Below are positions 1 through 64,000 of a stretch of 64,000 bases of DNA, one piece after another. The stretch lies in NCBI GenBank assembly GCA_051648485.1, contig JBOFFH010000144.1, positions 2,042 to 66,041 on the forward strand, given 5' to 3'. Source of the stretch: Fusobacteriaceae bacterium (lineage in GTDB: Bacteria > Fusobacteriota > Fusobacteriia > Fusobacteriales > Fusobacteriaceae). The number at the start of each line of letters is the position of its first letter. Within the stretch, counting starts at the first letter, position 1. The translations under genes were made by a program, and so were the position numbers. A model generated the notes under the pieces. That model saw nothing but the letters and a program-made list of their open reading frames with translations. It was not told where the DNA came from and searched no databases.

Positions 1-1
1 A

Positions 2-148
2 TATTATAATGGTACTGTTAAAAACTTCAATACTAAAGTTGAAACTTTTCCAAATAATATGATTGCTAATTTTATGAATTTAAAAAAATATCCATACTTC
101 GAAATTAAAAATGAGGTTGAGAGAGAAAATGTTAACGTTCAATTTTAG
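2..148 (+). CDS. lemA: LemA family protein, C-terminal fragment (5' end lies outside the window)
   Basis: Frame 2 reads YYNGTVKNFNTKVETFPNNMIANFMNLKKYPYFEIK...VQF*, ending at TAG 146-148. This resembles the conserved LemA C-terminus (YN..V..YN..I..FP.N..A). It is followed by a DUF2207 gene, the usual LemA partner. Confidence 0.7.
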   Translation, partial: YYNGTVKNFNTKVETFPNNMIANFMNLKKYPYFEIKNEVERENVNVQF

Positions 149-1853
149 TTCTTTAAAAATTTTAATTTTATTTATATCTATTTTTTCTTGGAGTTTTTCA
201 GAAGACTTTGGCTACTATATTCAAAATTATAATGTAGGCATAGTTATCAATGAAAAAAATGAGTACTCTATTCAAGAAAAAATAGATGTGTTTTTTAACT
301 CTCCTAGAAGGGGAATTATTCGTTCTATTCCTTCTAAATATGGTGATAGAAACATTAAACTTTCTAACCTTAAAATTGATGCTCCTTATTCTCAAGACAA
401 TTTTAATAATGGTGTTAGTCTTAAAATAGGAGATTCTAAAGTCTATCTCACAGGAAAAAAAACTTATAATATTTTATATAACTACCATATGGGGTGGGAT
501 GGAATTGATTCATATGATGAAGTTTACTACAATCTTATTGGAAATCAATGGGATACAACTATTGAAAAAGTTAATTTTAAAATAGTTTTACCCAAAAAAT
601 TTGATGCTACAAAAATTAACTTTACTATTGGAGAATATGGAGCTACAAAAAAAGCTGATGTTAGTTTTAAAATAGTAGATAATTCTATTATAGGTTTTAT
701 CAACACACCTTTAAATCCTGGTGAAGCTCTTACTTTAGCTATGAGTCTACCTCAAAATTATTTTCAAGTTAGTTCCCCTAGAGTAATTTTAAATATTTTA
801 AAACTTATTTTGCATGGACTAGCTATTATCTTTCCTATTTTAGGATTGCTTTTATGGATTAAATTTGGTAAAAATAAACCTTTTGTTGAAACTGTAGAAT
901 TTTATCCTCCAAATAATATGAATCCATGTGAAATTGGATATTTTATAGATGGAAGTGTGGATACTAAAGATATTACAAGTCTTTTAATCTATTGGGCTGA
1001 AAAAGGATATTTAAATATTGTAGAAGATGAAAAAAAAGGGATTTTTAAAAACTCAACTCTTTATCTAGAAAAATTAAAAAATATTGAAGCTACTGATAAT
1101 CAATACGAAGAGTATTTATTTGAAAATCTTTTCTCTTTTTCTGAAAATGATAAAATTTTATATTTGAAAGATTTAGAAAATAAATTTTATAAATATATTG
1201 AAAAAACTTATTCCCTTATCAAAATAGATCTTTTTAGTAAATATTCGACTCTTTATACAAGAAAAAGTCTTTCAGTAGGAAGTTTTATCTGTTCGCTTCC
1301 ATTGATAAGTGTATTTTTTATTTTACTTTATAATTCTATAAATAAAAATCTTAACTTTTTTACTATGGAGAATTTAAGTGGCTTAACTCTTTTCATTAGC
1401 CTTTTTCCTTTTTTATTGTTATCCAGTCTTGTTACTTTTATTATAGGAACTAAAACTAAAAGATATACTGAAAATAGTCACAGTATTATTGGAAGAACTA
1501 GAGGTTTTAAAAACTTTTTAATGACTGCTGAAAAAGAACGATTGGAAATGCTGATTCATGAAAACCCAAAATATTTTTATGATATTTTACCATATACTAT
1601 TGTTTTGGGTGTCAGTGATAAGTGGGCTAATAAATTCGTAGATTTAGTTAAAGAACCACCTAATTGGTATCGTTCGAATACTGGTGATATTTTTATGATG
1701 AGTTTATTTATGAGCTCTTTCACTCGTTCTTTAAATAGCTTTCAAAAAAATGCTTATTCTATCCCTCCTTCTAACAGAGGACCAGGTAGTTCTTCTATGG
1801 GTGGAGGTTCTGCTGGCGGAGGTGCTGGCGGAGGCGGAGGCTCTAGCTGGTAG
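111..1853 (+). CDS. DUF2207 domain-containing membrane protein with Gly-rich C-terminal tail
   Basis: 580-aa ORF with an N-terminal signal/TM, a large extracytoplasmic domain, several TM helices and a tail SSMGGGSAGGGAGGGGGSSW typical of DUF2207. The start is uncertain (ATG 111 overlaps lemA; alternative ATG at 129). Confidence 0.75.
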   Translation: MRLREKMLTFNFSSLKILILFISIFSWSFSEDFGYYIQNYNVGIVINEKNEYSIQEKIDVFFNSPRRGIIRSIPSKYGDRNIKLSNLKIDAPYSQDNFNNGVSLKIGDSKVYLTGKKTYNILYNYHMGWDGIDSYDEVYYNLIGNQWDTTIEKVNFKIVLPKKFDATKINFTIGEYGATKKADVSFKIVDNSIIGFINTPLNPGEALTLAMSLPQNYFQVSSPRVILNILKLILHGLAIIFPILGLLLWIKFGKNKPFVETVEFYPPNNMNPCEIGYFIDGSVDTKDITSLLIYWAEKGYLNIVEDEKKGIFKNSTLYLEKLKNIEATDNQYEEYLFENLFSFSENDKILYLKDLENKFYKYIEKTYSLIKIDLFSKYSTLYTRKSLSVGSFICSLPLISVFFILLYNSINKNLNFFTMENLSGLTLFISLFPFLLLSSLVTFIIGTKTKRYTENSHSIIGRTRGFKNFLMTAEKERLEMLIHENPKYFYDILPYTIVLGVSDKWANKFVDLVKEPPNWYRSNTGDIFMMSLFMSSFTRSLNSFQKNAYSIPPSNRGPGSSSMGGGSAGGGAGGGGGSSW

Positions 1854-1907
1854 ACAAAATTATTTTATTGGTGTACAATAAAGATATTTTATTTCAAGGG
1901 GTGCAAT

Positions 1908-2753
1908 ATGTTATTATTATTTTTAAAAGGTATCATTATTGGTGTTGCCAATATTATGCCTGGGGTTTCTGGTGGAACTTTAGCTGTGGTACTTGGGATT
2001 TATGATAAACTCATCGGTGCTATTGGTAATTTTATTACTTGTTCTTTTAAAAGAAAAGTTGAATATTTAAAATTTTTGACTCCTATTATTTTTGGAGCTT
2101 TAACTGGAATTTTAATTTTTGCTAAAATATTACAATATCTTTATATTAATTATCCTGTCCCTACAGGAATAGGATTTATGCTTCTTATAATTCCATCTAT
2201 TCCACTTATTATCAAAGGACAAAAATTTAGTAATATCAATACTTTTTCTTTTTTTCTTGGTGCTTTACTCACTTTAATTTTTATTATTTTAGGAGTTAAA
2301 TATGGAGTGAAAACTGATAATTTTGGAAGTGTTGGTGATTTTTCCATAAATTATGGAATTAAACTTCTACTTTCTGGAGTTGTTGCAGCAGGAGCTATGA
2401 TTATTCCAGGAATTTCGGGTTCTTTGCTACTACTTATGATAGGAGAATACTATAATATTCTTTTTTCTATAAACGCTACAGTTAAATCTTTAATTGAGTT
2501 TTTGAAAGGAAATTCTAGTTTGAATTTTTTACAGCTTCTAACTGAACCTAGTTTTTTAAATCTTTATTTTTTTGTAGTGGGAGTACTTTTAGGAATTGTA
2601 GGTTTTTCTAAATTTATTGATTTTATGCTGAAAAAATACAAAGGAATTACACTGTTTTTTATTGATGGAATAGTTGTTATTTCATTACTTCAAATTCTTA
2701 TGAATATTTTTCCTGTTATCAATACTTTTATAGAAAAGCTAGTAATTAGATAA
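1908..2753 (+). CDS. DUF368 family membrane protein (PopT-like candidate undecaprenyl-phosphate translocase)
   Basis: The motif GVANIMPGVSGGTLAVVLGIY is repeated later as IIPGISGSLLLLMIGEY, the internal duplication characteristic of DUF368. The protein is polytopic. Confidence 0.8.
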   Translation: MLLLFLKGIIIGVANIMPGVSGGTLAVVLGIYDKLIGAIGNFITCSFKRKVEYLKFLTPIIFGALTGILIFAKILQYLYINYPVPTGIGFMLLIIPSIPLIIKGQKFSNINTFSFFLGALLTLIFIILGVKYGVKTDNFGSVGDFSINYGIKLLLSGVVAAGAMIIPGISGSLLLLMIGEYYNILFSINATVKSLIEFLKGNSSLNFLQLLTEPSFLNLYFFVVGVLLGIVGFSKFIDFMLKKYKGITLFFIDGIVVISLLQILMNIFPVINTFIEKLVIR

Positions 2754-2756
2754 AAA

Positions 2757-2818
2757 AAAAACGAATTTTTACAAAAACATGACTAACGTCAATAGTTTTA
2801 TAGTAAAAATTCGTTTTT
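2757..2818. terminator. Bidirectional hairpin between convergent DUF368 and ABC exporter genes
   Basis: Perfect 15-bp arms aaaaacgaattttta (2757-2771) and taaaaattcgttttt (2804-2818). A/T runs flank both sides. The long loop has an inner aaaac/gtttt pairing. Confidence 0.55.
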
Positions 2819-4621
2819 TTATCTAGTATATTGTTCACTATACATCTCATAGTAAAAACCTTTTTTCTCTAAAAGTGTTTCGTGATCTCCTATCTCTATT
2901 ACTTTTCCATCTTTTACCACTAAAATTTTATTTGCATTTTTTATTGTAGATAACCTGTGTGCTATTATAAAACTTGTCCTATTTTTTATAATTTTATTTA
3001 TTGCATTCACTAATTTTTTTTCTGTTCTGGTATCTACTCCACTTGTAGCTTCATCTAATATTAGTATTTTAGGATCATTTATAATTGCCCTCGCTATGGT
3101 CAAAAGTTGTTTTTGTCCATTTGAAAAATTGCTTTTTTCTTCACTTAAAAAAGTCTTGTATCCTTGGGCTAACGACAAAATATAGTTATGAATTCCAACA
3201 GCTTGACAAATTTCTTCTACTTTTTCTTGAGAAATATTTTTATTACCATAAGTTATATTTTCCAAAATAGTTCCTTTGAAAATCCATACGTCTTGAAGCA
3301 CTACACCCAGTATTCTTCTGTAATCTTTTTTTCTATAATTCTTTATATTCTCACCATCTAAAAGAATTTCACCTGCATCAATTTCATAAAACCTCATGAG
3401 CAGGTTCATAAGAGTTGTTTTTCCACCACCTGTTGGACCTACTATTGCAACTGTTTCCCCAGCATTAATTTTCATATTAAGATTTTCTATAAGAATCTTA
3501 TTTTTATCATAAGAAAAATTTATATTCTTAAATTCTAAATCTCCTTTTATTTCTAGAGGAAACTCTTTTATGGATATCTCTTCTAAATCTATATCTTCCG
3601 ATTCTAAATATTCAAAATACCTTTCACCACTGACTATTACACTTTGAATAATATTGTAAAAATCTGAAATGTTGGCTATTGGTCTATTGAACATTCTTAC
3701 ATATATAATAAAACTTGTAAGTTGCGAAAGAGTTAATTTTTCTTGAAAAATATACATCGTACCAATAAAAACAATAATTCCATATGATAAATTCCCAACA
3801 AAATTGAGTGTTGGGTAGTTAAATCCACCAAAGAAATATGCTTTTATTGAACTTTCTTTATATTTGGCACTTAAGTTGTTAAAAATAGATATACCTTTAT
3901 TTTCATAAACAAAGTTTTTCACTTCCCATTGTCCTAAAAAATTTTCTTCTATAAATGATGAAAGCTCTCCTAAATTCTTTTGTCTTTCTCTCATTTTTTT
4001 TCTACTTTTTTCAATAAACTTTTTTAAAAAAATCATTACAAAAGTGATTAGTAGAAGTTGAACGAAAGTTAAAAAAGGATTAATAGCTAACATTATTCCA
4101 AAAGTTATTCCAACGGTTAGCATATTTACAAAAATTTGACTCACTATTTGTGAAATCGATGAACTTATATTATCTATATCGTTTATAATAATACTCATGA
4201 TATTTCCGTGAGCATTTGAATCTATATATTTCAGAGAAAAACTATTTAATTTTTGAAAACTTTTACTTCTCATTTCTTCAACTATCTTTTGAGTAACTTT
4301 ATTCAAATTAATATTTTGTAGATAGTTTAAAAAAGCTGATAAACTATATATTCCCGATAAAATAAAAACTATTTTTCCTAAATCATAAAAATCTTTGTCC
4401 AACATATTTAATTTTAGTATTCCTATACCTTTTCCAATTAAATATGGTCCTAAAATACTTAAAAAATTTGAAACAAAAGCTATAATTATTAAAAAAATAA
4501 AAACTTTTTTATGATCTAAAATATAGGGTAAAATTTTTTTCAAAATATATTTTTTTTCTTCTAAATTTTTTTCATTCAATTCTATTTTTTTACCAATTCT
4601 TCCACCCGTTCTATCTCTCAT
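2819..4621 (-). CDS. ABC transporter permease/ATP-binding protein (type I exporter half-transporter)
   Basis: N-terminal 6-TM domain. Walker A GPTGGGKTT, signature FSNGQKQLL and Walker B ILILDEATS are present. The start overlaps the upstream partner's stop (ATGA). Confidence 0.9.
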   Translation of the reverse strand: MRDRTGGRIGKKIELNEKNLEEKKYILKKILPYILDHKKVFIFLIIIAFVSNFLSILGPYLIGKGIGILKLNMLDKDFYDLGKIVFILSGIYSLSAFLNYLQNINLNKVTQKIVEEMRSKSFQKLNSFSLKYIDSNAHGNIMSIIINDIDNISSSISQIVSQIFVNMLTVGITFGIMLAINPFLTFVQLLLITFVMIFLKKFIEKSRKKMRERQKNLGELSSFIEENFLGQWEVKNFVYENKGISIFNNLSAKYKESSIKAYFFGGFNYPTLNFVGNLSYGIIVFIGTMYIFQEKLTLSQLTSFIIYVRMFNRPIANISDFYNIIQSVIVSGERYFEYLESEDIDLEEISIKEFPLEIKGDLEFKNINFSYDKNKILIENLNMKINAGETVAIVGPTGGGKTTLMNLLMRFYEIDAGEILLDGENIKNYRKKDYRRILGVVLQDVWIFKGTILENITYGNKNISQEKVEEICQAVGIHNYILSLAQGYKTFLSEEKSNFSNGQKQLLTIARAIINDPKILILDEATSGVDTRTEKKLVNAINKIIKNRTSFIIAHRLSTIKNANKILVVKDGKVIEIGDHETLLEKKGFYYEMYSEQYTR

Positions 4622-6327
4622 AAGTATATCTCCTGAGAATCACATATTTCTTTATATATTTCATTTTTTTCTAAAAGTTCTTTGTGAGTACCTATTCCAA
4701 CAATTTCTCCTTTATCCATAACTAATATTTTATCTGATTTTATTAGGGAAGATACTTTACTAGAAACGGTTATCGTCGTAGTAGATTTAATTTTTTCCAA
4801 AAGTTCTTTTTTTAATTTACTTTCCGTTATATAGTCTAAAGCACTAAAACTATCATCAAAAATTAAAATTTCACTATTTTTTAATATTGTTCTAGCTATC
4901 GAAAATCTTTGTTTTTGACCACCAGAAAAATTCACTCCTCCTTTATAAACTTTTGTTTCGTAAGCTTCAGGAAGTGAATCTACAAAATCATGAATTTGAG
5001 CTATCTCTACAACCTCTTTTATTCTATTTAAATCAGCATTCTCATCTCCCCAGTTCATATTTTCTTTGATACTTTGAGAAAATAAAAAACTTTTTTGAAA
5101 TACAGTTCCAACTCTTTTTCTAAGTTCACCCAAGCACATACCTCTTATATTTGTTCCATTTATATAAATTTCACCATTTTGAGGAGTATACAATCTGGGT
5201 ATAAGATTAATAAGAGTTGTTTTTCCTGCTCCTATTCCACCTATAATTCCTATTTTTTCTGTCTTTTTAACCACAAAACTTATATTTTTCAAAACAGGTT
5301 TAGATTTTTCATCATAATAAAAAGTTACATTTTTAAATTCTAAAATATTTTCAGAATTATTTTCACTGTTTCTACAGCATTTTTCATCCAGCTCTACAGG
5401 TTCATCCAATACTTCTTGGATTCTCTTTTTAGATACAATTGTTTTTCCAGATATAGAAAATAAAAAAGTTAAAACTCCCATAGAAAAAACTAACATATTC
5501 AAATAATTTATTAAGGCTATTATCTCTCCTACTTTTATTTCACCAAAATTTACATCTTTTCCACTCCACCATAAAACCAAAACTATTCCCATATTTATAA
5601 GGTAGGTTATAATAGGAGTTTTTGCTCCCATTATATTGTCTGCTTTAACAATATTCTCTACTAATTGGTTATTTATTTTTGAAAACTTCTTGTATTCATA
5701 GTTATCTTGAGAAAGGGCTTTTATTACCCTAGCTCCTATCAAATTTTCTTGAAGCAATGATGTCAAACTATCTAATTGTTTTCTAATTTTTTCATAAAGA
5801 GGCATAGATTTTTTCATATATGTATAGGTAAATAATACTGTAAACAATACTATAAAAAGAAATATTGTGGCAAACTTCAAATTTATTAATGCTGCAAAAA
5901 ATATCGCCCCTACTCCTGTTACTAAGCCTCTAAGCACCATCCGCATAGACATCATTGTCATAGAAACTATACTATCGACATCTCCTGTTACTCTCGTTAT
6001 AAGTGAAGTTTGTGTAAATCTGTTTAACTGATCCATAGTAAAATATTGAACTTTTGTGAAAAGTCTATTTCTTAAATCTTCACCAAAATTTTGAGCAGCA
6101 TCTACTGTGAAATAATTGCAAGCTATAGCACTCACATAACCCATTGTGGCTATAATAAGCATGTAACTTGAGTATTTTATAACGTAATCTACATCTCTGT
6201 TTAAAATCCCCACATCTATTATTTTAGCCATTATAAGAGGTAATATAAGTTCTCCTATGGATTCTAAAGATTTCAGTCCTATACCCAAGATAGCTTTTTT
6301 ATAAAATTTTTTCACACTATTTATCAT
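4618..6327 (-). CDS. ABC transporter permease/ATP-binding protein (partner half-transporter, heterodimeric exporter)
   Basis: TM domain followed by an NBD. Walker A GGIGAGKTT, signature FSGGQKQRF and Walker B ILIFDDSFS are present. It is translationally coupled to 2819-4621. Confidence 0.9.
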   Translation of the reverse strand: MINSVKKFYKKAILGIGLKSLESIGELILPLIMAKIIDVGILNRDVDYVIKYSSYMLIIATMGYVSAIACNYFTVDAAQNFGEDLRNRLFTKVQYFTMDQLNRFTQTSLITRVTGDVDSIVSMTMMSMRMVLRGLVTGVGAIFFAALINLKFATIFLFIVLFTVLFTYTYMKKSMPLYEKIRKQLDSLTSLLQENLIGARVIKALSQDNYEYKKFSKINNQLVENIVKADNIMGAKTPIITYLINMGIVLVLWWSGKDVNFGEIKVGEIIALINYLNMLVFSMGVLTFLFSISGKTIVSKKRIQEVLDEPVELDEKCCRNSENNSENILEFKNVTFYYDEKSKPVLKNISFVVKKTEKIGIIGGIGAGKTTLINLIPRLYTPQNGEIYINGTNIRGMCLGELRKRVGTVFQKSFLFSQSIKENMNWGDENADLNRIKEVVEIAQIHDFVDSLPEAYETKVYKGGVNFSGGQKQRFSIARTILKNSEILIFDDSFSALDYITESKLKKELLEKIKSTTTITVSSKVSSLIKSDKILVMDKGEIVGIGTHKELLEKNEIYKEICDSQEIYL

Positions 6328-6342
6328 AGTATCATCTCCAAC

Positions 6343-7059
6343 TTAGATTATTTCTACATCTGCATGAACTTTATAAATTATATCTTTTCTCTCAATATAT
6401 ATTTCAGCTTTTTCTTTCAAACTAGGTGTTTCTTTTATTTTTTCCAAAAGCTCTTTAGATGGATTTATAGCTCTTGGATGCCCTACCATGTTCAACATGC
6501 TAAAATCTCCATTGGTATCTCCATAAGCATAACTCTCTTCTAATTTTATTTTATATTTTTCACAAAATTTTTCTATTGCTTTTAATTTATTGGCAGAATC
6601 CCACATAGGTGAAATTTCACCAGATAGCATTTCGTCTTCTACATGGTATATAGACCCACAATAATCATCTGCACCCCATTTTTTAGCCATTCTTGAAACT
6701 AAAAAATCAGGACTCCCTGAAATAAATATTACTACATGACTTTGCTCTTTATGCCAGCTAATCATATCTCTTGTATATTTATAAACTCTATTTCCTTCAA
6801 GTTCCATAACTTGGTCAGAGATAAACTCATTATATTTTAATGACAGTCCTTTTACGGCTTTTACGTAAGTTTGAGTAAGACCTTGAAGATAGTTGTCATA
6901 ATCTCCAACTCTTTCATCCCATTTTTTAAAAGTATCTTTGACTTTACTTTCATACTCTCCTATATCTAAAAGCTCATATTTTATAAGTTTTTTAAAATGT
7001 TCTATAAGTAAAGAGTTTCTATATATTGTTCCATCTATATCAAAAAATGCTGCTTTCAT
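6343..7059 (-). CDS. HAD-IB family hydrolase (SerB-like phosphatase)
   Basis: HAD motif I AAFFDIDGTIY, with motifs ISGSP and GDTNGD later. The start is trimmed to the ATG at 7059, which has SD AAAGGAG 7 nt upstream; the longer ORF start at 7116 lies inside a terminator. Confidence 0.8.
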   Translation of the reverse strand: MKAAFFDIDGTIYRNSLLIEHFKKLIKYELLDIGEYESKVKDTFKKWDERVGDYDNYLQGLTQTYVKAVKGLSLKYNEFISDQVMELEGNRVYKYTRDMISWHKEQSHVVIFISGSPDFLVSRMAKKWGADDYCGSIYHVEDEMLSGEISPMWDSANKLKAIEKFCEKYKIKLEESYAYGDTNGDFSMLNMVGHPRAINPSKELLEKIKETPSLKEKAEIYIERKDIIYKVHADVEII

Positions 7060-7084
7060 ATTTTTTCTCCTTTTTAATTTTATT

Positions 7085-7116
7085 AAAACAAAAGAGAGGT
7101 TTTTGGCCTCTCTCAC
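7085..7116 (-). terminator. Intrinsic terminator after the 70-aa ORF
   Basis: Minus strand reads gagagaggccaaaaacctctcttttgtttt. The stem is agagagg/cctctct (7093-7099 / 7107-7113) and is followed by a T-rich run. Confidence 0.6.
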
Positions 7117-7122
7117 AATTTA

Positions 7123-7335
7123 TTATTTAAAAAAACTTAAAAAGTTTAATCTATAAAAAAATATTAGCTCTTTTTTAAGATTTTCATCTTTAAAGTCTTC
7201 TAACTGTTCTTTTAAATAAGTAACTGCTTCTAATCCTGCTTTTCCCTTTGTACAAAGATGAAAACATTTATTTGTATAATTTAATTTTTCTTCTATGTAT
7301 ACTAATTTTTCAAATTCATTTGTATTAAATTCCAT
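7123..7335 (-). CDS. Hypothetical small protein (70 aa)
   Basis: The ORF has a GGGGG SD-like element 6 nt before the ATG and is followed by a terminator. No family was recognised. Confidence 0.4.
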   Translation of the reverse strand: MEFNTNEFEKLVYIEEKLNYTNKCFHLCTKGKAGLEAVTYLKEQLEDFKDENLKKELIFFYRLNFLSFFK

Positions 7336-7450
7336 ATTAAACCCCCGAGTTAGTGTAATTATTGCTTATCGTAACTATACGCATATAATTAAGAATACTA
7401 CAATAACTAAACTTTGAAAATATGAAAAATTTTACTTTTTATTTTTTATT

Positions 7451-7705
7451 TTATTTTATTATTTCCATTTCTATAGAATCACATAATTTCAAAGTTTTAG
7501 AAAAACTATTTTCATTCAAAAATTTGCACATTTCTTTTTCTTGTTTAATCATCTCGTTTATAAAATCTTCTACCAATTTTAGATCTTCAATGCTAAATTT
7601 TTCTGCTTTACTAAAATCTATTTTAAAATTTTTATTTTCTAAATTTTTTGAGATTTCAAATTCTTTTATTGAGTCTGCTGAATAAAGTTCTTTTTCTTTT
7701 ATCAC
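7451..7705 (-). CDS. Hypothetical small acidic protein (84 aa)
   Basis: GTG start with SD AAGGAG 7 nt upstream, 30 nt after the GGDEF-EAL stop. Its K/E-rich composition is typical of real genes in this genome. The overlapping plus-strand ORF 7422-7685 is F/S/I-rich, as expected for an antisense artefact. Confidence 0.4.
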   Translation of the reverse strand: MIKEKELYSADSIKEFEISKNLENKNFKIDFSKAEKFSIEDLKLVEDFINEMIKQEKEMCKFLNENSFSKTLKLCDSIEMEIIK

Positions 7706-7735
7706 ATTTTATCTCCTTATAAAATTTTCAAGACT

Positions 7736-9430
7736 TTATCTTTCCTTATTCAAAAGTTCTTTTATTTTTTCTTCATTTAAAGGTTTAGAAAAATAGTGTC
7801 CTTGATAAAAATCTGTTTTCTCAATTTTTAGCATCTCTAACTCTTCTAAAGTTTCGATACCTTCAGCCACTACTGTTAAATTTAAAGAGTGTGAAGAATC
7901 AATTATCAGTTTTACTATTTTTTTATACTGTTCACTAGAGTTCATTTTTTCCACAAAACTTCTATCTATTTTTACTTTACTTACAGGAAGACTCACCAAA
8001 TAATTAAAAGATGAATATCCTATGCCGAAATCATCTAAATAAATATTTATTCCTATATCTTTTAACTCATTCAATTTAATTGTATTTTTTTCTATTTCTT
8101 TCATAAGAGTAGTTTCAGTTATTTCAAAAGCTATTTTTTCAGGATTCACACCTATTTCTTCAATACAACTCTTAACTTTTTCTATAAAATTACTTTCCAT
8201 TAATTGTTTTGGTGAAATATTTATAGAAACAACATATTCTTTTTTGTACTCTTCATTTATTTTTTTTATAAAAATAAATGCTTTTTTCATAAGATAGTCT
8301 CCAACTATGCCTATAATATTTCGCTCTTCTAATATTTTTATCATTTCTACTACAGATATTTTAGAGTATTTTTCAGAATTCCACCTAAAAAGAGCTTCAA
8401 ATCCATAAATTTCACCATTTTCTAAATATTGTGGCTGATAGTGAAAATTTATTTTTTCTAATTTTATAGCTTTTATTACATCTTCTTCTAAATTTAATAA
8501 AATATTTTTTTCTCGTTCTAAACTTTCTGTATAGGCTATGTAATTATTTTTACCTTTTTCTTTAGCTTTGTAAAGTGCGAAATCTGCGTTTAAAAGAAAA
8601 ATATCTAAATTTTGGTTGAATCCATAGTTAGAATATCCCCCTATACTTCCTGACAAATTAAAATATTTCTCAGTAGAATTAGCAATATCTCTTATATTTG
8701 ATAGAATTTTTTTTGCCATTTCTTCAAGATTTTTTCTAGAATCATTTTTTTTCCAAAGAATTACAAATTCATCGCCACCTATTCTAAAAATTTTGGCTTT
8801 TTTACAGTTTTTTTTCAGTTTTTCAACTGTTTCTAGTATTACTTTGTCCCCTGTATTGTGACCGTAGTTATCATTTATTCTTTTAAAGTTATCTAAATCT
8901 AAAACTAGTATACATATTTCTTCTTTTTCTTTTTGTAATTCTTCAAAACTTTTTAAAAGTGCTCTTCTATTACCTACTCCAGTTAAAAAATCTGTATAAG
9001 CCAATCTTTCTATTTCTTTTTTAAGTTCTGTAGTTTCAGTTATATCTCTAACCATCCCTACAATTCCTATAATTTCATTTTTGTTATTCAGCACTGGTGT
9101 TTTATATACTCTTAAAATATTTTCAATATTATTTTTTTTGATTTTTCTTTCAAAAGAAAATGATTTTTTTTTCTCTAAAAGTACTTCGTCTTCTTTTTTA
9201 TAATCTCCATTCGACTCTTTCGAAAGAACTTCACTCATACACTTTCCAATTACAGTCGTATTTTCAACTTCAAATATTTCATAAAATTTTTTATTAGTAC
9301 CCAATATTTTACCTTCTGAATCTTTATACCAAACAGCAAATGGAATATTTTCAATTAAAGTTTCCCTGACTTCATTTTTTTTTAGTGTTTTTAATAATTC
9401 TTTTATTCGTTCATCATTTATTATACTCAC
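7736..9430 (-). CDS. PAS-GGDEF-EAL c-di-GMP turnover protein
   Basis: N-terminal PAS-like region, followed by the GGDEF motif RIGGDEFVIL with upstream DNFKRINDNYGH. The EAL domain carries EALFRW, DDFGIGYSS and EGIET. GTG start with SD GAGGAGG. Confidence 0.9.
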   Translation of the reverse strand: MSIINDERIKELLKTLKKNEVRETLIENIPFAVWYKDSEGKILGTNKKFYEIFEVENTTVIGKCMSEVLSKESNGDYKKEDEVLLEKKKSFSFERKIKKNNIENILRVYKTPVLNNKNEIIGIVGMVRDITETTELKKEIERLAYTDFLTGVGNRRALLKSFEELQKEKEEICILVLDLDNFKRINDNYGHNTGDKVILETVEKLKKNCKKAKIFRIGGDEFVILWKKNDSRKNLEEMAKKILSNIRDIANSTEKYFNLSGSIGGYSNYGFNQNLDIFLLNADFALYKAKEKGKNNYIAYTESLEREKNILLNLEEDVIKAIKLEKINFHYQPQYLENGEIYGFEALFRWNSEKYSKISVVEMIKILEERNIIGIVGDYLMKKAFIFIKKINEEYKKEYVVSINISPKQLMESNFIEKVKSCIEEIGVNPEKIAFEITETTLMKEIEKNTIKLNELKDIGINIYLDDFGIGYSSFNYLVSLPVSKVKIDRSFVEKMNSSEQYKKIVKLIIDSSHSLNLTVVAEGIETLEELEMLKIEKTDFYQGHYFSKPLNEEKIKELLNKER

Positions 9431-9454
9431 TTTTTAAATCCTCCTCTCTTCTTT

Positions 9455-9489
9455 TTAAAAAATTTAACATTTTTAATCTTTAAATGTTA
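9455..9489 (-). terminator. Weak AT-rich hairpin plus T-run after the histidine kinase gene
   Basis: Minus strand has stem taacattt/aaatgtta (8 bp) followed by aatttttt. Confidence 0.35.
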
Positions 9490-9504
9490 GCTCATTTATT
9501 AATT

Positions 9505-11136
9505 TTATACCATTTTTTTTATTGTGAACTCAAATTCTGTAAACTCTCCCAATTTTGAATTTACTTTTATTTCTCCACCTAAATGTTTTACACTTTCTTT
9601 AACTATAGAAAGCCCTAATCCTGTACCAGCTATATTGCTTGTTCTGGCTTCATCCACTCTATAAAACCTGTCAAATATATTAATTATTTTTTCTGTTGAA
9701 ATTCCTATTCCATTATCTCTAACTTTAAAAATGTACGATTTTTTATTTTGTCCTATATTTATTTTCACACTAGGAAGTTCATTTTGATTATATATAAAAC
9801 CATTTTCAATTAAATTTTTTAAAATCATAACTACTTTATCCCCATCTGAACAAATCTCTTCTACTTCATCTTTTACTTCATATTCTATTTTACCATTTTT
9901 TTTAGAAATAATCGAGTTCAAACTAGATTCTATCTCTATTTTTAAATTCCGAATAGAAATACTCTTTTTTTCTATTTTTAATTTAGATTCCAATTTAGAA
10001 ACAATTAAAAAATCTTTTACTATGTTTTCCATCTTATTTACATTATTCTTTATTATGTTTAAAAAGTTTTTTTCCATAGCTTTAGGTGCATCTTCCAAAG
10101 CTATTAAATATCCTTTTATATTTGTCAAAGGAGTTTTTAATTCGTGCCCTACGTCACTTATAAATTTTTTCTGTTTATTAATCATCTCTTTTTCAATTGA
10201 AACTTTTTTTATAGTTACTATATATTGTGAACTATCTGACAAATGTTTTATTACCACATAAAAATATTTTTCTAAATTCGAAATATATATCTCTTTTTCT
10301 ATATCAGTTTTATTTTCATAACTATACTTTAAAAGCTCTATTATTTCTATATATTTTATTACTTCCATATATTTTTTCCCTCTTTTTTCAAAGAGAAATT
10401 TCATTGCAGAATTTTTTGTTACCACTTCCAAATCTTTATTAAAAAGAATTATTCCTTCGTCTAAAGAGTTTATAAGACGATTCAAAAGATTTTTATCTTG
10501 ATTTAACCTTGCTATATTGTCTAAATTTCTCACTTGCCACTCTCTCATAACATACCAAAACTTTTGTAACCAAACATCTTCTGTCAAATAACTTCCTTTT
10601 AATTCTATTCCACTTTCTAAAAAAATTCTCATTTTCTCAATTCGTTTTATTGTACTTCTTTTTAAATAATTTATATAATTAACCATTATAATTCCATTTA
10701 AAATTAAAAAAAACATAACTTGTAAAAAAAGCAATATATATATCTCTTTTTGCTGTGAACTGTAGGACTGAGAGGTTCTTATCAACAATTTTTTTCCTTG
10801 GAAATCATTTATTTTGATTGCATAATAAGCCATTTTTCCACCTAAAGTCTTACTATTTCTCAAATTAAAACCTGTTTCTGAAGTATTAAGTTCCTCTATC
10901 TCAGGACGATATAAATGATTTTCCATATTTTTTTCATTTAAATAATTTTTTGAATCATAAATTACTTCTCCATCTGTATTTAAAATTGTATATCTTACAT
11001 TCAAAGGATTTAAAAACTCATGATAATTTGTCACATCTTTTATCTTTAAAATTTCACCCAATATTTTAGCATTATTTTCTAAAGTTTCTTTTGTTCTCAC
11101 TATTAATTTTTCACTTGCATAATTTGTATTTACCAT
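9505..11136 (-). CDS. Sensor histidine kinase, PhoR-like
   Basis: Two TM segments flank an extracytoplasmic domain. H-box HELKTPLTNIKGY, N-box ENGFIYN and G-boxes DNGIGI / GTGLGLSIVK are present. It sits downstream of an OmpR-type RR and the pst-phoU operon. Confidence 0.85.
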   Translation of the reverse strand: MVNTNYASEKLIVRTKETLENNAKILGEILKIKDVTNYHEFLNPLNVRYTILNTDGEVIYDSKNYLNEKNMENHLYRPEIEELNTSETGFNLRNSKTLGGKMAYYAIKINDFQGKKLLIRTSQSYSSQQKEIYILLFLQVMFFLILNGIIMVNYINYLKRSTIKRIEKMRIFLESGIELKGSYLTEDVWLQKFWYVMREWQVRNLDNIARLNQDKNLLNRLINSLDEGIILFNKDLEVVTKNSAMKFLFEKRGKKYMEVIKYIEIIELLKYSYENKTDIEKEIYISNLEKYFYVVIKHLSDSSQYIVTIKKVSIEKEMINKQKKFISDVGHELKTPLTNIKGYLIALEDAPKAMEKNFLNIIKNNVNKMENIVKDFLIVSKLESKLKIEKKSISIRNLKIEIESSLNSIISKKNGKIEYEVKDEVEEICSDGDKVVMILKNLIENGFIYNQNELPSVKINIGQNKKSYIFKVRDNGIGISTEKIINIFDRFYRVDEARTSNIAGTGLGLSIVKESVKHLGGEIKVNSKLGEFTEFEFTIKKMV

Positions 11137-11168
11137 TATAAAACATAGTTGTAAAATAATAATTATAA

Positions 11169-11873
11169 TTAAGGCAATTCTTTCTTTTCTTCTAATTTGT
11201 AACCAACTCCTTTCACTGTTTTTATATATTTACCCAGTTCTTCTAATTTTTCTCTAATTTTTCCTATGTAAACATCTACTGTTCTATCTCCTATAGAATA
11301 ATTAGTAGACCATACCTCATCTAATATTTTTTCTCTATTTATAACAATCCCTTTATTTATAACTAACATTAGCAAAAGATCAAACTCTTTTTTTGAAAAC
11401 TCTATCTCTTTTCCATCTTTTTTTACTAAAAATTTTTGTTCATCTATTGTTAAATTCATAAAACTATATTTTTTTTCATCTTTTTTGTTCTCACTAGAAT
11501 CCAATAAAGGAAGATTCAAAAGTTTTTTTCCTCTCATTACAAGTTCTCGTGGATCAAAAGGCTTTTTTAAATAATCATCTGCTCCTAGCTCTAATCCATC
11601 CAGTACATCTTCTATTTCTGTTTTAGCTGTTACCATTATTATTTTAGGAGTGCCATATATCTCTGGCATATCTTTTACAAGTTTTGTTATTATTTTTCCA
11701 TCGATACTTGGAAGCATCAAATCTAAAATAATTAAACTATATTTTGTATTTTGTATTTTCTTTAAAGCTTCCATTCCATCCATGGATTTATCTGTTTCAT
11801 ATCCTTCTTTTAGAAAAAAATATTCAATAAGATTTTGTATCTCTAAATCATCTTCTACTATTAATACTTTCAC
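11169..11873 (-). CDS. OmpR/PhoB-family response regulator (likely Pho regulator)
   Basis: The receiver has VLIVEDD, LIILDLMLP and KPF. The C-terminal winged helix has RTVDVYIGKIREKL...VKGVGYKL. GTG start with SD AGGGGGA. Confidence 0.9.
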   Translation of the reverse strand: MKVLIVEDDLEIQNLIEYFFLKEGYETDKSMDGMEALKKIQNTKYSLIILDLMLPSIDGKIITKLVKDMPEIYGTPKIIMVTAKTEIEDVLDGLELGADDYLKKPFDPRELVMRGKKLLNLPLLDSSENKKDEKKYSFMNLTIDEQKFLVKKDGKEIEFSKKEFDLLLMLVINKGIVINREKILDEVWSTNYSIGDRTVDVYIGKIREKLEELGKYIKTVKGVGYKLEEKKELP

Positions 11874-11922
11874 AATATCCCCCTAATTCTTCTATTTTCT
11901 TTATTATTATAACACAATTTTT

Positions 11923-11962
11923 AAAAAAACCTTCCTTAGGATTATCTAAAGAAGGTTTTTTC
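11923..11962 (-). terminator. Intrinsic terminator after phoU
   Basis: Arms aaaaaaccttc (11924-11934) and gaaggtttttt (11951-11961). On the minus strand the hairpin is followed by a T-run. Confidence 0.7.
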
Positions 11963-11968
11963 TATACT

Positions 11969-12658
11969 TTATTTATTTTTGAGCAATTGAATTTTTCTCA
12001 AGTTATTTCCGTTTATTACATAAATTAAATCTTTAGCCAAATGAACTATATGATCTGAAAATCTTTCATATTTTCTATCTAAAAGTAAAAGAAGAGTTCC
12101 ACCTTTTATATTTTCAGAATTTTCATGCATATAATTAATATAATTAGAAGAATTAGCTTTTACCTGTTCATCAATCTCTTCGTCCAAAGCTATTACTGAA
12201 TAAAGAAGATTTTCATTTTTCTCTATTAAAGCTTTAACATAACTAGAAAGAGTAACTTTTATTTTTTGTGCCAATGGCAGTACTTCGTTTTTTAAAGCAA
12301 TACTTAAATTAGGAGATTTTTCATTCAATTCTTTTACTAATTTTAGATTAGCTTTTAATAAATCTCCCATTCTTTCTAAAAGTCTTGCACTATCTGTCAT
12401 CATTATCAATTTTCTTAAATCAGACGCTGCAGGTTGAAAACGAGCTAAAGCTATTATAGAATCTTCTCTAATTTCTAAGTCTAATCTATTTATTCTATCC
12501 TCTATTGATCTACTTTCTCCATAAAGAGTTAAATTCAAACTTCCATTTTTTAAAGTTTCGATATTTATATCCAAAAGTCTCTCTATATTTTTTAGCATTT
12601 CTAAATATTGCTCATCTATAACTAATAAGCTCTCAACTAAATTTTTCATATATCCCAC
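11969..12658 (-). CDS. phoU: Phosphate signalling complex protein PhoU
   Basis: Two-repeat helical protein with PhoU-type E/D..D motifs (RMGDLLKAN, ERFSDHIVHLAKD). It lies immediately downstream of pstB. Confidence 0.85.
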   Translation of the reverse strand: MGYMKNLVESLLVIDEQYLEMLKNIERLLDINIETLKNGSLNLTLYGESRSIEDRINRLDLEIREDSIIALARFQPAASDLRKLIMMTDSARLLERMGDLLKANLKLVKELNEKSPNLSIALKNEVLPLAQKIKVTLSSYVKALIEKNENLLYSVIALDEEIDEQVKANSSNYINYMHENSENIKGGTLLLLLDRKYERFSDHIVHLAKDLIYVINGNNLRKIQLLKNK

Positions 12659-12673
12659 TCCTTTTTTATTTTT

Positions 12674-13450
12674 TTATCCAAATTTCCCTGTTATGTAATC
12701 CTCTGTTTTTTTATTTTTAGGTGTTGTAAACATAAGTTCTGTTTTATCAAATTCAATCAATTCTCCTTGATAGAAAAACCCTGTATAATCTGAGATTCTT
12801 GTAGCTTGTTGCATATTGTGTGTAACTATTATAATAGTGTATTTTTTTTGTAAATCACGAATAAGTTCCTCTATTTTTGCAGTTGATATAGGATCTAATG
12901 CTGATGTAGGCTCATCCATAAGCAATATTTCAGGATTTACTGATATAGCACGAGCTATACAAAGTCTTTGTTGCTGTCCTCCTGAAAGTCCAAGAGCTGA
13001 TTTATGAAGTTTGTCTTTAACTTCATCCCAAAGAGCAACTGATTTTAATGAGGACTCAACTATTTCGTCTAATTTTTCTTTGCTTTTCACTCCGTGCAAC
13101 TTTGGAGCATATGTTAAATTCTCATAAATTGTTTTCGGAAATGGATTAGGTTTTTGAAAAACCATTCCAACTTTTGTTCTCAAAGAGATAATATCATAAT
13201 TTTTTTGGAAAATATTTTCACCATCTAAAGAGATTTCACCCTCATATATTGAAGTGTCTATCAAATCATTCATACGATTTATAGATCTCAAAAATGTTGA
13301 TTTTCCACATCCTGATGGCCCGATAAGAGCTGTTACTGTATTTTTTTTTATATCCATATTTATATCTTTTAAGGCTTTAAAATCCCCATAAAAGAAATTG
13401 AAATTCTTTACTTTTATTCTTGTTTCTTGAGATATATTTTTTTTTAACAT
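12674..13450 (-). CDS. pstB: Phosphate ABC transporter ATP-binding protein PstB
   Basis: Walker [10 protein letters not shown], signature [14 protein letters not shown] and Walker [12 protein letters not shown]. The PstB-specific tail is YITGKFG. Confidence 0.95.
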
Positions 13451-13480
13451 TTTCCCTCCTAAATTTTTTCTATTTTGAAT

Positions 13481-14326
13481 TTATGATTTCTTTAAAAATT
13501 TACTACGGATAAAAGATCCTAACAAATTAAATCCTACAGTAATAGCTACTAAAACAAACAGTGTTCCTTCCATATTACTTTTTGGCATATTTGGAACTTG
13601 AGTAGAAATTACATACAAATGGTAAGGTAGTGCCATTACTTGATCTTTTATTCCTTCTGGTAAAAAAGGTAAATAAAAAGCTACTGCTGTAAACATAATT
13701 GGGGCTGTTTCTCCTGCCGCTCTTGATATACTTAAAATGATTCCTGTTATTATTCCGGGAAGTCCTGAAGGAAGTACAACGTTCCAAATAGTTTCCCATT
13801 TTGTAGCTCCTAATGCTAAAGAACCCTCTCTTAAGGTATTAGGAACAGCTAAAAGAGATTCTCTTGTGGCTGTTATTATAACAGGTAAACACATAATTCC
13901 TAAAGTCAAAGAACCCGATAAAACTGAAACTCCAAATCCCAAGTAAAGTACGAAAAATGCCATTCCAAAAAGTCCGTAGATTATACTAGGAATTCCAGCC
14001 AGATTAACTATTGTCAGATTAATTATTCTAGTAAGCAAATTATCTTTGGCATATTCTACTAAATATACTCCTGTAAAAACTCCAAAAGGAACAGCAACTA
14101 AAATAGTTCCTAAAGTAAGATACAAAGTTCCTACAATAGCAGGAAAAATTCCACCTGCACGCATACCTTTTCTAGGCATCTCTGTTAAAAAGTCCCAAGT
14201 TATAGCTGGAACTCCTTTATAAAAAATATATCCTAAAATAGCAATAACAGGTACCATCGCAAATATTGCAACCATTTTTATTAAAAATTCTATAATTTTT
14301 TGATTTCTTCCTTTTAAAAGATTCAT
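13481..14326 (-). CDS. pstA: Phosphate ABC transporter permease PstA
   Basis: Six-TM permease with EAA-like loop REGSLALGATKWETIWNVVLP, located between pstC and pstB. Confidence 0.9.
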   Translation of the reverse strand: MNLLKGRNQKIIEFLIKMVAIFAMVPVIAILGYIFYKGVPAITWDFLTEMPRKGMRAGGIFPAIVGTLYLTLGTILVAVPFGVFTGVYLVEYAKDNLLTRIINLTIVNLAGIPSIIYGLFGMAFFVLYLGFGVSVLSGSLTLGIMCLPVIITATRESLLAVPNTLREGSLALGATKWETIWNVVLPSGLPGIITGIILSISRAAGETAPIMFTAVAFYLPFLPEGIKDQVMALPYHLYVISTQVPNMPKSNMEGTLFVLVAITVGFNLLGSFIRSKFLKKS

Positions 14327-14344
14327 TTTCCCTCCAAAACAAAT

Positions 14345-15223
14345 TTATTTCCCCATAATTTTACGAGATTTATGTATAAAGTAATCACCTAGGGTATTCG
14401 TTACAAAACTTATAAAGAATAGAACTAAACCTATAGCAAATAATGCGAAATAATGAGTTTCTCCTTGAACAACTTCACCCATTTCAGAAGCTATAGTTGC
14501 TGTAAGAGTTCTAACTGATGACAATGGAGTATTTGCAAGAATTGGTGCATTTCCAGTAACCATTAATACTGTAAGTGTTTCACCAATTATTCTTCCAAAT
14601 CCCAACATAATTCCTGCAAATATTCCAGGGAATGCAGCAGGTAAAAGTATTTTAAATATAGTTTCCAATTTATTAGCTCCCAGTGCTAAAGAAGCTTCCT
14701 TGTAAGAATTGTCCAGCGCTCTTATCGCATCATCTGTAATACTTACTATAGTTGGTATTGCCATAAATGCCAGCATAAGACCACCTGTTAAAGCTGTAAG
14801 TCCAGTTGGTAAATTAAACATGTTTTGAATTGGTCCTGATAATGCATAAAGACCAATGTAACCCAAAGCTACTGAAGGTAGTGCTGACATAGTTTCAATA
14901 ATTGTTTTTAAAGTGTTTTTAAATTTAGGTGAAGCATATTCAGCTATATAAATTGCAGTTCCTACTGAGAGTGGTACTGCAGCTAAAAGAGCTATAAAAG
15001 TTGTCCAAAGAGAACCTACTAATAAAGGTAAAAGTCCGTACTTTCCTGATAACGATATCCACTCGGTTCCAGTTAAAAAATCCTTTATAGGATAAACTTT
15101 AAAAAATTGTATTCCATTTAAAAATATAAATGAGAAAATTAAAAATACTGTTACAATATTTGAAATACCTATTAAATTATTAAAATATTTCATAAATCTG
15201 TCTGTTAATTTACGAAAAGACAT
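14345..15223 (-). CDS. pstC: Phosphate ABC transporter permease PstC
   Basis: Six-TM permease with loop KEASLALGANKLETIFKILLP. It is the first gene of the pstCAB-phoU operon. Confidence 0.9.
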   Translation of the reverse strand: MSFRKLTDRFMKYFNNLIGISNIVTVFLIFSFIFLNGIQFFKVYPIKDFLTGTEWISLSGKYGLLPLLVGSLWTTFIALLAAVPLSVGTAIYIAEYASPKFKNTLKTIIETMSALPSVALGYIGLYALSGPIQNMFNLPTGLTALTGGLMLAFMAIPTIVSITDDAIRALDNSYKEASLALGANKLETIFKILLPAAFPGIFAGIMLGFGRIIGETLTVLMVTGNAPILANTPLSSVRTLTATIASEMGEVVQGETHYFALFAIGLVLFFISFVTNTLGDYFIHKSRKIMGK

Positions 15224-15269
15224 ACTTCCCTCCTGATATATAATTATTTTTTTTTTTAGTTTTTTCTTA

Positions 15270-15374
15270 TGTAAAAATTATACCTTTTCAATGTAAAGAA
15301 AGTATAAATCTAATGTAAAATTGATGTAAAAATATTTTACACAAAATTTACATTAGATTTATATGATGTTAACA
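15270..15374. promoter_or_regulatory. Divergent Pho-box array (11-bp-phased TTTACA hexamers in mirror orientation)
   Basis: TGTAAA occurs at 15270, 15292, 15314 and 15325, with TATAAA at 15303; these are oriented toward pstC. TTTACA occurs at 15336 and 15347, TTTATA at 15358 and TTAACA at 15369; these are oriented toward pstS. All lie on an 11-bp register. A perfect 16-bp inverted repeat is formed by ataaatctaatgtaaa (15304-15319) and tttacattagatttat (15347-15362). Confidence 0.7.
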
Positions 15375-15454
15375 CAATACTGATAAACTTATTTTATTAG
15401 TGTTGAAACACAATATAAAAGTTTATAATGAAATTAAAATATTAGGAGGGTAAT

Positions 15455-16288
15455 ATGAAAAAAGGGTTTTTATTCGGTTTAATGGTTATTGCAGGTTTGT
15501 TAGGGGGACAAAAAGCTTTAGCTAACAAAATAGTTCAGGTTAAAGGTTCTGATACACTTTTAAATGCATCACAGTATATTGCTGAGGAGTTTATGGCTAA
15601 AAACAAAGATGCAAGGGTTGCTGTAACTGGTGGGGGTTCAGGTGTAGGAATATCTGCTTTACAAAACGGAACAACTGATATTGCAATGGCTTCAAGAAAT
15701 ATCAAACAATCAGAAATAGACAACATAGCTAAAAAAGGAATAACTGTGGAGGAAATTGTTGTTGGATATGATGGAATCACAATAGTAGGAAACAAATCTA
15801 ATAATGTATCTAACTTAACTTCAGATCAGCTAGGTAAAATTTTTAGAGGAGAAATCAAGAACTGGAAAGAAGTTGGAGGACCAGAAGGTGCTATAGTTAT
15901 TTTATCTAGAGATTCTTCTTCGGGAACACATGAGTTTTTTAAAGAGCACGTTGTAAGAAAAGGAAATTCTAAAGGTCCAGAAGAGTATGCTACAACTACA
16001 CTTTATATGCCTTCTAACGAAGCTATAAAACAAGAGGTTGCTAAAAATAAATTTGCTGTTGGTTACTTAGGAATGGGATATGTAGACAACACAACTAAAT
16101 CTTTCAATATTGATGGGGTTCCGGCTAGTGCTGAAAATGTTCTTTCTAAAAAATATCCAATAGCTAGAGAAATTTTCTGGTATGTTAACAAAGCTAGAAC
16201 TGGAACTGTTAAAAATTTAGTAGATTTCGCAGTTTCTGCTGAAGGACAAAAAATAGTTACAGAAGAAGGGTTTGTTCCTGTAAAATAA
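15455..16288 (+). CDS. pstS: Phosphate-binding protein PstS (periplasmic/lipid-anchored PBP)
   Basis: Signal peptide, then GSDTLLN, TGGGSGVG and SRDSSSGT, typical of PstS-family phosphate binding. SD AGGAGGG lies 5 nt upstream of the start. Confidence 0.9.
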   Translation: MKKGFLFGLMVIAGLLGGQKALANKIVQVKGSDTLLNASQYIAEEFMAKNKDARVAVTGGGSGVGISALQNGTTDIAMASRNIKQSEIDNIAKKGITVEEIVVGYDGITIVGNKSNNVSNLTSDQLGKIFRGEIKNWKEVGGPEGAIVILSRDSSSGTHEFFKEHVVRKGNSKGPEEYATTTLYMPSNEAIKQEVAKNKFAVGYLGMGYVDNTTKSFNIDGVPASAENVLSKKYPIAREIFWYVNKARTGTVKNLVDFAVSAEGQKIVTEEGFVPVK

Positions 16289-16300
16289 TTTATAAAATAA

Positions 16301-16341
16301 AAAAAACCCACTGAGTAATTATTGTTCAGTGGGTTTTTTTT
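16301..16341. terminator. Bidirectional intrinsic terminator between pstS and lgt
   Basis: Sequence aaaaaaacccactga-gtaattattgt-tcagtgggttttttttt. The 8-bp GC-containing stem is flanked by an A-run and a T-run. Confidence 0.8.
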
Positions 16342-16352
16342 ATTTATCCAAT

Positions 16353-17222
16353 TCAAGATTTAACACTTTTTTTATTTATAATAAAAATTACAATTAGTGA
16401 TATTATTATCATCACAAAACTTGTAAAATGAGGGGCACGAAAACCAAAAGTCATTAAATCTTCCGCTCTGAAAAAACTTACAAAAATTCTGATTAAACTG
16501 TACAATATTATATAAATACAACAAACTGTACCGGAAGCCCATATTTTTTTTCTCAGTAAAAAAAGTATAATTAAAAAACCTAAAAAATTCATTATGCTTT
16601 CATACAACATAGCTGGGTGAAGAGCTGTGTTTGGAAACTCACTTCCTGCTGGTGAACTATTTGGAAAAGTTAATCCCCAAGGTACTAAATCTTTAAATTT
16701 AGTTTGAGCTTCTATTGTAAGACTCATATACTGTTCATACCACATTGAAAATTTAGGTTTCCAAGTGAAAATCACATTCCAAGGAGTAAAGGTTGGCACT
16801 CCATGTATTTCTCCATTCATAAGGTTTCCTATTCTTCCCAAGGTTTGTCCTAAAAAAAGAGGAGCTACCCCTATATCACTGAGTAAAAATGGATTTATTC
16901 GCTTTATTTTTCCATAGATAAGAGTCCCTATTATTCCTCCTATTATTCCTCCATGAATTGCCATCCCACCCTTCCAAACTGCTAAAACTTCAGATAGATT
17001 GTTTGAGTAGTAATCAAAATTAAACAGCACATAATAAAGCCTTCCTCCTAAAAGTCCTGAAATCATTGCTACAATAGCATAATTATCTATAACTTCTTCT
17101 TTAATTCCTTTAGTTTTAGCAATTTTTTTTGCTATCTCTGATCCTAAAAAAAATGATATTGCATACATCAATCCATAATAATAAATTTTAATCGGTCCTA
17201 TTTGTAAAAAAATTGGATTCAT
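16353..17222 (-). CDS. lgt: Prolipoprotein diacylglyceryl transferase Lgt
   Basis: The N-terminus IGPIKIYYYGLMYAISF, GGRLYYV, the HGG region and GRIGNLMNGE match the Lgt signature regions. Confidence 0.9.
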   Translation of the reverse strand: MNPIFLQIGPIKIYYYGLMYAISFFLGSEIAKKIAKTKGIKEEVIDNYAIVAMISGLLGGRLYYVLFNFDYYSNNLSEVLAVWKGGMAIHGGIIGGIIGTLIYGKIKRINPFLLSDIGVAPLFLGQTLGRIGNLMNGEIHGVPTFTPWNVIFTWKPKFSMWYEQYMSLTIEAQTKFKDLVPWGLTFPNSSPAGSEFPNTALHPAMLYESIMNFLGFLIILFLLRKKIWASGTVCCIYIILYSLIRIFVSFFRAEDLMTFGFRAPHFTSFVMIIISLIVIFIINKKSVKS

Positions 17223-17342
17223 TTTTTTCTCCTTATCGTTAATTTTTATTTTATTATATCATATAGAAAATTGTTAATAAAGAAAAAAGAGTCTGCTTTC
17301 ACAAACTCTCAAATATTTTTTCATTTTTTTGAATTATTCAAG

Positions 17343-17419
17343 TGGCGCACCCTAAAGGATTCGAACCCTCGACCCTCTGATCCGAAGTCAGATGCTCTAT
17401 CCAACTGAGCTAAGGATGC
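17343..17419 (-). tRNA. tRNA-Arg (anticodon UCG), CCA encoded
   Basis: The reverse complement folds as GCATCCT-TA-GCTC-AGTTGGATA-GAGC-A-TCTGA-CTTCGGA-TCAGA-GGGTC-GAGGG-TTCGAAT-CCTTT-AGGGTGC-G-CCA. This is a full cloverleaf with the TTCGAAT T-loop and anticodon TCG at positions 34-36. Confidence 0.85.
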
Positions 17420-17430
17420 AACTCACATAA

Positions 17431-17459
17431 ATAATATCATAACTTTAAATTTATTTCAA
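17431..17459 (-). promoter_or_regulatory. Sigma-70-type promoter for tRNA-Arg
   Basis: Minus strand reads TTGAAA-17 nt-TATTAT, ending about 11 nt before the mature tRNA 5' end. Confidence 0.5.
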
Positions 17460-17484
17460 GAGATTATAATTTTATATATAAATA

Positions 17485-18939
17485 TTAATCTTCAAAAAAT
17501 ATTTTTAAGGTTTTCTCATCAGTCGGTTTCCCTAGAAGCGAACCTATTACAAAAGCTATAACAGCTAATGAAATAACTGGAACTATCTGATGAACTCCCC
17601 CTAAGTTAGTTTTCATAAAAAACATATACACATAAGAACCTAGACCTACCATCATAGCAGCTAAAGCTCCTGTGGCATTAGCTTTTTTCCAGTAAAGACC
17701 AAAAATTATTGGACAGAAAAATATAGCTTCTTGCCCTGCTAAAAACATAAGATTCATTATTACTAAAAGGTCTGGCGGGTTAAGTGCCAAACAAAAAGCT
17801 ATCAATCCAAATACAAGAGACGTTCCTTGAGCTATCATTTTTATTTTTTTTTCATCTACTTTTTTTTCATCTTTCAAAATATATCTAATATATAAATCTT
17901 TTATAATAGTTCCAGAAGATAAAATCATAAGAGAATCTATAGTCGACATAATTGCTGCCATTGGTCCAGCTATAAAAACACCTGCTAAAACTTTAGGAAG
18001 ATGATTTAAGGCTAAAATTGGAACTGCTTTATCTCCTATCTCTATTCCGGGTTCTATAGCTATTCCCATAACTCCTATTAGATGCATACCTATCATTATA
18101 ATTCCTACCACAGAAGTTCCAAATATCATGGCATGATGCATTGATTTGCTATCCCGAAATCCCATACATCTCACAGCTGTAGGAGGAAGGCCCAAAACTG
18201 CTATTCCAACTAACATCCAAAAAGAAAGTATAAAAGGTTTTGAAATAGCTCCACCACTAGTTGGAGTAAGTAAATTAGGATCAATTTTCATAACTGTTTC
18301 CATTATATTTTGCATTCCACCACCTTTTTGTAACAAAACTACAAAAAGAATAACAGTGGCTATAAGCATTACAAAACCTTGAATAGCATCAGTTAAAACC
18401 ACTGCACGGAAACCACCAAAAGTGGTATAAAGGATAACAACTACAGCAAACATTACGAGCCCCCATTGATAAGGAAAACCTGTTACACTTTCAAAAAGAC
18501 GAGCTCCTCCTACAAATTGAACCACTACTGCCCCAATAAAAAAGAAAACCATGGCTAAAGATCCAAAAATAACTACTAAATCATTGTTATAACGAGCTCT
18601 TAAAAAATCAGAAATAGTTACTGCATTAATTTTTCTTCCTACAATTGCCATTTTTTTTCCTAATATACCCAAAGTTAAAAAAGCTGTGGGCGTTTGGATA
18701 CAAGCTAAAAGAACCCATCCTAAACCTAGTTTATATGCAACTCCAGGGCCCCCTATAAAAGAACTAGCTCCTATATAAGTTGCTATTATTGTCATAGCTA
18801 AAACAATTCCACCCATGCTACGACTACCTATAAAGTATTCTTCCATAAAATTAGTATCATTATTATTTTTAATTTTATTAACTTTATAAGCAATAAAAAG
18901 CATAAGCATTAAATAAGCCACTAAAGGGATTATTATCAT
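17485..18939 (-). CDS. panF: Sodium/pantothenate symporter PanF (SSS family)
   Basis: The N-terminal region EEYFIGSRSMGGIVLAMTIIATYIGASSFIGGPGVAYKLGLGWVLLA closely parallels E. coli PanF. It is preceded by a yhdT-like small gene, as in E. coli. Confidence 0.85.
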   Translation of the reverse strand: MIIIPLVAYLMLMLFIAYKVNKIKNNNDTNFMEEYFIGSRSMGGIVLAMTIIATYIGASSFIGGPGVAYKLGLGWVLLACIQTPTAFLTLGILGKKMAIVGRKINAVTISDFLRARYNNDLVVIFGSLAMVFFFIGAVVVQFVGGARLFESVTGFPYQWGLVMFAVVVILYTTFGGFRAVVLTDAIQGFVMLIATVILFVVLLQKGGGMQNIMETVMKIDPNLLTPTSGGAISKPFILSFWMLVGIAVLGLPPTAVRCMGFRDSKSMHHAMIFGTSVVGIIMIGMHLIGVMGIAIEPGIEIGDKAVPILALNHLPKVLAGVFIAGPMAAIMSTIDSLMILSSGTIIKDLYIRYILKDEKKVDEKKIKMIAQGTSLVFGLIAFCLALNPPDLLVIMNLMFLAGQEAIFFCPIIFGLYWKKANATGALAAMMVGLGSYVYMFFMKTNLGGVHQIVPVISLAVIAFVIGSLLGKPTDEKTLKIFFED

Positions 18940-18954
18940 CTCATTTTCCTCCCT

Positions 18955-19200
18955 TTAGTCTAAATCTATATCTTTAAATAAAAATTTAACTGCTAAAAAA
19001 ACTAAAAGATTTATCAAGACAAATCCTACAATACAAGACATAAAAAACCAGTAAGGAAGTCCTAAAATAAAAATATATTGACTAGGATCTTCTCCAGTAC
19101 TATAAGCAAAATAATACCACCAAGCAAAATATATGAAATATAAGCCTAAAGTTATTTTAGCTTCAAAATTTATTTGTTTCTCTCTAGTTTTTACCTTCAT
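18955..19200 (-). CDS. yhdT: YhdT-like small membrane protein (DUF997)
   Basis: 81-aa two-TM protein immediately upstream of panF, the conserved yhdT-panF arrangement. Confidence 0.6.
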   Translation of the reverse strand: MKVKTREKQINFEAKITLGLYFIYFAWWYYFAYSTGEDPSQYIFILGLPYWFFMSCIVGFVLINLLVFLAVKFLFKDIDLD

Positions 19201-19202
19201 TG

Positions 19203-20420
19203 CTACTCACAAATCTCTTTACAAAGAATTTTAGAAGCCATAGCTTTTGCCAATTCTCTTAATTTTATATAATCAGATTCTGTTGGATTTCCTGTAGCTT
19301 CGACAGCTTCTCCTACTATTTCAATACCTGAAAGAGCATCTCCAAAAGTTTGTATTCCACGAACTCCGCCGCCACTCCAAAGTTTATTTCCAAAAATTCC
19401 TAAAAATCTATTTTTCAAACCATAATTTTGAAGTTTAGAAACGATTGGCTCCATTTTTGGATACAGTGCGTTATTGTGTGAGCAAGAACCTAGCATTAAA
19501 CCTTTATATTTCCAAACATCTGAAATTATAAAAGATGAATCAGTTTTAGAAACATCATAAACTTTAATATTGTTTATACCAAAACTTAAAAGCTCACGAG
19601 CCAAAGCTTCAGCCATTTTAGCTGTATTTCCATACATACTTCCGTAAGCAATAACTACTCCAACTTCATCAGGAATAAATTTACCCCAATTATCAAAATG
19701 CTCAATAACTTTAGATATCTCTTTTCTCCAAACAATACCATGAGAAGGACAGATATATTTTATTTCTAATGTACTCAATTTTTTTATGGCATTAACAACT
19801 TGAACTCCAAATTTTCCAACTATATTGGCATAGTAACGTCTCATCTCATCTTCATAAATGTTAAAATCGACTTCATCATCAAAAACTCCTCCATCTATAG
19901 CTTTAAAACTTCCAAAAGCATCATTTGAAAAAACAATTTTTTCTGTAAGATCGTAAGTTACCATCGATTCTGGCCAGTGAACCATAGGAATCATAGCAAA
20001 TGTAAGTTTATGATATCCTAAATCAAGTACATCTCCTTCTTTAATAAGATAAAATCTAGTTTCATCAAATTTATGAATAAAAGCTTTTATCATATCTAAA
20101 GTTTTTATATTTCCAACTATTTTCGTTTCTGGATAAAATCTCATCAAATCTGACAAAGCACCAGAATGATCAGGCTCCATGTGATTCACTATAAGATAAT
20201 CTAGTTTTCTTCCTTTTAAATTACCTTCTATCTTATCGAAAAAACTACTTTCTGAAGACATTTCAACTGTATCCACAACACAAGTTTTTTCATCATTTAT
20301 AAAATAAGAGTTATAAGTAATCCCCTCTGGTAAAGGAATATAATTTTCAAATCTCTCTGTTTTTCTATCATTTACACCAATCCACGAAACTGTATCAGTT
20401 ACATTTGTACAAAAATACAT
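19203..20420 (-). CDS. FprA-family flavodiiron protein (metallo-beta-lactamase-like plus flavodoxin domains)
   Basis: Di-iron motif NHMEPDHSG in the N-terminal MBL fold. The C-terminal flavodoxin-like domain begins VVIAYGSMYGNT. Confidence 0.85.
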   Translation of the reverse strand: MYFCTNVTDTVSWIGVNDRKTERFENYIPLPEGITYNSYFINDEKTCVVDTVEMSSESSFFDKIEGNLKGRKLDYLIVNHMEPDHSGALSDLMRFYPETKIVGNIKTLDMIKAFIHKFDETRFYLIKEGDVLDLGYHKLTFAMIPMVHWPESMVTYDLTEKIVFSNDAFGSFKAIDGGVFDDEVDFNIYEDEMRRYYANIVGKFGVQVVNAIKKLSTLEIKYICPSHGIVWRKEISKVIEHFDNWGKFIPDEVGVVIAYGSMYGNTAKMAEALARELLSFGINNIKVYDVSKTDSSFIISDVWKYKGLMLGSCSHNNALYPKMEPIVSKLQNYGLKNRFLGIFGNKLWSGGGVRGIQTFGDALSGIEIVGEAVEATGNPTESDYIKLRELAKAMASKILCKEICE

Positions 20421-20447
20421 AAATCCCTCCTAATATTCTTTAATTTT

Positions 20448-21641
20448 TTAAAACACTTTTCTTATCATATCTAATCTATCTAGATTTTCATCAAGTTTTA
20501 CTCTAACTATGCTATTAGGATTAGCAAATTCTGAAACTTCTTCTTTTCCTTTAACAATTAAGATGATCTCTGGAAGAGTTATTTCTTTAATTCCAAAAGT
20601 AGGATTTATAACCTGTAGTTTATCCCCTTTCACTATTCTATTTCTTACTTCTAAAATGTAATTATTCTCTGAAAGTTTCTCTATAACTTTAGCCACTAAC
20701 TGATGTGTTTGGCTATAAGAGTTACGATCTGAGTAATTCATTCCTTCAGGGCCTGGTACATTTTCTAAAAATCCTGTAGAATAAGATCTGTTAGAAGTAG
20801 ACTCTAACTCTGCTATCCATTGAGGATTCAATTTATAATCCCCTCTGTAATAACTATCTACTGCATCTCTATATACTTTTACAACATTTGACACATAGTA
20901 AATCCCCTTCATACGTCCTTCTATTTTTAAAGAATCTACGCCTATTTCTAAAAGTTTATCTATTATATTTATTGTGCATAAATCTTTTGAGTTAAAAATA
21001 AAAGAGCTTTTTTCAGAATTTTCATCTCCCACATTTACAGAGTAATTCCATCTGCAAGATTGAGCACAATCACCACGATTAGCATCACGAGAAGTCATAT
21101 GATTACTGAGCAAACATCTTCCTGAAACTGCCATACACATAGCACCATGAATAAAAACCTCTATTTCCATACCTGGAACATTCCTTTTTATCTCAGCTAT
21201 ATTTTCTAAAGAAACTTCTCTAGCTAAAACTATTCTTGTAGCTCCCATATCTTGCCACATTTTTACTGAACGCCAGTTAGTGTTACTAGCTTGAGTACTT
21301 ATACTTATTCTTAATTTACTATTTTCTCTCACCACTTGGAAAACACCAAGATCAGCAACTATTACTCCATCTACCCCTATTTCTTCTAAAAATTTTACAT
21401 ACTCGGGTAGCATTTTAAATTCTTCATTATGAGGAATTACATTCAGTGCTACATAAACTTTTTTGCTTAAATTGTGTCCATATTTTACTGCTTCTATTAA
21501 CTGTTCATTATTGAAATTATGGCTTCCAGCACGAAGATTAAACATATTTCCACCTAAAAACACTGCATCTGCTCCATAGTGAAAAGCCATTTCTAATTTT
21601 TCCATATTTCCTGCTGGTGCAAGAAGTTCTACTCTTTTCAT
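20448..21641 (-). CDS. Peptidase U32 family protein (long form, YrrO/TrhP-like)
   Basis: N-terminus ELLAPAGN...A...GADAVFLGG; Cys cluster region CMAVSGRCLLSNH...CAQSCRW. It pairs with the shorter U32 gene upstream. Confidence 0.85.
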   Translation of the reverse strand: MKRVELLAPAGNMEKLEMAFHYGADAVFLGGNMFNLRAGSHNFNNEQLIEAVKYGHNLSKKVYVALNVIPHNEEFKMLPEYVKFLEEIGVDGVIVADLGVFQVVRENSKLRISISTQASNTNWRSVKMWQDMGATRIVLAREVSLENIAEIKRNVPGMEIEVFIHGAMCMAVSGRCLLSNHMTSRDANRGDCAQSCRWNYSVNVGDENSEKSSFIFNSKDLCTINIIDKLLEIGVDSLKIEGRMKGIYYVSNVVKVYRDAVDSYYRGDYKLNPQWIAELESTSNRSYSTGFLENVPGPEGMNYSDRNSYSQTHQLVAKVIEKLSENNYILEVRNRIVKGDKLQVINPTFGIKEITLPEIILIVKGKEEVSEFANPNSIVRVKLDENLDRLDMIRKVF

Positions 21642-21653
21642 TTTTTTCCTCTC

Positions 21654-22547
21654 TTAATTTAAAAACCAAGTTATAAATGGAGAGTTTGTTGTAGTTTTTA
21701 ATCTTTCCATCCACTCTTCATTATATACAAAGTTACCTGTAGCATAGTTTTCTAAAACTTCTTTGTAAACTGAAACTACTGTTCTTAAATACTCTACAGA
21801 TTTCATTCCACCATCTATTTTTATAGAGTCTATTCCCAATGAAAGAATTGATTCAATAAGCTCTAAAGTACAAAGGTCTCTAGAACTAAAAATATATGTT
21901 CCATAAGTATCTTGATAAATAGGCATAGTTTCACCAGGTCTTGTTTCTTCAATCACACAAATATCTTGTCTAGTATAGTCTTTATCCAATCCCTTAGCTG
22001 TCATATAATTACTCAATAAGGGTCTACCTGAGATAGCCATATTTATAGGCCCATGAACCGAAACTTCAAGTTTTATATTGGGAACTTTAGCACGAGTTTC
22101 AGCTATTCCAGCCAAAGTTATATCTCTATCCAAAACTACTTTATCTGCACCCAAATCTTTCCACATTTTTACAGCATACCAATTTGTATTACTACTATGT
22201 GTATTTACTGTAATAGGTAAATTAGAAAATTCTTTCACACATTGAAAAACTCCCATATCTGAAAGAATCACCCCATCCACTCCTATTTTTTCTAAATATT
22301 TTATATACTCTGGAAGTTCCACTAAATCTTGATTGTGAGGAACGGCATTAAGTGTTACGTTAATTTTTTTATTCATACTGTGGACATAATCTACAGCTTG
22401 TTTTAAATCTTTATCTGAAAAATTTTCTGTTCCAGCTTTTAAATTTAAAATTCTACCACCTAGAAAAACTGTATCTGCTCCACATTCTATGGCAACTTTA
22501 AGTTTTTCGATATTTCCAGCTGGAGATGTTAATTCTATTTTTTTCAT
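21654..22547 (-). CDS. Peptidase U32 family protein (short form, YrrN-like)
   Basis: The same fold start is present (ELTSPAGN...GADTVFLGG). It lacks the full Cys cluster. It lies 12 nt upstream of its paralog. Confidence 0.8.
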   Translation of the reverse strand: MKKIELTSPAGNIEKLKVAIECGADTVFLGGRILNLKAGTENFSDKDLKQAVDYVHSMNKKINVTLNAVPHNQDLVELPEYIKYLEKIGVDGVILSDMGVFQCVKEFSNLPITVNTHSSNTNWYAVKMWKDLGADKVVLDRDITLAGIAETRAKVPNIKLEVSVHGPINMAISGRPLLSNYMTAKGLDKDYTRQDICVIEETRPGETMPIYQDTYGTYIFSSRDLCTLELIESILSLGIDSIKIDGGMKSVEYLRTVVSVYKEVLENYATGNFVYNEEWMERLKTTTNSPFITWFLN

Positions 22548-22636
22548 CTTTTTTCCTCTCTTAAAATACTATATACTCAAAAAACTTCTAAAAAATTATG
22601 CATTTAAGCTATTTTTTTTGAAGTTTTTAGTAATAA

Positions 22637-23971
22637 TTATGCCTTATCCGTATAGTCATAGAATTTTGTCAGTTCATGTCTAAATATTAATTTAACTGTT
22701 CCTACCGGACCATTTCTTTGTTTACCTATAATTACCTCTGTGATTCCTTTAAATTCACTTTCTTCATTATAGTAATCATCTCTATAAAGAAAAAGAACTA
22801 TATCAGCATCTTGTTCTATAGCTCCAGATTCACGAAGATCTGAAAGCATAGGTCTTCTGTCTGCTCTTTGCTCTGGAGCACGTGAAAGCTGCGAAAGAGC
22901 TATTACTGGAATATCTAATTCACGGGCTATTCCCTTTAATGATCTTGAAATTTCTGAAATCTCTTGTTGACGATTATCTGATCTTCCAGCTCCACTTATT
23001 AACTGAAGATAATCGATTACTATCATATCTAATTTGTTGGCTGCTTTTAGTCTTCTAGCTATAGCTCTTATTTCTAGTACATTTACACTGGGAGTATCTG
23101 CTATATTTATATTTGAACCAGCTAATTTTCCAGAAGCTAATCCTAAACGTCCCCATTCCTCATCATTCAAAAATCCACTACGAATTTTCTGAAGTGGAAC
23201 CCCTGATTCTACTGATAAAAGTCTTTGTAATAGCTGAGATGTTCCCATCTCCAAACTAAAAACAAGTACAGATTTTTTTGATTCCATAGCTGCATTCAAA
23301 GCTAAATTTAGTGCAAAGGCTGTCTTTCCCATAGCAGGACGAGCAGCCAATATAATCAAATCAGAAGAATGAAATCCGCTAGTCATTAAATCATAATTTT
23401 TGAATCCAGAAGAAATTCCAGTAGATATTCCTTTATTATCAAAAACTAATTGAAGTCTTTCAAATTCTTTTTCCATTACATCTTTTATATTTATAATATC
23501 TTTAGAAGATTTTGTTTCAGATATTTTAAAAATCAATCCTTCAGCTTTATCTAATATTGAATCTACATCCTCATAGCCTTCATAAGCCATTTCAACAATT
23601 TTAGTTCCAACATCTCCTAATTTTCTTAAAATTGCTTTTTCTTTTATTATTTCAGCATAATTCATAAGATTGGCTGCTGTAGAAGTTTCTTCTATTATTT
23701 CAAAAAGAATTTTTTCTCCTCCAACTTCGTCAAATTTATTATTTTTTTTCAGTTTTTCCATGACTAAAATAGGGTCTATTGTTTCCCCTTTTCCATAAAG
23801 TTCAATCATAGTTTCATAAATAGCTTTGTGAGCATTTCTATAAAAATAATCTGGTCTAAGTTTTTCAACCACATCCCCAAAAGAATCAGGTTTTAAAAAA
23901 ATTCCACCTAAAACTGCTTTTTCTGATTCTATGCTGCTTGGAACTTTTCTTAACTTGTCCAATTCTGACAT
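22637..23971 (-). CDS. dnaB: Replicative DNA helicase DnaB
   Basis: N-terminal PSSIESEKAVLGG, Walker A ARPAMGKTAFAL, IVIDYLQL and the Arg finger region KQRNGP. Confidence 0.95.
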   Translation of the reverse strand: MSELDKLRKVPSSIESEKAVLGGIFLKPDSFGDVVEKLRPDYFYRNAHKAIYETMIELYGKGETIDPILVMEKLKKNNKFDEVGGEKILFEIIEETSTAANLMNYAEIIKEKAILRKLGDVGTKIVEMAYEGYEDVDSILDKAEGLIFKISETKSSKDIINIKDVMEKEFERLQLVFDNKGISTGISSGFKNYDLMTSGFHSSDLIILAARPAMGKTAFALNLALNAAMESKKSVLVFSLEMGTSQLLQRLLSVESGVPLQKIRSGFLNDEEWGRLGLASGKLAGSNINIADTPSVNVLEIRAIARRLKAANKLDMIVIDYLQLISGAGRSDNRQQEISEISRSLKGIARELDIPVIALSQLSRAPEQRADRRPMLSDLRESGAIEQDADIVLFLYRDDYYNEESEFKGITEVIIGKQRNGPVGTVKLIFRHELTKFYDYTDKA

Positions 23972-23982
23972 TTTTTCTCCTC

Positions 23983-24432
23983 TTACTTACTTTCAGTTAC
24001 TACTTTTACTTCTGCTTTTACTTCTGTGTGAAGTTTTACAACTGCTATACTCTCACCTAAAGATTTTATATTACATTCAATTTTTTTTCTGTCTATCTCT
24101 ACTCCAAAAACATTTTTAATTTCAGAAGAAAGTTCTTTATTTGTTATTGCTCCAAACATTTTTCCATTTTCTCCAACTTTTACACCTATAACTATTTTTT
24201 TACTTTCTAAAAGTTTTTTAGTTTCTACAGATTTTTCTTTTTCTTCTTCTGCACGTTTTTCAGCTTTTTTCTTTTGGTTCTCTATTTTTTTCAACTCTTC
24301 TGGAGTTGCTATTATCCCTTTGTTACCTTTCAGAATAAAGTTTCTTGCATACCCCTCAGAAACATTTACTATTTCCCCTTTTCTTCCTTGACCTGCAACA
24401 TCTACTGTTAATATTACTTGTAATTTTGACAT
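23983..24432 (-). CDS. rplI: 50S ribosomal protein L9
   Basis: [33 protein letters not shown] matches the L9 N-domain. The size is 149 aa and it lies upstream of dnaB. Confidence 0.95.
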   Translation of the reverse strand: [149 protein letters not shown]

Positions 24433-24455
24433 TTTTTCTCCTTCAATTCATTTTT

Positions 24456-25256
24456 TTATTTTTTTGTTTCAAAAATTTTTATTCCACCAAAAACAAAAAT
24501 TATCATAGGTGAAATAGAAAAAGCCAGTACTACTAATACCTTTGCTAAAAAGCTACTTTTAATTTTAGGATTTAACCATATATATAGCTCTTTTATTCCA
24601 AAAAATATTACTATATTTTTGAGAATACTTAGAATATTTTCTAAATAAATACTGTCTTTTTTTATAAAATAGTTTATAAAAAATATTATAACATATAGTG
24701 CTATCCATAAATAGCTAATTTTCCATTCTTTGTAACCATCTCTGTCCTCTATCCAGAAAACTAAATAGTTTACCATATACATATAAGCAAAAGTTATTAT
24801 ATAAATATTTTTTTTAAGATACTCAAAAGCACCTTTTAAATCCTCTATTTTTACTCCTGATCTATTGGCATATATTTCTTCTAATTTTAGCATAGTAATT
24901 CCACTTTTTTCAATAAATATGTAAGAAATTATTAGCAACAAGATTCCTGTTATAAAAGAATTTATTGCTATTTTATCAAAAGTTCCTAACTTATTAGTAA
25001 TTTTTTTATTATAAATATACATTATTTCTACAACTAAAAATACAGCGTATATAAGCAGTAATGTAATTTCTAAGGTACCTATTAAAATTATGGGTACAAG
25101 ATTTCCAATGATTTTACTCATTCGTGACATCTCTTTAGCTTTATTTATTTTAAAAACTGGGATAAAAATTCCTGCTGGTGGAAAAAATAAAGCTGTAATA
25201 AATATTATCAAAGTTGTTAATCCATAGATAACACCTTTCATTATCTCTTTAATCAT
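24456..25256 (-). CDS. Polytopic membrane protein, YybS/DUF2232-like (by position and topology)
   Basis: Multi-TM protein of 266 aa located immediately upstream of rplI-dnaB, as yybS is in Firmicutes. No diagnostic motif was verified. Confidence 0.35.
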   Translation of the reverse strand: MIKEIMKGVIYGLTTLIIFITALFFPPAGIFIPVFKINKAKEMSRMSKIIGNLVPIILIGTLEITLLLIYAVFLVVEIMYIYNKKITNKLGTFDKIAINSFITGILLLIISYIFIEKSGITMLKLEEIYANRSGVKIEDLKGAFEYLKKNIYIITFAYMYMVNYLVFWIEDRDGYKEWKISYLWIALYVIIFFINYFIKKDSIYLENILSILKNIVIFFGIKELYIWLNPKIKSSFLAKVLVVLAFSISPMIIFVFGGIKIFETKK

Positions 25257-26709
25257 TTATTACCTCTCCTCCAAAAAAGTTTATAATTTGAGTAGCCAAA
25301 TCATCATTTTCATTATTTTTAACATTTTTTTTCAATTTATTTTGCAATTGTAATTCAATTTTCACTTTAATTCCTAAAATTTCTTCTAATGTTTTTAATA
25401 AAATTTCAGAATTTTCGTTTCTTTTCATTTGCTCCAAAGAAAAACTGCTTTCACTACCAAAAGTTATATATATTTTATTTTTTTCTACCTTTGTTGGAGA
25501 TGCTGAAATTAAAAATGCCATTAAAGATATTTTTTGTTTTTTTATATTTTTAATCGCCAAATCCCAAATTTTCTTTACATCTTCTAAGCTTATTTCTTTA
25601 GTTTTTATTTTTGAAGAGATTTCAGATGTTGTTTTAGGCTCAGCTTCAATCGATATTTCTTTTATTGCTTCTTTTTTTGTTAAAGTATTAACTTTTGAAT
25701 TTAAAAGTTCATCTACTATTACATATCCAACTAATCTTTTATCCTCTTCAAATTTAAATTTAGACAATACAGAATATATTGTTCCTATTATCTCTAAACC
25801 AGTTGTCAAAAATTCTTTATCTAATTTCATTTTATTTTTACATAATTTAGATAGATCTTTAAAAAATAGTTCAATATCTATAGACTCTTCCCAAAATATT
25901 TCTAATTCTTCCACTGCTAAAGTTTTGTTCTTATTTTTTAATATTTCTAAAAAGTTTTCAAGTTTTTTCTGAGGAGTTACTCCCAAAACTTTTTCTACTT
26001 TTTCTCTATCTATAGATTCTTCTAGATAATTTATTGATACTCTTTCTAAAATAGAAATAGCATCTCTTGCACTTCCACCCGAAGCTTCATAAATAATTTT
26101 TAATCCCTCTATATCTATTTTAATTTTTTCTTTTTCTGCTATAAATTCTAATCTTGTTACCAAGTCTGATTCACTTAAGGGTTTAAAATCATATCTTTGA
26201 CATCTTGATATTATTGTAGGAAGAACTTTATCTGCTTCAGTTGTAGCTAAAATAAAAAGTGCATGCTCTGGAGGCTCTTCTAAAGTTTTAAGCAAAGCAT
26301 TAAAAGCTTCTTTTGTCAGCATATGAACTTCATCTATTATATAGATTTTTCTTCTTCCTTTTGCAGGCTTATAATTTATTTTATCTTTAAGCTCTCTTAT
26401 TTCATCTATACCTCTATTTGAAGCGGCATCTATCTCTACCATATCCATAAAACTTCCATCGTTTATTCCCAAACAGTTCGAGCATCTATTACAAGGAACA
26501 TCTGTTATTCCATTGTTTAAACAGTTAACTCCTTTGGCAATAAGTCTAGCCACTGTAGTTTTTCCAACTCCTCTTGGTCCTGTAAAAAGATAGGCATGAG
26601 CAAGTCTTTCTGTTTTTAATGAACTTTTTATAGTTTTCACTATATCTTTTTCTCCAGCTATCTCTTCAAAATCATTAGGCCTGTATTTTCTATATAAAGT
26701 TATATGCAT
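25249..26709 (-). CDS. dnaX: DNA polymerase III subunit gamma/tau DnaX
   Basis: LYRKYRP, Walker A GPRGVGKTT, zinc module CNRCSNC, Walker B IIDEVHMLT and the SRC motif ISRCQRYDF. Confidence 0.95.
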   Translation of the reverse strand: MHITLYRKYRPNDFEEIAGEKDIVKTIKSSLKTERLAHAYLFTGPRGVGKTTVARLIAKGVNCLNNGITDVPCNRCSNCLGINDGSFMDMVEIDAASNRGIDEIRELKDKINYKPAKGRRKIYIIDEVHMLTKEAFNALLKTLEEPPEHALFILATTEADKVLPTIISRCQRYDFKPLSESDLVTRLEFIAEKEKIKIDIEGLKIIYEASGGSARDAISILERVSINYLEESIDREKVEKVLGVTPQKKLENFLEILKNKNKTLAVEELEIFWEESIDIELFFKDLSKLCKNKMKLDKEFLTTGLEIIGTIYSVLSKFKFEEDKRLVGYVIVDELLNSKVNTLTKKEAIKEISIEAEPKTTSEISSKIKTKEISLEDVKKIWDLAIKNIKKQKISLMAFLISASPTKVEKNKIYITFGSESSFSLEQMKRNENSEILLKTLEEILGIKVKIELQLQNKLKKNVKNNENDDLATQIINFFGGEVIND

Positions 26710-26722
26710 TTTTTCTCCTAAC

Positions 26723-28114
26723 TTATTCCAAATTATAGTTATTCATCTTAGTTCTTAAAGTATTTCTTGTTATTCCCAATATCTCAGCTGATTCTACCTT
26801 TTTTCCATTCGTAATTTCTAGCACTTGAGTTATAAGTTCTTTTTCTACTTTAGAAATAATATTTTCATAGTAATCACTTTTACCTATTTTTTTAAGTTCT
26901 GCTGTTTCACAACGAATCCAGTCTTTTAAACTTATATTTTGATCATCCGAACGATTTTTAAGTCCACCTGTTCCAAGTACATTACTTGGTAAATCTTCCA
27001 AAAGAATAGATGAATTTCTTGAAATTGCAATTGCTGCTTTTATCGAATTTTTTAATTCATTTACATTTCCAGGCCAATCATATCTTAAAATTCTTTTTAG
27101 AGCAGGTTTACTAACCCCTTTTACTTGAGTATCTAGTTCTAAGTTGCATTGATTAATATAATGATCTATTATAAATGGAATATCATCTTTTCTTTCTCTT
27201 AAAGGTGGGATATTAATTTCTAGTACACGAAGTTTAGAGTAAAGTTCTTCTATAAATTTACCTTCTAAAATTATAGATTCTAAATTTTCATTTGTAGAAG
27301 CTACTATTCTTACTATACTTTTTATAGGTTCAGCACTACCCATCGGAAAATATTCTCCATTTTGGATAAAATATAAAATTTTAGATTGTAATTCTAAATT
27401 TAGCGCTTCTATATTACCGATATGCATTGTTCCACCATTGATTTTTTTCAAATCTCCAACTTGAGCAACTATTGCACCTTTAAAAGCTCCTGTTTCATAA
27501 CCAAAAAGTTTTCTTTCTATCAAATCATTTCCCAAAGATAAACAGTTTACTGTAGAAAAAGGCTGCTCTTTATTTTCGCTAAATTCATGTATTGCAGTAG
27601 CTACACTTGTTTTTCCAGTTCCTTTTTCTCCAACTATCAAAACTGGAACCATGCTTTTAGCAACTTTTCCTATCATCTTATAAACTTCAACTATCTCTTT
27701 AGTTTGACCTATTAATTTATCACCTTTATTTTTATTTTTATCTACTCTTTCAGCTAATAATCTATGATCTTTTACTGATTTTTCAATTATTCTTATAACT
27801 TCTTTTGGTAATATTGGTTTTAAAAGGTAATCATAAGCTCCTGCTTTTAAACTTCCAGCTACTAAATTCAAATTAGAAGTTTCTCCCATTACTATTACTA
27901 TGGTTCTTTTTTGATAATCCATAATTTTTTTTATAATATTTATTAAAGCTTCTTCTTGCAAATTTTTTTCTTCTATTAAAACAGCATCGAACTTTTTATT
28001 CTTTATAGTTTCCATAAAATTTGAAATATTATCGGAAAATATTAAATCATAATCTAAACTGTTTTCTAATTCATTTTTTATACTTTCTTCAAGTCTAAAT
28101 CCTAAAAAATTCAT
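26723..28114 (-). CDS. Bacterial enhancer-binding-protein-type regulator (receiver-like, AAA+, Fis HTH) with atypical receiver and GAFKGA loop
   Basis: AAA+ Walker A GEKGTGKT, GAFKGA (27473-27490, verified codon by codon), RVLEINIPPLRERKDDI and C-terminal HTH AEILGITRNTLRTKM. The receiver acidic residues are Glu rather than Asp (RLEES, LIEEK). Confidence 0.85.
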   Translation of the reverse strand: MNFLGFRLEESIKNELENSLDYDLIFSDNISNFMETIKNKKFDAVLIEEKNLQEEALINIIKKIMDYQKRTIVIVMGETSNLNLVAGSLKAGAYDYLLKPILPKEVIRIIEKSVKDHRLLAERVDKNKNKGDKLIGQTKEIVEVYKMIGKVAKSMVPVLIVGEKGTGKTSVATAIHEFSENKEQPFSTVNCLSLGNDLIERKLFGYETGAFKGAIVAQVGDLKKINGGTMHIGNIEALNLELQSKILYFIQNGEYFPMGSAEPIKSIVRIVASTNENLESIILEGKFIEELYSKLRVLEINIPPLRERKDDIPFIIDHYINQCNLELDTQVKGVSKPALKRILRYDWPGNVNELKNSIKAAIAISRNSSILLEDLPSNVLGTGGLKNRSDDQNISLKDWIRCETAELKKIGKSDYYENIISKVEKELITQVLEITNGKKVESAEILGITRNTLRTKMNNYNLE

Positions 28115-28129
28115 TTTGCCTCCTATTTT

Positions 28130-28867
28130 TTAATTTCCTGTAAGTTTAAAGTCATACTCCAAAATGACATCTCCTTTTACAGAAATTCTATCTTTTGTCA
28201 AGTTTATCTTCCAACTTTTAGCAACTCTCTCTATAGCTAAATCTATTTCAGGGACTCCACTTCTTTTTTCTAAAATAACTCTAACAATATTTCCAGCAGC
28301 ATCTATTGTTAGTCTTAAGCTTACTCTTCCGTTTAAACCTCTATTTTGAGCACTTTGTGGATATTCAGGATCCTTATTGTTAGGATTCCATTTAGCTGTG
28401 ATATCTCCATCTACAGCTCCTAATTTATATCCTGATGGTGCTGATTCTGAACTTACATTATTGTGAGCTGATTCTACTGTTTCTTCCATATGAGTTTGAG
28501 GTGTTGGCTGTGGAATTTTAAGATTTGGTTTAGGTACTTTTATCCCTTTTTTAGAGAGAATATCTATTTTTGGTTGAGATATCGCTATGTCATTTAAATT
28601 GGGTCTTGGTGGGGTCACCACTGCAGGTGTTGATGGTTGTACCGGTGTTACTGGTTTTGGTTGTGTTACTGGTTTTGGTTTTTCCGGTGGTTTTGTTGCA
28701 GGTGGTTTTTTGGTTGAGCTACTTGTATTTTTATTATTCTCTAAAGATACAAGTCCTACCTTTATTTTCCCAACTACTTCTTTTGGACTCATTCCTGGAA
28801 TTAGAAAAAGTATCAAAAGATTCAAAATAAAGGATATGGAAAGAGCTAAACTATCTACTTTTTTCAT
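28130..28867 (-). CDS. tonB: TonB family energy transducer
   Basis: N-terminal TM, a Pro-rich spacer (KPPATKPPEKPKPVTQPKPVTPVQPSTPAVVTPPRP) and the TonB_C motif YPQSAQNRGLNGRVSLRLTIDAAGNI...SGVPEIDLAIERV. Confidence 0.8.
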   Translation of the reverse strand: MKKVDSLALSISFILNLLILFLIPGMSPKEVVGKIKVGLVSLENNKNTSSSTKKPPATKPPEKPKPVTQPKPVTPVQPSTPAVVTPPRPNLNDIAISQPKIDILSKKGIKVPKPNLKIPQPTPQTHMEETVESAHNNVSSESAPSGYKLGAVDGDITAKWNPNNKDPEYPQSAQNRGLNGRVSLRLTIDAAGNIVRVILEKRSGVPEIDLAIERVAKSWKINLTKDRISVKGDVILEYDFKLTGN

Positions 28868-28879
28868 GTTTTTTCTCCT

Positions 28880-29314
28880 TTATTTTGTAGTAGTATCTAT
28901 ATCTAAAGAACTTGCTCCAGCTTCTTTAGCAACAGTCATAATTTCTACAATAAATCCATAATCTATAGATTTATCAGCACTTATCATAACATTTTTTTCG
29001 CTGGCATCACTCAATTTTTTAGCTAAAACTGTTTTTAAATCTGCCTTGTTTATTTTTTGTATTTCACTTTTACCATTTTCTTTAAAATTTAAAGTTATCT
29101 GTTTGTCTTTTGTAATAGCAATTTGAAATTCTTTTACGTCTTTTAATTCTTTTATTGTGGAAGTTGGTAAATCAATCACTATTCCACTTTTGTTATCATC
29201 AAAACTTGTGGCTACCAGGAAAAAGATTAACAAAAGGAAAACCACATCTATAAGGGGAGTTAGCTCCAATATGAGCTCTCCCTTTCTTTTTCTTTGAATT
29301 CTGTTTAGTCTCAT
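28880..29314 (-). CDS. exbD: ExbD/TolR family biopolymer transport protein
   Basis: ELTPLIDVVFLLLIFFL carries the conserved Asp-containing TM. The size is 144 aa and it follows exbB. Confidence 0.85.
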   Translation of the reverse strand: MRLNRIQRKRKGELILELTPLIDVVFLLLIFFLVATSFDDNKSGIVIDLPTSTIKELKDVKEFQIAITKDKQITLNFKENGKSEIQKINKADLKTVLAKKLSDASEKNVMISADKSIDYGFIVEIMTVAKEAGASSLDIDTTTK

Positions 29315-29322
29315 TTTATCTC

Positions 29323-29940
29323 CTATTTTCTAAAGAAGTTTATTATTTCAGCACTTGTTTTTTCCATTTCATGCACAGTTTCATCTATTTTTTTATTGAA
29401 ATAGTTATAGCATATCAAAGCTGGAATAGCTACTATAAGTCCTCCCGCTGTTGTTATAAGGGCTTGAGATATTCCACCAGCTAACACTGCAGGATCTCCC
29501 GTTCCATGTATTGCAACCGCTTGGAAGGCCTGTATCATACCAGTTACTGTTCCTAAAAGACCTAAAAGAGGTGTGGCATGAGCAACTATTGAAAGTATCC
29601 ACATGTTTCTCTCTAATCCTGGTATTTGTGTAAGAGAAGCTTCATAACTTTTTTCCTCTAAAGAAGTAATGTTCGTTGTTCCTGTTCTATACCAAAAAGT
29701 TAAAATTTCTTTAACTATTCTTGAAGAAGAACATCTATTTCCATTTAAAACTACAATTGCTTCTTTTACTTCACGCTTTTCTATGTGATGTTTTATAGCT
29801 ATTCTTATTTTAGAAAATTTTCCATTTTCATTCACTTTAAAATATATTGCACGCTCTATTACAACTGCAAAACCTGCTACAGACATCATTGCTATAAAAT
29901 ACATCAATAATCCACCATTTTTTAACCAATACATACACAT
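29323..29940 (-). CDS. exbB: ExbB/TolQ/MotA family proton channel
   Basis: The C-terminal half ATPLLGLLGTVTGMIQAF...ISQALITTAGGLIVAIPA matches the MotA_ExbB signature. Confidence 0.85.
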   Translation of the reverse strand: MCMYWLKNGGLLMYFIAMMSVAGFAVVIERAIYFKVNENGKFSKIRIAIKHHIEKREVKEAIVVLNGNRCSSSRIVKEILTFWYRTGTTNITSLEEKSYEASLTQIPGLERNMWILSIVAHATPLLGLLGTVTGMIQAFQAVAIHGTGDPAVLAGGISQALITTAGGLIVAIPALICYNYFNKKIDETVHEMEKTSAEIINFFRK

Positions 29941-29966
29941 CTCTCCTTATCCAATTAATTTTTTAA

Positions 29967-30266
29967 TTAAAATATTCCTAAAAATTTTTTCTTTTTTCCC
30001 TCTCTAACCTCTTCTTGAAGTTGGATAGAGTCTGTTTGAACAACTGTTATTCTTTGACGTTGCCTTTTTAAATTATCACTCACTATCTCCATGTTTGTAG
30101 ATTCTATTTTTTGATTTTTTAAGAGTTCGTTACTGTTCGTTATTTTTTTATATTCTAACTGTTGCAAATTTACCCCTGTTACCTCTTGCCCTATTATTGA
30201 AACTTCTTCACCTAAGAGAGTCAAACTGAGAGATAAAAGCGTTATCCCTAATACAATTTTCTTCAC
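29967..30266 (-). CDS. Small secreted protein (99 aa; signal peptide plus polar/coiled region)
   Basis: The start is re-assigned to GTG at 30266, with SD AAGGAGG 8 nt upstream and 1 nt after the TPR gene's TAG stop. The N-terminus VKKIVLGITLLSLSLTLLG is signal-peptide-like. Confidence 0.5.
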   Translation of the reverse strand: MKKIVLGITLLSLSLTLLGEEVSIIGQEVTGVNLQQLEYKKITNSNELLKNQKIESTNMEIVSDNLKRQRQRITVVQTDSIQLQEEVREGKKKKFLGIF

Positions 30267-30267
30267 G

Positions 30268-33108
30268 CTAAGCACCTCCTTTAAAGAAATCTTCATATTT
30301 TTTAGCTGTGCTAGCATCTAATTTTTTAAGTTCTTTATAGTATTGCTCAGCTGTTTTTTCTTGATTTCCTTTTAAATTTAAATAAACTAATTTTTCATAT
30401 GCAAAAACTTTATAATTTTTATTTTTACTTGTTTTAGAGATATCAACATACAATTTTGCAGCTTCGTTCATATTTTTCATTTCATAAAGTGCTGCCGCTT
30501 TTACTTTAGCTTCTTCTGCATATTGACTTTTTTTAAAGTTTTTAAAAACATTAATATAGCCTTTGATTGCGGAATCAGTTCTTTTAGATTTTTCATCTAT
30601 ATCTGCTAATTGGAAGGTTGCTAAATCTTTATAACTGCTTGTCATATTCAAAATACCCTTATAATACTGGGTAGCTTTTGAATATTCTTTTCTTTCATAG
30701 TGATACTTAGAAAGATTAACCAAAGCATACTCTTTATAACCTGGATTTTTTAAAAGATTTTCAAGTTCTACTTTAGCATTGTTATTAGCTCCTTTTTGAA
30801 GATATATTCTAGCTAACAAATATGATTTTTTTGTTTTATCTCCAAGTTCTTTAGCAAATTTTTCAGCTTCTGAATAATTTTTATTTTTCAAACTAGCTTC
30901 TGCTATTTTTTCAGCTGAACTTTCTTTTAAATAAGTTTCTTCTGTATTGTTGTAAATAGTTTTATAACTACTTACTATATCTGAATTTGATTTTAAATTT
31001 TCTGCCACTGAAGAAAAATTAGAAAGCAAATTTTCTTTGTAACTACTTTCAGGATACTTATTCAGAAACTCATTGCTTATTTTTTTGAATTCAGCAGTGT
31101 TTTTACTATCTGAGGCTACTTTTGCCATGGAATAAAGTGCTATTTCTTTATCTTTTTCATTGGTTCCATCTCTGTAGATATCTTCATATATCTTTCTAGC
31201 TCTTGCGTAATTTTTTTCTATCAAATATGTTTCAGCAATTTGAAGATTTGCTGAATCTCCTTTTTCTGTGTTTAAAAGCTTTTCAAAATACTCTCTACTT
31301 TTTATTGTATTTTCAAGTCTGAAATAACTCAACCCTACTTTTTCAGTAATATCTTTTTTATCTAAAGCGTTAGGGTTTTCCAAGTAGCTTTCACCTTCTG
31401 AAACAGCTTTAGAATAATCTCCCATTAAAAAATAATTTTTTATTCTATTTGCTTTGGCTTTTTGATACAGTTCATTTTGTGGATTATTAGCTATCATAGA
31501 TAAAACTCTTGCATAGTCAGATTCAGCTTCTGCATAATTTCCTGTTCCTGTAGCTGAAACTGCTCTCAGGTATCTATTTTCCGCATTGTCTTCTTGCTGA
31601 TCGAGTATCCCAGTCATCTCACCATATTTTTTTTCATTTACAAGAATGGCTGTAAGTGCTTTTAAAACATCAGAATCTTTATCTGTCATCAAGTATTCTC
31701 TATACAATCTTTCTGCTTCAGATGCTTTTCCATTATTATATAATGATTCACCTGCTGCTATATATATTTTTTTTCTATATTCTTTATCTCCAGGATAAAG
31801 TTTTTTGTAATCCGTTATTCTTTGTTCCACATCTTTTGCTGCATTCAATTTTCCACTCATAGTGATTACTCTAAAAAGATTATCTTTACTTGGAGTGTGA
31901 AGATTCAATCTAGAATAATAATCTCTTGCTAAAACAAAATCTTCAAGTTCATAAGCTGAATTTGCTATGATTATATTTATATTGTCGTTATCTTGCTGAG
32001 TTACAACTATTTTTTTAGCTGAATCTCTTTCTTTTAAAATTCTAGAATAGTCATTAAGTTTATAATATATTGCAAATTTATAATATATAGCTTGATTATA
32101 ATAACTCGTTTTTTCTAATTTTTGAAAATAAGGAAGTGCTTCTTTAAAGTTACCTTCTCTATAAAGAGAATAAGCATACCCATACATCGCTCTTGGATTA
32201 GTTTGTAAACCTGTTTCCAAATAATAAGTTTTGCTTTTAGAATAGTTTTCTTTAGAGGTATAAAAATCTCCTAAAATTACTGAAGCTTCTTTTTCCTCTG
32301 AACTTCCTTTTATTAACTGTGCAGTTTTATTTACCATATCTGAATTTCCAGCATTTGCATATATCTCTATTAAAGTTACTGCAGCTTTCTTTCCATAAGG
32401 ACTGTTTAAATTTTCTTTTACGAGTTTTTCAAAATAAAAAATACTTTTAGGAATATTATCCATTTTATAATAAGAAGTTCCGTACAAATAATCTATGGCA
32501 CTTTGATCTCTATTTTTATCTTTTAGCGGAACGTATCTATTTAAAATTTCTATTACCATAGTGTAGTTTTCATCATTATAGGCTGTAAGTGCCATATTAA
32601 ATGTTGCTGGATTTCTAAGCTCTTTTCCAGTTACTGCTACATTTTTAAAAGCTTTAAATGCATTTTCATAATCGTTTCTTTCTAAGTAAATAACTCCTGC
32701 ATCATAAACAGCTCTTTCTTTATATATTGTATTACCTGAAATAATATTAACGTATTTAGACCATTCAACTTCATTTTCCTCTATCAAATAAATTTTAGAA
32801 ATATAATAACATATTTCATCTTTTTCTTCTTGTGTCAATTGATATTTTTCAATAATATTACTAAAAACTTTTATAGCTTCTGAATAATTTTTTCTTATAT
32901 AGTACGTTTTAGCCAAACGTTCTTCAACTAGTTTTGAATTTTTTGAATTTGGGTATCTAATCAAAAATCTTTTTCCTTCAGATAAAGCCATCTCATAATT
33001 TTGTTGTTTATAAATTTGGTCTATAAAATTTAAATCTTCTTTTTCCCCTGCAAAAATAATTGCAGATATGAGAAAAGAACCAATTAATAAAATATTTTTC
33101 TTTTTCAT
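30268..33108 (-). CDS. Large TPR-repeat protein with signal peptide (about 945 aa)
   Basis: MKKKNILLIGSFLISAIIFAG is followed by dozens of 34-residue Y/A/L-pattern repeats (..Y..A...F......P.S.....A). The start is trimmed to the ATG at 33108 with SD GGAGAG. Confidence 0.8.
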   Translation of the reverse strand: MKKKNILLIGSFLISAIIFAGEKEDLNFIDQIYKQQNYEMALSEGKRFLIRYPNSKNSKLVEERLAKTYYIRKNYSEAIKVFSNIIEKYQLTQEEKDEICYYISKIYLIEENEVEWSKYVNIISGNTIYKERAVYDAGVIYLERNDYENAFKAFKNVAVTGKELRNPATFNMALTAYNDENYTMVIEILNRYVPLKDKNRDQSAIDYLYGTSYYKMDNIPKSIFYFEKLVKENLNSPYGKKAAVTLIEIYANAGNSDMVNKTAQLIKGSSEEKEASVILGDFYTSKENYSKSKTYYLETGLQTNPRAMYGYAYSLYREGNFKEALPYFQKLEKTSYYNQAIYYKFAIYYKLNDYSRILKERDSAKKIVVTQQDNDNINIIIANSAYELEDFVLARDYYSRLNLHTPSKDNLFRVITMSGKLNAAKDVEQRITDYKKLYPGDKEYRKKIYIAAGESLYNNGKASEAERLYREYLMTDKDSDVLKALTAILVNEKKYGEMTGILDQQEDNAENRYLRAVSATGTGNYAEAESDYARVLSMIANNPQNELYQKAKANRIKNYFLMGDYSKAVSEGESYLENPNALDKKDITEKVGLSYFRLENTIKSREYFEKLLNTEKGDSANLQIAETYLIEKNYARARKIYEDIYRDGTNEKDKEIALYSMAKVASDSKNTAEFKKISNEFLNKYPESSYKENLLSNFSSVAENLKSNSDIVSSYKTIYNNTEETYLKESSAEKIAEASLKNKNYSEAEKFAKELGDKTKKSYLLARIYLQKGANNNAKVELENLLKNPGYKEYALVNLSKYHYERKEYSKATQYYKGILNMTSSYKDLATFQLADIDEKSKRTDSAIKGYINVFKNFKKSQYAEEAKVKAAALYEMKNMNEAAKLYVDISKTSKNKNYKVFAYEKLVYLNLKGNQEKTAEQYYKELKKLDASTAKKYEDFFKGGA

Positions 33109-33179
33109 CTTCTCTCCTTTGAACATTGTTTTACCTAGCATGCTCCTTTATTGCTCATATTATATCATACTTCAAATAT

Positions 33180-33219
33180 AAAAAACAGTCTAAATAAGGG
33201 TTTATCCTATTTAAACTGT
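33180..33219 (-). terminator. Intrinsic terminator after dnaN
   Basis: Minus strand acagtttaaatagga-taaac-ccttatttagactgt (about 14 bp with one mismatch and one bulge), followed by ttttttatattt. Confidence 0.55.
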
Positions 33220-33228
33220 TTTATTTTT

Positions 33229-34353
33229 TTATGCTCTTAAAGCTAATGGCATTACAATATATAAATATTTATCGTTTGATTCTTTTTTTATTCTTACCGA
33301 ACCATCGTATGTTGTAAATTCTGCAAAAACTTTATCATTAGAATTTAAATTTTGCAAAAATTCTATTAAAAATTTTGTATTTAAAGATATTTTTATGTCG
33401 TCTCCCACATAATCCACATTCGACTCTTCATTAATCTTTGCAATTTCGTTAGAACCTGTAATAGTCATTTTTCCATCTTTCAATTCATATATTGCACCGT
33501 ATTTAGATTCACTATTATTTCTAACAAAAATTATTACTCTTTTCAACATATTTAAGAAATCACTAGAAGATATCGTTAGTTTTTTATCATAGTTTAAATT
33601 TTTTAGTATTCCTTCATAATCTGGAAAAGGTAGTTCTACAACTCTACTACTTATAAGAGTATTTTCTATTTCAAATCTAGTATTTTTTGATGTAATATGA
33701 ATTTTTACTTTTCCATTATCCAAAGTTTTTAAAAGTTTAGTCAAAGCATCAACTGTATTTAGGGGTAAACTCACAGAGAAATCTCCATTTATTTCCATTT
33801 CTTTTTCAAAATACACAAGTCTATACGTATCTGTTCCTATAAATTTTAAAACTTTTTTTTCAGCAACTATTCTTATGCAACTAATTCTCATGTCATCACT
33901 ACTTTGTGAAGCTGCAAATTTTGTTTTTTCGAAAGCTTCAACTAGTTCTGAACTTTCCATTTCTACAGTTATTTCTTCCTTTAAAAGTTCTCCGTTTATA
34001 TAATTTTTTGGAAACTCTTCCCAGTTCATAAGAGAAAACTCTGTGGAAGAATCCTCTGTTTCTATTAGTAACGTAAATTCATCTGCCTTAAGGTTTACAT
34101 ATTCATCTTTTAATTCTTTTAAATATTCATCAACTATTTGATGTTGAAATACCATTTGTCCATGAGATTTTATTTCAGCATCCATAGATGTTATTATCGT
34201 TATTTCTAAATTTGTACCATAAAATTTCAATTGATTATTTTCTGTTTCTAAATATGCACAAGATATTATCGGCTTTATCTTATTTTCTGAAATAGCCTTT
34301 TCTATTGTTTTTATTTTTTTTAAAAATTCTATTCTATTTACCCTTGCTTCCAA
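33229..34353 (-). CDS. dnaN: DNA polymerase III beta sliding clamp DnaN
   Basis: 374 aa with a three-domain repeat pattern. The N-terminus is L.K.......I....PIL.....E.....L...GTNLEI-like and the C-terminus is YLYIVMPL. Confidence 0.9.
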   Translation of the reverse strand: MEARVNRIEFLKKIKTIEKAISENKIKPIISCAYLETENNQLKFYGTNLEITIITSMDAEIKSHGQMVFQHQIVDEYLKELKDEYVNLKADEFTLLIETEDSSTEFSLMNWEEFPKNYINGELLKEEITVEMESSELVEAFEKTKFAASQSSDDMRISCIRIVAEKKVLKFIGTDTYRLVYFEKEMEINGDFSVSLPLNTVDALTKLLKTLDNGKVKIHITSKNTRFEIENTLISSRVVELPFPDYEGILKNLNYDKKLTISSSDFLNMLKRVIIFVRNNSESKYGAIYELKDGKMTITGSNEIAKINEESNVDYVGDDIKISLNTKFLIEFLQNLNSNDKVFAEFTTYDGSVRIKKESNDKYLYIVMPLALRA

Positions 34354-34367
34354 CTTTTTCCTCCCTG

Positions 34368-35174
34368 CTATACTCTTTGTTCTTCGTATTTTGTTTTTAA
34401 TTTTTGAAGAGTTTTTTTCTCTATCTGTCTAACTCTTTCTCTGGTTATATTAAAAACTTTACCAATTTGATCTAAGGTTTGAATTTCACAGCCATCTAAT
34501 CCATATCTCCAAGTAAGAATTTGTTTTTCTCTTAAACTCAAATGTTCTAACATCTCTTTTGTTTTTGTTCTATGCATTCTTTCTAAAATTTCATCTTCCA
34601 AATTACTACCATCTGAAAAAATAATAGTATCTTGTAGATATATATCCTCTGAGACAGTTATATTTAAAGATACTGTTTCTTGAAATTCCAACATAACTTT
34701 TTCAATTTGAACAGTACTCATACTCAGTTCTTTTGCAACTTCTTCTATATTTGCAACTTTATCATTATTTAAAAAACCATTTATCATTTTTTTATTTATT
34801 TTACTGATCAAATCATGTTTATAAGATGGAATTCTTATATCTCTACCCTTATTTATTAAAGCTTTGCTGATTGACTGCTTTATCCACCATACTGCATAAG
34901 TTGAAAACCTTGTTCCCTTATCCAAATTAAATTTGTCAATTGCATAGATAAGTCCTATGTTTCCTTCACTCACAAGGTCAATAAGACTCATCCCACGAAT
35001 ACTATACTTTTTAGCAACATTCACAACTAATCTTAAATTTTTAAGTATTAGCTCTTGTTTTGCTTCTTTATCACCCAGCTGTGCTGCTTCTAAAAGTACA
35101 ACTTCCTCTTCCCTTGTTAGAAGTTTATATTTTTTTATATCATCTAAATATAATGATACTAAATCTTTTTCCAT
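34368..35174 (-). CDS. Sigma-70 family RNA polymerase sigma factor (regions 1.2-4 present; compact RpoD/RpoS-like)
   Basis: YLDDIKKYKLLTREEE (region 1.2/2.1), DLVSEGNIGLIYAIDKFN..G.RFSTYAVWWIKQSI (2.2-2.4), IRIPSY (region 3) and LDQIGKVFNITRERVRQIE (4.2). The start may be ATG 35174 or TTG 35201. Confidence 0.85.
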   Translation of the reverse strand: MEKDLVSLYLDDIKKYKLLTREEEVVLLEAAQLGDKEAKQELILKNLRLVVNVAKKYSIRGMSLIDLVSEGNIGLIYAIDKFNLDKGTRFSTYAVWWIKQSISKALINKGRDIRIPSYKHDLISKINKKMINGFLNNDKVANIEEVAKELSMSTVQIEKVMLEFQETVSLNITVSEDIYLQDTIIFSDGSNLEDEILERMHRTKTKEMLEHLSLREKQILTWRYGLDGCEIQTLDQIGKVFNITRERVRQIEKKTLQKLKTKYEEQRV

Positions 35175-35204
35175 AATATTTTTCAACCCCCATATTTCCA
35201 AATA

Positions 35205-36203
35205 TTAAAACTCTTCTTTTAGGTCCCTCATCATAAGAGTCGCCACAACATCTTTTGGTTCTGCTTCTTCATATAGAACTTCATAAATTCCTTTTACAAT
35301 TGGCATCTCTACTCCAATTTTTTTAGCACTTTCATAAACTGCCTTAACAGTAGGCACCCCCTCTGCCACCATTATCATTTCTGAAAGTATGTCTTTTAAT
35401 TTTTGACCTTTTCCTAACTTTTCTCCCACATATCTGTTTCTACTGTGTTGACTTCCACAAGTAACTATTAAATCTCCTATTCCTGTAAGTCCTGAAAATG
35501 TTTTTTCTTCTGCTCCCAGTGCCATTCCATACTTTATCATCTCTGCCAAACCTCTTGTCATAAGAGCTGCTTTTGTATTATCTCCATAACCTATACCATC
35601 AGCTATTCCTGATCCGATAGCCAAACAGTTTTTTACAGCACCACCTATTTCAGCTCCGATTATATCTTTTCCCGAATAAACTCTGAAACTTTTATTGTTG
35701 AAATATCCTTGTACTTCTTTTGCAACTTGTAAATCTCCTACTGCCACTATAGCAGTTGGAACTCCTGATGCTACTTCTTCAGCGTGAGTAGGCCCTGATA
35801 AAACAACTATATTTTTATGAAATTTCCCAAAAACTTCATCTTTTATAACTTCAGAAAGTCTTTTGCCCGTTGATATTTCAAGCCCTTTTGCTGTATTTAC
35901 AAGTATCATATCCTCTTTTATTTGACTAGAGAATTTTTTTACAACTTCTCTTAACACTTGAGATGGAACTGAAAATACAACCATTTTTGCATTTTCTAAA
36001 ACTTTCTCTACATTGCTTTCTATTTTAATATTCTCAGGAAATTTCATTCCAGGAAGATATTTTTTATTTTCTTTATCATTTCTTAAATTTTGGGCTTGCT
36101 CTAAATTCCATTCCCACATTGTAACTTCATGACCGTTTTTAGCTAAAATTAATCCTAGTGCTGTTCCCCAACTTCCAGAACCAATTATTACAACCTTTTT
36201 CAT
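35205..36203 (-). CDS. gpsA: NAD(P)H-dependent glycerol-3-phosphate dehydrogenase GpsA
   Basis: Rossmann motif VVIIGSGSWGTALG, plus KG.E, GGAVKN and SRN..VG motifs. Confidence 0.95.
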   Translation of the reverse strand: MKKVVIIGSGSWGTALGLILAKNGHEVTMWEWNLEQAQNLRNDKENKKYLPGMKFPENIKIESNVEKVLENAKMVVFSVPSQVLREVVKKFSSQIKEDMILVNTAKGLEISTGKRLSEVIKDEVFGKFHKNIVVLSGPTHAEEVASGVPTAIVAVGDLQVAKEVQGYFNNKSFRVYSGKDIIGAEIGGAVKNCLAIGSGIADGIGYGDNTKAALMTRGLAEMIKYGMALGAEEKTFSGLTGIGDLIVTCGSQHSRNRYVGEKLGKGQKLKDILSEMIMVAEGVPTVKAVYESAKKIGVEMPIVKGIYEVLYEEAEPKDVVATLMMRDLKEEF

Positions 36204-36221
36204 AAAAGTCTCCTTGCATAT

Positions 36222-36833
36222 TTATTTTTTAACATTGAATTTATTTTCTGTTCCTTTTCTCAAACGTTCAATATTACTTTTGTGTTTGTATATAACGAAA
36301 ATTGCCACTAAGAATGCCACTATAAAAAGTGGAACTCTTTCTACTTCAGGTTTCATATCCATAAAAATAACTAGAAATGGTAAAATTCCTGCTCCTATTA
36401 CAGAACCTAAAGATATGTACTTCGTGAAATACACTACCAGTGAAAATATCACAAATACCAACAAAATTCCTTTTGGAAAAAGAAATAAAAAAACTCCTAA
36501 GCTTGTTGCCACACCTTTTCCACCATTAAAATTTAAAAATATTGAAAGTGTATGACCTATTATAGACACTAACCCTAAAGAAATAAGTGCTGTTCCTGTT
36601 ATACCAAAAATTGAACTTGCAACCAATAATGGGAGATAACCCTTTAAAGCATCTAGTATTAAAACTAAAATTCCATATTTAGCTCCTAAAGTTCTATAGG
36701 CATTTGTTGCACCCGAATTTTTACTTCCATACTCTCTTATATCTATATTTTTAGAAATTTTCCCTACCCAAACTCCATTAGGTAACGCTCCAAAAAGATA
36801 ACTTATTACAACCATGATTAAAAAATAAACCAT
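36222..36833 (-). CDS. plsY: Glycerol-3-phosphate acyltransferase PlsY
   Basis: YLFGALPNG, GSKNSGATNA and FNGGKGVATSLG match PlsY motifs 1-3. The start is set to the ATG at 36833. Confidence 0.95.
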   Translation of the reverse strand: MVYFLIMVVISYLFGALPNGVWVGKISKNIDIREYGSKNSGATNAYRTLGAKYGILVLILDALKGYLPLLVASSIFGITGTALISLGLVSIIGHTLSIFLNFNGGKGVATSLGVFLFLFPKGILLVFVIFSLVVYFTKYISLGSVIGAGILPFLVIFMDMKPEVERVPLFIVAFLVAIFVIYKHKSNIERLRKGTENKFNVKK

Positions 36834-36915
36834 TTGTTTCAACTCCAATCTTATTTTTTTTAATTAACTATTTTTTTTATTATATCAATTTTTATCAGAA
36901 AAATAAAGCATTTCT

Positions 36916-36962
36916 TTAAAAAGAAAGCACTTGAAGTTTTCTTTCAAGTGCTTTCTATATTT
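36916..36962 (-). terminator. Intrinsic terminator after malic enzyme gene
   Basis: Perfect 14-bp arms agaaagcacttgaa (36922-36935) and ttcaagtgctttct (36943-36956), with T-runs on both strands. Confidence 0.75.
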
Positions 36963-36970
36963 TTTTATAT

Positions 36971-38149
36971 TTATTCTCTACAAAGTTTTTGTTCTTTGGC
37001 TATTCTTTCTACCTCTTGTGCTACTGCTTCAGCTACTCTAGGATCAAAAGGATTAGGAATTATGTAATCTACTGTCAATTCCTCTTCTTTAAGCAAACTA
37101 GCTATTGCATAAGCTGCAGCCATTTTCATCTCTTCTGAAATTTTTCTAGACTTAGCTCTTAAAGCACCTTTAAAAAGTCCTGGAAAAGCTAATACATTGT
37201 TTACTTGATTAGGATAATCTGAACGACCCGTTCCAACTATTTTAGCACCAGCTCTTAAAGCTAGTTCTGGCATAATTTCAGGTGTTGGATTGGCCATAGC
37301 AAAAATAATAGCATCTTTATTCATAGTTCTTACCATCTCTTCAGTTAAAGCTCCCCCTACAGAAACTCCTATGAATATATCAGCATCTTTAATTGCCACT
37401 GTTAAATCTCCAGCAATATCATTTTTATTTGTAAGTTCAGCTAGTTCAGCTTTAGAGAAATCGTAAGTATCTTTTTCTGATCTTCTTAAAATTCCATGTT
37501 TATCTAAAACTATAATTTCTTCTACACCTAATTCTTTTATAAGTTTAGTGATTGAACTTCCTGCTGCTCCAGCTCCATTTACCACTACTTTAGCTTCAGA
37601 TAAATTTTTCTTTAATAATTTATAAGAATTCAATATTCCTGCCACTGTTACTATAGCTGTTCCATGTTGATCATCGTGAAACACTGGGATATCTAGCTCT
37701 TCTTTCAGACGTTTTTCTATCTCTATACATCTAGGAGCTGAAATATCTTCAAGATTTATTCCACCAAAACTTGGAGCTATATTTTTTATAGTTCTTATTA
37801 TTTCTTCTGTATCTTTAGTATCTAAAGCAATTGGAAAAGCATCTATCCCTCCAAATTCTTTAAATAAAATACATTTTCCTTCCATTACTGGAAGAGAAGC
37901 TTCAGGTCCGATATCTCCTAAACCTAAAACTGCTGTTCCGTCTGTAATAACTGCAACCATATTTCCTTTAGCAGTATATTTATAAACATTATTTTTATCT
38001 TTTGCTATTTCCAAACAAGGTTGAGCAACTCCTGGAGAATAAGCTAAACTTAACTCTTCTTTAGTTGTTACTGGAACTTTCGAAATAACTTCTATTTTTC
38101 CTACAAATTTTTCATGAAGTTTCAATGATTCTTCGTAAACGTTCGACAT
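36971..38149 (-). CDS. NAD(P)-dependent malic enzyme (short, single-module form)
   Basis: LAYSPGVA, VAVITDGTAVLGLGDIG, FGGINLEDI, FHDDQHGTA and GAGAAG match the malic enzyme signature. Confidence 0.9.
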   Translation of the reverse strand: MSNVYEESLKLHEKFVGKIEVISKVPVTTKEELSLAYSPGVAQPCLEIAKDKNNVYKYTAKGNMVAVITDGTAVLGLGDIGPEASLPVMEGKCILFKEFGGIDAFPIALDTKDTEEIIRTIKNIAPSFGGINLEDISAPRCIEIEKRLKEELDIPVFHDDQHGTAIVTVAGILNSYKLLKKNLSEAKVVVNGAGAAGSSITKLIKELGVEEIIVLDKHGILRRSEKDTYDFSKAELAELTNKNDIAGDLTVAIKDADIFIGVSVGGALTEEMVRTMNKDAIIFAMANPTPEIMPELALRAGAKIVGTGRSDYPNQVNNVLAFPGLFKGALRAKSRKISEEMKMAAAYAIASLLKEEELTVDYIIPNPFDPRVAEAVAQEVERIAKEQKLCRE

Positions 38150-38150
38150 C

Positions 38151-47537: not shown

Positions 47538-48854
47538 TTAAATTAATTGACTTTTTTCATCTTTTAAAATTACAAGAAGTTGATCTACTTTAAAATTATC
47601 TACATCGACCACTTCAAAAGTATAGTCTTCAAATTCTAAAGAAGCTCCTTTTTTAGGTATAGATTTTAAAGAATACATCATAAATCCAGCTATAGTTTCA
47701 TATGTGTCCTCCTCTGGAAAACTATCAATATTTAAAGCTTTTTTTACATCTTCTACAGGAGTTAGACCATCTATTAGCCAAGATGTTTCCGTTCTTTTTA
47801 TTATGTATTCATCTTGAAACGGGTGAACTACATCTCCCATAAGTGTTGAAATTATATCCTCTAAAGTAATAAGACCTACCACATGCCCGTATTCGTTTAA
47901 TATCACTGCAAAATCTTCATGAGTTTCATTAAATCTATCTAATACATCAGATAAAGTTAATGTGTTTGGAATAATTAAAATTTTTCTATTGGTAATTTCT
48001 TTGATATTCTTTAAACCACTCAATTCTCCTTTTAATATTCTTGGAAGAATATCTTTTGAATCAACATATCCGTAAATACTGTCTATTTCGTTTTCACAAA
48101 CTAAGTATTTCGAATGAGGATTATTTGCTATTTTTTCTTTAATACTCTCTTCGCTTTCAGTCAAATTAAAATATATCATTTCATCTCTTGTAGTCATAGC
48201 TGAAGATACCCAACGAGAATCGAGTTCAAATATATTTTCAATTAAATGATGTTCTTTTTTTAAAAGAACCCCTGCTTCAGCTCCAGCATTTACAACAGCA
48301 AATATCTCTTCGTGAGTTATATTTTCTTCTCTTACTGCTGGGAGTCCTAAAATTTTAAATATCATATCTGAGAGACTCGTGAAAAAAAACACTATTGGTT
48401 TAAAAAGAAAAAGCATCACTTTCATTGGATTTACAACTGCTATAGCTATTTTTTCAGGAGAAACCATAGCTATTCTCTTAGGAATTAAATCTGCAAATTC
48501 AACCACCAACGCTGTTATAAAAAAGAAAGATGCTGTTGAAGAAATATTAGACATCAGTTGTTCTTTTCCTGGAAACCAGCTAAGAAGTGTGGTTTTCAAG
48601 AAAGGATCCAATATATTTTCTCCAATTGTTCCTGCTAAAATTGCTACAATATTCAAACCTATTTGAACAACTGTAAAAAAGTTTCCCGGAATTTCCTGTA
48701 ACTTTAAAACTTTACTTGCATTTTCATTGCCGTTTTCTGCCATAATTTGCAATCTTATCTTTCTAGAAGCTGCTAAAGAAATTTCAGCCATTGAAAAAAA
48801 AGCACTGATTATAATTAAGAAAAATATCACACTAAATTTTGTTAAAATATCCAT
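47538..48854 (-). CDS. CNNM/TlyC-family hemolysin-like protein (DUF21 TM, CBS pair, CorC_HlyC)
   Basis: DUF21 N-terminus with AEISLAASRK, a CBS pair region and the C-terminal transporter-associated domain (F.V...D......L). Confidence 0.9.
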   Translation of the reverse strand: MDILTKFSVIFFLIIISAFFSMAEISLAASRKIRLQIMAENGNENASKVLKLQEIPGNFFTVVQIGLNIVAILAGTIGENILDPFLKTTLLSWFPGKEQLMSNISSTASFFFITALVVEFADLIPKRIAMVSPEKIAIAVVNPMKVMLFLFKPIVFFFTSLSDMIFKILGLPAVREENITHEEIFAVVNAGAEAGVLLKKEHHLIENIFELDSRWVSSAMTTRDEMIYFNLTESEESIKEKIANNPHSKYLVCENEIDSIYGYVDSKDILPRILKGELSGLKNIKEITNRKILIIPNTLTLSDVLDRFNETHEDFAVILNEYGHVVGLITLEDIISTLMGDVVHPFQDEYIIKRTETSWLIDGLTPVEDVKKALNIDSFPEEDTYETIAGFMMYSLKSIPKKGASLEFEDYTFEVVDVDNFKVDQLLVILKDEKSQLI

Positions 48855-49024
48855 AAGTACCCCTTACCATAATTTATTATCTCTTTATTCTACCACAACT
48901 AATTTTAAAAATCTATTCACATCTTTTTTTTCTATAAGTCAATTAAATAGAAATCCTAAAATGGTACTGTTCAACCATTGAGTTGTGTGTTATAATAATA
49001 TATCAAAAAATTAAGGAGTAAAAT

Positions 49025-49963
49025 ATGTCTTATATTCTTGTTTTCGGAGCGTCTATTGTCGATATTTTTGGATTTTGTGGAACTTGCTACAAACAATCAG
49101 ACTCTATTCCTGGAGAGGTTAAAATCTCTTTTGGTGGTGTTTCTAGAAATATAGCTGAAAATATGGCTAGAATTGGAGCAAATGTTAAATTCATCTCAAT
49201 TTTAGGAGATGATGAAATTGGTCGTTCTATGGTAGAACATTCTAAAGTTATTGGCTATGATATGAGTGATTCAATGATTTTAAAAAACAAAGGTACTCCA
49301 ACATACATGGCTATACTTAATGACTGCGGAGAAATGGTTTCAGCTGTTGCTGACATGAGACTTTTAGAAGCTATGACAACAAATTTTATAGACTCTAAAA
49401 GTGAAATATTTTCAAATGCTGAGTACACTTTTTTAGATGCTGATGACCCTATAAGTTTAGAATATATTTTAAAAACATATAAAGGAAAAACTAAATTTAT
49501 TTTAGATCCAGTTTCTTCTAATAAAGCTAAAAATATAAAGCATCTTTGCCATTATTTTCATACCATTAAACCTAATCGTTTAGAAGCTGAAATCATGAGT
49601 GGTATCCAAATTCAAAATGATGAAGACCTTAAAAAAGTTGGCCAATATTTTCTTGATTTAGGAGTAATAAATGTTTTTATCAGTTTAGATGCTGATGGAA
49701 TTTATTATACTGATGGTCAGCATTCAGGAAAAATAAAAGCTTGTAATGCCGTGGTAAAAAATGTTACAGGTGCTGGTGATTCATTTGTCGCTGGTATAGG
49801 ACATGGTTACATTAACAATCTTGATTTAGAAAATATTGTTAAATTTTCTATAGCTATGTCTTTTATAACTATTTCTCACCATGAAACTATTCATCCTGAT
49901 ATGGAATACAGTAAAGTTTTAGAAACTATGGACAATATAAACTGGGAAATTGTAAAATATTAG
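49025..49963 (+). CDS. PfkB-family carbohydrate kinase (pseudouridine-kinase-like)
   Basis: GGVSRNIAENMARIG resembles the YeiC/PsuK motif, and the C-terminal TGAGDSFVAG is the PfkB signature 2 motif. Confidence 0.75.
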   Translation: MSYILVFGASIVDIFGFCGTCYKQSDSIPGEVKISFGGVSRNIAENMARIGANVKFISILGDDEIGRSMVEHSKVIGYDMSDSMILKNKGTPTYMAILNDCGEMVSAVADMRLLEAMTTNFIDSKSEIFSNAEYTFLDADDPISLEYILKTYKGKTKFILDPVSSNKAKNIKHLCHYFHTIKPNRLEAEIMSGIQIQNDEDLKKVGQYFLDLGVINVFISLDADGIYYTDGQHSGKIKACNAVVKNVTGAGDSFVAGIGHGYINNLDLENIVKFSIAMSFITISHHETIHPDMEYSKVLETMDNINWEIVKY

Positions 49964-49965
49964 AA

Positions 49966-49997
49966 AAGGTGTCGGAATAATTTCCGGCACACCCTAA
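49966..49997. terminator. Hairpin between convergent kinase and glutaminase genes
   Basis: ggtgtcggaa-taa-tttccggcacacc forms a GC-rich imperfect stem. Confidence 0.5.
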
Positions 49998-50016
49998 ACT
50001 CCTCAATTTCATTTTT

Positions 50017-50928
50017 TTAAAAAACACTTAAATTGGCATAACTTGATAAATTTTCTAATAAAGATATGCCGGCAATAGAGTTCCCTTTTTCATCTAGTGC
50101 TGGACCAAAAACTCCTATTCCCATTTTTCCAGGAACCACACTCATTATTCCACCGCCCACTCCTGATTTAGAAGGAATACCTACTTTTATTGCAAACTCT
50201 CCAGAGCCATCATACATTCCACAAGTTACCATCAAAGTTTTTACAATTTTACAAACAAAGTCACTTACCACTCTTTCACCTGTAGACAGTACTCCTCCTT
50301 TGGCTAAAAATAGTCCTATTTTAGCTAAATCACAAGCTGTAACCTCTACCGAACATTGTTTAAAATAGATTTCCAAAGCTTCTTCTACATCTCCATCTAT
50401 AAGATTTTCTCCCTTCAAAAAATATCCCATAGAACGATTTTTATTTCCAGTAAGTTTTTCTCCTTCATAGATCTCTTGGTTAATTTCTAAAGTAGGATTT
50501 TCAGAAATAATTTTAAAAAAATCTAAAACTCTTTCAAAACGTTTTTGTCCTTCTCCCTTTATCATAGAACATACCTCTATAGCTCCTGCATTTATCATTG
50601 GATTAAATGGTTTTCCTGTTTTATTAGTTTCTAATTTCATGATAGAGTTAAAAGCATCCCCTGTAGGCTCCATTCCTACTCTATTAAAAACAAAATCTAT
50701 TCCATTATCCAAAATAGCCAGCATCAATGTTAAAGGTTTGGATACACTCTGAATAGTAAATTTTGTCTCATAATCCCCTGCAAAATATATTTCACCATTT
50801 TCTTTTATTAAACATATTCCTAAATTGTTAGCATCTGCTTTAGACAACCCCGGAATGTAGCTAGCCACTTTTCCATGAGAAGTTTTATACCTGTTATATT
50901 TAACTATAGAATTTAAATACTTTTTCAT
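50017..50928 (-). CDS. glsA: Glutaminase A
   Basis: QSVSKP (catalytic Ser-x-x-Lys), NPMINAGAI and SKSGVGGGI are present. The start is trimmed to the ATG at 50928 (SD GGAGG 5 nt upstream). Confidence 0.9.
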   Translation of the reverse strand: MKKYLNSIVKYNRYKTSHGKVASYIPGLSKADANNLGICLIKENGEIYFAGDYETKFTIQSVSKPLTLMLAILDNGIDFVFNRVGMEPTGDAFNSIMKLETNKTGKPFNPMINAGAIEVCSMIKGEGQKRFERVLDFFKIISENPTLEINQEIYEGEKLTGNKNRSMGYFLKGENLIDGDVEEALEIYFKQCSVEVTACDLAKIGLFLAKGGVLSTGERVVSDFVCKIVKTLMVTCGMYDGSGEFAIKVGIPSKSGVGGGIMSVVPGKMGIGVFGPALDEKGNSIAGISLLENLSSYANLSVF

Positions 50929-51129
50929 TTTTTCCTCCGAATTTTCTTTAAATTTTAACATATTTTTTATATTAAGTGAATTTTTTTATCCTTTTTCATA
51001 TTTAAGTTAGTTCATTTTTATGTACTTCATATATAATTTGAATGTTTAGATATTTGATTATTAAAAATAATTATGTTAGCATTATTTAAATCTTTAAACA
51101 ATAATGATTTATATTCAGGGAGGAAATTT

Positions 51130-52470
51130 ATGGATTCATCAAAAAGAGGAAACTGGAGTTCTAGTATTGGATTTATTTTAGCGGCAGCAGGTTCTGCTAT
51201 AGGTTTGGGAAATCTTTGGAAATTTCCATATCAAGCTGGTAAAAATGGTGGTGGAGCTTTTGTATTAGTTTATCTGTTATTAGTTTTAATTTTAGGCTTC
51301 ACTCTTATTTTAGGAGAAATGATCGTTGGAAGAAAAGGTAAGTCGGACGCCTTTGGTTCTTATAATAAAATAAAAAAAGGTTGGGGAATTGTCGGGGGAA
51401 TAGGAATTTTAACTTGCTATATTATTCTTTCTTATTACAGTGTTATCGGTGGTTGGGTTCTAAAATATATACTTGATTTTGTAACAGGTGGAATCAGTGG
51501 AGACCCTGGTGCTCATTTTGGTGGATTTATTTCCAATAGTTTTTCACCTCTTATTTATCTTTCATTATTTTTAGGAGCTACAGCTTTTATAGTTTTAAAA
51601 GGAGTTGCTGGAGGAATAGAAAAAGCTAGTAAAATTATGATGCCTACACTTTTTGCTTTTTTAATAATTATAGTTATAAGATCTGTAACTTTAGAAGGAG
51701 CTTCAGCAGGAATAGAATTTTTCTTAAAGCCTGACTTTTCAGTTATAACTGGAGCTGTTATACTCTCGGCTCTGGGACAAGTTTTTTTCTCTTTGAGTAT
51801 TGGAATGGCTGTCATGATAACTTATGGAAGTTATTTACCTGAAGATACTAACATGCTGAAAAGTGCTCTTATTATACCTGCACTAGATACTTTAGTGGCT
51901 CTTCTTGCAGGATTGGCTGTTTTACCAGCAGTTTTTGCTTTTGGTCTTGAACCTTCAGCTGGACCTGGACTGATGTTTATAACATTACCAAAGGTTTTTG
52001 AACAACTTCCTTTTGGAAATTTTTTCGGAATAATTTTCTTTGTACTAGTTTTATTTGCAGCTTTAACTTCTTCAATATCTCTTTTAGAAGTGCCAGTAGC
52101 ATTTTTGGTAGATCAGTTGGGATGGAATAGAAAAAAAGCTATAGGAACTTTATTAATCGGACTATTTATTTTGGCAGTTCCTGCTTCACTATCTATGGGA
52201 ATTATGGAAAATGTCAATATTTTCTTTGGTATGAACTTCTTTGATTTTTTATGCTATTTAACAGACAACTTATTTTTACCTATTGGTGGACTTTTACTTT
52301 GTATTTTTATAGGATTTGTTTGGGATAAAAAAGATGTAGAAAATGAAATTACAAACAACGGTACAATCAGCTTTTCTCTAATAAAACTTTGGTTCTTTTT
52401 AATTCGTTTTATCGCTCCAACAGTTATATTTGTAATCTTACTTCAAGCTGTCGGTATTATAAAACTATAA
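51130..52470 (+). CDS. Sodium-dependent neurotransmitter:sodium symporter (NSS/SNF) family transporter
   Basis: WSSSIGFILAAAGSAIGLGNLWKFPY is the NSS TM1 signature. The start is trimmed to the ATG at 51130 (SD AGGGAGG). Confidence 0.9.
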   Translation: MDSSKRGNWSSSIGFILAAAGSAIGLGNLWKFPYQAGKNGGGAFVLVYLLLVLILGFTLILGEMIVGRKGKSDAFGSYNKIKKGWGIVGGIGILTCYIILSYYSVIGGWVLKYILDFVTGGISGDPGAHFGGFISNSFSPLIYLSLFLGATAFIVLKGVAGGIEKASKIMMPTLFAFLIIIVIRSVTLEGASAGIEFFLKPDFSVITGAVILSALGQVFFSLSIGMAVMITYGSYLPEDTNMLKSALIIPALDTLVALLAGLAVLPAVFAFGLEPSAGPGLMFITLPKVFEQLPFGNFFGIIFFVLVLFAALTSSISLLEVPVAFLVDQLGWNRKKAIGTLLIGLFILAVPASLSMGIMENVNIFFGMNFFDFLCYLTDNLFLPIGGLLLCIFIGFVWDKKDVENEITNNGTISFSLIKLWFFLIRFIAPTVIFVILLQAVGIIKL

Positions 52471-52496
52471 TTTTATGATTCAAGTTTATTACAGAA

Positions 52497-52533
52497 TAAA
52501 AAAACTCTAGAAATCAATCTCTAGAGTTTTTTT
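52497..52533. terminator. Bidirectional intrinsic terminator between NSS transporter and codA
   Basis: aaaaaaactctaga-aatcaatc-tctagagttttttt. Confidence 0.8.
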
Positions 52534-52535
52534 AA

Positions 52536-53798
52536 TTATCTTTTAAAATCTATTTTCTCTTCTTCCATTAAAAAAATTTTAGACTGTTTTGGAGTAGATT
52601 CTGCTATAATTTTACCCTCTCTAATAGAGTGGGTCACTGTAGCTTGAAGCCTTACTACATCAAAATCATTATCTTCTGATAAAATTATGCAGTTTCCTGG
52701 TTTTCCAATCTCTATTCCATAATGATCTTCTATGCAAAGAGTTTTTGCACTGTTTTTAGAAATCATATCTAAAGATTTAGATATTTCTTCATATCCCATC
52801 ATATGACATACATGAAGCCCCATATTAACAACCGATATCATATTTCCATTTCCTAGTGGATACCAAGGATCAAAAATATCATCATGTCCAAAACAAACAT
52901 TTATTCCTGCTTCTAAAAGTTCTTTAACTCTTGTAACTCCTCTTCTTTTAGGATAAGTATCAAATCTTCCACCTAAATGTATATTTACTAAAGGATTAGC
53001 TACAAAATTTATTTCCGATTCTTTTAACAATCTAAAAAGTTTATATGTGTAGGCATCATTGTATGAACCCATAGCTGTTGTATGACTTGCAGTAACTTTT
53101 GGTCCAATTCCAGCAGCCCAAGCTTCTGCTGCAAGTACTTCTAAAAATCTTGATTGTTCATCATCTATCTCGTCACAATGAACATCTATAAGCCTATTAT
53201 ATTTAACAGCTAACTTCACTATTTTTCTTATAGATTCAACTCCCCAATCTCTTTGATATTCAAAATGTGGTATTGCTCCTATTACATCTGCACCATTTTT
53301 TAAAGCTTCTTCTAAAAGAGCTTCTCCATTTGGATAAGATAAAATTCCTTCTTGTGGAAAGGCAACTATTTGTATTTCTACAAATTTTTTCATTTCCTCT
53401 TTTAACTCTACCATAGCCTTTAGAGCCATTAGCGTTGGATCAGTTACATCTATATGAGTTCTTACAAACTGTATTCCATTAGAAATTTGCCACTTCAGTG
53501 CTTTTCTTGCTCTAGCTTTTACATCTTCAAAGCTTAGTATAGCCTTTCTTTCACTCCAACACTCTATACCTTCAAAAAGAGTACCACTCATATTCCATCT
53601 AGGTTCTCCTGCACTCATAGCTGTATCCAAATGAATATGAGGTTCTACAAATGGTTCCATAACAATATTTCCACAAGCATCTATAATTTTTGTAAACTCT
53701 CCCTCTATTTTTTTTTCTATTTTAGAAAATTTTCCATCACTTATCAAAATATCCACTAAATCATTACTATTTCTAAGCTTTGCATTTTTAATTAGCAT
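52536..53798 (-). CDS. codA: Cytosine deaminase CodA (amidohydrolase superfamily)
   Basis: [15 protein letters not shown] and GHDD form the metal ligand ladder. It overlaps the codB stop by 11 nt. Confidence 0.9.
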
Positions 53799-55041
53799 AT
53801 TTTACTCCTTTTTTTGTTTCAGTTACTTTAATTCCTAAATAATAAACAAACATTGTTATTATAACATTATTTATTGGGGCAATACCAGGTAAAATTTTAG
53901 CACTTACTACTCCTGTTAACCATGCCAATATAGCCACATAGTTTATAGAAACAAACTCCATTTCTTGCATTTTTTTATATTCACCTTTATTTACAAAGAA
54001 GAAATCACAAATAATTATAGCTCCAATCCCTGGAAGTAAAGTATTTAAAAGTGCTAACCATCCAATAAAATTGTTGTAAAGAGGAAGAGCAAAAATTGTT
54101 CCTAAAACTCCATTTATCGTTACCATTTTGCTCTTTGAAACTTTTGTTATACTTGAAAATCCCAATCCCGAAGAATAAAGAGCATTGTCATTAGTTGTCC
54201 AAATATTAAACCCTAAAACTATTATAGCTGGAACTATTATTCCTTGAGTAAACATTACATCTGAAATATCTGAGGTTCCAAAAACTTTTCCTCCTACAGC
54301 TCCAAAAATAAACATTAAAGAATTTCCTAGAAAGAAAGCCACTACTGTACTTATTACTCCTATTTTTGAATTTTTAGCAAATCTTGAAAAATCAGCTGTT
54401 AAGCTTCCACCACTTATAAAAGAGGCAATACACATTCCTATTCCTGCCATTACTGAAATAGGAGCTACTGGTGATATACTCATCACAGCTTTTATTCCTC
54501 CGGCATGATTTACTGCATTTATAACTGAAGTTCCACCTAAAATTGCAATACTCGGAACTGCTATGGCACTCAGTATCGTCACGGCTTTTATTCCAAAATA
54601 AGCAGTTCCTGTCATAAGGATTCCTGAGATAGCCACTATAATCTTTATATCTATATTCGGATATATTTTATTTACTGGTATTGCAAACATAGATACTCCA
54701 ACTCCAAACCATCCTATTTGAGTTAACGCTAAAAGAAAAGAGCCGAGATAAGAACCTTTTTCACCAAATGAATATTTAGCCAAAATATGTGTTGAAAGAC
54801 CTGTTTTAGAGCCTATGTGCCCCAGTGCTCCTGTAAATATACCTAAAATAAGATTTCCAACTAAAACTGCAAATATAAATTCTATTCCTGTAAGCCCTAT
54901 TCCTAAAGTTCCACCCGTCCACATACTAGCCGAGAAAAAAGTAAATCCTAACATTATTACAAACATTGAAAACATACCTCTTCTCGACTCTATTGTTACC
55001 GCTCCGAAAGAAAAATCTAAATCTTTATTTTTTGACATCAT
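53788..55041 (-). CDS. codB: Cytosine permease CodB (NCS1 family)
   Basis: 12-TM NCS1-like protein upstream of and overlapping codA. SD GGGGGG lies before the tandem ATGs at 55041 and 55038. Confidence 0.85.
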
Positions 55042-55066
55042 ACATCCCCCCAAGATAATATTTTGA

Positions 55067-55121
55067 TTAAAAAAAAATGGAATAGAAATTACTGCTAAAT
55101 TGCAGTAACTTCTATTCCATT
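55067..55121 (-). terminator. Strong intrinsic terminator in the codBA leader (candidate attenuator)
   Basis: Minus strand aatggaatagaagttactgc-aattta-gcagtaatttctattccatt (20-bp stem with one mismatch), followed by nine T. It ends about 20 nt before the codB SD. Confidence 0.7.
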
Positions 55122-55232
55122 ATTAAAAACAAATATATTTGATTTTTTTAAAATTTGGAAAAATAAATTTAGAGATAATAACAAAATAAAATTAAAAAAT
55201 TTTAACTTCCTTTTCTTTCTTAATCTCTTCAT
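55095..55232 (-). CDS. 45-codon leader/small ORF (MKRLRKKRKLKFFNFILLLSLNLFFQILKKSNIFVFNNGIEVTAI)
   Basis: SD AGGAGG (55239-55244) lies 6 nt before the ATG at 55232, downstream of a consensus promoter. The stop TAG (55095-55097) is at the loop/3'-arm junction of the terminator. Confidence 0.45.
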   Translation of the reverse strand: MKRLRKKRKLKFFNFILLLSLNLFFQILKKSNIFVFNNGIEVTAI

Positions 55233-55263
55233 TTTCTTCCTCCTTTTTTTCATACTAGTAAAA

Positions 55264-55292
55264 ATTGTATCAAAGTTTATAATACTTGTCAA
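55264..55292 (-). promoter_or_regulatory. Near-consensus sigma-70 promoter driving leader ORF/codBA
   Basis: Minus strand TTGACA (55292-55287), exactly 17 nt, then TACAAT (55269-55264). Confidence 0.65.
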
Positions 55293-55371
55293 TATTTTTT
55301 ATTTTACTATACTTTTATCTTTTTTAAAGGTAATATTAATTATGTATCATTTAAAATTTTAGGAGGTTTTT

Positions 55372-55917
55372 ATGAATAAAATTGCTGTTCTTTTGGCTGA
55401 AGGATTTGAAACTATTGAGGCTCTTGCACCTATAGATGTTTTTAGAAGAGGAGGACTAGAAGTTACAACTGTTTCTATAACAGACAATCTTCAAGTTACT
55501 TCTTCTCAGAAAATTGAAATTCTAGCCGACACCATTATTTCTAAAGTCGACTTCAGTCAGTATTCTTTACTAGTTTTGCCTGGTGGATATCCTGGATATG
55601 TTAATTTGAATGAAAACTCAGAAGTTCAAGAGGTTATAAAAAACTTTATTTTAAACAATAAATATATTGGTGCTATCTGTGGTGGTCCATCTGTTTTAGA
55701 AAAATTCGAAATTTTAGAAAAAAATATTTTTACTTGCCACCATTCTTTAAAAAAATTAACTGAACATAAAAATTTCAGAAAAGAAAATGTTATTCATAGC
55801 GCTAATTTAATAACTTCTTCAGGAGCAGGACACTCTCTAGATTTTGGTTTTGAACTAGCTAGTCTTTTCTTATCTGAAGAAAAACTATTATCAATCAAAA
55901 AAGGCATGGAATTATAA
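55372..55917 (+). CDS. DJ-1/PfpI family protein (YajL/ThiJ-like)
   Basis: LLAEGFE..E, LPGG and the nucleophile elbow AICGGPSVL are present. SD AGGAGG lies upstream of the start. Confidence 0.85.
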   Translation: MNKIAVLLAEGFETIEALAPIDVFRRGGLEVTTVSITDNLQVTSSQKIEILADTIISKVDFSQYSLLVLPGGYPGYVNLNENSEVQEVIKNFILNNKYIGAICGGPSVLEKFEILEKNIFTCHHSLKKLTEHKNFRKENVIHSANLITSSGAGHSLDFGFELASLFLSEEKLLSIKKGMEL

Positions 55918-55920
55918 AAA

Positions 55921-55954
55921 GCAAAAACTCTGAAAAAAATTTCAGAGTTTTTTA
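55921..55954. terminator. Bidirectional terminator between DJ-1 gene and decarboxylase-arginase gene
   Basis: aaaactctgaaa-aaaa-tttcagagtttt. Confidence 0.75.
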
Positions 55955-55965
55955 ATTTTTAATTA

Positions 55966-58314
55966 TTAGTTAGGATTTAAAACATAATTTGTAAGTTCAT
56001 TTACAAACTCTCTAGTTTTTCCATTTTTATCATTTACCGGATTAAATTCTACTATATCCACAGAAGTTACAAAGTAATTCTTAAATATAAATTTAAATGT
56101 TTGGAACATCTCTTCAGGAGTGAATCCGTTTCTTACTGGCGTACTTACTCCAGGAGCAAACTCAGGATCAACCGAATCTACATCAAAACTTATGTGAACT
56201 TCATCCACTTGTAAGTAATCTTTAATCTCATCTAAAATTACCTCTAAGCCTTTATGAATAACTTCGTCATAACTTATATATTTAACTCCAAGTTCATCCA
56301 TAAATTCACGTTCTTTATGATCTAAATCACGTGCTCCTAAAACTACCACATTTTTACTTTCTATTTTAGCACCTTCATAAAAACAGTTTACTAAATCACG
56401 GTCTCCATATCCTTGAAGAAGAGCCAAAGGCATTCCATGAATATTTCCAGACGTTGTTATTTCATCTGTATTCATATCCCCGTGAGCATCTATCCAGATA
56501 ACTCCTATCTCTTTCTCTAATGCAACTCCAGATATACTTCCTAAAGCTATTGAATGATCTCCTCCTATTGTTATAGGACGATATCCATCTCTTACTGCTT
56601 GATTTACTTGTTGTGCTAATTTTTCACAAGTATGCAATATCGTATTTTTATATTTTAAATTCCAATCATTGAAGTTTTCTTTTTGTTTCTCCACATCAAT
56701 TATTGTCATTTCATCAAATGTATCCGGGAAATATTCTTGAAGTACATCTATTGAGAACTCAATTCCCGCTTTATTAGCACCCAAGTTCATAGGAACTCCA
56801 AACATTACACTTTTCATTTTTTCAGTGTATATATAAACAGCATCTTCCTCTTCAATTACATTTATGTTTATTAAATCAGGGTCTTCCATGCCTTGAATAT
56901 GAAGTTTAGCATCTTTCAAATCACTAATATAATCTATTGTTTCACGAGTTATACGTTCTCCTGGAACAATAATAGGAATCCCTGGAGGATAAGCCATTAT
57001 CAATTCACCTGAAATTTTACCTTCACTTTCTTCAAAAAGTATTTTATTTTTTTCAGAATAGAAAGCTTCTCTTGGAATTAAAACTAATTCAGGTATAGCA
57101 GGCATTTTTAAAAGCTCTCTATCTATTTTTCTGCCTTGCTCATAAAATCTGTTACTGATATCTTTTAATGCTGCTAAAAGTATTTCTATACTTTCTTCTG
57201 TATCTCCTATAGTTATAAGTCCCAGAACATTATAAAAATCTGAAAGTTCCATTTGAATGTTATAGTCATCTACAAGAAGTGTTTCTAATTCAAACCCTGT
57301 GATTCCCATTTCTTTAGCTGAAATAGTTATTTTTGTGGTATCAAAAGCAAAAATACCTTCACGCCCCAATATCTCTTTTCCAAAAGAATACATTCCTGGT
57401 ATTCTATTTATTTCAGCTCTTAAATAATTAGCAAGTTTTATTGTTTTATCTAACAACTCACGTCCTTCTGTAGCTATATGTCTTCTAGCACAATCTATCG
57501 ATGCAAGTAGTGGATATGATGGAGATGTAGTCTGAAGTAAACTAAGTATTTGCTGCACACGATTTACATCTATTCTATCAGAATTAACATGTAATAATGA
57601 CATTTGAGTCAAAGCTCCCAAAATTTTGTGGGTACTTTGTGCACACATATCTACACCAACATCTACTGCTGAAACTGGTAAATCATCATGAAAATGTAAG
57701 TGTGGCCCATGAGCCTCATCAACTATAATTGGTATATCATATGAATGAACTATATCTGTTATTTTTTTTAAATCTGTTGCTATACCATAATAAGTTGGAT
57801 TTATTAACAATACAGCTTTTATATCCGGATGTTGCTTAAGCATAGTTTCTACCGTTTGAGGCTTAACACCATGAGCTATTCCCAAATTTTCATCTATCTC
57901 TGGATTCATGTACACTGGTATAGCTCCACTTAAAGTGATTCCAGCCGATACTGATTTGTGAACATTTCTTGGCACAAGAATTTTTTCCCCAGAATTAACA
58001 ACTGCCATTATCATGGTTTGAATTGCTCCTGAAGTTCCATTTACTGCAAAAAAACTCTTTTTTACTCCATAAGCATCTGCTACTAATTCTTGAGCTTCTT
58101 TTATACAACTTTTCGGTTGATGAAGTCCGTCAACCATTTTAAAGATAGTCACATCTATTGAAAAAATTCCATTTCCCATAAATTCGTAGTATTCAGGATC
58201 TACTCCTTTTCCTCTTTTATGCCCTGGAACATGAAATGGGGTTATATCTCTTCCCGCGTATACGTCTTTTAAAGTTGAAAAAATTGGCGTTTTTTGTTGG
58301 TCTAGCTTTGACAT
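55966..58314 (-). CDS. Fusion protein: Orn/Lys/Arg decarboxylase (PLP, OKR_DC_1 type) N-terminal, arginase-family ureohydrolase C-terminal
   Basis: The N-terminal roughly 490 aa has FHVPGHKRG, NGTSGA, DEAHG and the PLP-Lys context QSTHK. The C-terminal roughly 290 aa has GGDHSIALG, DAHGDMNT...SGNIHGMPLA and SFDVDSVDP, an arginase Mn-ligand ladder of RocF type. Confidence 0.85.
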   Translation of the reverse strand: MSKLDQQKTPIFSTLKDVYAGRDITPFHVPGHKRGKGVDPEYYEFMGNGIFSIDVTIFKMVDGLHQPKSCIKEAQELVADAYGVKKSFFAVNGTSGAIQTMIMAVVNSGEKILVPRNVHKSVSAGITLSGAIPVYMNPEIDENLGIAHGVKPQTVETMLKQHPDIKAVLLINPTYYGIATDLKKITDIVHSYDIPIIVDEAHGPHLHFHDDLPVSAVDVGVDMCAQSTHKILGALTQMSLLHVNSDRIDVNRVQQILSLLQTTSPSYPLLASIDCARRHIATEGRELLDKTIKLANYLRAEINRIPGMYSFGKEILGREGIFAFDTTKITISAKEMGITGFELETLLVDDYNIQMELSDFYNVLGLITIGDTEESIEILLAALKDISNRFYEQGRKIDRELLKMPAIPELVLIPREAFYSEKNKILFEESEGKISGELIMAYPPGIPIIVPGERITRETIDYISDLKDAKLHIQGMEDPDLININVIEEEDAVYIYTEKMKSVMFGVPMNLGANKAGIEFSIDVLQEYFPDTFDEMTIIDVEKQKENFNDWNLKYKNTILHTCEKLAQQVNQAVRDGYRPITIGGDHSIALGSISGVALEKEIGVIWIDAHGDMNTDEITTSGNIHGMPLALLQGYGDRDLVNCFYEGAKIESKNVVVLGARDLDHKEREFMDELGVKYISYDEVIHKGLEVILDEIKDYLQVDEVHISFDVDSVDPEFAPGVSTPVRNGFTPEEMFQTFKFIFKNYFVTSVDIVEFNPVNDKNGKTREFVNELTNYVLNPN

Positions 58315-58637
58315 TTTACCTCCTTGGTTTAACCGTTTAATACTTAAACAGCTTTTTTTATTTTATTTTATTGACTCGTATTCTATTCTACACTATTTTA
58401 TATAGAAATATCCAATTTATTATCTTTTTTTTAAAAAAATAATTTAAAATAGTTTATACAAATACGATGAATTATATTGTTTTTTCAATGTTAAGTCAAT
58501 AAAAAAATCACAAAACTTATAAAAAAATAAAAAAACTAGAATTAAGTTCTAAAGTACTGAAAATTGCACTATTTATAGACGTTTAAACTTATAAAAAAAA
58601 CTATAAAAAAAATATAAATAAAAAAAATATATGACGT

Positions 58638-58666
58638 TTGAATTTTATTCAAATATGTGTTATCAT
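58638..58666 (+). promoter_or_regulatory. Sigma-70 promoter for slyD-rpiB-HIT operon (extended -10)
   Basis: TTGAAT-17 nt-TATCAT with an upstream TGt. The -35 is embedded in the palindrome tttgaat-ttt-attcaaa (58637-58653). Confidence 0.5.
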
Positions 58667-58708
58667 TTATTAAATCAGTAAAAAAAATTAATTAAAGGAG
58701 TGGTAATA

Positions 58709-59197
58709 ATGAGAATAGAAGAAAATAAAGTAGTTACTTTAGATTTTAAAGTTTTTGATAACGACACACAAGAACTTTTAGAGGATACAACTGAATTAGG
58801 AGCATTTTTCTACATTCAAGGTATCGGAGCTTTTATGGATGTTATTGAAAATGTTTTAGAAGGAAATGAAAAAGGATATACTTCAACTATCCTAGTTTCA
58901 CCTGAAGAAGGATATGGAGAATATGATCCTGAGCTTGTAGATACAATGAACCGTGCTGACTTTGAAGAAGAGTTTGACGATATTTACGAAGGAATGGAAT
59001 TTGTTGCTGATATGGATGATGGAACAGAGCAAAACTATGTAATTTCATCTATCGAAGATGAAAATATTACAGTAGATGGAAATCACCCGTTCTCTGGAAG
59101 AAACTTAAGATTTGAAGTTATTGTAACTGATGTTAGAGAAGCTACTGATGAAGAGTTAGAGCATGGACACGTTCACTTCCACGGGTTCGAAAATTAA
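58709..59197 (+). CDS. slyD: FKBP-type peptidyl-prolyl isomerase SlyD-like (with IF insert and short His-rich tail)
   Basis: NKVVTLDFKVFDNDTQELLEDT...YIQG, HPFSGRNLRFEVIVTDVREAT and the tail EHGHVHFHG are present. ATG at 58709 with SD AGGAG. Confidence 0.85.
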   Translation: MRIEENKVVTLDFKVFDNDTQELLEDTTELGAFFYIQGIGAFMDVIENVLEGNEKGYTSTILVSPEEGYGEYDPELVDTMNRADFEEEFDDIYEGMEFVADMDDGTEQNYVISSIEDENITVDGNHPFSGRNLRFEVIVTDVREATDEELEHGHVHFHGFEN

Positions 59198-59209
59198 TTT
59201 GGAGGACAA

Positions 59210-59638
59210 ATGAAAATAGCACTTGGAGCAGATCATGGTGGATTTGAGTTAAAAAATAAAATTAAACATTATTTGGAGCTAAAAAAAATTGAAGTTATCG
59301 ATTTTGGAACTAACTCTGTAGATTCAGTAGATTATCCTTCTTTTGCTAAGCTTGTAGGTAATGCTGTTGTCAATAAAGAAGCTAACTTTGGAATTTTAGT
59401 TTGTGGAACTGGAATAGGAATCTCTATTGCTGCTAATAAAATTTCTGGTGTTAGATGTGCTCTTTGCACTAATACAACTATGGCAAGACTTACTCGTGAG
59501 CACAATGATGCCAACATTATAGCTTTTGGAGAAAGAATAATTGGAGATGTTTTAGCTTTAGAAATGGTTGAAACATTTTTAAATACAAAATTCGAAGGTG
59601 GAAGACATTGTAGAAGAGTTTCTATGATTGAATGCTAG
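59210..59638 (+). CDS. rpiB: Ribose-5-phosphate isomerase B
   Basis: KIALGADHGGFELK, LVCGTGIGISIAANK and NDANI..G.R match RpiB/LacAB motifs. Confidence 0.95.
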   Translation: MKIALGADHGGFELKNKIKHYLELKKIEVIDFGTNSVDSVDYPSFAKLVGNAVVNKEANFGILVCGTGIGISIAANKISGVRCALCTNTTMARLTREHNDANIIAFGERIIGDVLALEMVETFLNTKFEGGRHCRRVSMIEC

Positions 59639-59647
59639 GAGGTTTTT

Positions 59648-59989
59648 ATGAATAGTATATTTACTCGAATAATAAATCGTGAAATTCCAGCCACAATCGT
59701 TTTTGAAAATGAAAAAATTATTGCCATTAAAGATATTAATCCTGCTGCACCAGTTCATATTTTAGTTATCCCTAAAAAAGAGATACCTACTTTAAATGAT
59801 ATTACACTTGAAGATAAAGAGCTTCTAGGAGAAGTTTTTTTAGCTATAGCTGATATTGCAAAAGACTTAAAAATAGCTGACAATGGATACAGAGTGATTG
59901 CCAATTGTAATCATCATGGAGGACAAGAAGTTTTTCATATTCACTTTCACATTTTAGCTGGTGAACCAATAGGAGCTTTAAGAACATAG
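59648..59989 (+). CDS. HIT family protein (histidine triad nucleotide-binding)
   Basis: IF..I...IPA..V.E, AP.H.LVIPK and the histidine triad HIHFHILAG. Confidence 0.9.
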   Translation: MNSIFTRIINREIPATIVFENEKIIAIKDINPAAPVHILVIPKKEIPTLNDITLEDKELLGEVFLAIADIAKDLKIADNGYRVIANCNHHGGQEVFHIHFHILAGEPIGALRT

Positions 59990-60028
59990 AAAAGAGGAAC
60001 CTCAAATTTTTGAGGTTCCTCTTTTTAA
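59990..60028. terminator. Bidirectional terminator between HIT gene and hsp20
   Basis: Perfect 14-bp arms agaggaacctcaaa (59993-60006) and tttgaggttcctct (60009-60022), flanked by A and T runs. Confidence 0.8.
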
Positions 60029-60072
60029 TTACTGCTTTAAATTTTTAATATATTTAAAGCGACTTTCTTTTT

Positions 60073-60489
60073 TTATCCTATAGGAATTTCTTTTGAATTT
60101 TCTGGTGGCATTTCTTTTTTAGGAAGCTTAATTGCCAAAATTCCATTTTCAAAATTTGCTGTTATTTGATCGTGAAGAACATTTTTAGGTATTGCTGTTT
60201 TTCTTTCAAAAGAACTGTAACTATATTCTTTTTTTGAATATTTTTTTTCATTTTGTTCCTTTTTAGATTCACTTTTAAAAGAAATTGAAAGAAATTCATC
60301 TTCTATTTTCACTTTCATATCTTCTTTAGCTATTCCAGGAGCACAAACCTCAACAAGATACTCTTTAGAATCTTCTGAAATATTTACTGCTGGCAATGTA
60401 TTTCTTTTGAATGACTCCAGTGCTTTATTATCCTCAAATACATCCGAAATAAATCCAGAAAACCAATCATTTTTTTTTGTAAGTTGCAT
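60073..60489 (-). CDS. Hsp20/alpha-crystallin family small heat-shock protein
   Basis: PAVNISEDSKEYLVEVCAPGIAKEDMKVKIEDEFLSI....F.R...P and GIL.I.LPK match the alpha-crystallin domain. Confidence 0.9.
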   Translation of the reverse strand: MQLTKKNDWFSGFISDVFEDNKALESFKRNTLPAVNISEDSKEYLVEVCAPGIAKEDMKVKIEDEFLSISFKSESKKEQNEKKYSKKEYSYSSFERKTAIPKNVLHDQITANFENGILAIKLPKKEMPPENSKEIPIG

Positions 60490-60661
60490 AAAAAAACCTC
60501 CTTAATTTTTGTAATATTTTTAAATGAATTAAACAACATTCTCCCCATTATATACGGATGTGCTGAGACAATTCCTTTTTTTCTATATTTTTTTAGCTAG
60601 ACATAAAAGCTATTTATAGTGTAAAATAAATTATTCAATCAGTATTTATCGAGGAGAAAAA

Positions 60662-61111
60662 ATGAAAAAGATTTTAATTTTATTTTTAATTGTATTTTCA
60701 GCTTCTTTTGGAGAAATAGAAGCTTCTATTAAGGAATTCACAAGCTACTATGACAATGGCCAACTTGAAGCAAAAGGAAAGTATATAGATGGAAAAAAAG
60801 TAGGATTTTGGTATATTTTTGATGAAAAGGGTATTTTAAGAGAAGAAATTACTTATATTAATGAAGAAGCTCTTTTCGGAATAAAAACTTTCAATGAAAA
60901 AGGTCTGATTTCTAGTGGTGGTACTATCAAAGAAGGGGTTCAAGAGGGTAAATGGTCATTTTATGACGAACAAGGAAAACTGTTAATAATTATGGAATTT
61001 AAAAATGGAATAAGAGATGGTATTTTTATAGCTTACTCTGAAAAAGGAGTTCCAATTGTAGTTGGTACCTTTGAAAAAAACTCTCTTAAAGAAATTCAAT
61101 CTTTAAAGTAA
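60662..61111 (+). CDS. Secreted MORN-variant repeat protein (YwqK-like)
   Basis: Signal peptide, then repeated G.(K/E)GKxxDGKKVG.W..(F/Y)DE.G motifs (GKYIDGKKVGFWYIFDEKG, GVQEGKWSFYDEQGK, NGIRDGIFIAYSEKG). Confidence 0.6.
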   Translation: MKKILILFLIVFSASFGEIEASIKEFTSYYDNGQLEAKGKYIDGKKVGFWYIFDEKGILREEITYINEEALFGIKTFNEKGLISSGGTIKEGVQEGKWSFYDEQGKLLIIMEFKNGIRDGIFIAYSEKGVPIVVGTFEKNSLKEIQSLK

Positions 61112-61148
61112 AAAAATGAGGCTCTCTCAATTGAGGGCCTCATTTTTT
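61112..61148. terminator. Bidirectional terminator between MORN gene and L,D-transpeptidase-like gene
   Basis: aaaaaatgaggctctctcaattgagggcctcatttttt. Confidence 0.7.
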
Positions 61149-61785
61149 AAATAAATTTTGTTTTATTATGATATTTATAATCAGAACCTACCACATAGAG
61201 AACTGTACCATTTTTTATAATTTCTATTATTTTAGAATTAAGTTCTAAAGGTAAAGCTGGACATCCTAACGTTCTTCCTAAAAATCCATGCTGCAATATA
61301 AATTTTTTACTAACATAATCTGCTCCATGAATTACTATATTTCTACTTTCTGCATTCGAATTTATACCCTCTTCCAATCCTTTTAATCTTAAAGAATAGC
61401 CATAATCTCCATAATAAGTATTACCAGTCACAAAAAATCCTAAAGAAGTTTTATATGAATTAGGATTATTAGAAAAACTTAAAGTCATATTTTTCCCGCT
61501 ATTTTTTCCGTGTGAAACTAAAGATTCAAAAAGTATTTTTTGATTTTTCAAATCTAAAACATAGAATCTTTCTTTTGTAGAAAGTTTTGTATAGTCTATT
61601 ATTACGATTAAATCATTTTTTTTATTTGATATTTTTTCATATCCTTTTAGAGCATTAGAAAACGTTTCAAAGGTTATTTTGTTCTCTAATTTCATTTTAG
61701 AATATAAAAAATTTAAATTTTCAGAGTTTGAAAATAAATTTGAAAACATGCATACGAAAATAAAAAAATAAATATTTTTTCTCAA
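61147..61785 (-). CDS. Murein L,D-transpeptidase catalytic-domain family protein (YkuD_2-like)
   Basis: Signal peptide. IVIHGADYV....L....GRTLGCPALP carries the catalytic His...Cys arrangement of YkuD-type folds. TTG start with SD GGGAGG. Confidence 0.65.
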   Translation of the reverse strand: MRKNIYFFIFVCMFSNLFSNSENLNFLYSKMKLENKITFETFSNALKGYEKISNKKNDLIVIIDYTKLSTKERFYVLDLKNQKILFESLVSHGKNSGKNMTLSFSNNPNSYKTSLGFFVTGNTYYGDYGYSLRLKGLEEGINSNAESRNIVIHGADYVSKKFILQHGFLGRTLGCPALPLELNSKIIEIIKNGTVLYVVGSDYKYHNKTKFI

Positions 61786-61832
61786 AATTTACCTCCCTAA
61801 ATTACAATTTATCCGATGTAATTTTATCACTT

Positions 61833-62345
61833 TTAATTTTTTTTGTCAATATTTAAAATCTTAAAAACATTATCTTTTCCCATATATTCTTCTAAAATAT
61901 TTTTCAGATTCAACAAATCTTTTTCTCCGTAAACCCTTTTACCTATAGTAAAAACCGGAGCTAATTTGCAAGCACCTATACAAGGAACTTTATTTAAAGA
62001 AAAAACACCATCTAAAGTGTGTTCTCCAATATTTATTCCCAGTATTTCTTTTATTAAAACCTCTACTTTTTTAGGATTTTTTTTCTCACATCTATTTCCC
62101 TTACAAATCAAAATGGAAAAAGTTGCTTTTTTAATTTTTCTAAAATAATTATTTCTTTTGATTATATTTTCTATTTTTTCTTTTTCTAAACTTAATTCTT
62201 CACTTAAAAAGTTTATAACTTTTTCTGGAAGATATCCAAAAACTTCTTGGGAAAAATCTAATACTGTCACCAAATTTTCATTTGGTTTTTCTATTTTTTT
62301 TATAAAGTCTTTAATTTTTTCTTTATCATTTTTTGTTAATTTCAT
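61833..62345 (-). CDS. NuoE/HydC-like thioredoxin-fold [2Fe-2S] ferredoxin (orphan)
   Basis: The N-terminal helical part is LDFSQEVFGYLPEKVINFLSEEL. The Cys ligands are C-x4-C (ICKGNRC) and C-x3-C (CIGACKLAP). The SD GAGGTG overlaps the stop codon of the upstream OLD-like gene. Confidence 0.7.
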   Translation of the reverse strand: MKLTKNDKEKIKDFIKKIEKPNENLVTVLDFSQEVFGYLPEKVINFLSEELSLEKEKIENIIKRNNYFRKIKKATFSILICKGNRCEKKNPKKVEVLIKEILGINIGEHTLDGVFSLNKVPCIGACKLAPVFTIGKRVYGEKDLLNLKNILEEYMGKDNVFKILNIDKKN

Positions 62346-62353
62346 TTTTCACC

Positions 62354-63634
62354 TCAATTTTCATAAATTTTTATAATTTTTTCTTTAAGCTTTTCTGGAA
62401 TACTGTAATCTTGACTCATTACATGTTGTAAAGCTATAAAAGGTTTATTTTTATAATTTTTTCTTTCTCTTTTATGGTTATAAATCTCTTCTTCTATATC
62501 GTTTGAAAACTCTAAATAATTTCCAAATTCGTAATCTATTCCCCGCTGGATTTGCTTATTTTTAACATTTGAATTTTTCAACTCTTCTTTTGTACGCCAA
62601 GCGTGATTATCTTTATCATAAACAACTAAATAATTTATTCTAAAACTATTGAGAAGTTTAGAAAATTGAGGAAGAATACTTTTGCTTCCACACTCAATTA
62701 TGCAGTAATCATACCTAAAAACTTCTAAATTTTCCGCCAAATATCCTAAAAGAATTTTATCAGTTTGTCCCTCCACCAGTATTACTTTTTTACTAAAAAA
62801 AAGTTCCCCTCTGTCACCATTTATCCAATAGTTCATATTGAAATTTTTTACTTCATCTCCTGAAAAAAGATTTCCTCTGTATTGAAAAAAACTACTTCTT
62901 CCTAAACTGTTTTTCGCCATACAAATATCTTTGTATTGTTTTAACCCTACAAATCTACTTGAATGAGTTTCAATAGAAATAAAAATCCCTAATTTGCTGA
63001 GCTTTACTAAGCAATTATACAGTTCTTTTTGTTCTTGAGGATTCAAAAACATTTCAGGATGCTCAAATAAAATATAAATATTTTCTATATTTTTTATTTC
63101 TTTTTCTTCAGTATATTTTAAAAAATTTCTAATATTTTCAAAAAGTAAATTTCTAAAAAGTCCTCTACTCACATACGTATCGTTAAACTCTTTATAACTT
63201 TCAGTCACTTTAAAATCACTAAATCTCATTTTTAACTTTTTTAAAAATAATCCTAAGATTTTAGAATTAAAATCTAAATCTGCTACAACATGAAAAAGAT
63301 TTACAGGCTCTAAAAAATTTTTGTACTCTTCTAAAGTTAAACTCAAATCATTCTTCATATAAACAAAAGGAGAATTTTTATCGTATTTAAAAATTTTCAA
63401 TTCTACAACACTTTTGTTTTGAGTTTCAAAAATCCCTTCTATTCTTAGAGGAGGTACTTGTTCTAAAGATGAGTAATTTATATTTTCATCAGGCTTTAAT
63501 AAAAAATTTAAAGCAGAATTTAAAGCAGACTTTCCACTGTTATTGGCTCCTATCAAAATTAAAAAATTGTCCAATGAAAGATAAGTATATTTTATAGATT
63601 TCCAATTTTCTATTTTTATCCATTTTAATTTCAT
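62354..63634 (-). CDS. OLD-family ATP-dependent nuclease-like protein (ABC-type ATPase plus TOPRIM), compact 426 aa
   Basis: Walker A GANNSGKS, Walker B-like ILFEHPEMFLNP, H-loop ETHS, TOPRIM Glu ILVEGQTDK and acidic motif LVVYDKDNH. The start is trimmed to the ATG at 63634 (SD GGGAG), because the longer ORF start lies inside the -10 box. Confidence 0.7.
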   Translation of the reverse strand: MKLKWIKIENWKSIKYTYLSLDNFLILIGANNSGKSALNSALNFLLKPDENINYSSLEQVPPLRIEGIFETQNKSVVELKIFKYDKNSPFVYMKNDLSLTLEEYKNFLEPVNLFHVVADLDFNSKILGLFLKKLKMRFSDFKVTESYKEFNDTYVSRGLFRNLLFENIRNFLKYTEEKEIKNIENIYILFEHPEMFLNPQEQKELYNCLVKLSKLGIFISIETHSSRFVGLKQYKDICMAKNSLGRSSFFQYRGNLFSGDEVKNFNMNYWINGDRGELFFSKKVILVEGQTDKILLGYLAENLEVFRYDYCIIECGSKSILPQFSKLLNSFRINYLVVYDKDNHAWRTKEELKNSNVKNKQIQRGIDYEFGNYLEFSNDIEEEIYNHKRERKNYKNKPFIALQHVMSQDYSIPEKLKEKIIKIYEN

Positions 63635-63672
63635 TTTTTTCTCCCTATTGCATCTAATCGTAATCCTATTCA

Positions 63673-63701
63673 ATTCTACCTTCTAAAAAAAACGTTGTCA
63701 A
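63673..63701 (-). promoter_or_regulatory. Near-consensus sigma-70 promoter for the OLD-like/NuoE-like pair
   Basis: Minus strand TTGACA (63701-63696), 17 nt, then TAGAAT (63678-63673). Confidence 0.6.
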
Positions 63702-63793
63702 TAAAAAAAGAATTCTAATAATAAGTTAATATTATCAAAATTCTTATAAATTTTATCTGAATTAATTAAATATTTAATTTCTTAGTAACTTTT

Positions 63794-64000
63794 TTACCAA
63801 ACGTAGTTTGCAGCTTCTCCAAAACCTGAGCTAGTAGAGTAGTATTTTGCATCAACTATTTTGTCTTGATACTTTAAAACTAAACCTGTTGTAGCTTTTA
63901 TTGCTTCGTTACTAAGTTTATTTTCATCACTTCTATTATAAACTTGAGAATTAGAAGTGTCGTCTATATGATAACCATTTTTCTTATATCTGTAACGTTC
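63794..64000 (-). CDS. SpoIID/LytB-domain protein, 3' part (5' end outside window); ends abruptly after the conserved ...VW motif
   Basis: The minus-strand frame reads ...DTSNSQVYNRSDENKLSNEAIKATTGLVLKYQDKIVDAKYYSTSSGFGEAANYVW*, which resembles the core of the SpoIID/LytB domain. Confidence 0.6.
   Translation of the reverse strand, partial: ERYRYKKNGYHIDDTSNSQVYNRSDENKLSNEAIKATTGLVLKYQDKIVDAKYYSTSSGFGEAANYVW

Follow-up and report, generated by a model that had tools for sequence, protein, structure and literature searches.

On the minus strand of the 64-kb stretch of Fusobacteriaceae DNA analyzed here (the window), a cytosine permease gene, codB, and a cytosine deaminase gene, codA, lie behind a leader that comprises a promoter, a short open reading frame (ORF), and a terminator hairpin (Table 1). 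The identity of both genes, proposed in a preliminary description of this DNA, was confirmed by NCBIfam scores above the cut-offs and by tblastn, in which the window's CodB showed 54.6% identity to the annotated codB of E. coli K-12. The genes downstream of the leader are thus true codB and codA, and hence belong to pyrimidine metabolism. codB has in-frame ATGs at 55041 and 55038, of which relatives and a 416-aa database protein favor the latter, and codA begins within codB, the two overlapping by 11 nt.

Table 1. Features of the codBA leader region, in coordinates of the window
Feature	Position	Strand	Details
Leader-codBA promoter	55264..55292	-	-35 TTGACA 55292-55287; 17-nt spacer; TG 55272-55271; -10 TACAAT 55269-55264
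5' UTR, short, A-rich	55233..55256	-	A7 run; SD AGGAGG 55244-55239; 6 nt to ATG
Leader ORF	55095..55232	-	ATG at 55232; 45 codons; stop TAG 55097-55095
U-rich tract	55122..55205	-	84 nt, 56% U; within leader ORF, immediately 5' of hairpin
Terminator hairpin	55076..55121	-	5' arm 55121-55102; loop 55101-55096; 3' arm 55095-55076
Terminator U-tract, nine T	55069..55077	-	First two T pair at stem base
Spacer, 30 nt	55039..55068	-	Holds codB SD GGGGGG 55051-55046; no promoter fits
codB, cytosine permease	53788..55038	-	416 aa; Pfam PF02133; NCBIfam equivalog NF008241, 524 bits (cut-off 326)
codA, cytosine deaminase	52536..53798	-	420 aa; Pfam Amidohydro_3; NCBIfam NF006685, 720 bits (cut-off 483)

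Every leader element listed in the preliminary description (promoter, SD sequence, 45-codon ORF, hairpin, and nine U) was recovered in place on the minus strand. The promoter agrees with the consensus at 11 of 12 positions and additionally carries an extended -10 TG; a consensus scan found no other minus-strand site of 11/12 quality within 54000-56500. Transcription is predicted to start at about 55256. The leader ORF is purine-rich in its first third and U-rich in the rest, and its product, MKRLRKKRKLKFFNFILLLSLNLFFQILKKSNIFVFNNGIEVTAI, has the same sequence as the database protein P0001. The terminator stem is a perfect 20-bp helix with 6 G-C pairs and one G-U pair, which closes a 6-nt loop (-28 kcal/mol). 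The T and A of the leader TAG are the final two loop bases, the 3' arm begins with its G, and the stop does sit at the junction of loop and 3' arm. The 5' arm had been equated with the last eight codons of the ORF; the overlap stands, with the number corrected to about seven codons (AAT GGA ATA GAA GTT ACT GC).

The T run is separated from the codB SD by 17 nt, and the consensus scan found no promoter-like minus-strand site in 55075-55039, bearing out the view that this gap leaves no room for a separate codBA promoter. The scanned region around the leader holds 4 terminator-like sites versus 0.8 expected. Across the whole 64-kb window, this is the single case of an SD-led ORF (12-90 codons) with its stop in a terminator hairpin.

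The leader had also been described as rich in U before the hairpin. The 56% U of the 84-nt tract tops all 84-nt sense-strand windows of long ORFs in the 64 kb (mean 32%, maximum 52%), and the corresponding tracts of relatives contain 42-62% U, with 85-95% A+U in the final 40 nt. Compared with the membrane protein CodB, the leader has more U at all three codon positions, in group D leaders mainly at position 3. A genome with 28.7% G+C, and a hydrophobic peptide, would be expected to show some of this U-richness in any case.

Conservation of the leader module

We compared 13 distinct leader variants, taken from a Cetobacterium MAG, a Fusobacteriaceae MAG, and metagenome or sequencing-run assemblies that are unclassified and AT-rich. 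The module of promoter, SD, ORF, U-rich tract, terminator, and codB is common to all of them, with promoters equivalent to that of the window upstream of the leader and a conserved A-run and GGAGG. The ORFs span 37-62 codons, the distance from ATG to hairpin is 94-141 nt, and the stems comprise 13-20 bp (-14 to -28 kcal/mol). Between relatives, stem changes keep pairing through G-U pairs, with A-C mismatches at one position, and the stem of L001 carries a compensatory G-C to A-T change. The upstream neighbor genes vary among relatives, while the leader module stays with codB; leader and codB 5' region are 17-59 nt apart in the variants and 99 nt in L051, with no promoter between. In a blastn search of the region against a plasmid collection, the neighboring DJ-1 gene matched in Ilyobacter and nothing else was found.

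The preliminary description had made its attenuator reading depend on whether relatives retain the overlap of ORF and terminator. An SD-led ORF that ends within or passes through the hairpin is kept in 12 of the 13 variants, always with a strong SD, and 11 of them have the stop inside the hairpin, where it falls in the 5' arm, the loop, or the very beginning of the 3' arm. The ORF of L084 crosses the terminator and stops past the U-tract, where it overlaps the codB SD, and its reading frame over the hairpin is not that of its relatives. The leader ORF of L085 is frameshifted: the ATG frame comprises just 4 codons, a frame of 29 codons starts at a GTG 2 nt further on and stops 13 nt short of the hairpin, and terminator and codBA are intact. 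With its 4-codon ORF, L085 seems to contradict the pattern outright, but closer reading shows an open frame of 42 codons that the frameshift has displaced and that reaches to 13 nt from the hairpin.

Selection on the leader and searches for known elements

In the window, the 44 codons of the leader stay open in 1.2% of dinucleotide shuffles (P = 0.012), and the two other frames contain 5 and 3 stops. For the individual lineages, the chance of an open frame is 0.004-0.04, with 1-9 stops in each alternative frame. The encoded peptide evolves fast by comparison: dN/dS is 0.24-0.84 for the leader, while codB gives 0.05-0.14 over the same pairs (for the window's leader ORF, 0.24-0.41 versus 0.05-0.08), and the nonsynonymous rate is 3-6 times that of CodB. 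As far as these sequence comparisons go, the leader peptide is weakly constrained. Synonymous divergence is lower in the leader than in codB, which points to constraint at the nucleotide level.

Group D leaders share the block ILFLTDVPYVIxGR, with a dN/dS of 0.08 between L051 and L083; this is more than a simple occlusion model requires. An N-I-F-V motif was rejected as a case of peptide-level conservation, being made of A/U-only codons and fixed in position to the hairpin, not to the stop.

Searches of Rfam at gathering scores yielded one tRNA and nothing else in the whole window, and at a permissive E<=10 only chance miRNA-like matches to the hairpin in 54900-55500. The PyrR site (Rfam RF00515; UCCAGAGAGG core) is absent from the window, also at E<=10, and from L001, L002, and L051. 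The search for a riboswitch aptamer gave no Rfam match, and folds without the terminator reached z-scores of -0.7 to -2.9. Seven lineages were folded, and the MFE structure of most of them pairs the leader SD with a downstream U/C-rich segment. We do not count this SD-sequestering hairpin as established, as its z-scores do not go beyond -0.7 to -2.9 and folding will always predict pairing of a purine-rich start with a U-rich body.

An antiterminator was also sought. In none of the 13 variants did the 5' arm pair more strongly with the leader sequence upstream of it than in mononucleotide shuffles (fraction of shuffles reaching at least the same duplex energy, 0.24-0.99), and a trp-type antiterminator was rejected both on folding leaders without the 3' arm and by duplex energies against shuffles. 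With regard to trp/his-type traits, neither a conserved codon run nor an antiterminator was found across the variants. The leader peptide had no match in Pfam and NCBIfam; for homology to PyrL, Pfam likewise gave no match and the peptides appear unrelated by eye.

PyrR attenuators, consisting of an Rfam PyrR site and a terminator, were found at the same position in 14 scanned Firmicute codB loci, and by eye a PyrR site with terminator precedes codB in L089, too. Their equal position in orthologues ties this site to pyrimidine-responsive premature termination.

A candidate ribosome-occlusion attenuator and its alternatives

The attenuator reading of the preliminary description is supported by the conserved overlap of ORF and terminator, the absence of a downstream promoter and of an antiterminator, and the PyrR attenuators of Firmicute orthologues. 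With moderate confidence, we propose that the codBA leader is a cis-acting ribosome-occlusion (pyrBI-type) transcription attenuator, with UTP most likely the variable. Its attenuator architecture is well supported by comparison of the variants. The leader is probably translated, and translation would suppress termination; UTP is suggested as the signal by the U-richness and by analogy with pyrBI and PyrR.

In the proposed mechanism, a single strong promoter would start the leader transcript, and the A-rich 5' end together with the strong SD would load a ribosome onto the 45-codon ORF. Polymerase would traverse about 85 nt at 56% U and then the 20-bp hairpin and U9. With no ribosome near, the hairpin would fold and the transcript would end some 30 nt short of the codB start codon, making OFF the default state. 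A leading ribosome that has caught up and occupies the last codons or the stop would block the stem, which could not form because these codons and the stop lie within the hairpin, and polymerase would continue into codBA. At low UTP, polymerase would pause in the U-rich tract and let the ribosome catch up, and read-through would let the cell take up more cytosine and deaminate it to uracil. When UTP is high, polymerase would outpace the ribosome and terminate. A ribosome stopping within a few nucleotides of a terminator can reduce termination from ~90% to <10%, and tight coupling across pyrL stops the terminator from forming (PMC4824070, PMC5021804).

The same occlusion machine could also be fed by an input other than UTP, either translation capacity or growth rate, or the supply of Phe-, Asn-, Ile-, Leu-, or Lys-tRNA, with codBA transcribed only when ribosomes follow close behind polymerase. 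A comparable readout of growth rate or translation capacity has been suggested for the ampC attenuator of E. coli. All architectural evidence fits such an input equally, no sequence feature singles out UTP, and codons of A and U alone (N, I, F, K, L, Y) make up almost the whole leader. We nevertheless consider this rather unlikely, since the regulated genes serve pyrimidine salvage, their orthologues are under PyrR, a sensor of uridine nucleotides, U is enriched at synonymous positions, and no single regulatory codon occurs in a run.

An attenuator in which the ORF is incidental, and an RNA-binding protein, a small RNA, or the RNA itself senses the signal, would agree with the retention of the terminator and a AAUAUAUUU-type tract in L085 without the canonical ORF. 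The conservation of leader synonymous sites beyond those of codB and the pairing of the SD with the U/C-rich segment would also be in line with it. However, an open frame with a strong SD in 12 of 13 variants is not readily explained as incidental at the chance frequencies given above. Rfam gave no match, even at E<=10, and a sequence of 85-95% A+U near the hairpin is poor aptamer material; given the missing antiterminator and the modest fold z-scores, we judge this reading clearly improbable.

The preliminary description had alternatively suggested that the ORF is a gene in its own right, encoding a small membrane peptide or a type I toxin and equipped with a terminator. codBA would then be expressed by leaky read-through or from an unrecognized promoter. 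The window peptide does combine a polybasic N terminus with one hydrophobic stretch (maximum 19-residue hydropathy 1.81), the ORF is predicted by gene callers, the consensus scan placed an antisense promoter-like site at 55032-55059 on the plus strand, and the leader is intact in L069 and L070 even though their codBA is truncated. Among the variants, though, the hydrophobicity is not conserved: the maximum hydropathy ranges from 0.73 to 1.81 and is lowest in L086, L051, and L083 (0.73-0.9). Together with the fast evolution of the peptide, its lack of Pfam or NCBIfam matches, the constant linkage of the ORF to the 5' region of codB with no promoter between, and the passage of the L084 ORF through the terminator to the codB SD, this renders a toxin or membrane peptide very unlikely.

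A nascent-peptide sensor of the TnaC/SpeFL type, in which a pyrimidine-related ligand arrests the ribosome at or near the stop and the terminator is held open, is highly improbable: although 11 variants place the stop within the hairpin, four lineages carry an N-[ILV]-F-type motif 12-14 residues ahead of the stop, and group D keeps its block at the peptide level with synonymous changes, the C-terminal residues vary by lineage (AI, AF, AA, LY, TN, KL, EK, KV), an N/I/F motif is expected of any A/U-only sequence and here holds its place relative to the hairpin, not to the stop, overall dN/dS is high, and L084 reads the hairpin in a frame unlike that of its relatives. We likewise give very little credence to a version in which the group D block or the N-I-F-type segment would sense a metabolite in the ribosome tunnel, with the arrested ribosome directly occluding the terminator; we know of no described ligand-sensing arrest peptide that acts by direct terminator occlusion, without Rho or an antiterminator.

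Relation to known attenuators and implications

The closest resemblance of the proposed occlusion attenuator is to E. coli pyrBI, which shares the single promoter, an SD-led leader ORF of similar length (44 codons in pyrL, 45 here), a U-rich stretch followed by an intrinsic terminator 20-30 nt before the first structural gene, and, without an antiterminator, the ribosome as antitermination factor in a pyrimidine-related operon. From ATG to hairpin, pyrL measures 88 nt, compared with 94-141 nt in the codB leaders, and the pyrL ORF ends on the pyrB SD as that of L084 does on the codB SD. The two systems differ in that they lack sequence homology, belong to different phyla, and control biosynthetic pyrBI in one case and salvage codBA in the other. 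The stop lies beyond the hairpin in pyrL but inside it in 11 of 13 codB leaders, whose stems are 13-20 bp and A/U-rich, in contrast to 8 bp and G+C-rich in pyrBI; the predicted SD-sequestering pairing is a further difference. UTP-sensitive pausing is a feature of pyrBI, whereas the U-rich tract here is a candidate for it by its composition. The leader is not a PyrL homologue; it gives the impression of a counterpart to the pyrBI switch that evolved independently.

At E. coli rph-pyrE, too, a ribosome finishing an upstream ORF near a hairpin suppresses the terminator of a pyrimidine gene; there, full-length rph ends just before the hairpin, whereas here a dedicated short leader ends inside it. 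UTP-dependent coupling at this locus, as well as UTP-sensitive pausing, was reportedly described by Turnbough and Switzer in 2008, and pausing of this kind is also said to have been described by Roland et al. in 1988.

Leaders of the trp/his/leu/pheA type likewise have a short translated ORF that governs an intrinsic terminator, but they rely on runs of regulatory codons and on mutually exclusive 2:3 and 3:4 hairpins, whereas the codBA leader has no antiterminator. Their terminators lie >20 nt past the leader stop (PMC4824070); the codBA leader stop is inside the terminator. The Firmicute PyrR attenuators (RF00515) match in the order promoter, leader, terminator, codB, in premature termination, and presumably in the physiological signal. 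They work through the PyrR protein on a conserved stem-loop, with an antiterminator and an anti-antiterminator, none of which were found in the window or its close relatives.

The E. coli codBA operon itself responds to pyrimidine supply without a repressor protein, and UTP-sensitive start-site switching and reiterative transcription operate at codBA, upp, and pyrC. Such control acts at initiation and requires a T run at the start, whereas the candidate here is a downstream terminator. For the window, both of these E. coli mechanisms were rejected, since the predicted start is followed by AGUAUGAAAAAAA and not by a T run. Reiterative transcription in E. coli pyrimidine regulation has been described (PMC6524683).

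Full-text literature searches returned nothing on a codBA leader peptide or on attenuators of this kind in Fusobacteria. Nucleotide-tuned direct occlusion of a terminator by the ribosome is textbook for enterobacterial pyrBI and pyrE and, to our knowledge, is documented essentially only there. If our proposal is true, the mechanism arose independently in Fusobacteriaceae, and an occlusion attenuator can replace a PyrR protein switch at an orthologous operon. It would further follow that transcription and translation in the little-studied phylum of the Fusobacteriaceae are coupled closely enough for the pioneer ribosome to control termination. Against this assumption of close coupling counts that polymerase is generally faster than ribosomes in Bacillus subtilis.

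The family is small and simple, and its stop variants (5' arm, loop, 3' arm, or beyond) together with the frameshifted member form a natural series for relating ribosome position to termination. Additionally, annotation gains from recognition of the leaders, whose ORFs of 37-62 codons are now unannotated or labeled as hypothetical proteins.

Anatomy of the codBA leader

The preliminary description had listed, upstream of codBA, a promoter, an SD, a 45-codon ORF with its stop in a hairpin, a U run and a short gap to the codB SD, and all of these were present when the minus strand was read (see table). The promoter was the sole 11/12 match on the minus strand in a consensus scan of 54000-56500, and the scan found no promoter between the terminator and codB. 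The G-rich codB SD begins 17 nt past the T run. The leader frame stayed open in 1.2% of shuffles, with 5 and 3 stops in the other two frames, and a scan of all 64 kb returned a single site at which an SD-led short ORF ends in a terminator hairpin, the codB leader. Therefore, the position of the TAG across the loop/3'-arm junction is unlikely to be due to chance.

The gene 3' of the leader is codB, which scores 524 bits with the NCBIfam cytosine permease equivalog (cut-off 326) and is 54.6% identical to annotated E. coli K-12 codB, and codA encodes a cytosine deaminase (NCBIfam model score of 720 bits against a cut-off of 483). The closest CodB relatives, at 79% and 68% identity, come from a Cetobacterium MAG and a Fusobacteriaceae MAG, respectively, which suggests that the DNA probably derives from a Cetobacterium-like bacterium of the Fusobacteriaceae. 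Rfam families gave no match to the leader region, even at E<=10. Since the leader peptide matched neither a Pfam nor an NCBIfam family, it is not a PyrL homologue.

Coordinates and arrangement of leader features in the window and at comparison loci (L numbers)
Locus	Feature	Position	Strand	Remark
Window	Promoter TTGACA-17-TACAAT	-35 55292-55287; -10 55269-55264	minus	TG two bases before -10 box
Window	A7 run, then leader SD AGGAGG	55244-55239	minus	from sequence
Window	Leader ORF	ATG 55232; TAG 55097-55095	minus	from sequence
Window	Terminator hairpin, perfect 20 bp, -28 kcal/mol	55121-55076	minus	followed by nine T
Window, L069, L070, L071	Leader ORF, 45 codons			stop at loop/3'-arm junction
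L082 (GTG start), L001, L073-L080	Leader ORF, 45 codons			stop in loop
L086	Leader ORF, 37 codons			stop in loop
L087, L088	Leader ORF, 52 codons			stop at start of 3' arm
L002	Leader ORF, 39 codons			stop in first three bases of 5' arm
L051, L072, L081, L083	Leader ORF, 47 codons			stop inside 5' arm
L084	Leader ORF, 62 codons			stop beyond hairpin and U tract, on codB SD
L085	Leader variant; ATG frame of 4 codons (MRVT)	101-260
L003-L015, L026, L027	PyrR site and terminator before codB	about 2760-2960 in each
L089	PyrR core, by eye	about 1100-1320
L051, L081, L083, L084	Group D block	2270-2310; 154-194; 1337-1377; 1335-1375 (same order)
L051	Extra terminator-codB stretch	2401-2499
L069, L070	Leader with shortened codBA	3204-3916; 273-985 (same order)
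Window	DJ-1-family gene	from 55372	plus	divergent from leader-codBA
Window	Decarboxylase-arginase fusion, 782 aa	55966-58314	minus
Window	13-bp hairpin	55923-55952		T runs on both strands
Window	Promoter-like TTGACA-16-GATAAT (11/12)	55032-55059	plus	antisense into leader

Leader variants and PyrR sites upstream of codB

Drawing on genome, metagenome and sequencing-run assemblies, we gathered codB loci together with leader peptides and found 13 distinct versions of one module, in which a promoter, an A-rich UTR with GGAGG, a short ORF, an A/U-rich tract and a terminator precede codB. The gap between the terminator and the codB start was 99 nt in L051 and 17-59 nt in the other variants. As the genes upstream of the leader vary by lineage (DJ-1, decarboxylase-arginase fusion, metallophosphoesterase, ArsA-like ATPase, SBF transporter), the module belongs to codB. 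The L084 ORF crosses the hairpin in a different frame from those of its relatives and ends in a TAG overlapping the codB SD. L085 is the exception: a GTG 2 nt past its ATG frame starts a 29-codon frame, within an open stretch of 42 codons, that ends 13 nt before the hairpin. Either this attenuator has been frameshifted and is decaying, or the locus works by termination-reinitiation.

The extra stretch in L051 contains GGCAAAACC, a motif that also lies 3' of the terminator in L001. Additionally, two loci from independent samples (L069 and L070) carry an intact leader, with 84% peptide identity to the window, before a codB shortened to 131 aa and a codA shortened to 101 aa; this operon looks to have been inactivated by an internal deletion.

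The Rfam scan took in 17 loci outside the Fusobacteriaceae group (CodB 56-63% identical; Clostridia, Bacilli and Tissierellales), and in 14 of them a PyrR-binding site and terminator lie directly upstream of codB. L019, L047 and L052 had no PyrR match at gathering score, while L052 shows a PyrR core by eye, as does L089 (64% identity). These matches place codBA of these Clostridia and Bacilli in the predicted PyrR regulon, and premature termination that responds to uridine nucleotides is thus widespread among Firmicute-type codB orthologues. Loci at least 66% identical to the window protein have the leader-ORF module in place of the PyrR site, which points to a different sensor in the Fusobacteriaceae group at the position held by PyrR in orthologues.

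Putative attenuation and selection on the leader

The leader anatomy fits direct occlusion of the terminator by a ribosome. With no ribosome, the strong hairpin and U9 should terminate transcription some 30 nt short of the codB start codon. The footprint of a ribosome extends about 12-13 nt past the A-site codon, and a ribosome on the last codons or the stop would remove most of one hairpin arm in every canonical variant. The regulated variable is likely how far the polymerase runs ahead of the ribosome, with UTP-dependent pausing along the U-rich tract as its determinant; low UTP would then give read-through and more cytosine salvage, which is physiologically sensible and agrees with PyrR logic. 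The strong SD, together with an ORF whose first third is purine-rich (9-15% U in leader groups A and B), would favour early ribosome loading, and a predicted, statistically weak pairing between the SD and a U/C-rich segment further downstream might limit the decision to the first ribosome. At pyrBI and pyrE, UTP-dependent pausing reportedly sets the polymerase-ribosome distance (Turnbough and Switzer in 2008). When the distance from a stop to a terminator in E. coli was cut from 28 to 5 nt, termination fell from ~90% to <10% in a translation-dependent manner, and the pyrBI terminator sits within its 135-bp leader gene (PMC4824070); at pyrL, tight coupling prevents terminator formation (PMC5021804).

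The 13 module versions lend comparative support to the attenuator proposed in the preliminary description, and we consider the codBA leader a probable translation-dependent attenuator. The combined claim, such an attenuator with UTP as its signal, is mildly favoured, and UTP as the signal, by analogy, is a tentative assignment. It is unlikely that an identical occlusion machine reads translation capacity or aminoacyl-tRNA supply instead of UTP. U makes up 56% of the 84 nt leading into the hairpin, a share reached by none of 2,467 coding windows sampled across the 64 kb (mean 32%, maximum 52%), and every variant has 85-95% A+U and 42-62% U in its final 40 nt ahead of the hairpin; the G+C content of the window is 28.7%. 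Leader U exceeds that of CodB, also a membrane protein, at all three codon positions, so the U-richness is more than a by-product of encoding a hydrophobic peptide. In group D (leaders of L051, L081, L083 and L084), the excess of U lies mainly at the third, synonymous position (0.51-0.70 vs 0.26-0.34).

The leader frame is maintained, with a probability of being open by chance of 0.004-0.04 per lineage and 1-9 stops in each other frame. Its amino-acid sequence is without strong constraint: dN/dS was 0.24-0.84 for the leader and 0.05-0.14 for codB in the same pairs, leader dN was 3-6 times codB dN, and hydrophobicity varies rather than being conserved, with a maximum 19-residue hydropathy of 0.73-1.81. 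Synonymous divergence was lower in the leader than in codB (e.g., 0.27-0.39 vs 0.66-0.87 in group A), indicating nucleotide-level constraint. This low leader dS, and L085, would suit an attenuator that acts through RNA or protein and in which the ORF is incidental, but the maintenance of the frame, and a leader that is A/U-rich and unstructured, make that improbable; the best pairing of the 5' arm with upstream leader, as a candidate antiterminator, was no better than shuffles in any variant. The terminator hairpins are widely divergent in sequence between lineages, yet all fold (-14 to -28 kcal/mol), with pairs kept via G-U wobble changes and with double changes such as G-C to A-T at the fourth pair (L001) and A-T to T-A between L086 and L085.

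An independent small membrane peptide or toxin, the other option of the preliminary description, is more doubtful still, given a fast-evolving, unconserved peptide, a fixed linkage to codB and an L084 ORF that reads through the terminator. A ligand-sensing arrest peptide seems the least probable reading: the group D block ILFLTDVPYVIxGR has synonymous changes and a dN/dS of 0.08 (L051 vs L083), but its bases also complement the leader SD. The RNA of this block reads GAUGUYCCYUAU...GGAAGARGU. The complementary bases are GAUGUYCCYUAU, and C/U changes opposite G are pairing-neutral; peptide- and RNA-level selection are therefore inseparable here.

The functionally closest system to this putative translation-dependent attenuator is that of pyrBI, and pyrE also resembles it. 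The codBA leader shares every architectural feature tested of the pyrBI type and, among the features compared, lacks only sequence homology to PyrL. E. coli pyrL (MG1655 record) has 44 codons, with an 8-bp G+C-rich hairpin inside the ORF, and stops 3 nt before the pyrB start codon, just past the pyrB SD (AGGAGA), which is the arrangement of the L084 ORF at codB. In contrast to pyrBI, the codBA leader belongs to another phylum, would control another operon and has a long A/U-rich stem, with the stop inside the hairpin in most members. Full-text literature searches turned up neither a described codBA leader peptide nor attenuators of this type in Fusobacteria. We class the codBA leader as a new family within a known mechanism, with no new principle; this rare mechanism was probably reinvented independently in a phylum that has received little study. 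Its natural variants make the putative attenuator directly testable.

Neighbouring genes and an antisense site

The 782-aa protein encoded near codBA combines an Orn/Lys/Arg decarboxylase (PF01276, PF03711) with a domain of the arginase/agmatinase family (PF00491) and might thus convert arginine to putrescine on one polypeptide; this fusion also lies upstream of the leader in L069. The 13-bp hairpin separates the DJ-1 and decarboxylase genes, which are convergent, and resembles a bidirectional terminator. Further, the promoter-like site on the plus strand points towards the DJ-1 gene, and the codB start (ATGTCAA), read in reverse complement, supplies its -35 box. Similar sites were seen by eye in L069 (18-nt spacer), L071 (TTGACA-17-TATAAT) and L082 (15-nt spacer). 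Antisense RNA covering the attenuator could start from the site; alternatively, the site may be no more than a by-product of a protein start that reads Met-Ser-Lys and of an A/U-rich spacer.

What the first reader, a model, noticed from the sequence alone, without database searches (positions are those of the whole stretch)
61833..63701. Compact OLD-type ATPase-TOPRIM nuclease translationally coupled to an orphan NuoE-like [2Fe-2S] protein: candidate two-gene defence or stress module
Seen in the sequence:
- A 426-aa protein carries an ABC-type ATPase head (GANNSGKS, FEHPEMFLNP, ETHS) and a TOPRIM tail (ILVEGQTDK, VVYDKDNH).
- It is driven by its own TTGACA-17-TAGAAT promoter.
- Its TGA stop is followed by only 8 nt before the ATG of a 170-aa NuoE/HydC-like thioredoxin-fold ferredoxin (C-x4-C ... 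C-x3-C). The SD (GAGGTG) of that second gene begins immediately after the stop, so the two are almost certainly co-translated.
- No NuoF/hydrogenase/Nuo partner genes are nearby.

Established knowledge: OLD-family nucleases act in phage exclusion (P2 Old, Gabija GajA, retron-associated OLD; the split ATPase/TOPRIM pair in PARIS).

Inference: I know of no described OLD system that uses a [2Fe-2S] redox protein as partner. The pair could be a redox- or iron-sulfur-gated nuclease system. The locus also looks accessory:
- The upstream SpoIID-like gene stops abruptly.
- The downstream genes are small envelope genes.

Caveat: the adjacency could be fortuitous.
Basis: partly seen in the sequence, partly recalled or inferred. 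Interest (0 to 1): 0.7.

Follow-up and report, generated by a model that had tools for sequence, protein, structure and literature searches.

The report
Core OLD nuclease beside orphan ferredoxin
The two genes are real and co-transcribed, but the OLD-type nuclease is a conserved chromosomal gene of the whole family Fusobacteriaceae that nearly always lacks this iron-sulfur neighbour, so the pair is probably not a dedicated defence module.

Summary
On the minus strand, a 426-aa ABC-ATPase/TOPRIM protein of the OLD family (63634..62354) is followed after 8 nt by a 170-aa NuoE/HydC-type [2Fe-2S] protein (62345..61833). Both sit behind a near-consensus promoter.

- **The OLD gene is not accessory.** Orthologs of 425-450 aa occur in 62 species-level Fusobacteriaceae genomes. 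Their tree follows taxonomy, dN/dS is 0.06-0.09, and the locus is syntenic. None was found in phage collections.
- **The ferredoxin is rarely its neighbour.** It lies beside OLD only in the window's clade (98% and 78% relatives) and, on the opposite side, in one other lineage (L088). It is adjacent in none of 62 genome loci and 80 metagenome loci. A sister lineage with 81% OLD identity lacks it through a clean ~500-nt indel.
- **It belongs to a clade of orphan HydC-like genes.** Other members sit next to acpS, next to rluD, or at a former hydCBA hydrogenase locus.
- **The 8-nt gap is ordinary here.** 19 of 43 same-strand gene pairs in the window are 15 nt apart or less.

Best reading: a compact Class-1-like core OLD nuclease with a hitch-hiking orphan ferredoxin. 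A lineage-specific partnership is not excluded (about 0.2).

The parts
62354..63634 (-). Compact OLD-family ATPase-TOPRIM nuclease gene (426 aa). Key residues: Walker A K35, Walker B E191 (followed by H192), H-loop H224, TOPRIM E288 and D340/D342.
   Evidence: Pfam OLD-like_TOPRIM, AAA_15 and AAA_21 all exceed their cut-offs. PADLOC Old scores 3.5e-35. The best PDB sequence hit is Class 1 Ts OLD 6p74 at 3.6e-12. The AF2 model has pLDDT 84 and pTM 0.79, and its best fold match is 6p74 (E 9e-22, TMq 0.69). Catalytic residues are invariant in 31 orthologs.
61833..62345 (-). Orphan NuoE/HydC-type thioredoxin-like [2Fe-2S] ferredoxin gene (170 aa; ligands C81, C86, C122, C126). This copy carries a 12-aa C-terminal extension compared with the 158-aa relatives.
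   Evidence: Pfam 2Fe-2S_thioredx 5.6e-28, full length. Below the NCBIfam NuoE cut-offs. Best PDB hit is T. maritima HydC 7p5h_C at 7e-24. The four Cys are invariant. dN/dS is 0.18 against L007 and 0.42 against L098.
62346..62356 (-). Junction: OLD stop TGA, an SD (GAGGTG) that overlaps the stop, and 8 nt before the ATG of the ferredoxin gene.
   Evidence: Read directly from the sequence. The same junction occurs in L098. In L007 the gap is 1 nt.
63673..63701 (-). Sigma-70-type promoter TTGACA-17-TAGAAT upstream of the OLD gene.
   Evidence: Promoter scan, 11 of 12 matches. This is a consensus match only; function is not shown.
61147..61785 (-). YkuD_2 (L,D-transpeptidase-like, with a signal peptide) gene. 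It is the widely conserved neighbour of the OLD gene.
   Evidence: Pfam YkuD_2 7.6e-66. It is adjacent to OLD orthologs in 19 of 62 genome loci, in tandem or divergent orientation, and lies within the flank in 24 of 80 metagenome loci.
61821..61849 (-). Promoter-like site TTGACA-17-TAAAAT (with TG) for YkuD_2. Its -35 box lies inside the extended 3' end of the ferredoxin ORF.
   Evidence: Promoter scan, 11 of 12 matches.
61111..61148 (.). 16-nt inverted repeat flanked by A and T runs, between the convergent MORN and YkuD_2 genes. It is a likely bidirectional terminator that ends the OLD-ferredoxin-YkuD_2 transcription unit.
   Evidence: Inverted repeat I14, 94% complementary. A terminator-like site is predicted at 61124-61137. 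No terminator-like site was found between the ferredoxin and YkuD_2 genes.
63793..64000 (-). 3' end of an upstream SpoIID-like gene, cut by the window end.
   Evidence: Translation of the fragment. The full-length 528-aa SpoIID gene occupies the same position in L098.

Best explanation
The 426-aa gene encodes a compact, Class-1-like (stand-alone) OLD-family enzyme. It has an ABC-type ATPase head with a shortened helical insert, fused to a TOPRIM metal-dependent nuclease. It is a vertically inherited chromosomal gene of the family Fusobacteriaceae, not an island-borne accessory gene.

Inferred from characterised OLD enzymes: ATP binding and hydrolysis by dimerised heads gates nicking or cleavage by the TOPRIM site (E288, D340, D342). 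Its cellular role, whether constitutive anti-phage surveillance as for P2 Old, Vc OLD and YbjD, or a housekeeping DNA transaction as for archaeal Cran1, is not resolved here.

The 170-aa gene encodes a stand-alone thioredoxin-like [2Fe-2S] ferredoxin. It descends from the HydC subunit of the HydABC [FeFe] hydrogenase and belongs to a Fusobacteriaceae clade of orphan HydC-like genes that keep their four cysteine ligands without HydA/HydB.

In the window's lineage this gene lies in the short spacer between OLD and its conserved neighbour YkuD_2, so it is transcribed from the OLD promoter. The adjacency most likely reflects inherited local gene order in a very tightly packed genome. It is probably not a dedicated OLD-ferredoxin system.

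Shown: domain content, conservation, distribution, synteny and the indel. Inferred: enzymatic mechanism, [2Fe-2S] binding, co-transcription and lack of a functional interaction.
For: 1. OLD identity.
- Pfam and PADLOC hits.
- The nearest solved sequence and fold is Class 1 Ts OLD 6p74.
- No UvrD-like helicase, reverse transcriptase or split ATPase/TOPRIM gene is called beside it in the Pfam-annotated loci.

2. OLD is core.
- The top homolog hits are all Fusobacteriaceae proteins, mostly 425-450 aa; one cluster is seen on 432 contigs.
- 62 species-level genome loci span Fusobacterium nucleatum, necrophorum, varium, ulcerans and perfoetens, Cetobacterium, Propionigenium and Psychrilyobacter.
- The NJ tree groups sequences by genus.
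- dN/dS is 0.063 and 0.086, like housekeeping neighbours.
- There are no hits in 50,697 phage records or in IMG/VR.
- The locus is syntenic (OLD-YkuD_2-MORN-...-decarboxylase-RpiB-HIT) with relatives at 50% OLD identity.

3. The partner is sporadic.
- An adjacent NuoE-like gene occurs only in the window, L098, L007 and L088-91.
- None is adjacent in the genome loci L011-L072 or the metagenome loci L099-L178.
- L004 and L088 share 81% OLD identity and align on both flanks. About 500 nt holding exactly the ferredoxin ORF is replaced by about 33 nt in L004.
- No OLD residue distinguishes paired from unpaired orthologs.

4. Origin of the ferredoxin.
- Cetobacterium has hydC-hydB-hydA between FBA and an M20 peptidase/MreC. 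L092 has only an orphan 2Fe-2S gene at that position.
- Other orphans sit after acpS, overlapping its stop, or before an rluD-like gene.
- The orphans form one clade in 59 of 60 bootstraps.

5. The tight spacing is the norm here.
Against: - Every member of this particular ferredoxin subfamily with known context is next to an OLD ortholog (window, P0121/L098, P0123/L007, P0124/L088-91). The subfamily is monophyletic in 60 of 60 bootstraps, and P0124 is the only 50%-identity cluster with E<1e-30 among 1.84 billion representatives.
- The two arrangements differ: OLD->Fd in the window's clade and Fd->OLD in L088. Adjacency therefore survived a rearrangement, or arose twice.
- The ferredoxin is under purifying selection over the longer comparison (dN/dS 0.18), and its ligands are intact.
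- Whether genomes lacking the adjacent copy carry it elsewhere could not be determined. The pattern-based genome scan was narrow.
Confidence: 0.6

Rival explanations
1. Lineage-specific functional partnership. In the window's clade and the L088 lineage, the orphan [2Fe-2S] protein was recruited as a redox- or iron-sensing regulator (or adaptor) of the core OLD nuclease. Cluster oxidation or loss would then gate ATPase or nuclease activity.
For: - Co-transcription from one promoter, with gaps of 8 nt, 1 nt or 39 nt.
- All context-known members of this ferredoxin subfamily are OLD-adjacent, in two different gene orders, across lineages whose OLDs are only 50% identical.
- The ferredoxins (47% identical) have diverged about as much as their OLD partners (50%). 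This fits long co-inheritance.
- The Cys ligands are intact, and dN/dS is 0.18.
Against: - More than 140 OLD ortholog loci lack the partner, including a sister with 81% identity and identical synteny.
- Paired OLDs carry no signature residues.
- The ferredoxin evolves 2-7 times less constrained than OLD.
- Sister orphan ferredoxins are just as tightly coupled to unrelated genes such as acpS.
- There is no PADLOC model for it and no literature precedent for OLD with a 2Fe-2S partner.
- Tight spacing is generic in this genome.
Confidence: 0.2
2. The ferredoxin gene is a functionless relic: a HydC remnant drifting towards pseudogenisation that happens to be transcribed with OLD.
For: - dN/dS is 0.42 against the 98% relative, compared with 0.02-0.17 for most neighbours.
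- The C-terminus is altered and extended in the window copy.
- The gene was lost cleanly in sister lineages.
- No HydA or HydB is present in the window.
Against: - The ORF is intact in four lineages spanning 47% identity, with invariant ligands and 56 invariant columns.
- The longer-range dN/dS is 0.18.
- The whole orphan clade persists across genera.
Confidence: 0.12
3. The pair is a horizontally mobile anti-phage defence island module.
For: - OLD-family membership and the PADLOC Old/GajA hits.
- Longer (~590 aa) relatives are patchily distributed in Bacteroidota, CPR bacteria, Campylobacter and Glaesserella.
- In one related sub-lineage, type II CRISPR-Cas lies beside or near the OLD gene.
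Against: - The phylogeny is vertical and the gene is present family-wide.
- The flanks are conserved housekeeping synteny.
- No flanking repeats or mobile-element genes were found.
- GC content is 24-25%, only slightly below the 25-34% of the preceding 9 kb of the window.
- There are no phage or IMG/VR relatives.
Confidence: 0.03

Closest known systems
Class 1 OLD family nucleases (Thermus scotoductus OLD, PDB 6p74; P2 Old; Vibrio cholerae OLD; E. coli YbjD/OldB)
   Same: - A stand-alone gene with an N-terminal ABC ATPase (Walker A Lys; Walker B Glu equivalent to Ts E276; H-loop His) and a C-terminal TOPRIM with Glu and DxD.
- 6p74 is the best sequence match and the best fold match (PMC7049728).
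- Like YbjD, it is a chromosomal gene in ordinary surroundings (PMC13261556).
   Different: - It is 426 aa, against 528-590 aa. The segment between the N-terminal strand/P-loop and Walker B is 142 aa, against about 300 aa in 584-aa relatives. The dimerisation insert is reduced to about three helices in the model.
- The residue after the Walker B Glu is His, Tyr or Asn in the window's clade and its nearest sister clades, and Glu elsewhere.
- It is conserved across a whole bacterial family, whereas Class 1 OLDs are reported as rare and patchy (0.45% of genomes; PMC13261556).
Cran1, the Sulfolobales OLD-family ATPase/nickase involved in cell-cycle progression (PMC12796447)
   Same: An OLD-family protein conserved across a whole lineage, apparently vertically inherited rather than island-borne. 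Cran1 also sits in an operon with a small gene whose function appeared unlinked.
   Different: Cran1 is archaeal, belongs to a separate clade, and has a helical insertion in its TOPRIM domain. No essentiality or cell-cycle data exist for the Fusobacteriaceae protein. The resemblance is in distribution only.
Gabija GajA (Class 2 OLD), retron-associated OLD (Class 3) and PARIS AriA/AriB (Class 4)
   Same: They share the ATPase-TOPRIM fold. GajA and retron Eco8 structures rank second to nineteenth in the fold search, and many GajA HMMs match.
   Different: There is no GajB/UvrD-like helicase, no reverse transcriptase/msd, and the domains are not split, in any locus examined.
HydC / NuoE / HndA / HoxE 24-kDa-type [2Fe-2S] subunits of HydABC hydrogenases and complex I
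   Same: A full-length 2Fe-2S_thioredx domain with the C-x4-C...C-x3-C ligands. T. maritima HydC is the best PDB hit at 7e-24. It is 39-44% identical to Cetobacterium HydC, which is encoded in a hydC-hydB-hydA operon.
   Different: No HydB/NuoF or HydA partner lies in the locus or the window. It scores below all NCBIfam NuoE-type cut-offs. It falls in a separate, faster-evolving clade of orphans.
Stand-alone thioredoxin-like [2Fe-2S] ferredoxins (Clostridium pasteurianum and Aquifex aeolicus Fd4 type; cited from my own knowledge)
   Same: A small soluble protein with the same cluster-binding fold, encoded without a flavoprotein partner.
   Different: Those proteins are about 100-110 aa and lack the N-terminal helical domain. 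This protein keeps the full NuoE/HydC-type length. I did not test the relationship directly.

Membership tests
OLD family (ATPase + TOPRIM) | N-terminal ABC-type ATPase with a Walker A Lys, a Walker B acidic residue and an H-loop His | tested here: met
   AAA_15 and AAA_21 exceed their cut-offs. K35 and E191 are invariant and H224 nearly invariant in 11-31 orthologs. E191 aligns to the essential Ts OLD residue E276 (PMC7049728).
OLD family (ATPase + TOPRIM) | C-terminal TOPRIM domain with a catalytic Glu and the DxD motif | tested here: met
   OLD-like_TOPRIM 1.5e-16, matching model positions 1-67 of 67. E288, D340 and D342 are invariant.
Class 1 OLD | Stand-alone gene, with no UvrD-like helicase (Class 2), no retron RT (Class 3) and no split ATPase/TOPRIM (Class 4) | tested here: met
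   No such neighbour is called in the Pfam-annotated loci. The ATPase and TOPRIM domains are fused in one ORF.
Class 1 OLD | Four-helix dimerisation domain inserted in the ATPase, as in Ts OLD | tested here: inconclusive
   The insert is shortened: 142 aa against about 300 aa between the P-loop region and Walker B. The AF2 model shows helices 125-137, 146-150 and 157-177 at moderate pLDDT. The oligomeric state was not modelled.
Class 1 OLD as an anti-phage defence gene | Patchy distribution in variable neighbourhoods, defence islands or mobile elements | tested here: not met
   The gene is present across the family, its tree is congruent with taxonomy, and its synteny is conserved. No phage or IMG/VR hits were found.
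Class 1 OLD as an anti-phage defence gene | Protection against phage infection | not testable with these tools
   This needs phage challenge in a Fusobacterium or a heterologous host.
Gabija | A GajB (UvrD/PcrA-like helicase) gene immediately downstream of GajA | tested here: not met
   The downstream genes are 2Fe-2S_thioredx and YkuD_2 in the window, and YkuD_2, CHAP or others elsewhere.
NuoE/HydC/HoxE 24-kDa subunit | Thioredoxin-like fold with four Cys ligands for a [2Fe-2S] cluster | tested here: met
   PF01257 scores 98.1 bits against a cut-off of 24.8, over its full length. C81, C86, C122 and C126 are invariant. Cluster binding itself was not tested.
NuoE/HydC/HoxE 24-kDa subunit | Encoded with, and bound to, a NuoF/HydB-type flavoprotein | tested here: not met
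   No HydB or HydA homolog in the 64-kb window, and none in the flanks of L007, L088 or L098. Canonical Cetobacterium HydC does have HydB and HydA downstream.
NuoE/HydC/HoxE 24-kDa subunit | Score above the curated NCBIfam equivalog or subfamily cut-offs | tested here: not met
   NuoE 82.8 against 141; TIGR01958 74.3 against 142.4; FdhG 83.3 against 198; HoxE 74.8 against 224.
Proposed OLD + [2Fe-2S] two-gene system | Co-occurrence of the two genes across diverse lineages | tested here: not met
   They are adjacent only in the window, L098, L007 and L088-91. No adjacent copy is found in 62 genome loci or 80 metagenome loci, nor in several Logan/ENA loci.

The most novel reading that the evidence does not exclude
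In two small, uncultured Fusobacteriaceae lineages, an orphaned hydrogenase subunit (a HydC-derived [2Fe-2S] protein) has been co-opted as a redox- or iron-sensing partner of a domesticated, family-wide OLD nuclease. That would make an iron-sulfur-gated OLD enzyme with no described counterpart. The evidence that leaves this open is that every context-known member of this ferredoxin subfamily is OLD-adjacent, in two different gene orders.
Probability: 0.12. Interest if true: 0.7.

Novelty: new variant of a known kind. Interest (0 to 1): 0.3.

Why it matters
If the best explanation is right, the proposed defence module dissolves, but two modest points remain.

1. Fusobacteriaceae carry a compact OLD-family ATPase-TOPRIM enzyme that behaves like a core gene. 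This includes the clinically important F. nucleatum and F. necrophorum. It adds a bacterial case to the emerging idea that some OLD proteins are conserved chromosomal genes with roles beyond classical island-borne defence (archaeal Cran1, E. coli YbjD). It is also genetically testable in F. nucleatum.

2. HydC-like [2Fe-2S] proteins survive as orphans after loss of the hydrogenase catalytic subunits. This raises the question of what these orphans do.

The case also shows that, in very compact AT-rich genomes, a gap of a few nucleotides between genes is poor evidence of functional coupling.

Tried and rejected
- **Genome-collection scan with the ferredoxin alignment A1.** 599 pattern matches, none confirmed. 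The patterns were too narrow, so this says little about whether the gene is present elsewhere in those genomes.
- **Metagenome scan with the ferredoxin alignment A4.** Nothing found.
- **Word-index homolog search with the ferredoxin alone.** It found only three close relatives. The exhaustive HMMER search was needed to find P0124.
- **Remnants of a ferredoxin gene in unpaired syntenic loci.** tblastn found none.
- **Flanking repeats or mobile-element signatures around the pair.** Only AT-rich chance repeats.
- **Compositional anomaly.** GC is 24-25% at the locus against 25-34% in the preceding 9 kb, which is not diagnostic.
- **Phage association of OLD.** None. The ferredoxin's three hits at 33-39% identity to unannotated 'Bacteriophage sp.' faecal contigs were not pursued, because they look like ordinary NuoE homologs.
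- **Signature residues in paired versus unpaired OLDs.** None.
- **Literature on OLD with 2Fe-2S, or on Fusobacterium OLD.** Nothing relevant.
- **Walker B His192 as a marker of pairing.** Considered and rejected, because unpaired relatives also carry it (P0003, P0005, P0012).
- **Co-folding of the two proteins.** Not possible with the tools available.
Full report
**1. What is in the sequence**

Both genes lie on the minus strand.

*The OLD-like gene.* The ORF runs 63634..62354 and encodes 426 aa from an ATG preceded by GGGAG. An in-frame TTG at 63673 would overlap the promoter, and no homolog uses it. The protein carries GANNSGKS (K35), FEHPEMFLNP (E191), ETHS (H224), ILVEGQTDK (E288) and VVYDKDNH (D340, D342).
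- Pfam gives OLD-like_TOPRIM 1.5e-16, AAA_15 3.4e-13 and AAA_21 3e-7, all above their cut-offs.
- PADLOC gives Old 3.5e-35 and many GajA models.
- The nearest solved sequence is the Class 1 OLD of Thermus scotoductus, 6p74, at 3.6e-12.
- An AlphaFold2 model built on 31 orthologs has pLDDT 84 and pTM 0.79.
- Its best fold match is 6p74 (E 9e-22, TMq 0.69), ahead of the GajA and retron Eco8 OLD structures.

*The NuoE-like gene.* The ORF runs 62345..61833 and encodes 170 aa.
- It matches Pfam 2Fe-2S_thioredx over the whole model, at 5.6e-28.
- It has C81-x4-C86 and C122-x3-C126.
- It resembles T. maritima HydC most closely (7p5h_C, 7e-24).
- It is below every NCBIfam NuoE/HoxE/FdhG cut-off and has no PADLOC match.

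*Signals and context.*
- The TTGACA-17-TAGAAT promoter at 63701..63673 is present.
- The junction is TGA-GGTGAAAA-ATG, so the SD GAGGTG overlaps the stop codon.
- tblastn with Cetobacterium HydB and HydA finds nothing in the 64-kb window.

**2. The OLD-like gene is a core gene of Fusobacteriaceae**

- The homolog search returned 451 proteins. The best 120 are all Fusobacteriaceae proteins, mostly 425-450 aa. They include clusters seen on hundreds of contigs of F. varium and F. ulcerans, and clusters from Cetobacterium.
- A scan of one genome per GTDB species gave 62 Fusobacteriaceae loci at 37-63% identity. They cover F. nucleatum, necrophorum, varium, ulcerans and perfoetens, Cetobacterium somerae, Propionigenium maris and Psychrilyobacter.
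- The same scan then jumped to about 590-aa OLDs scattered in Bacteroidota, CPR bacteria, Campylobacter and Glaesserella.
- An NJ tree of the compact proteins groups them by genus.
- The C-terminal half is extremely conserved, and the catalytic residues are invariant.
- dN/dS is 0.063 against the 98% relative and 0.086 against the 78% relative, like the neighbouring housekeeping genes.
- No relative exists in 50,697 phage records or in IMG/VR.
- Compactness comes from the ATPase insert. The window protein has 142 aa between the P-loop region and Walker B, where a 584-aa relative has about 300 aa.

**3. The locus is syntenic, not accessory**

- In relatives with only 50-60% OLD identity (L004/L014, L016, L020, L088) the gene order matches the window. 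It reads OLD, YkuD_2, MORN, a 782-aa decarboxylase, a 163-aa protein, RpiB and HIT.
- The SpoIID-like gene upstream is a complete 528-aa gene in the 98% relative.
- The widely conserved neighbour of OLD is YkuD_2. It lies in tandem 10-65 nt downstream in 3 species-level genome loci, and divergently 42-376 nt upstream in 16. That is 19 of 62 genome loci.
- YkuD_2 also lies within the flank in 24 of 80 metagenome loci.

**4. The ferredoxin is a sporadic neighbour**

*Where it is adjacent.* An adjacent NuoE-like gene is found only in these places:
- the window;
- L098 (OLD 98% identical);
- L007 (OLD 78%; 1-nt gap);
- L088-L091, where it lies immediately upstream of OLD with a 39-nt gap (OLD 50% and ferredoxin 47% identical to the window's).

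*Where it is absent.*
- It is not adjacent in any of the 62 genome loci or the 80 metagenome loci.
- It is absent from L008 (65%), L010 (54%) and L179 (60%).
- L088 and L004 share 81% OLD identity and identical synteny, and their DNA aligns on both flanks.
- About 500 nt holding exactly the ferredoxin ORF in L088 corresponds to about 33 nt in L004, with no remnant.
- No OLD residue separates paired from unpaired orthologs.

**5. Where the ferredoxin comes from**

- An exhaustive HMMER search of 1.84 billion representatives found a single cluster with E<1e-30, P0124, which is the L088 protein. Next came orphans at 36-37% identity.
- A profile search then recovered canonical HydC/HndA proteins. 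These include a 164-aa Cetobacterium protein at 39-44% identity.
- In Cetobacterium that gene heads a hydC-hydB-hydA operon between FBA and an M20 peptidase/MreC.
- In L092 the same flanks enclose only an orphan 156-aa 2Fe-2S gene. This is consistent with loss of the catalytic subunits.
- Other orphans sit upstream of an rluD-like gene. In Cetobacterium a 139-aa orphan sits directly after acpS, overlapping its stop, 2.7-4.2 kb from the OLD gene.
- All keep the four cysteines.
- In an NJ analysis the orphans form one clade (59 of 60 bootstraps) and the OLD-adjacent ones a sub-clade (60 of 60). Long-branch attraction among the orphans cannot be excluded.

**6. Weighing the two-gene-module idea**

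*In its favour.*
- All context-known members of this ferredoxin sub-clade are OLD-adjacent, in two different orders.
- Their divergence (47% identity) parallels that of their OLD partners (50%).
- The gene is under purifying selection over the longer comparison (dN/dS 0.18).

*Against it.*
- The OLD enzyme functions without the ferredoxin in essentially the whole family, and in close sisters.
- The ferredoxin is markedly less constrained than OLD (dN/dS 0.42 against 0.06 at short range).
- Sister orphans are just as tightly coupled to unrelated genes.
- The 8-nt gap is ordinary in this window. 19 of 43 same-strand pairs are 15 nt apart or less, and the window is 92% coding.
- In relatives, OLD is just as tightly followed by a periplasmic L,D-transpeptidase-like gene, which shows that tight packing does not imply a shared function here.

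I put the hitch-hiking explanation at about 0.6, a lineage-specific partnership at about 0.2, a decaying relic at about 0.12, and a mobile defence module at about 0.03.

**7. Mechanism and comparison with known systems**

By homology to Ts OLD, E191 corresponds to the essential Walker B residue E276, K35 to K34 and H224 to H310 (PMC7049728). The TOPRIM Glu and DxD are intact. An ATP-gated metal-dependent nickase or nuclease is the most likely activity, but this is inferred.

The protein meets the Class 1 criteria of a stand-alone fused gene. It departs from Class 1 in three ways: its shortened insert, its variable residue after the Walker B Glu (His in the window), and its family-wide vertical distribution. 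Class 1 OLDs are reported to be rare (PMC13261556).

The closest precedents for a lineage-conserved chromosomal OLD are E. coli YbjD/OldB (PMC13261556) and archaeal Cran1 (PMC12796447). Cran1 is essential, acts in cell-cycle progression, and sits in an operon with a gene that proved functionally unlinked. I found no paper linking OLD proteins to 2Fe-2S partners, and none on the Fusobacterium protein.

**8. Verdict**

The most likely reality is a compact, core, Class-1-like OLD nuclease with an orphan HydC-derived ferredoxin that happens to share its transcript in a few lineages. I rate it a new variant of a known kind, with interest 0.3.

Noticed in passing
window 61147-63634; L001-L004, L014, L016, L018-L039 and other loci: The OLD ortholog and a YkuD_2 (L,D-transpeptidase-like) gene are adjacent in many Fusobacteriaceae. 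They lie either in tandem (10-65 nt apart) or divergently (42-376 nt apart). The adjacency has survived an inversion, yet no functional link between a cytoplasmic nuclease and a periplasmic enzyme is apparent.
   Followed up: partly
L092:4548-5018 compared with L096/L097:6001-10094: An orphan 156-aa HydC-like gene lies between FBA and an M20 peptidase/MreC. That is exactly where Cetobacterium has hydC-hydB-hydA. It looks like an in-place remnant of a lost electron-bifurcating [FeFe] hydrogenase.
   Followed up: partly
L005:1479-2263 and the equivalent position in 13 other Cetobacterium loci: A 139-aa 2Fe-2S_thioredx gene starts on the last base of acpS (holo-ACP synthase). It is conserved 2.7-4.2 kb upstream of the OLD ortholog. 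This is a second orphan ferredoxin tightly coupled to an unrelated gene.
   Followed up: no
window 63058-63063 (codons E191-H192); alignment A2: The residue after the Walker B Glu is the catalytic Glu position of canonical ABC ATPases. It is His in the window's clade, Tyr or Asn in some relatives, and Glu in F. varium and Cetobacterium. ATP turnover may therefore differ among orthologs.
   Followed up: partly
window 61833-61871: The window's ferredoxin ORF has a 12-aa C-terminal extension compared with the 158-aa relatives. The extension reads through the -35 box (61844-61849) of the YkuD_2 promoter.
   Followed up: no
L179:1108-5804 and L008:1-2923: In the 60-65% OLD relatives, a type II CRISPR-Cas locus lies directly upstream of the OLD gene (divergent, in L179) or about 3 kb from it (L008). 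In L179 Cas9 is called as two ORFs and is followed by Cas1 and Cas2. This is the only defence-like neighbourhood seen.
   Followed up: no
window 55966-58314 (-): A 782-aa ORF whose ortholog in L004 (84% identical) carries Pfam hits for an Orn/Lys/Arg decarboxylase (OKR_DC_1) followed by an arginase/agmatinase domain. It is apparently a decarboxylase-ureohydrolase fusion for polyamine synthesis.
   Followed up: no
window 61111-61148: A 16-nt near-perfect inverted repeat flanked by A and T runs lies between the convergent MORN and YkuD_2 genes. It is a likely bidirectional intrinsic terminator.
   Followed up: no
GenBank MT835590.1, MT839894.1 and MT835800.1 (hits H1-H3): Three unannotated 'Bacteriophage sp.' contigs from human faeces encode NuoE-like proteins 33-39% identical to the window's ferredoxin. 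They may be misbinned bacterial DNA, or phage-borne auxiliary genes.
   Followed up: no
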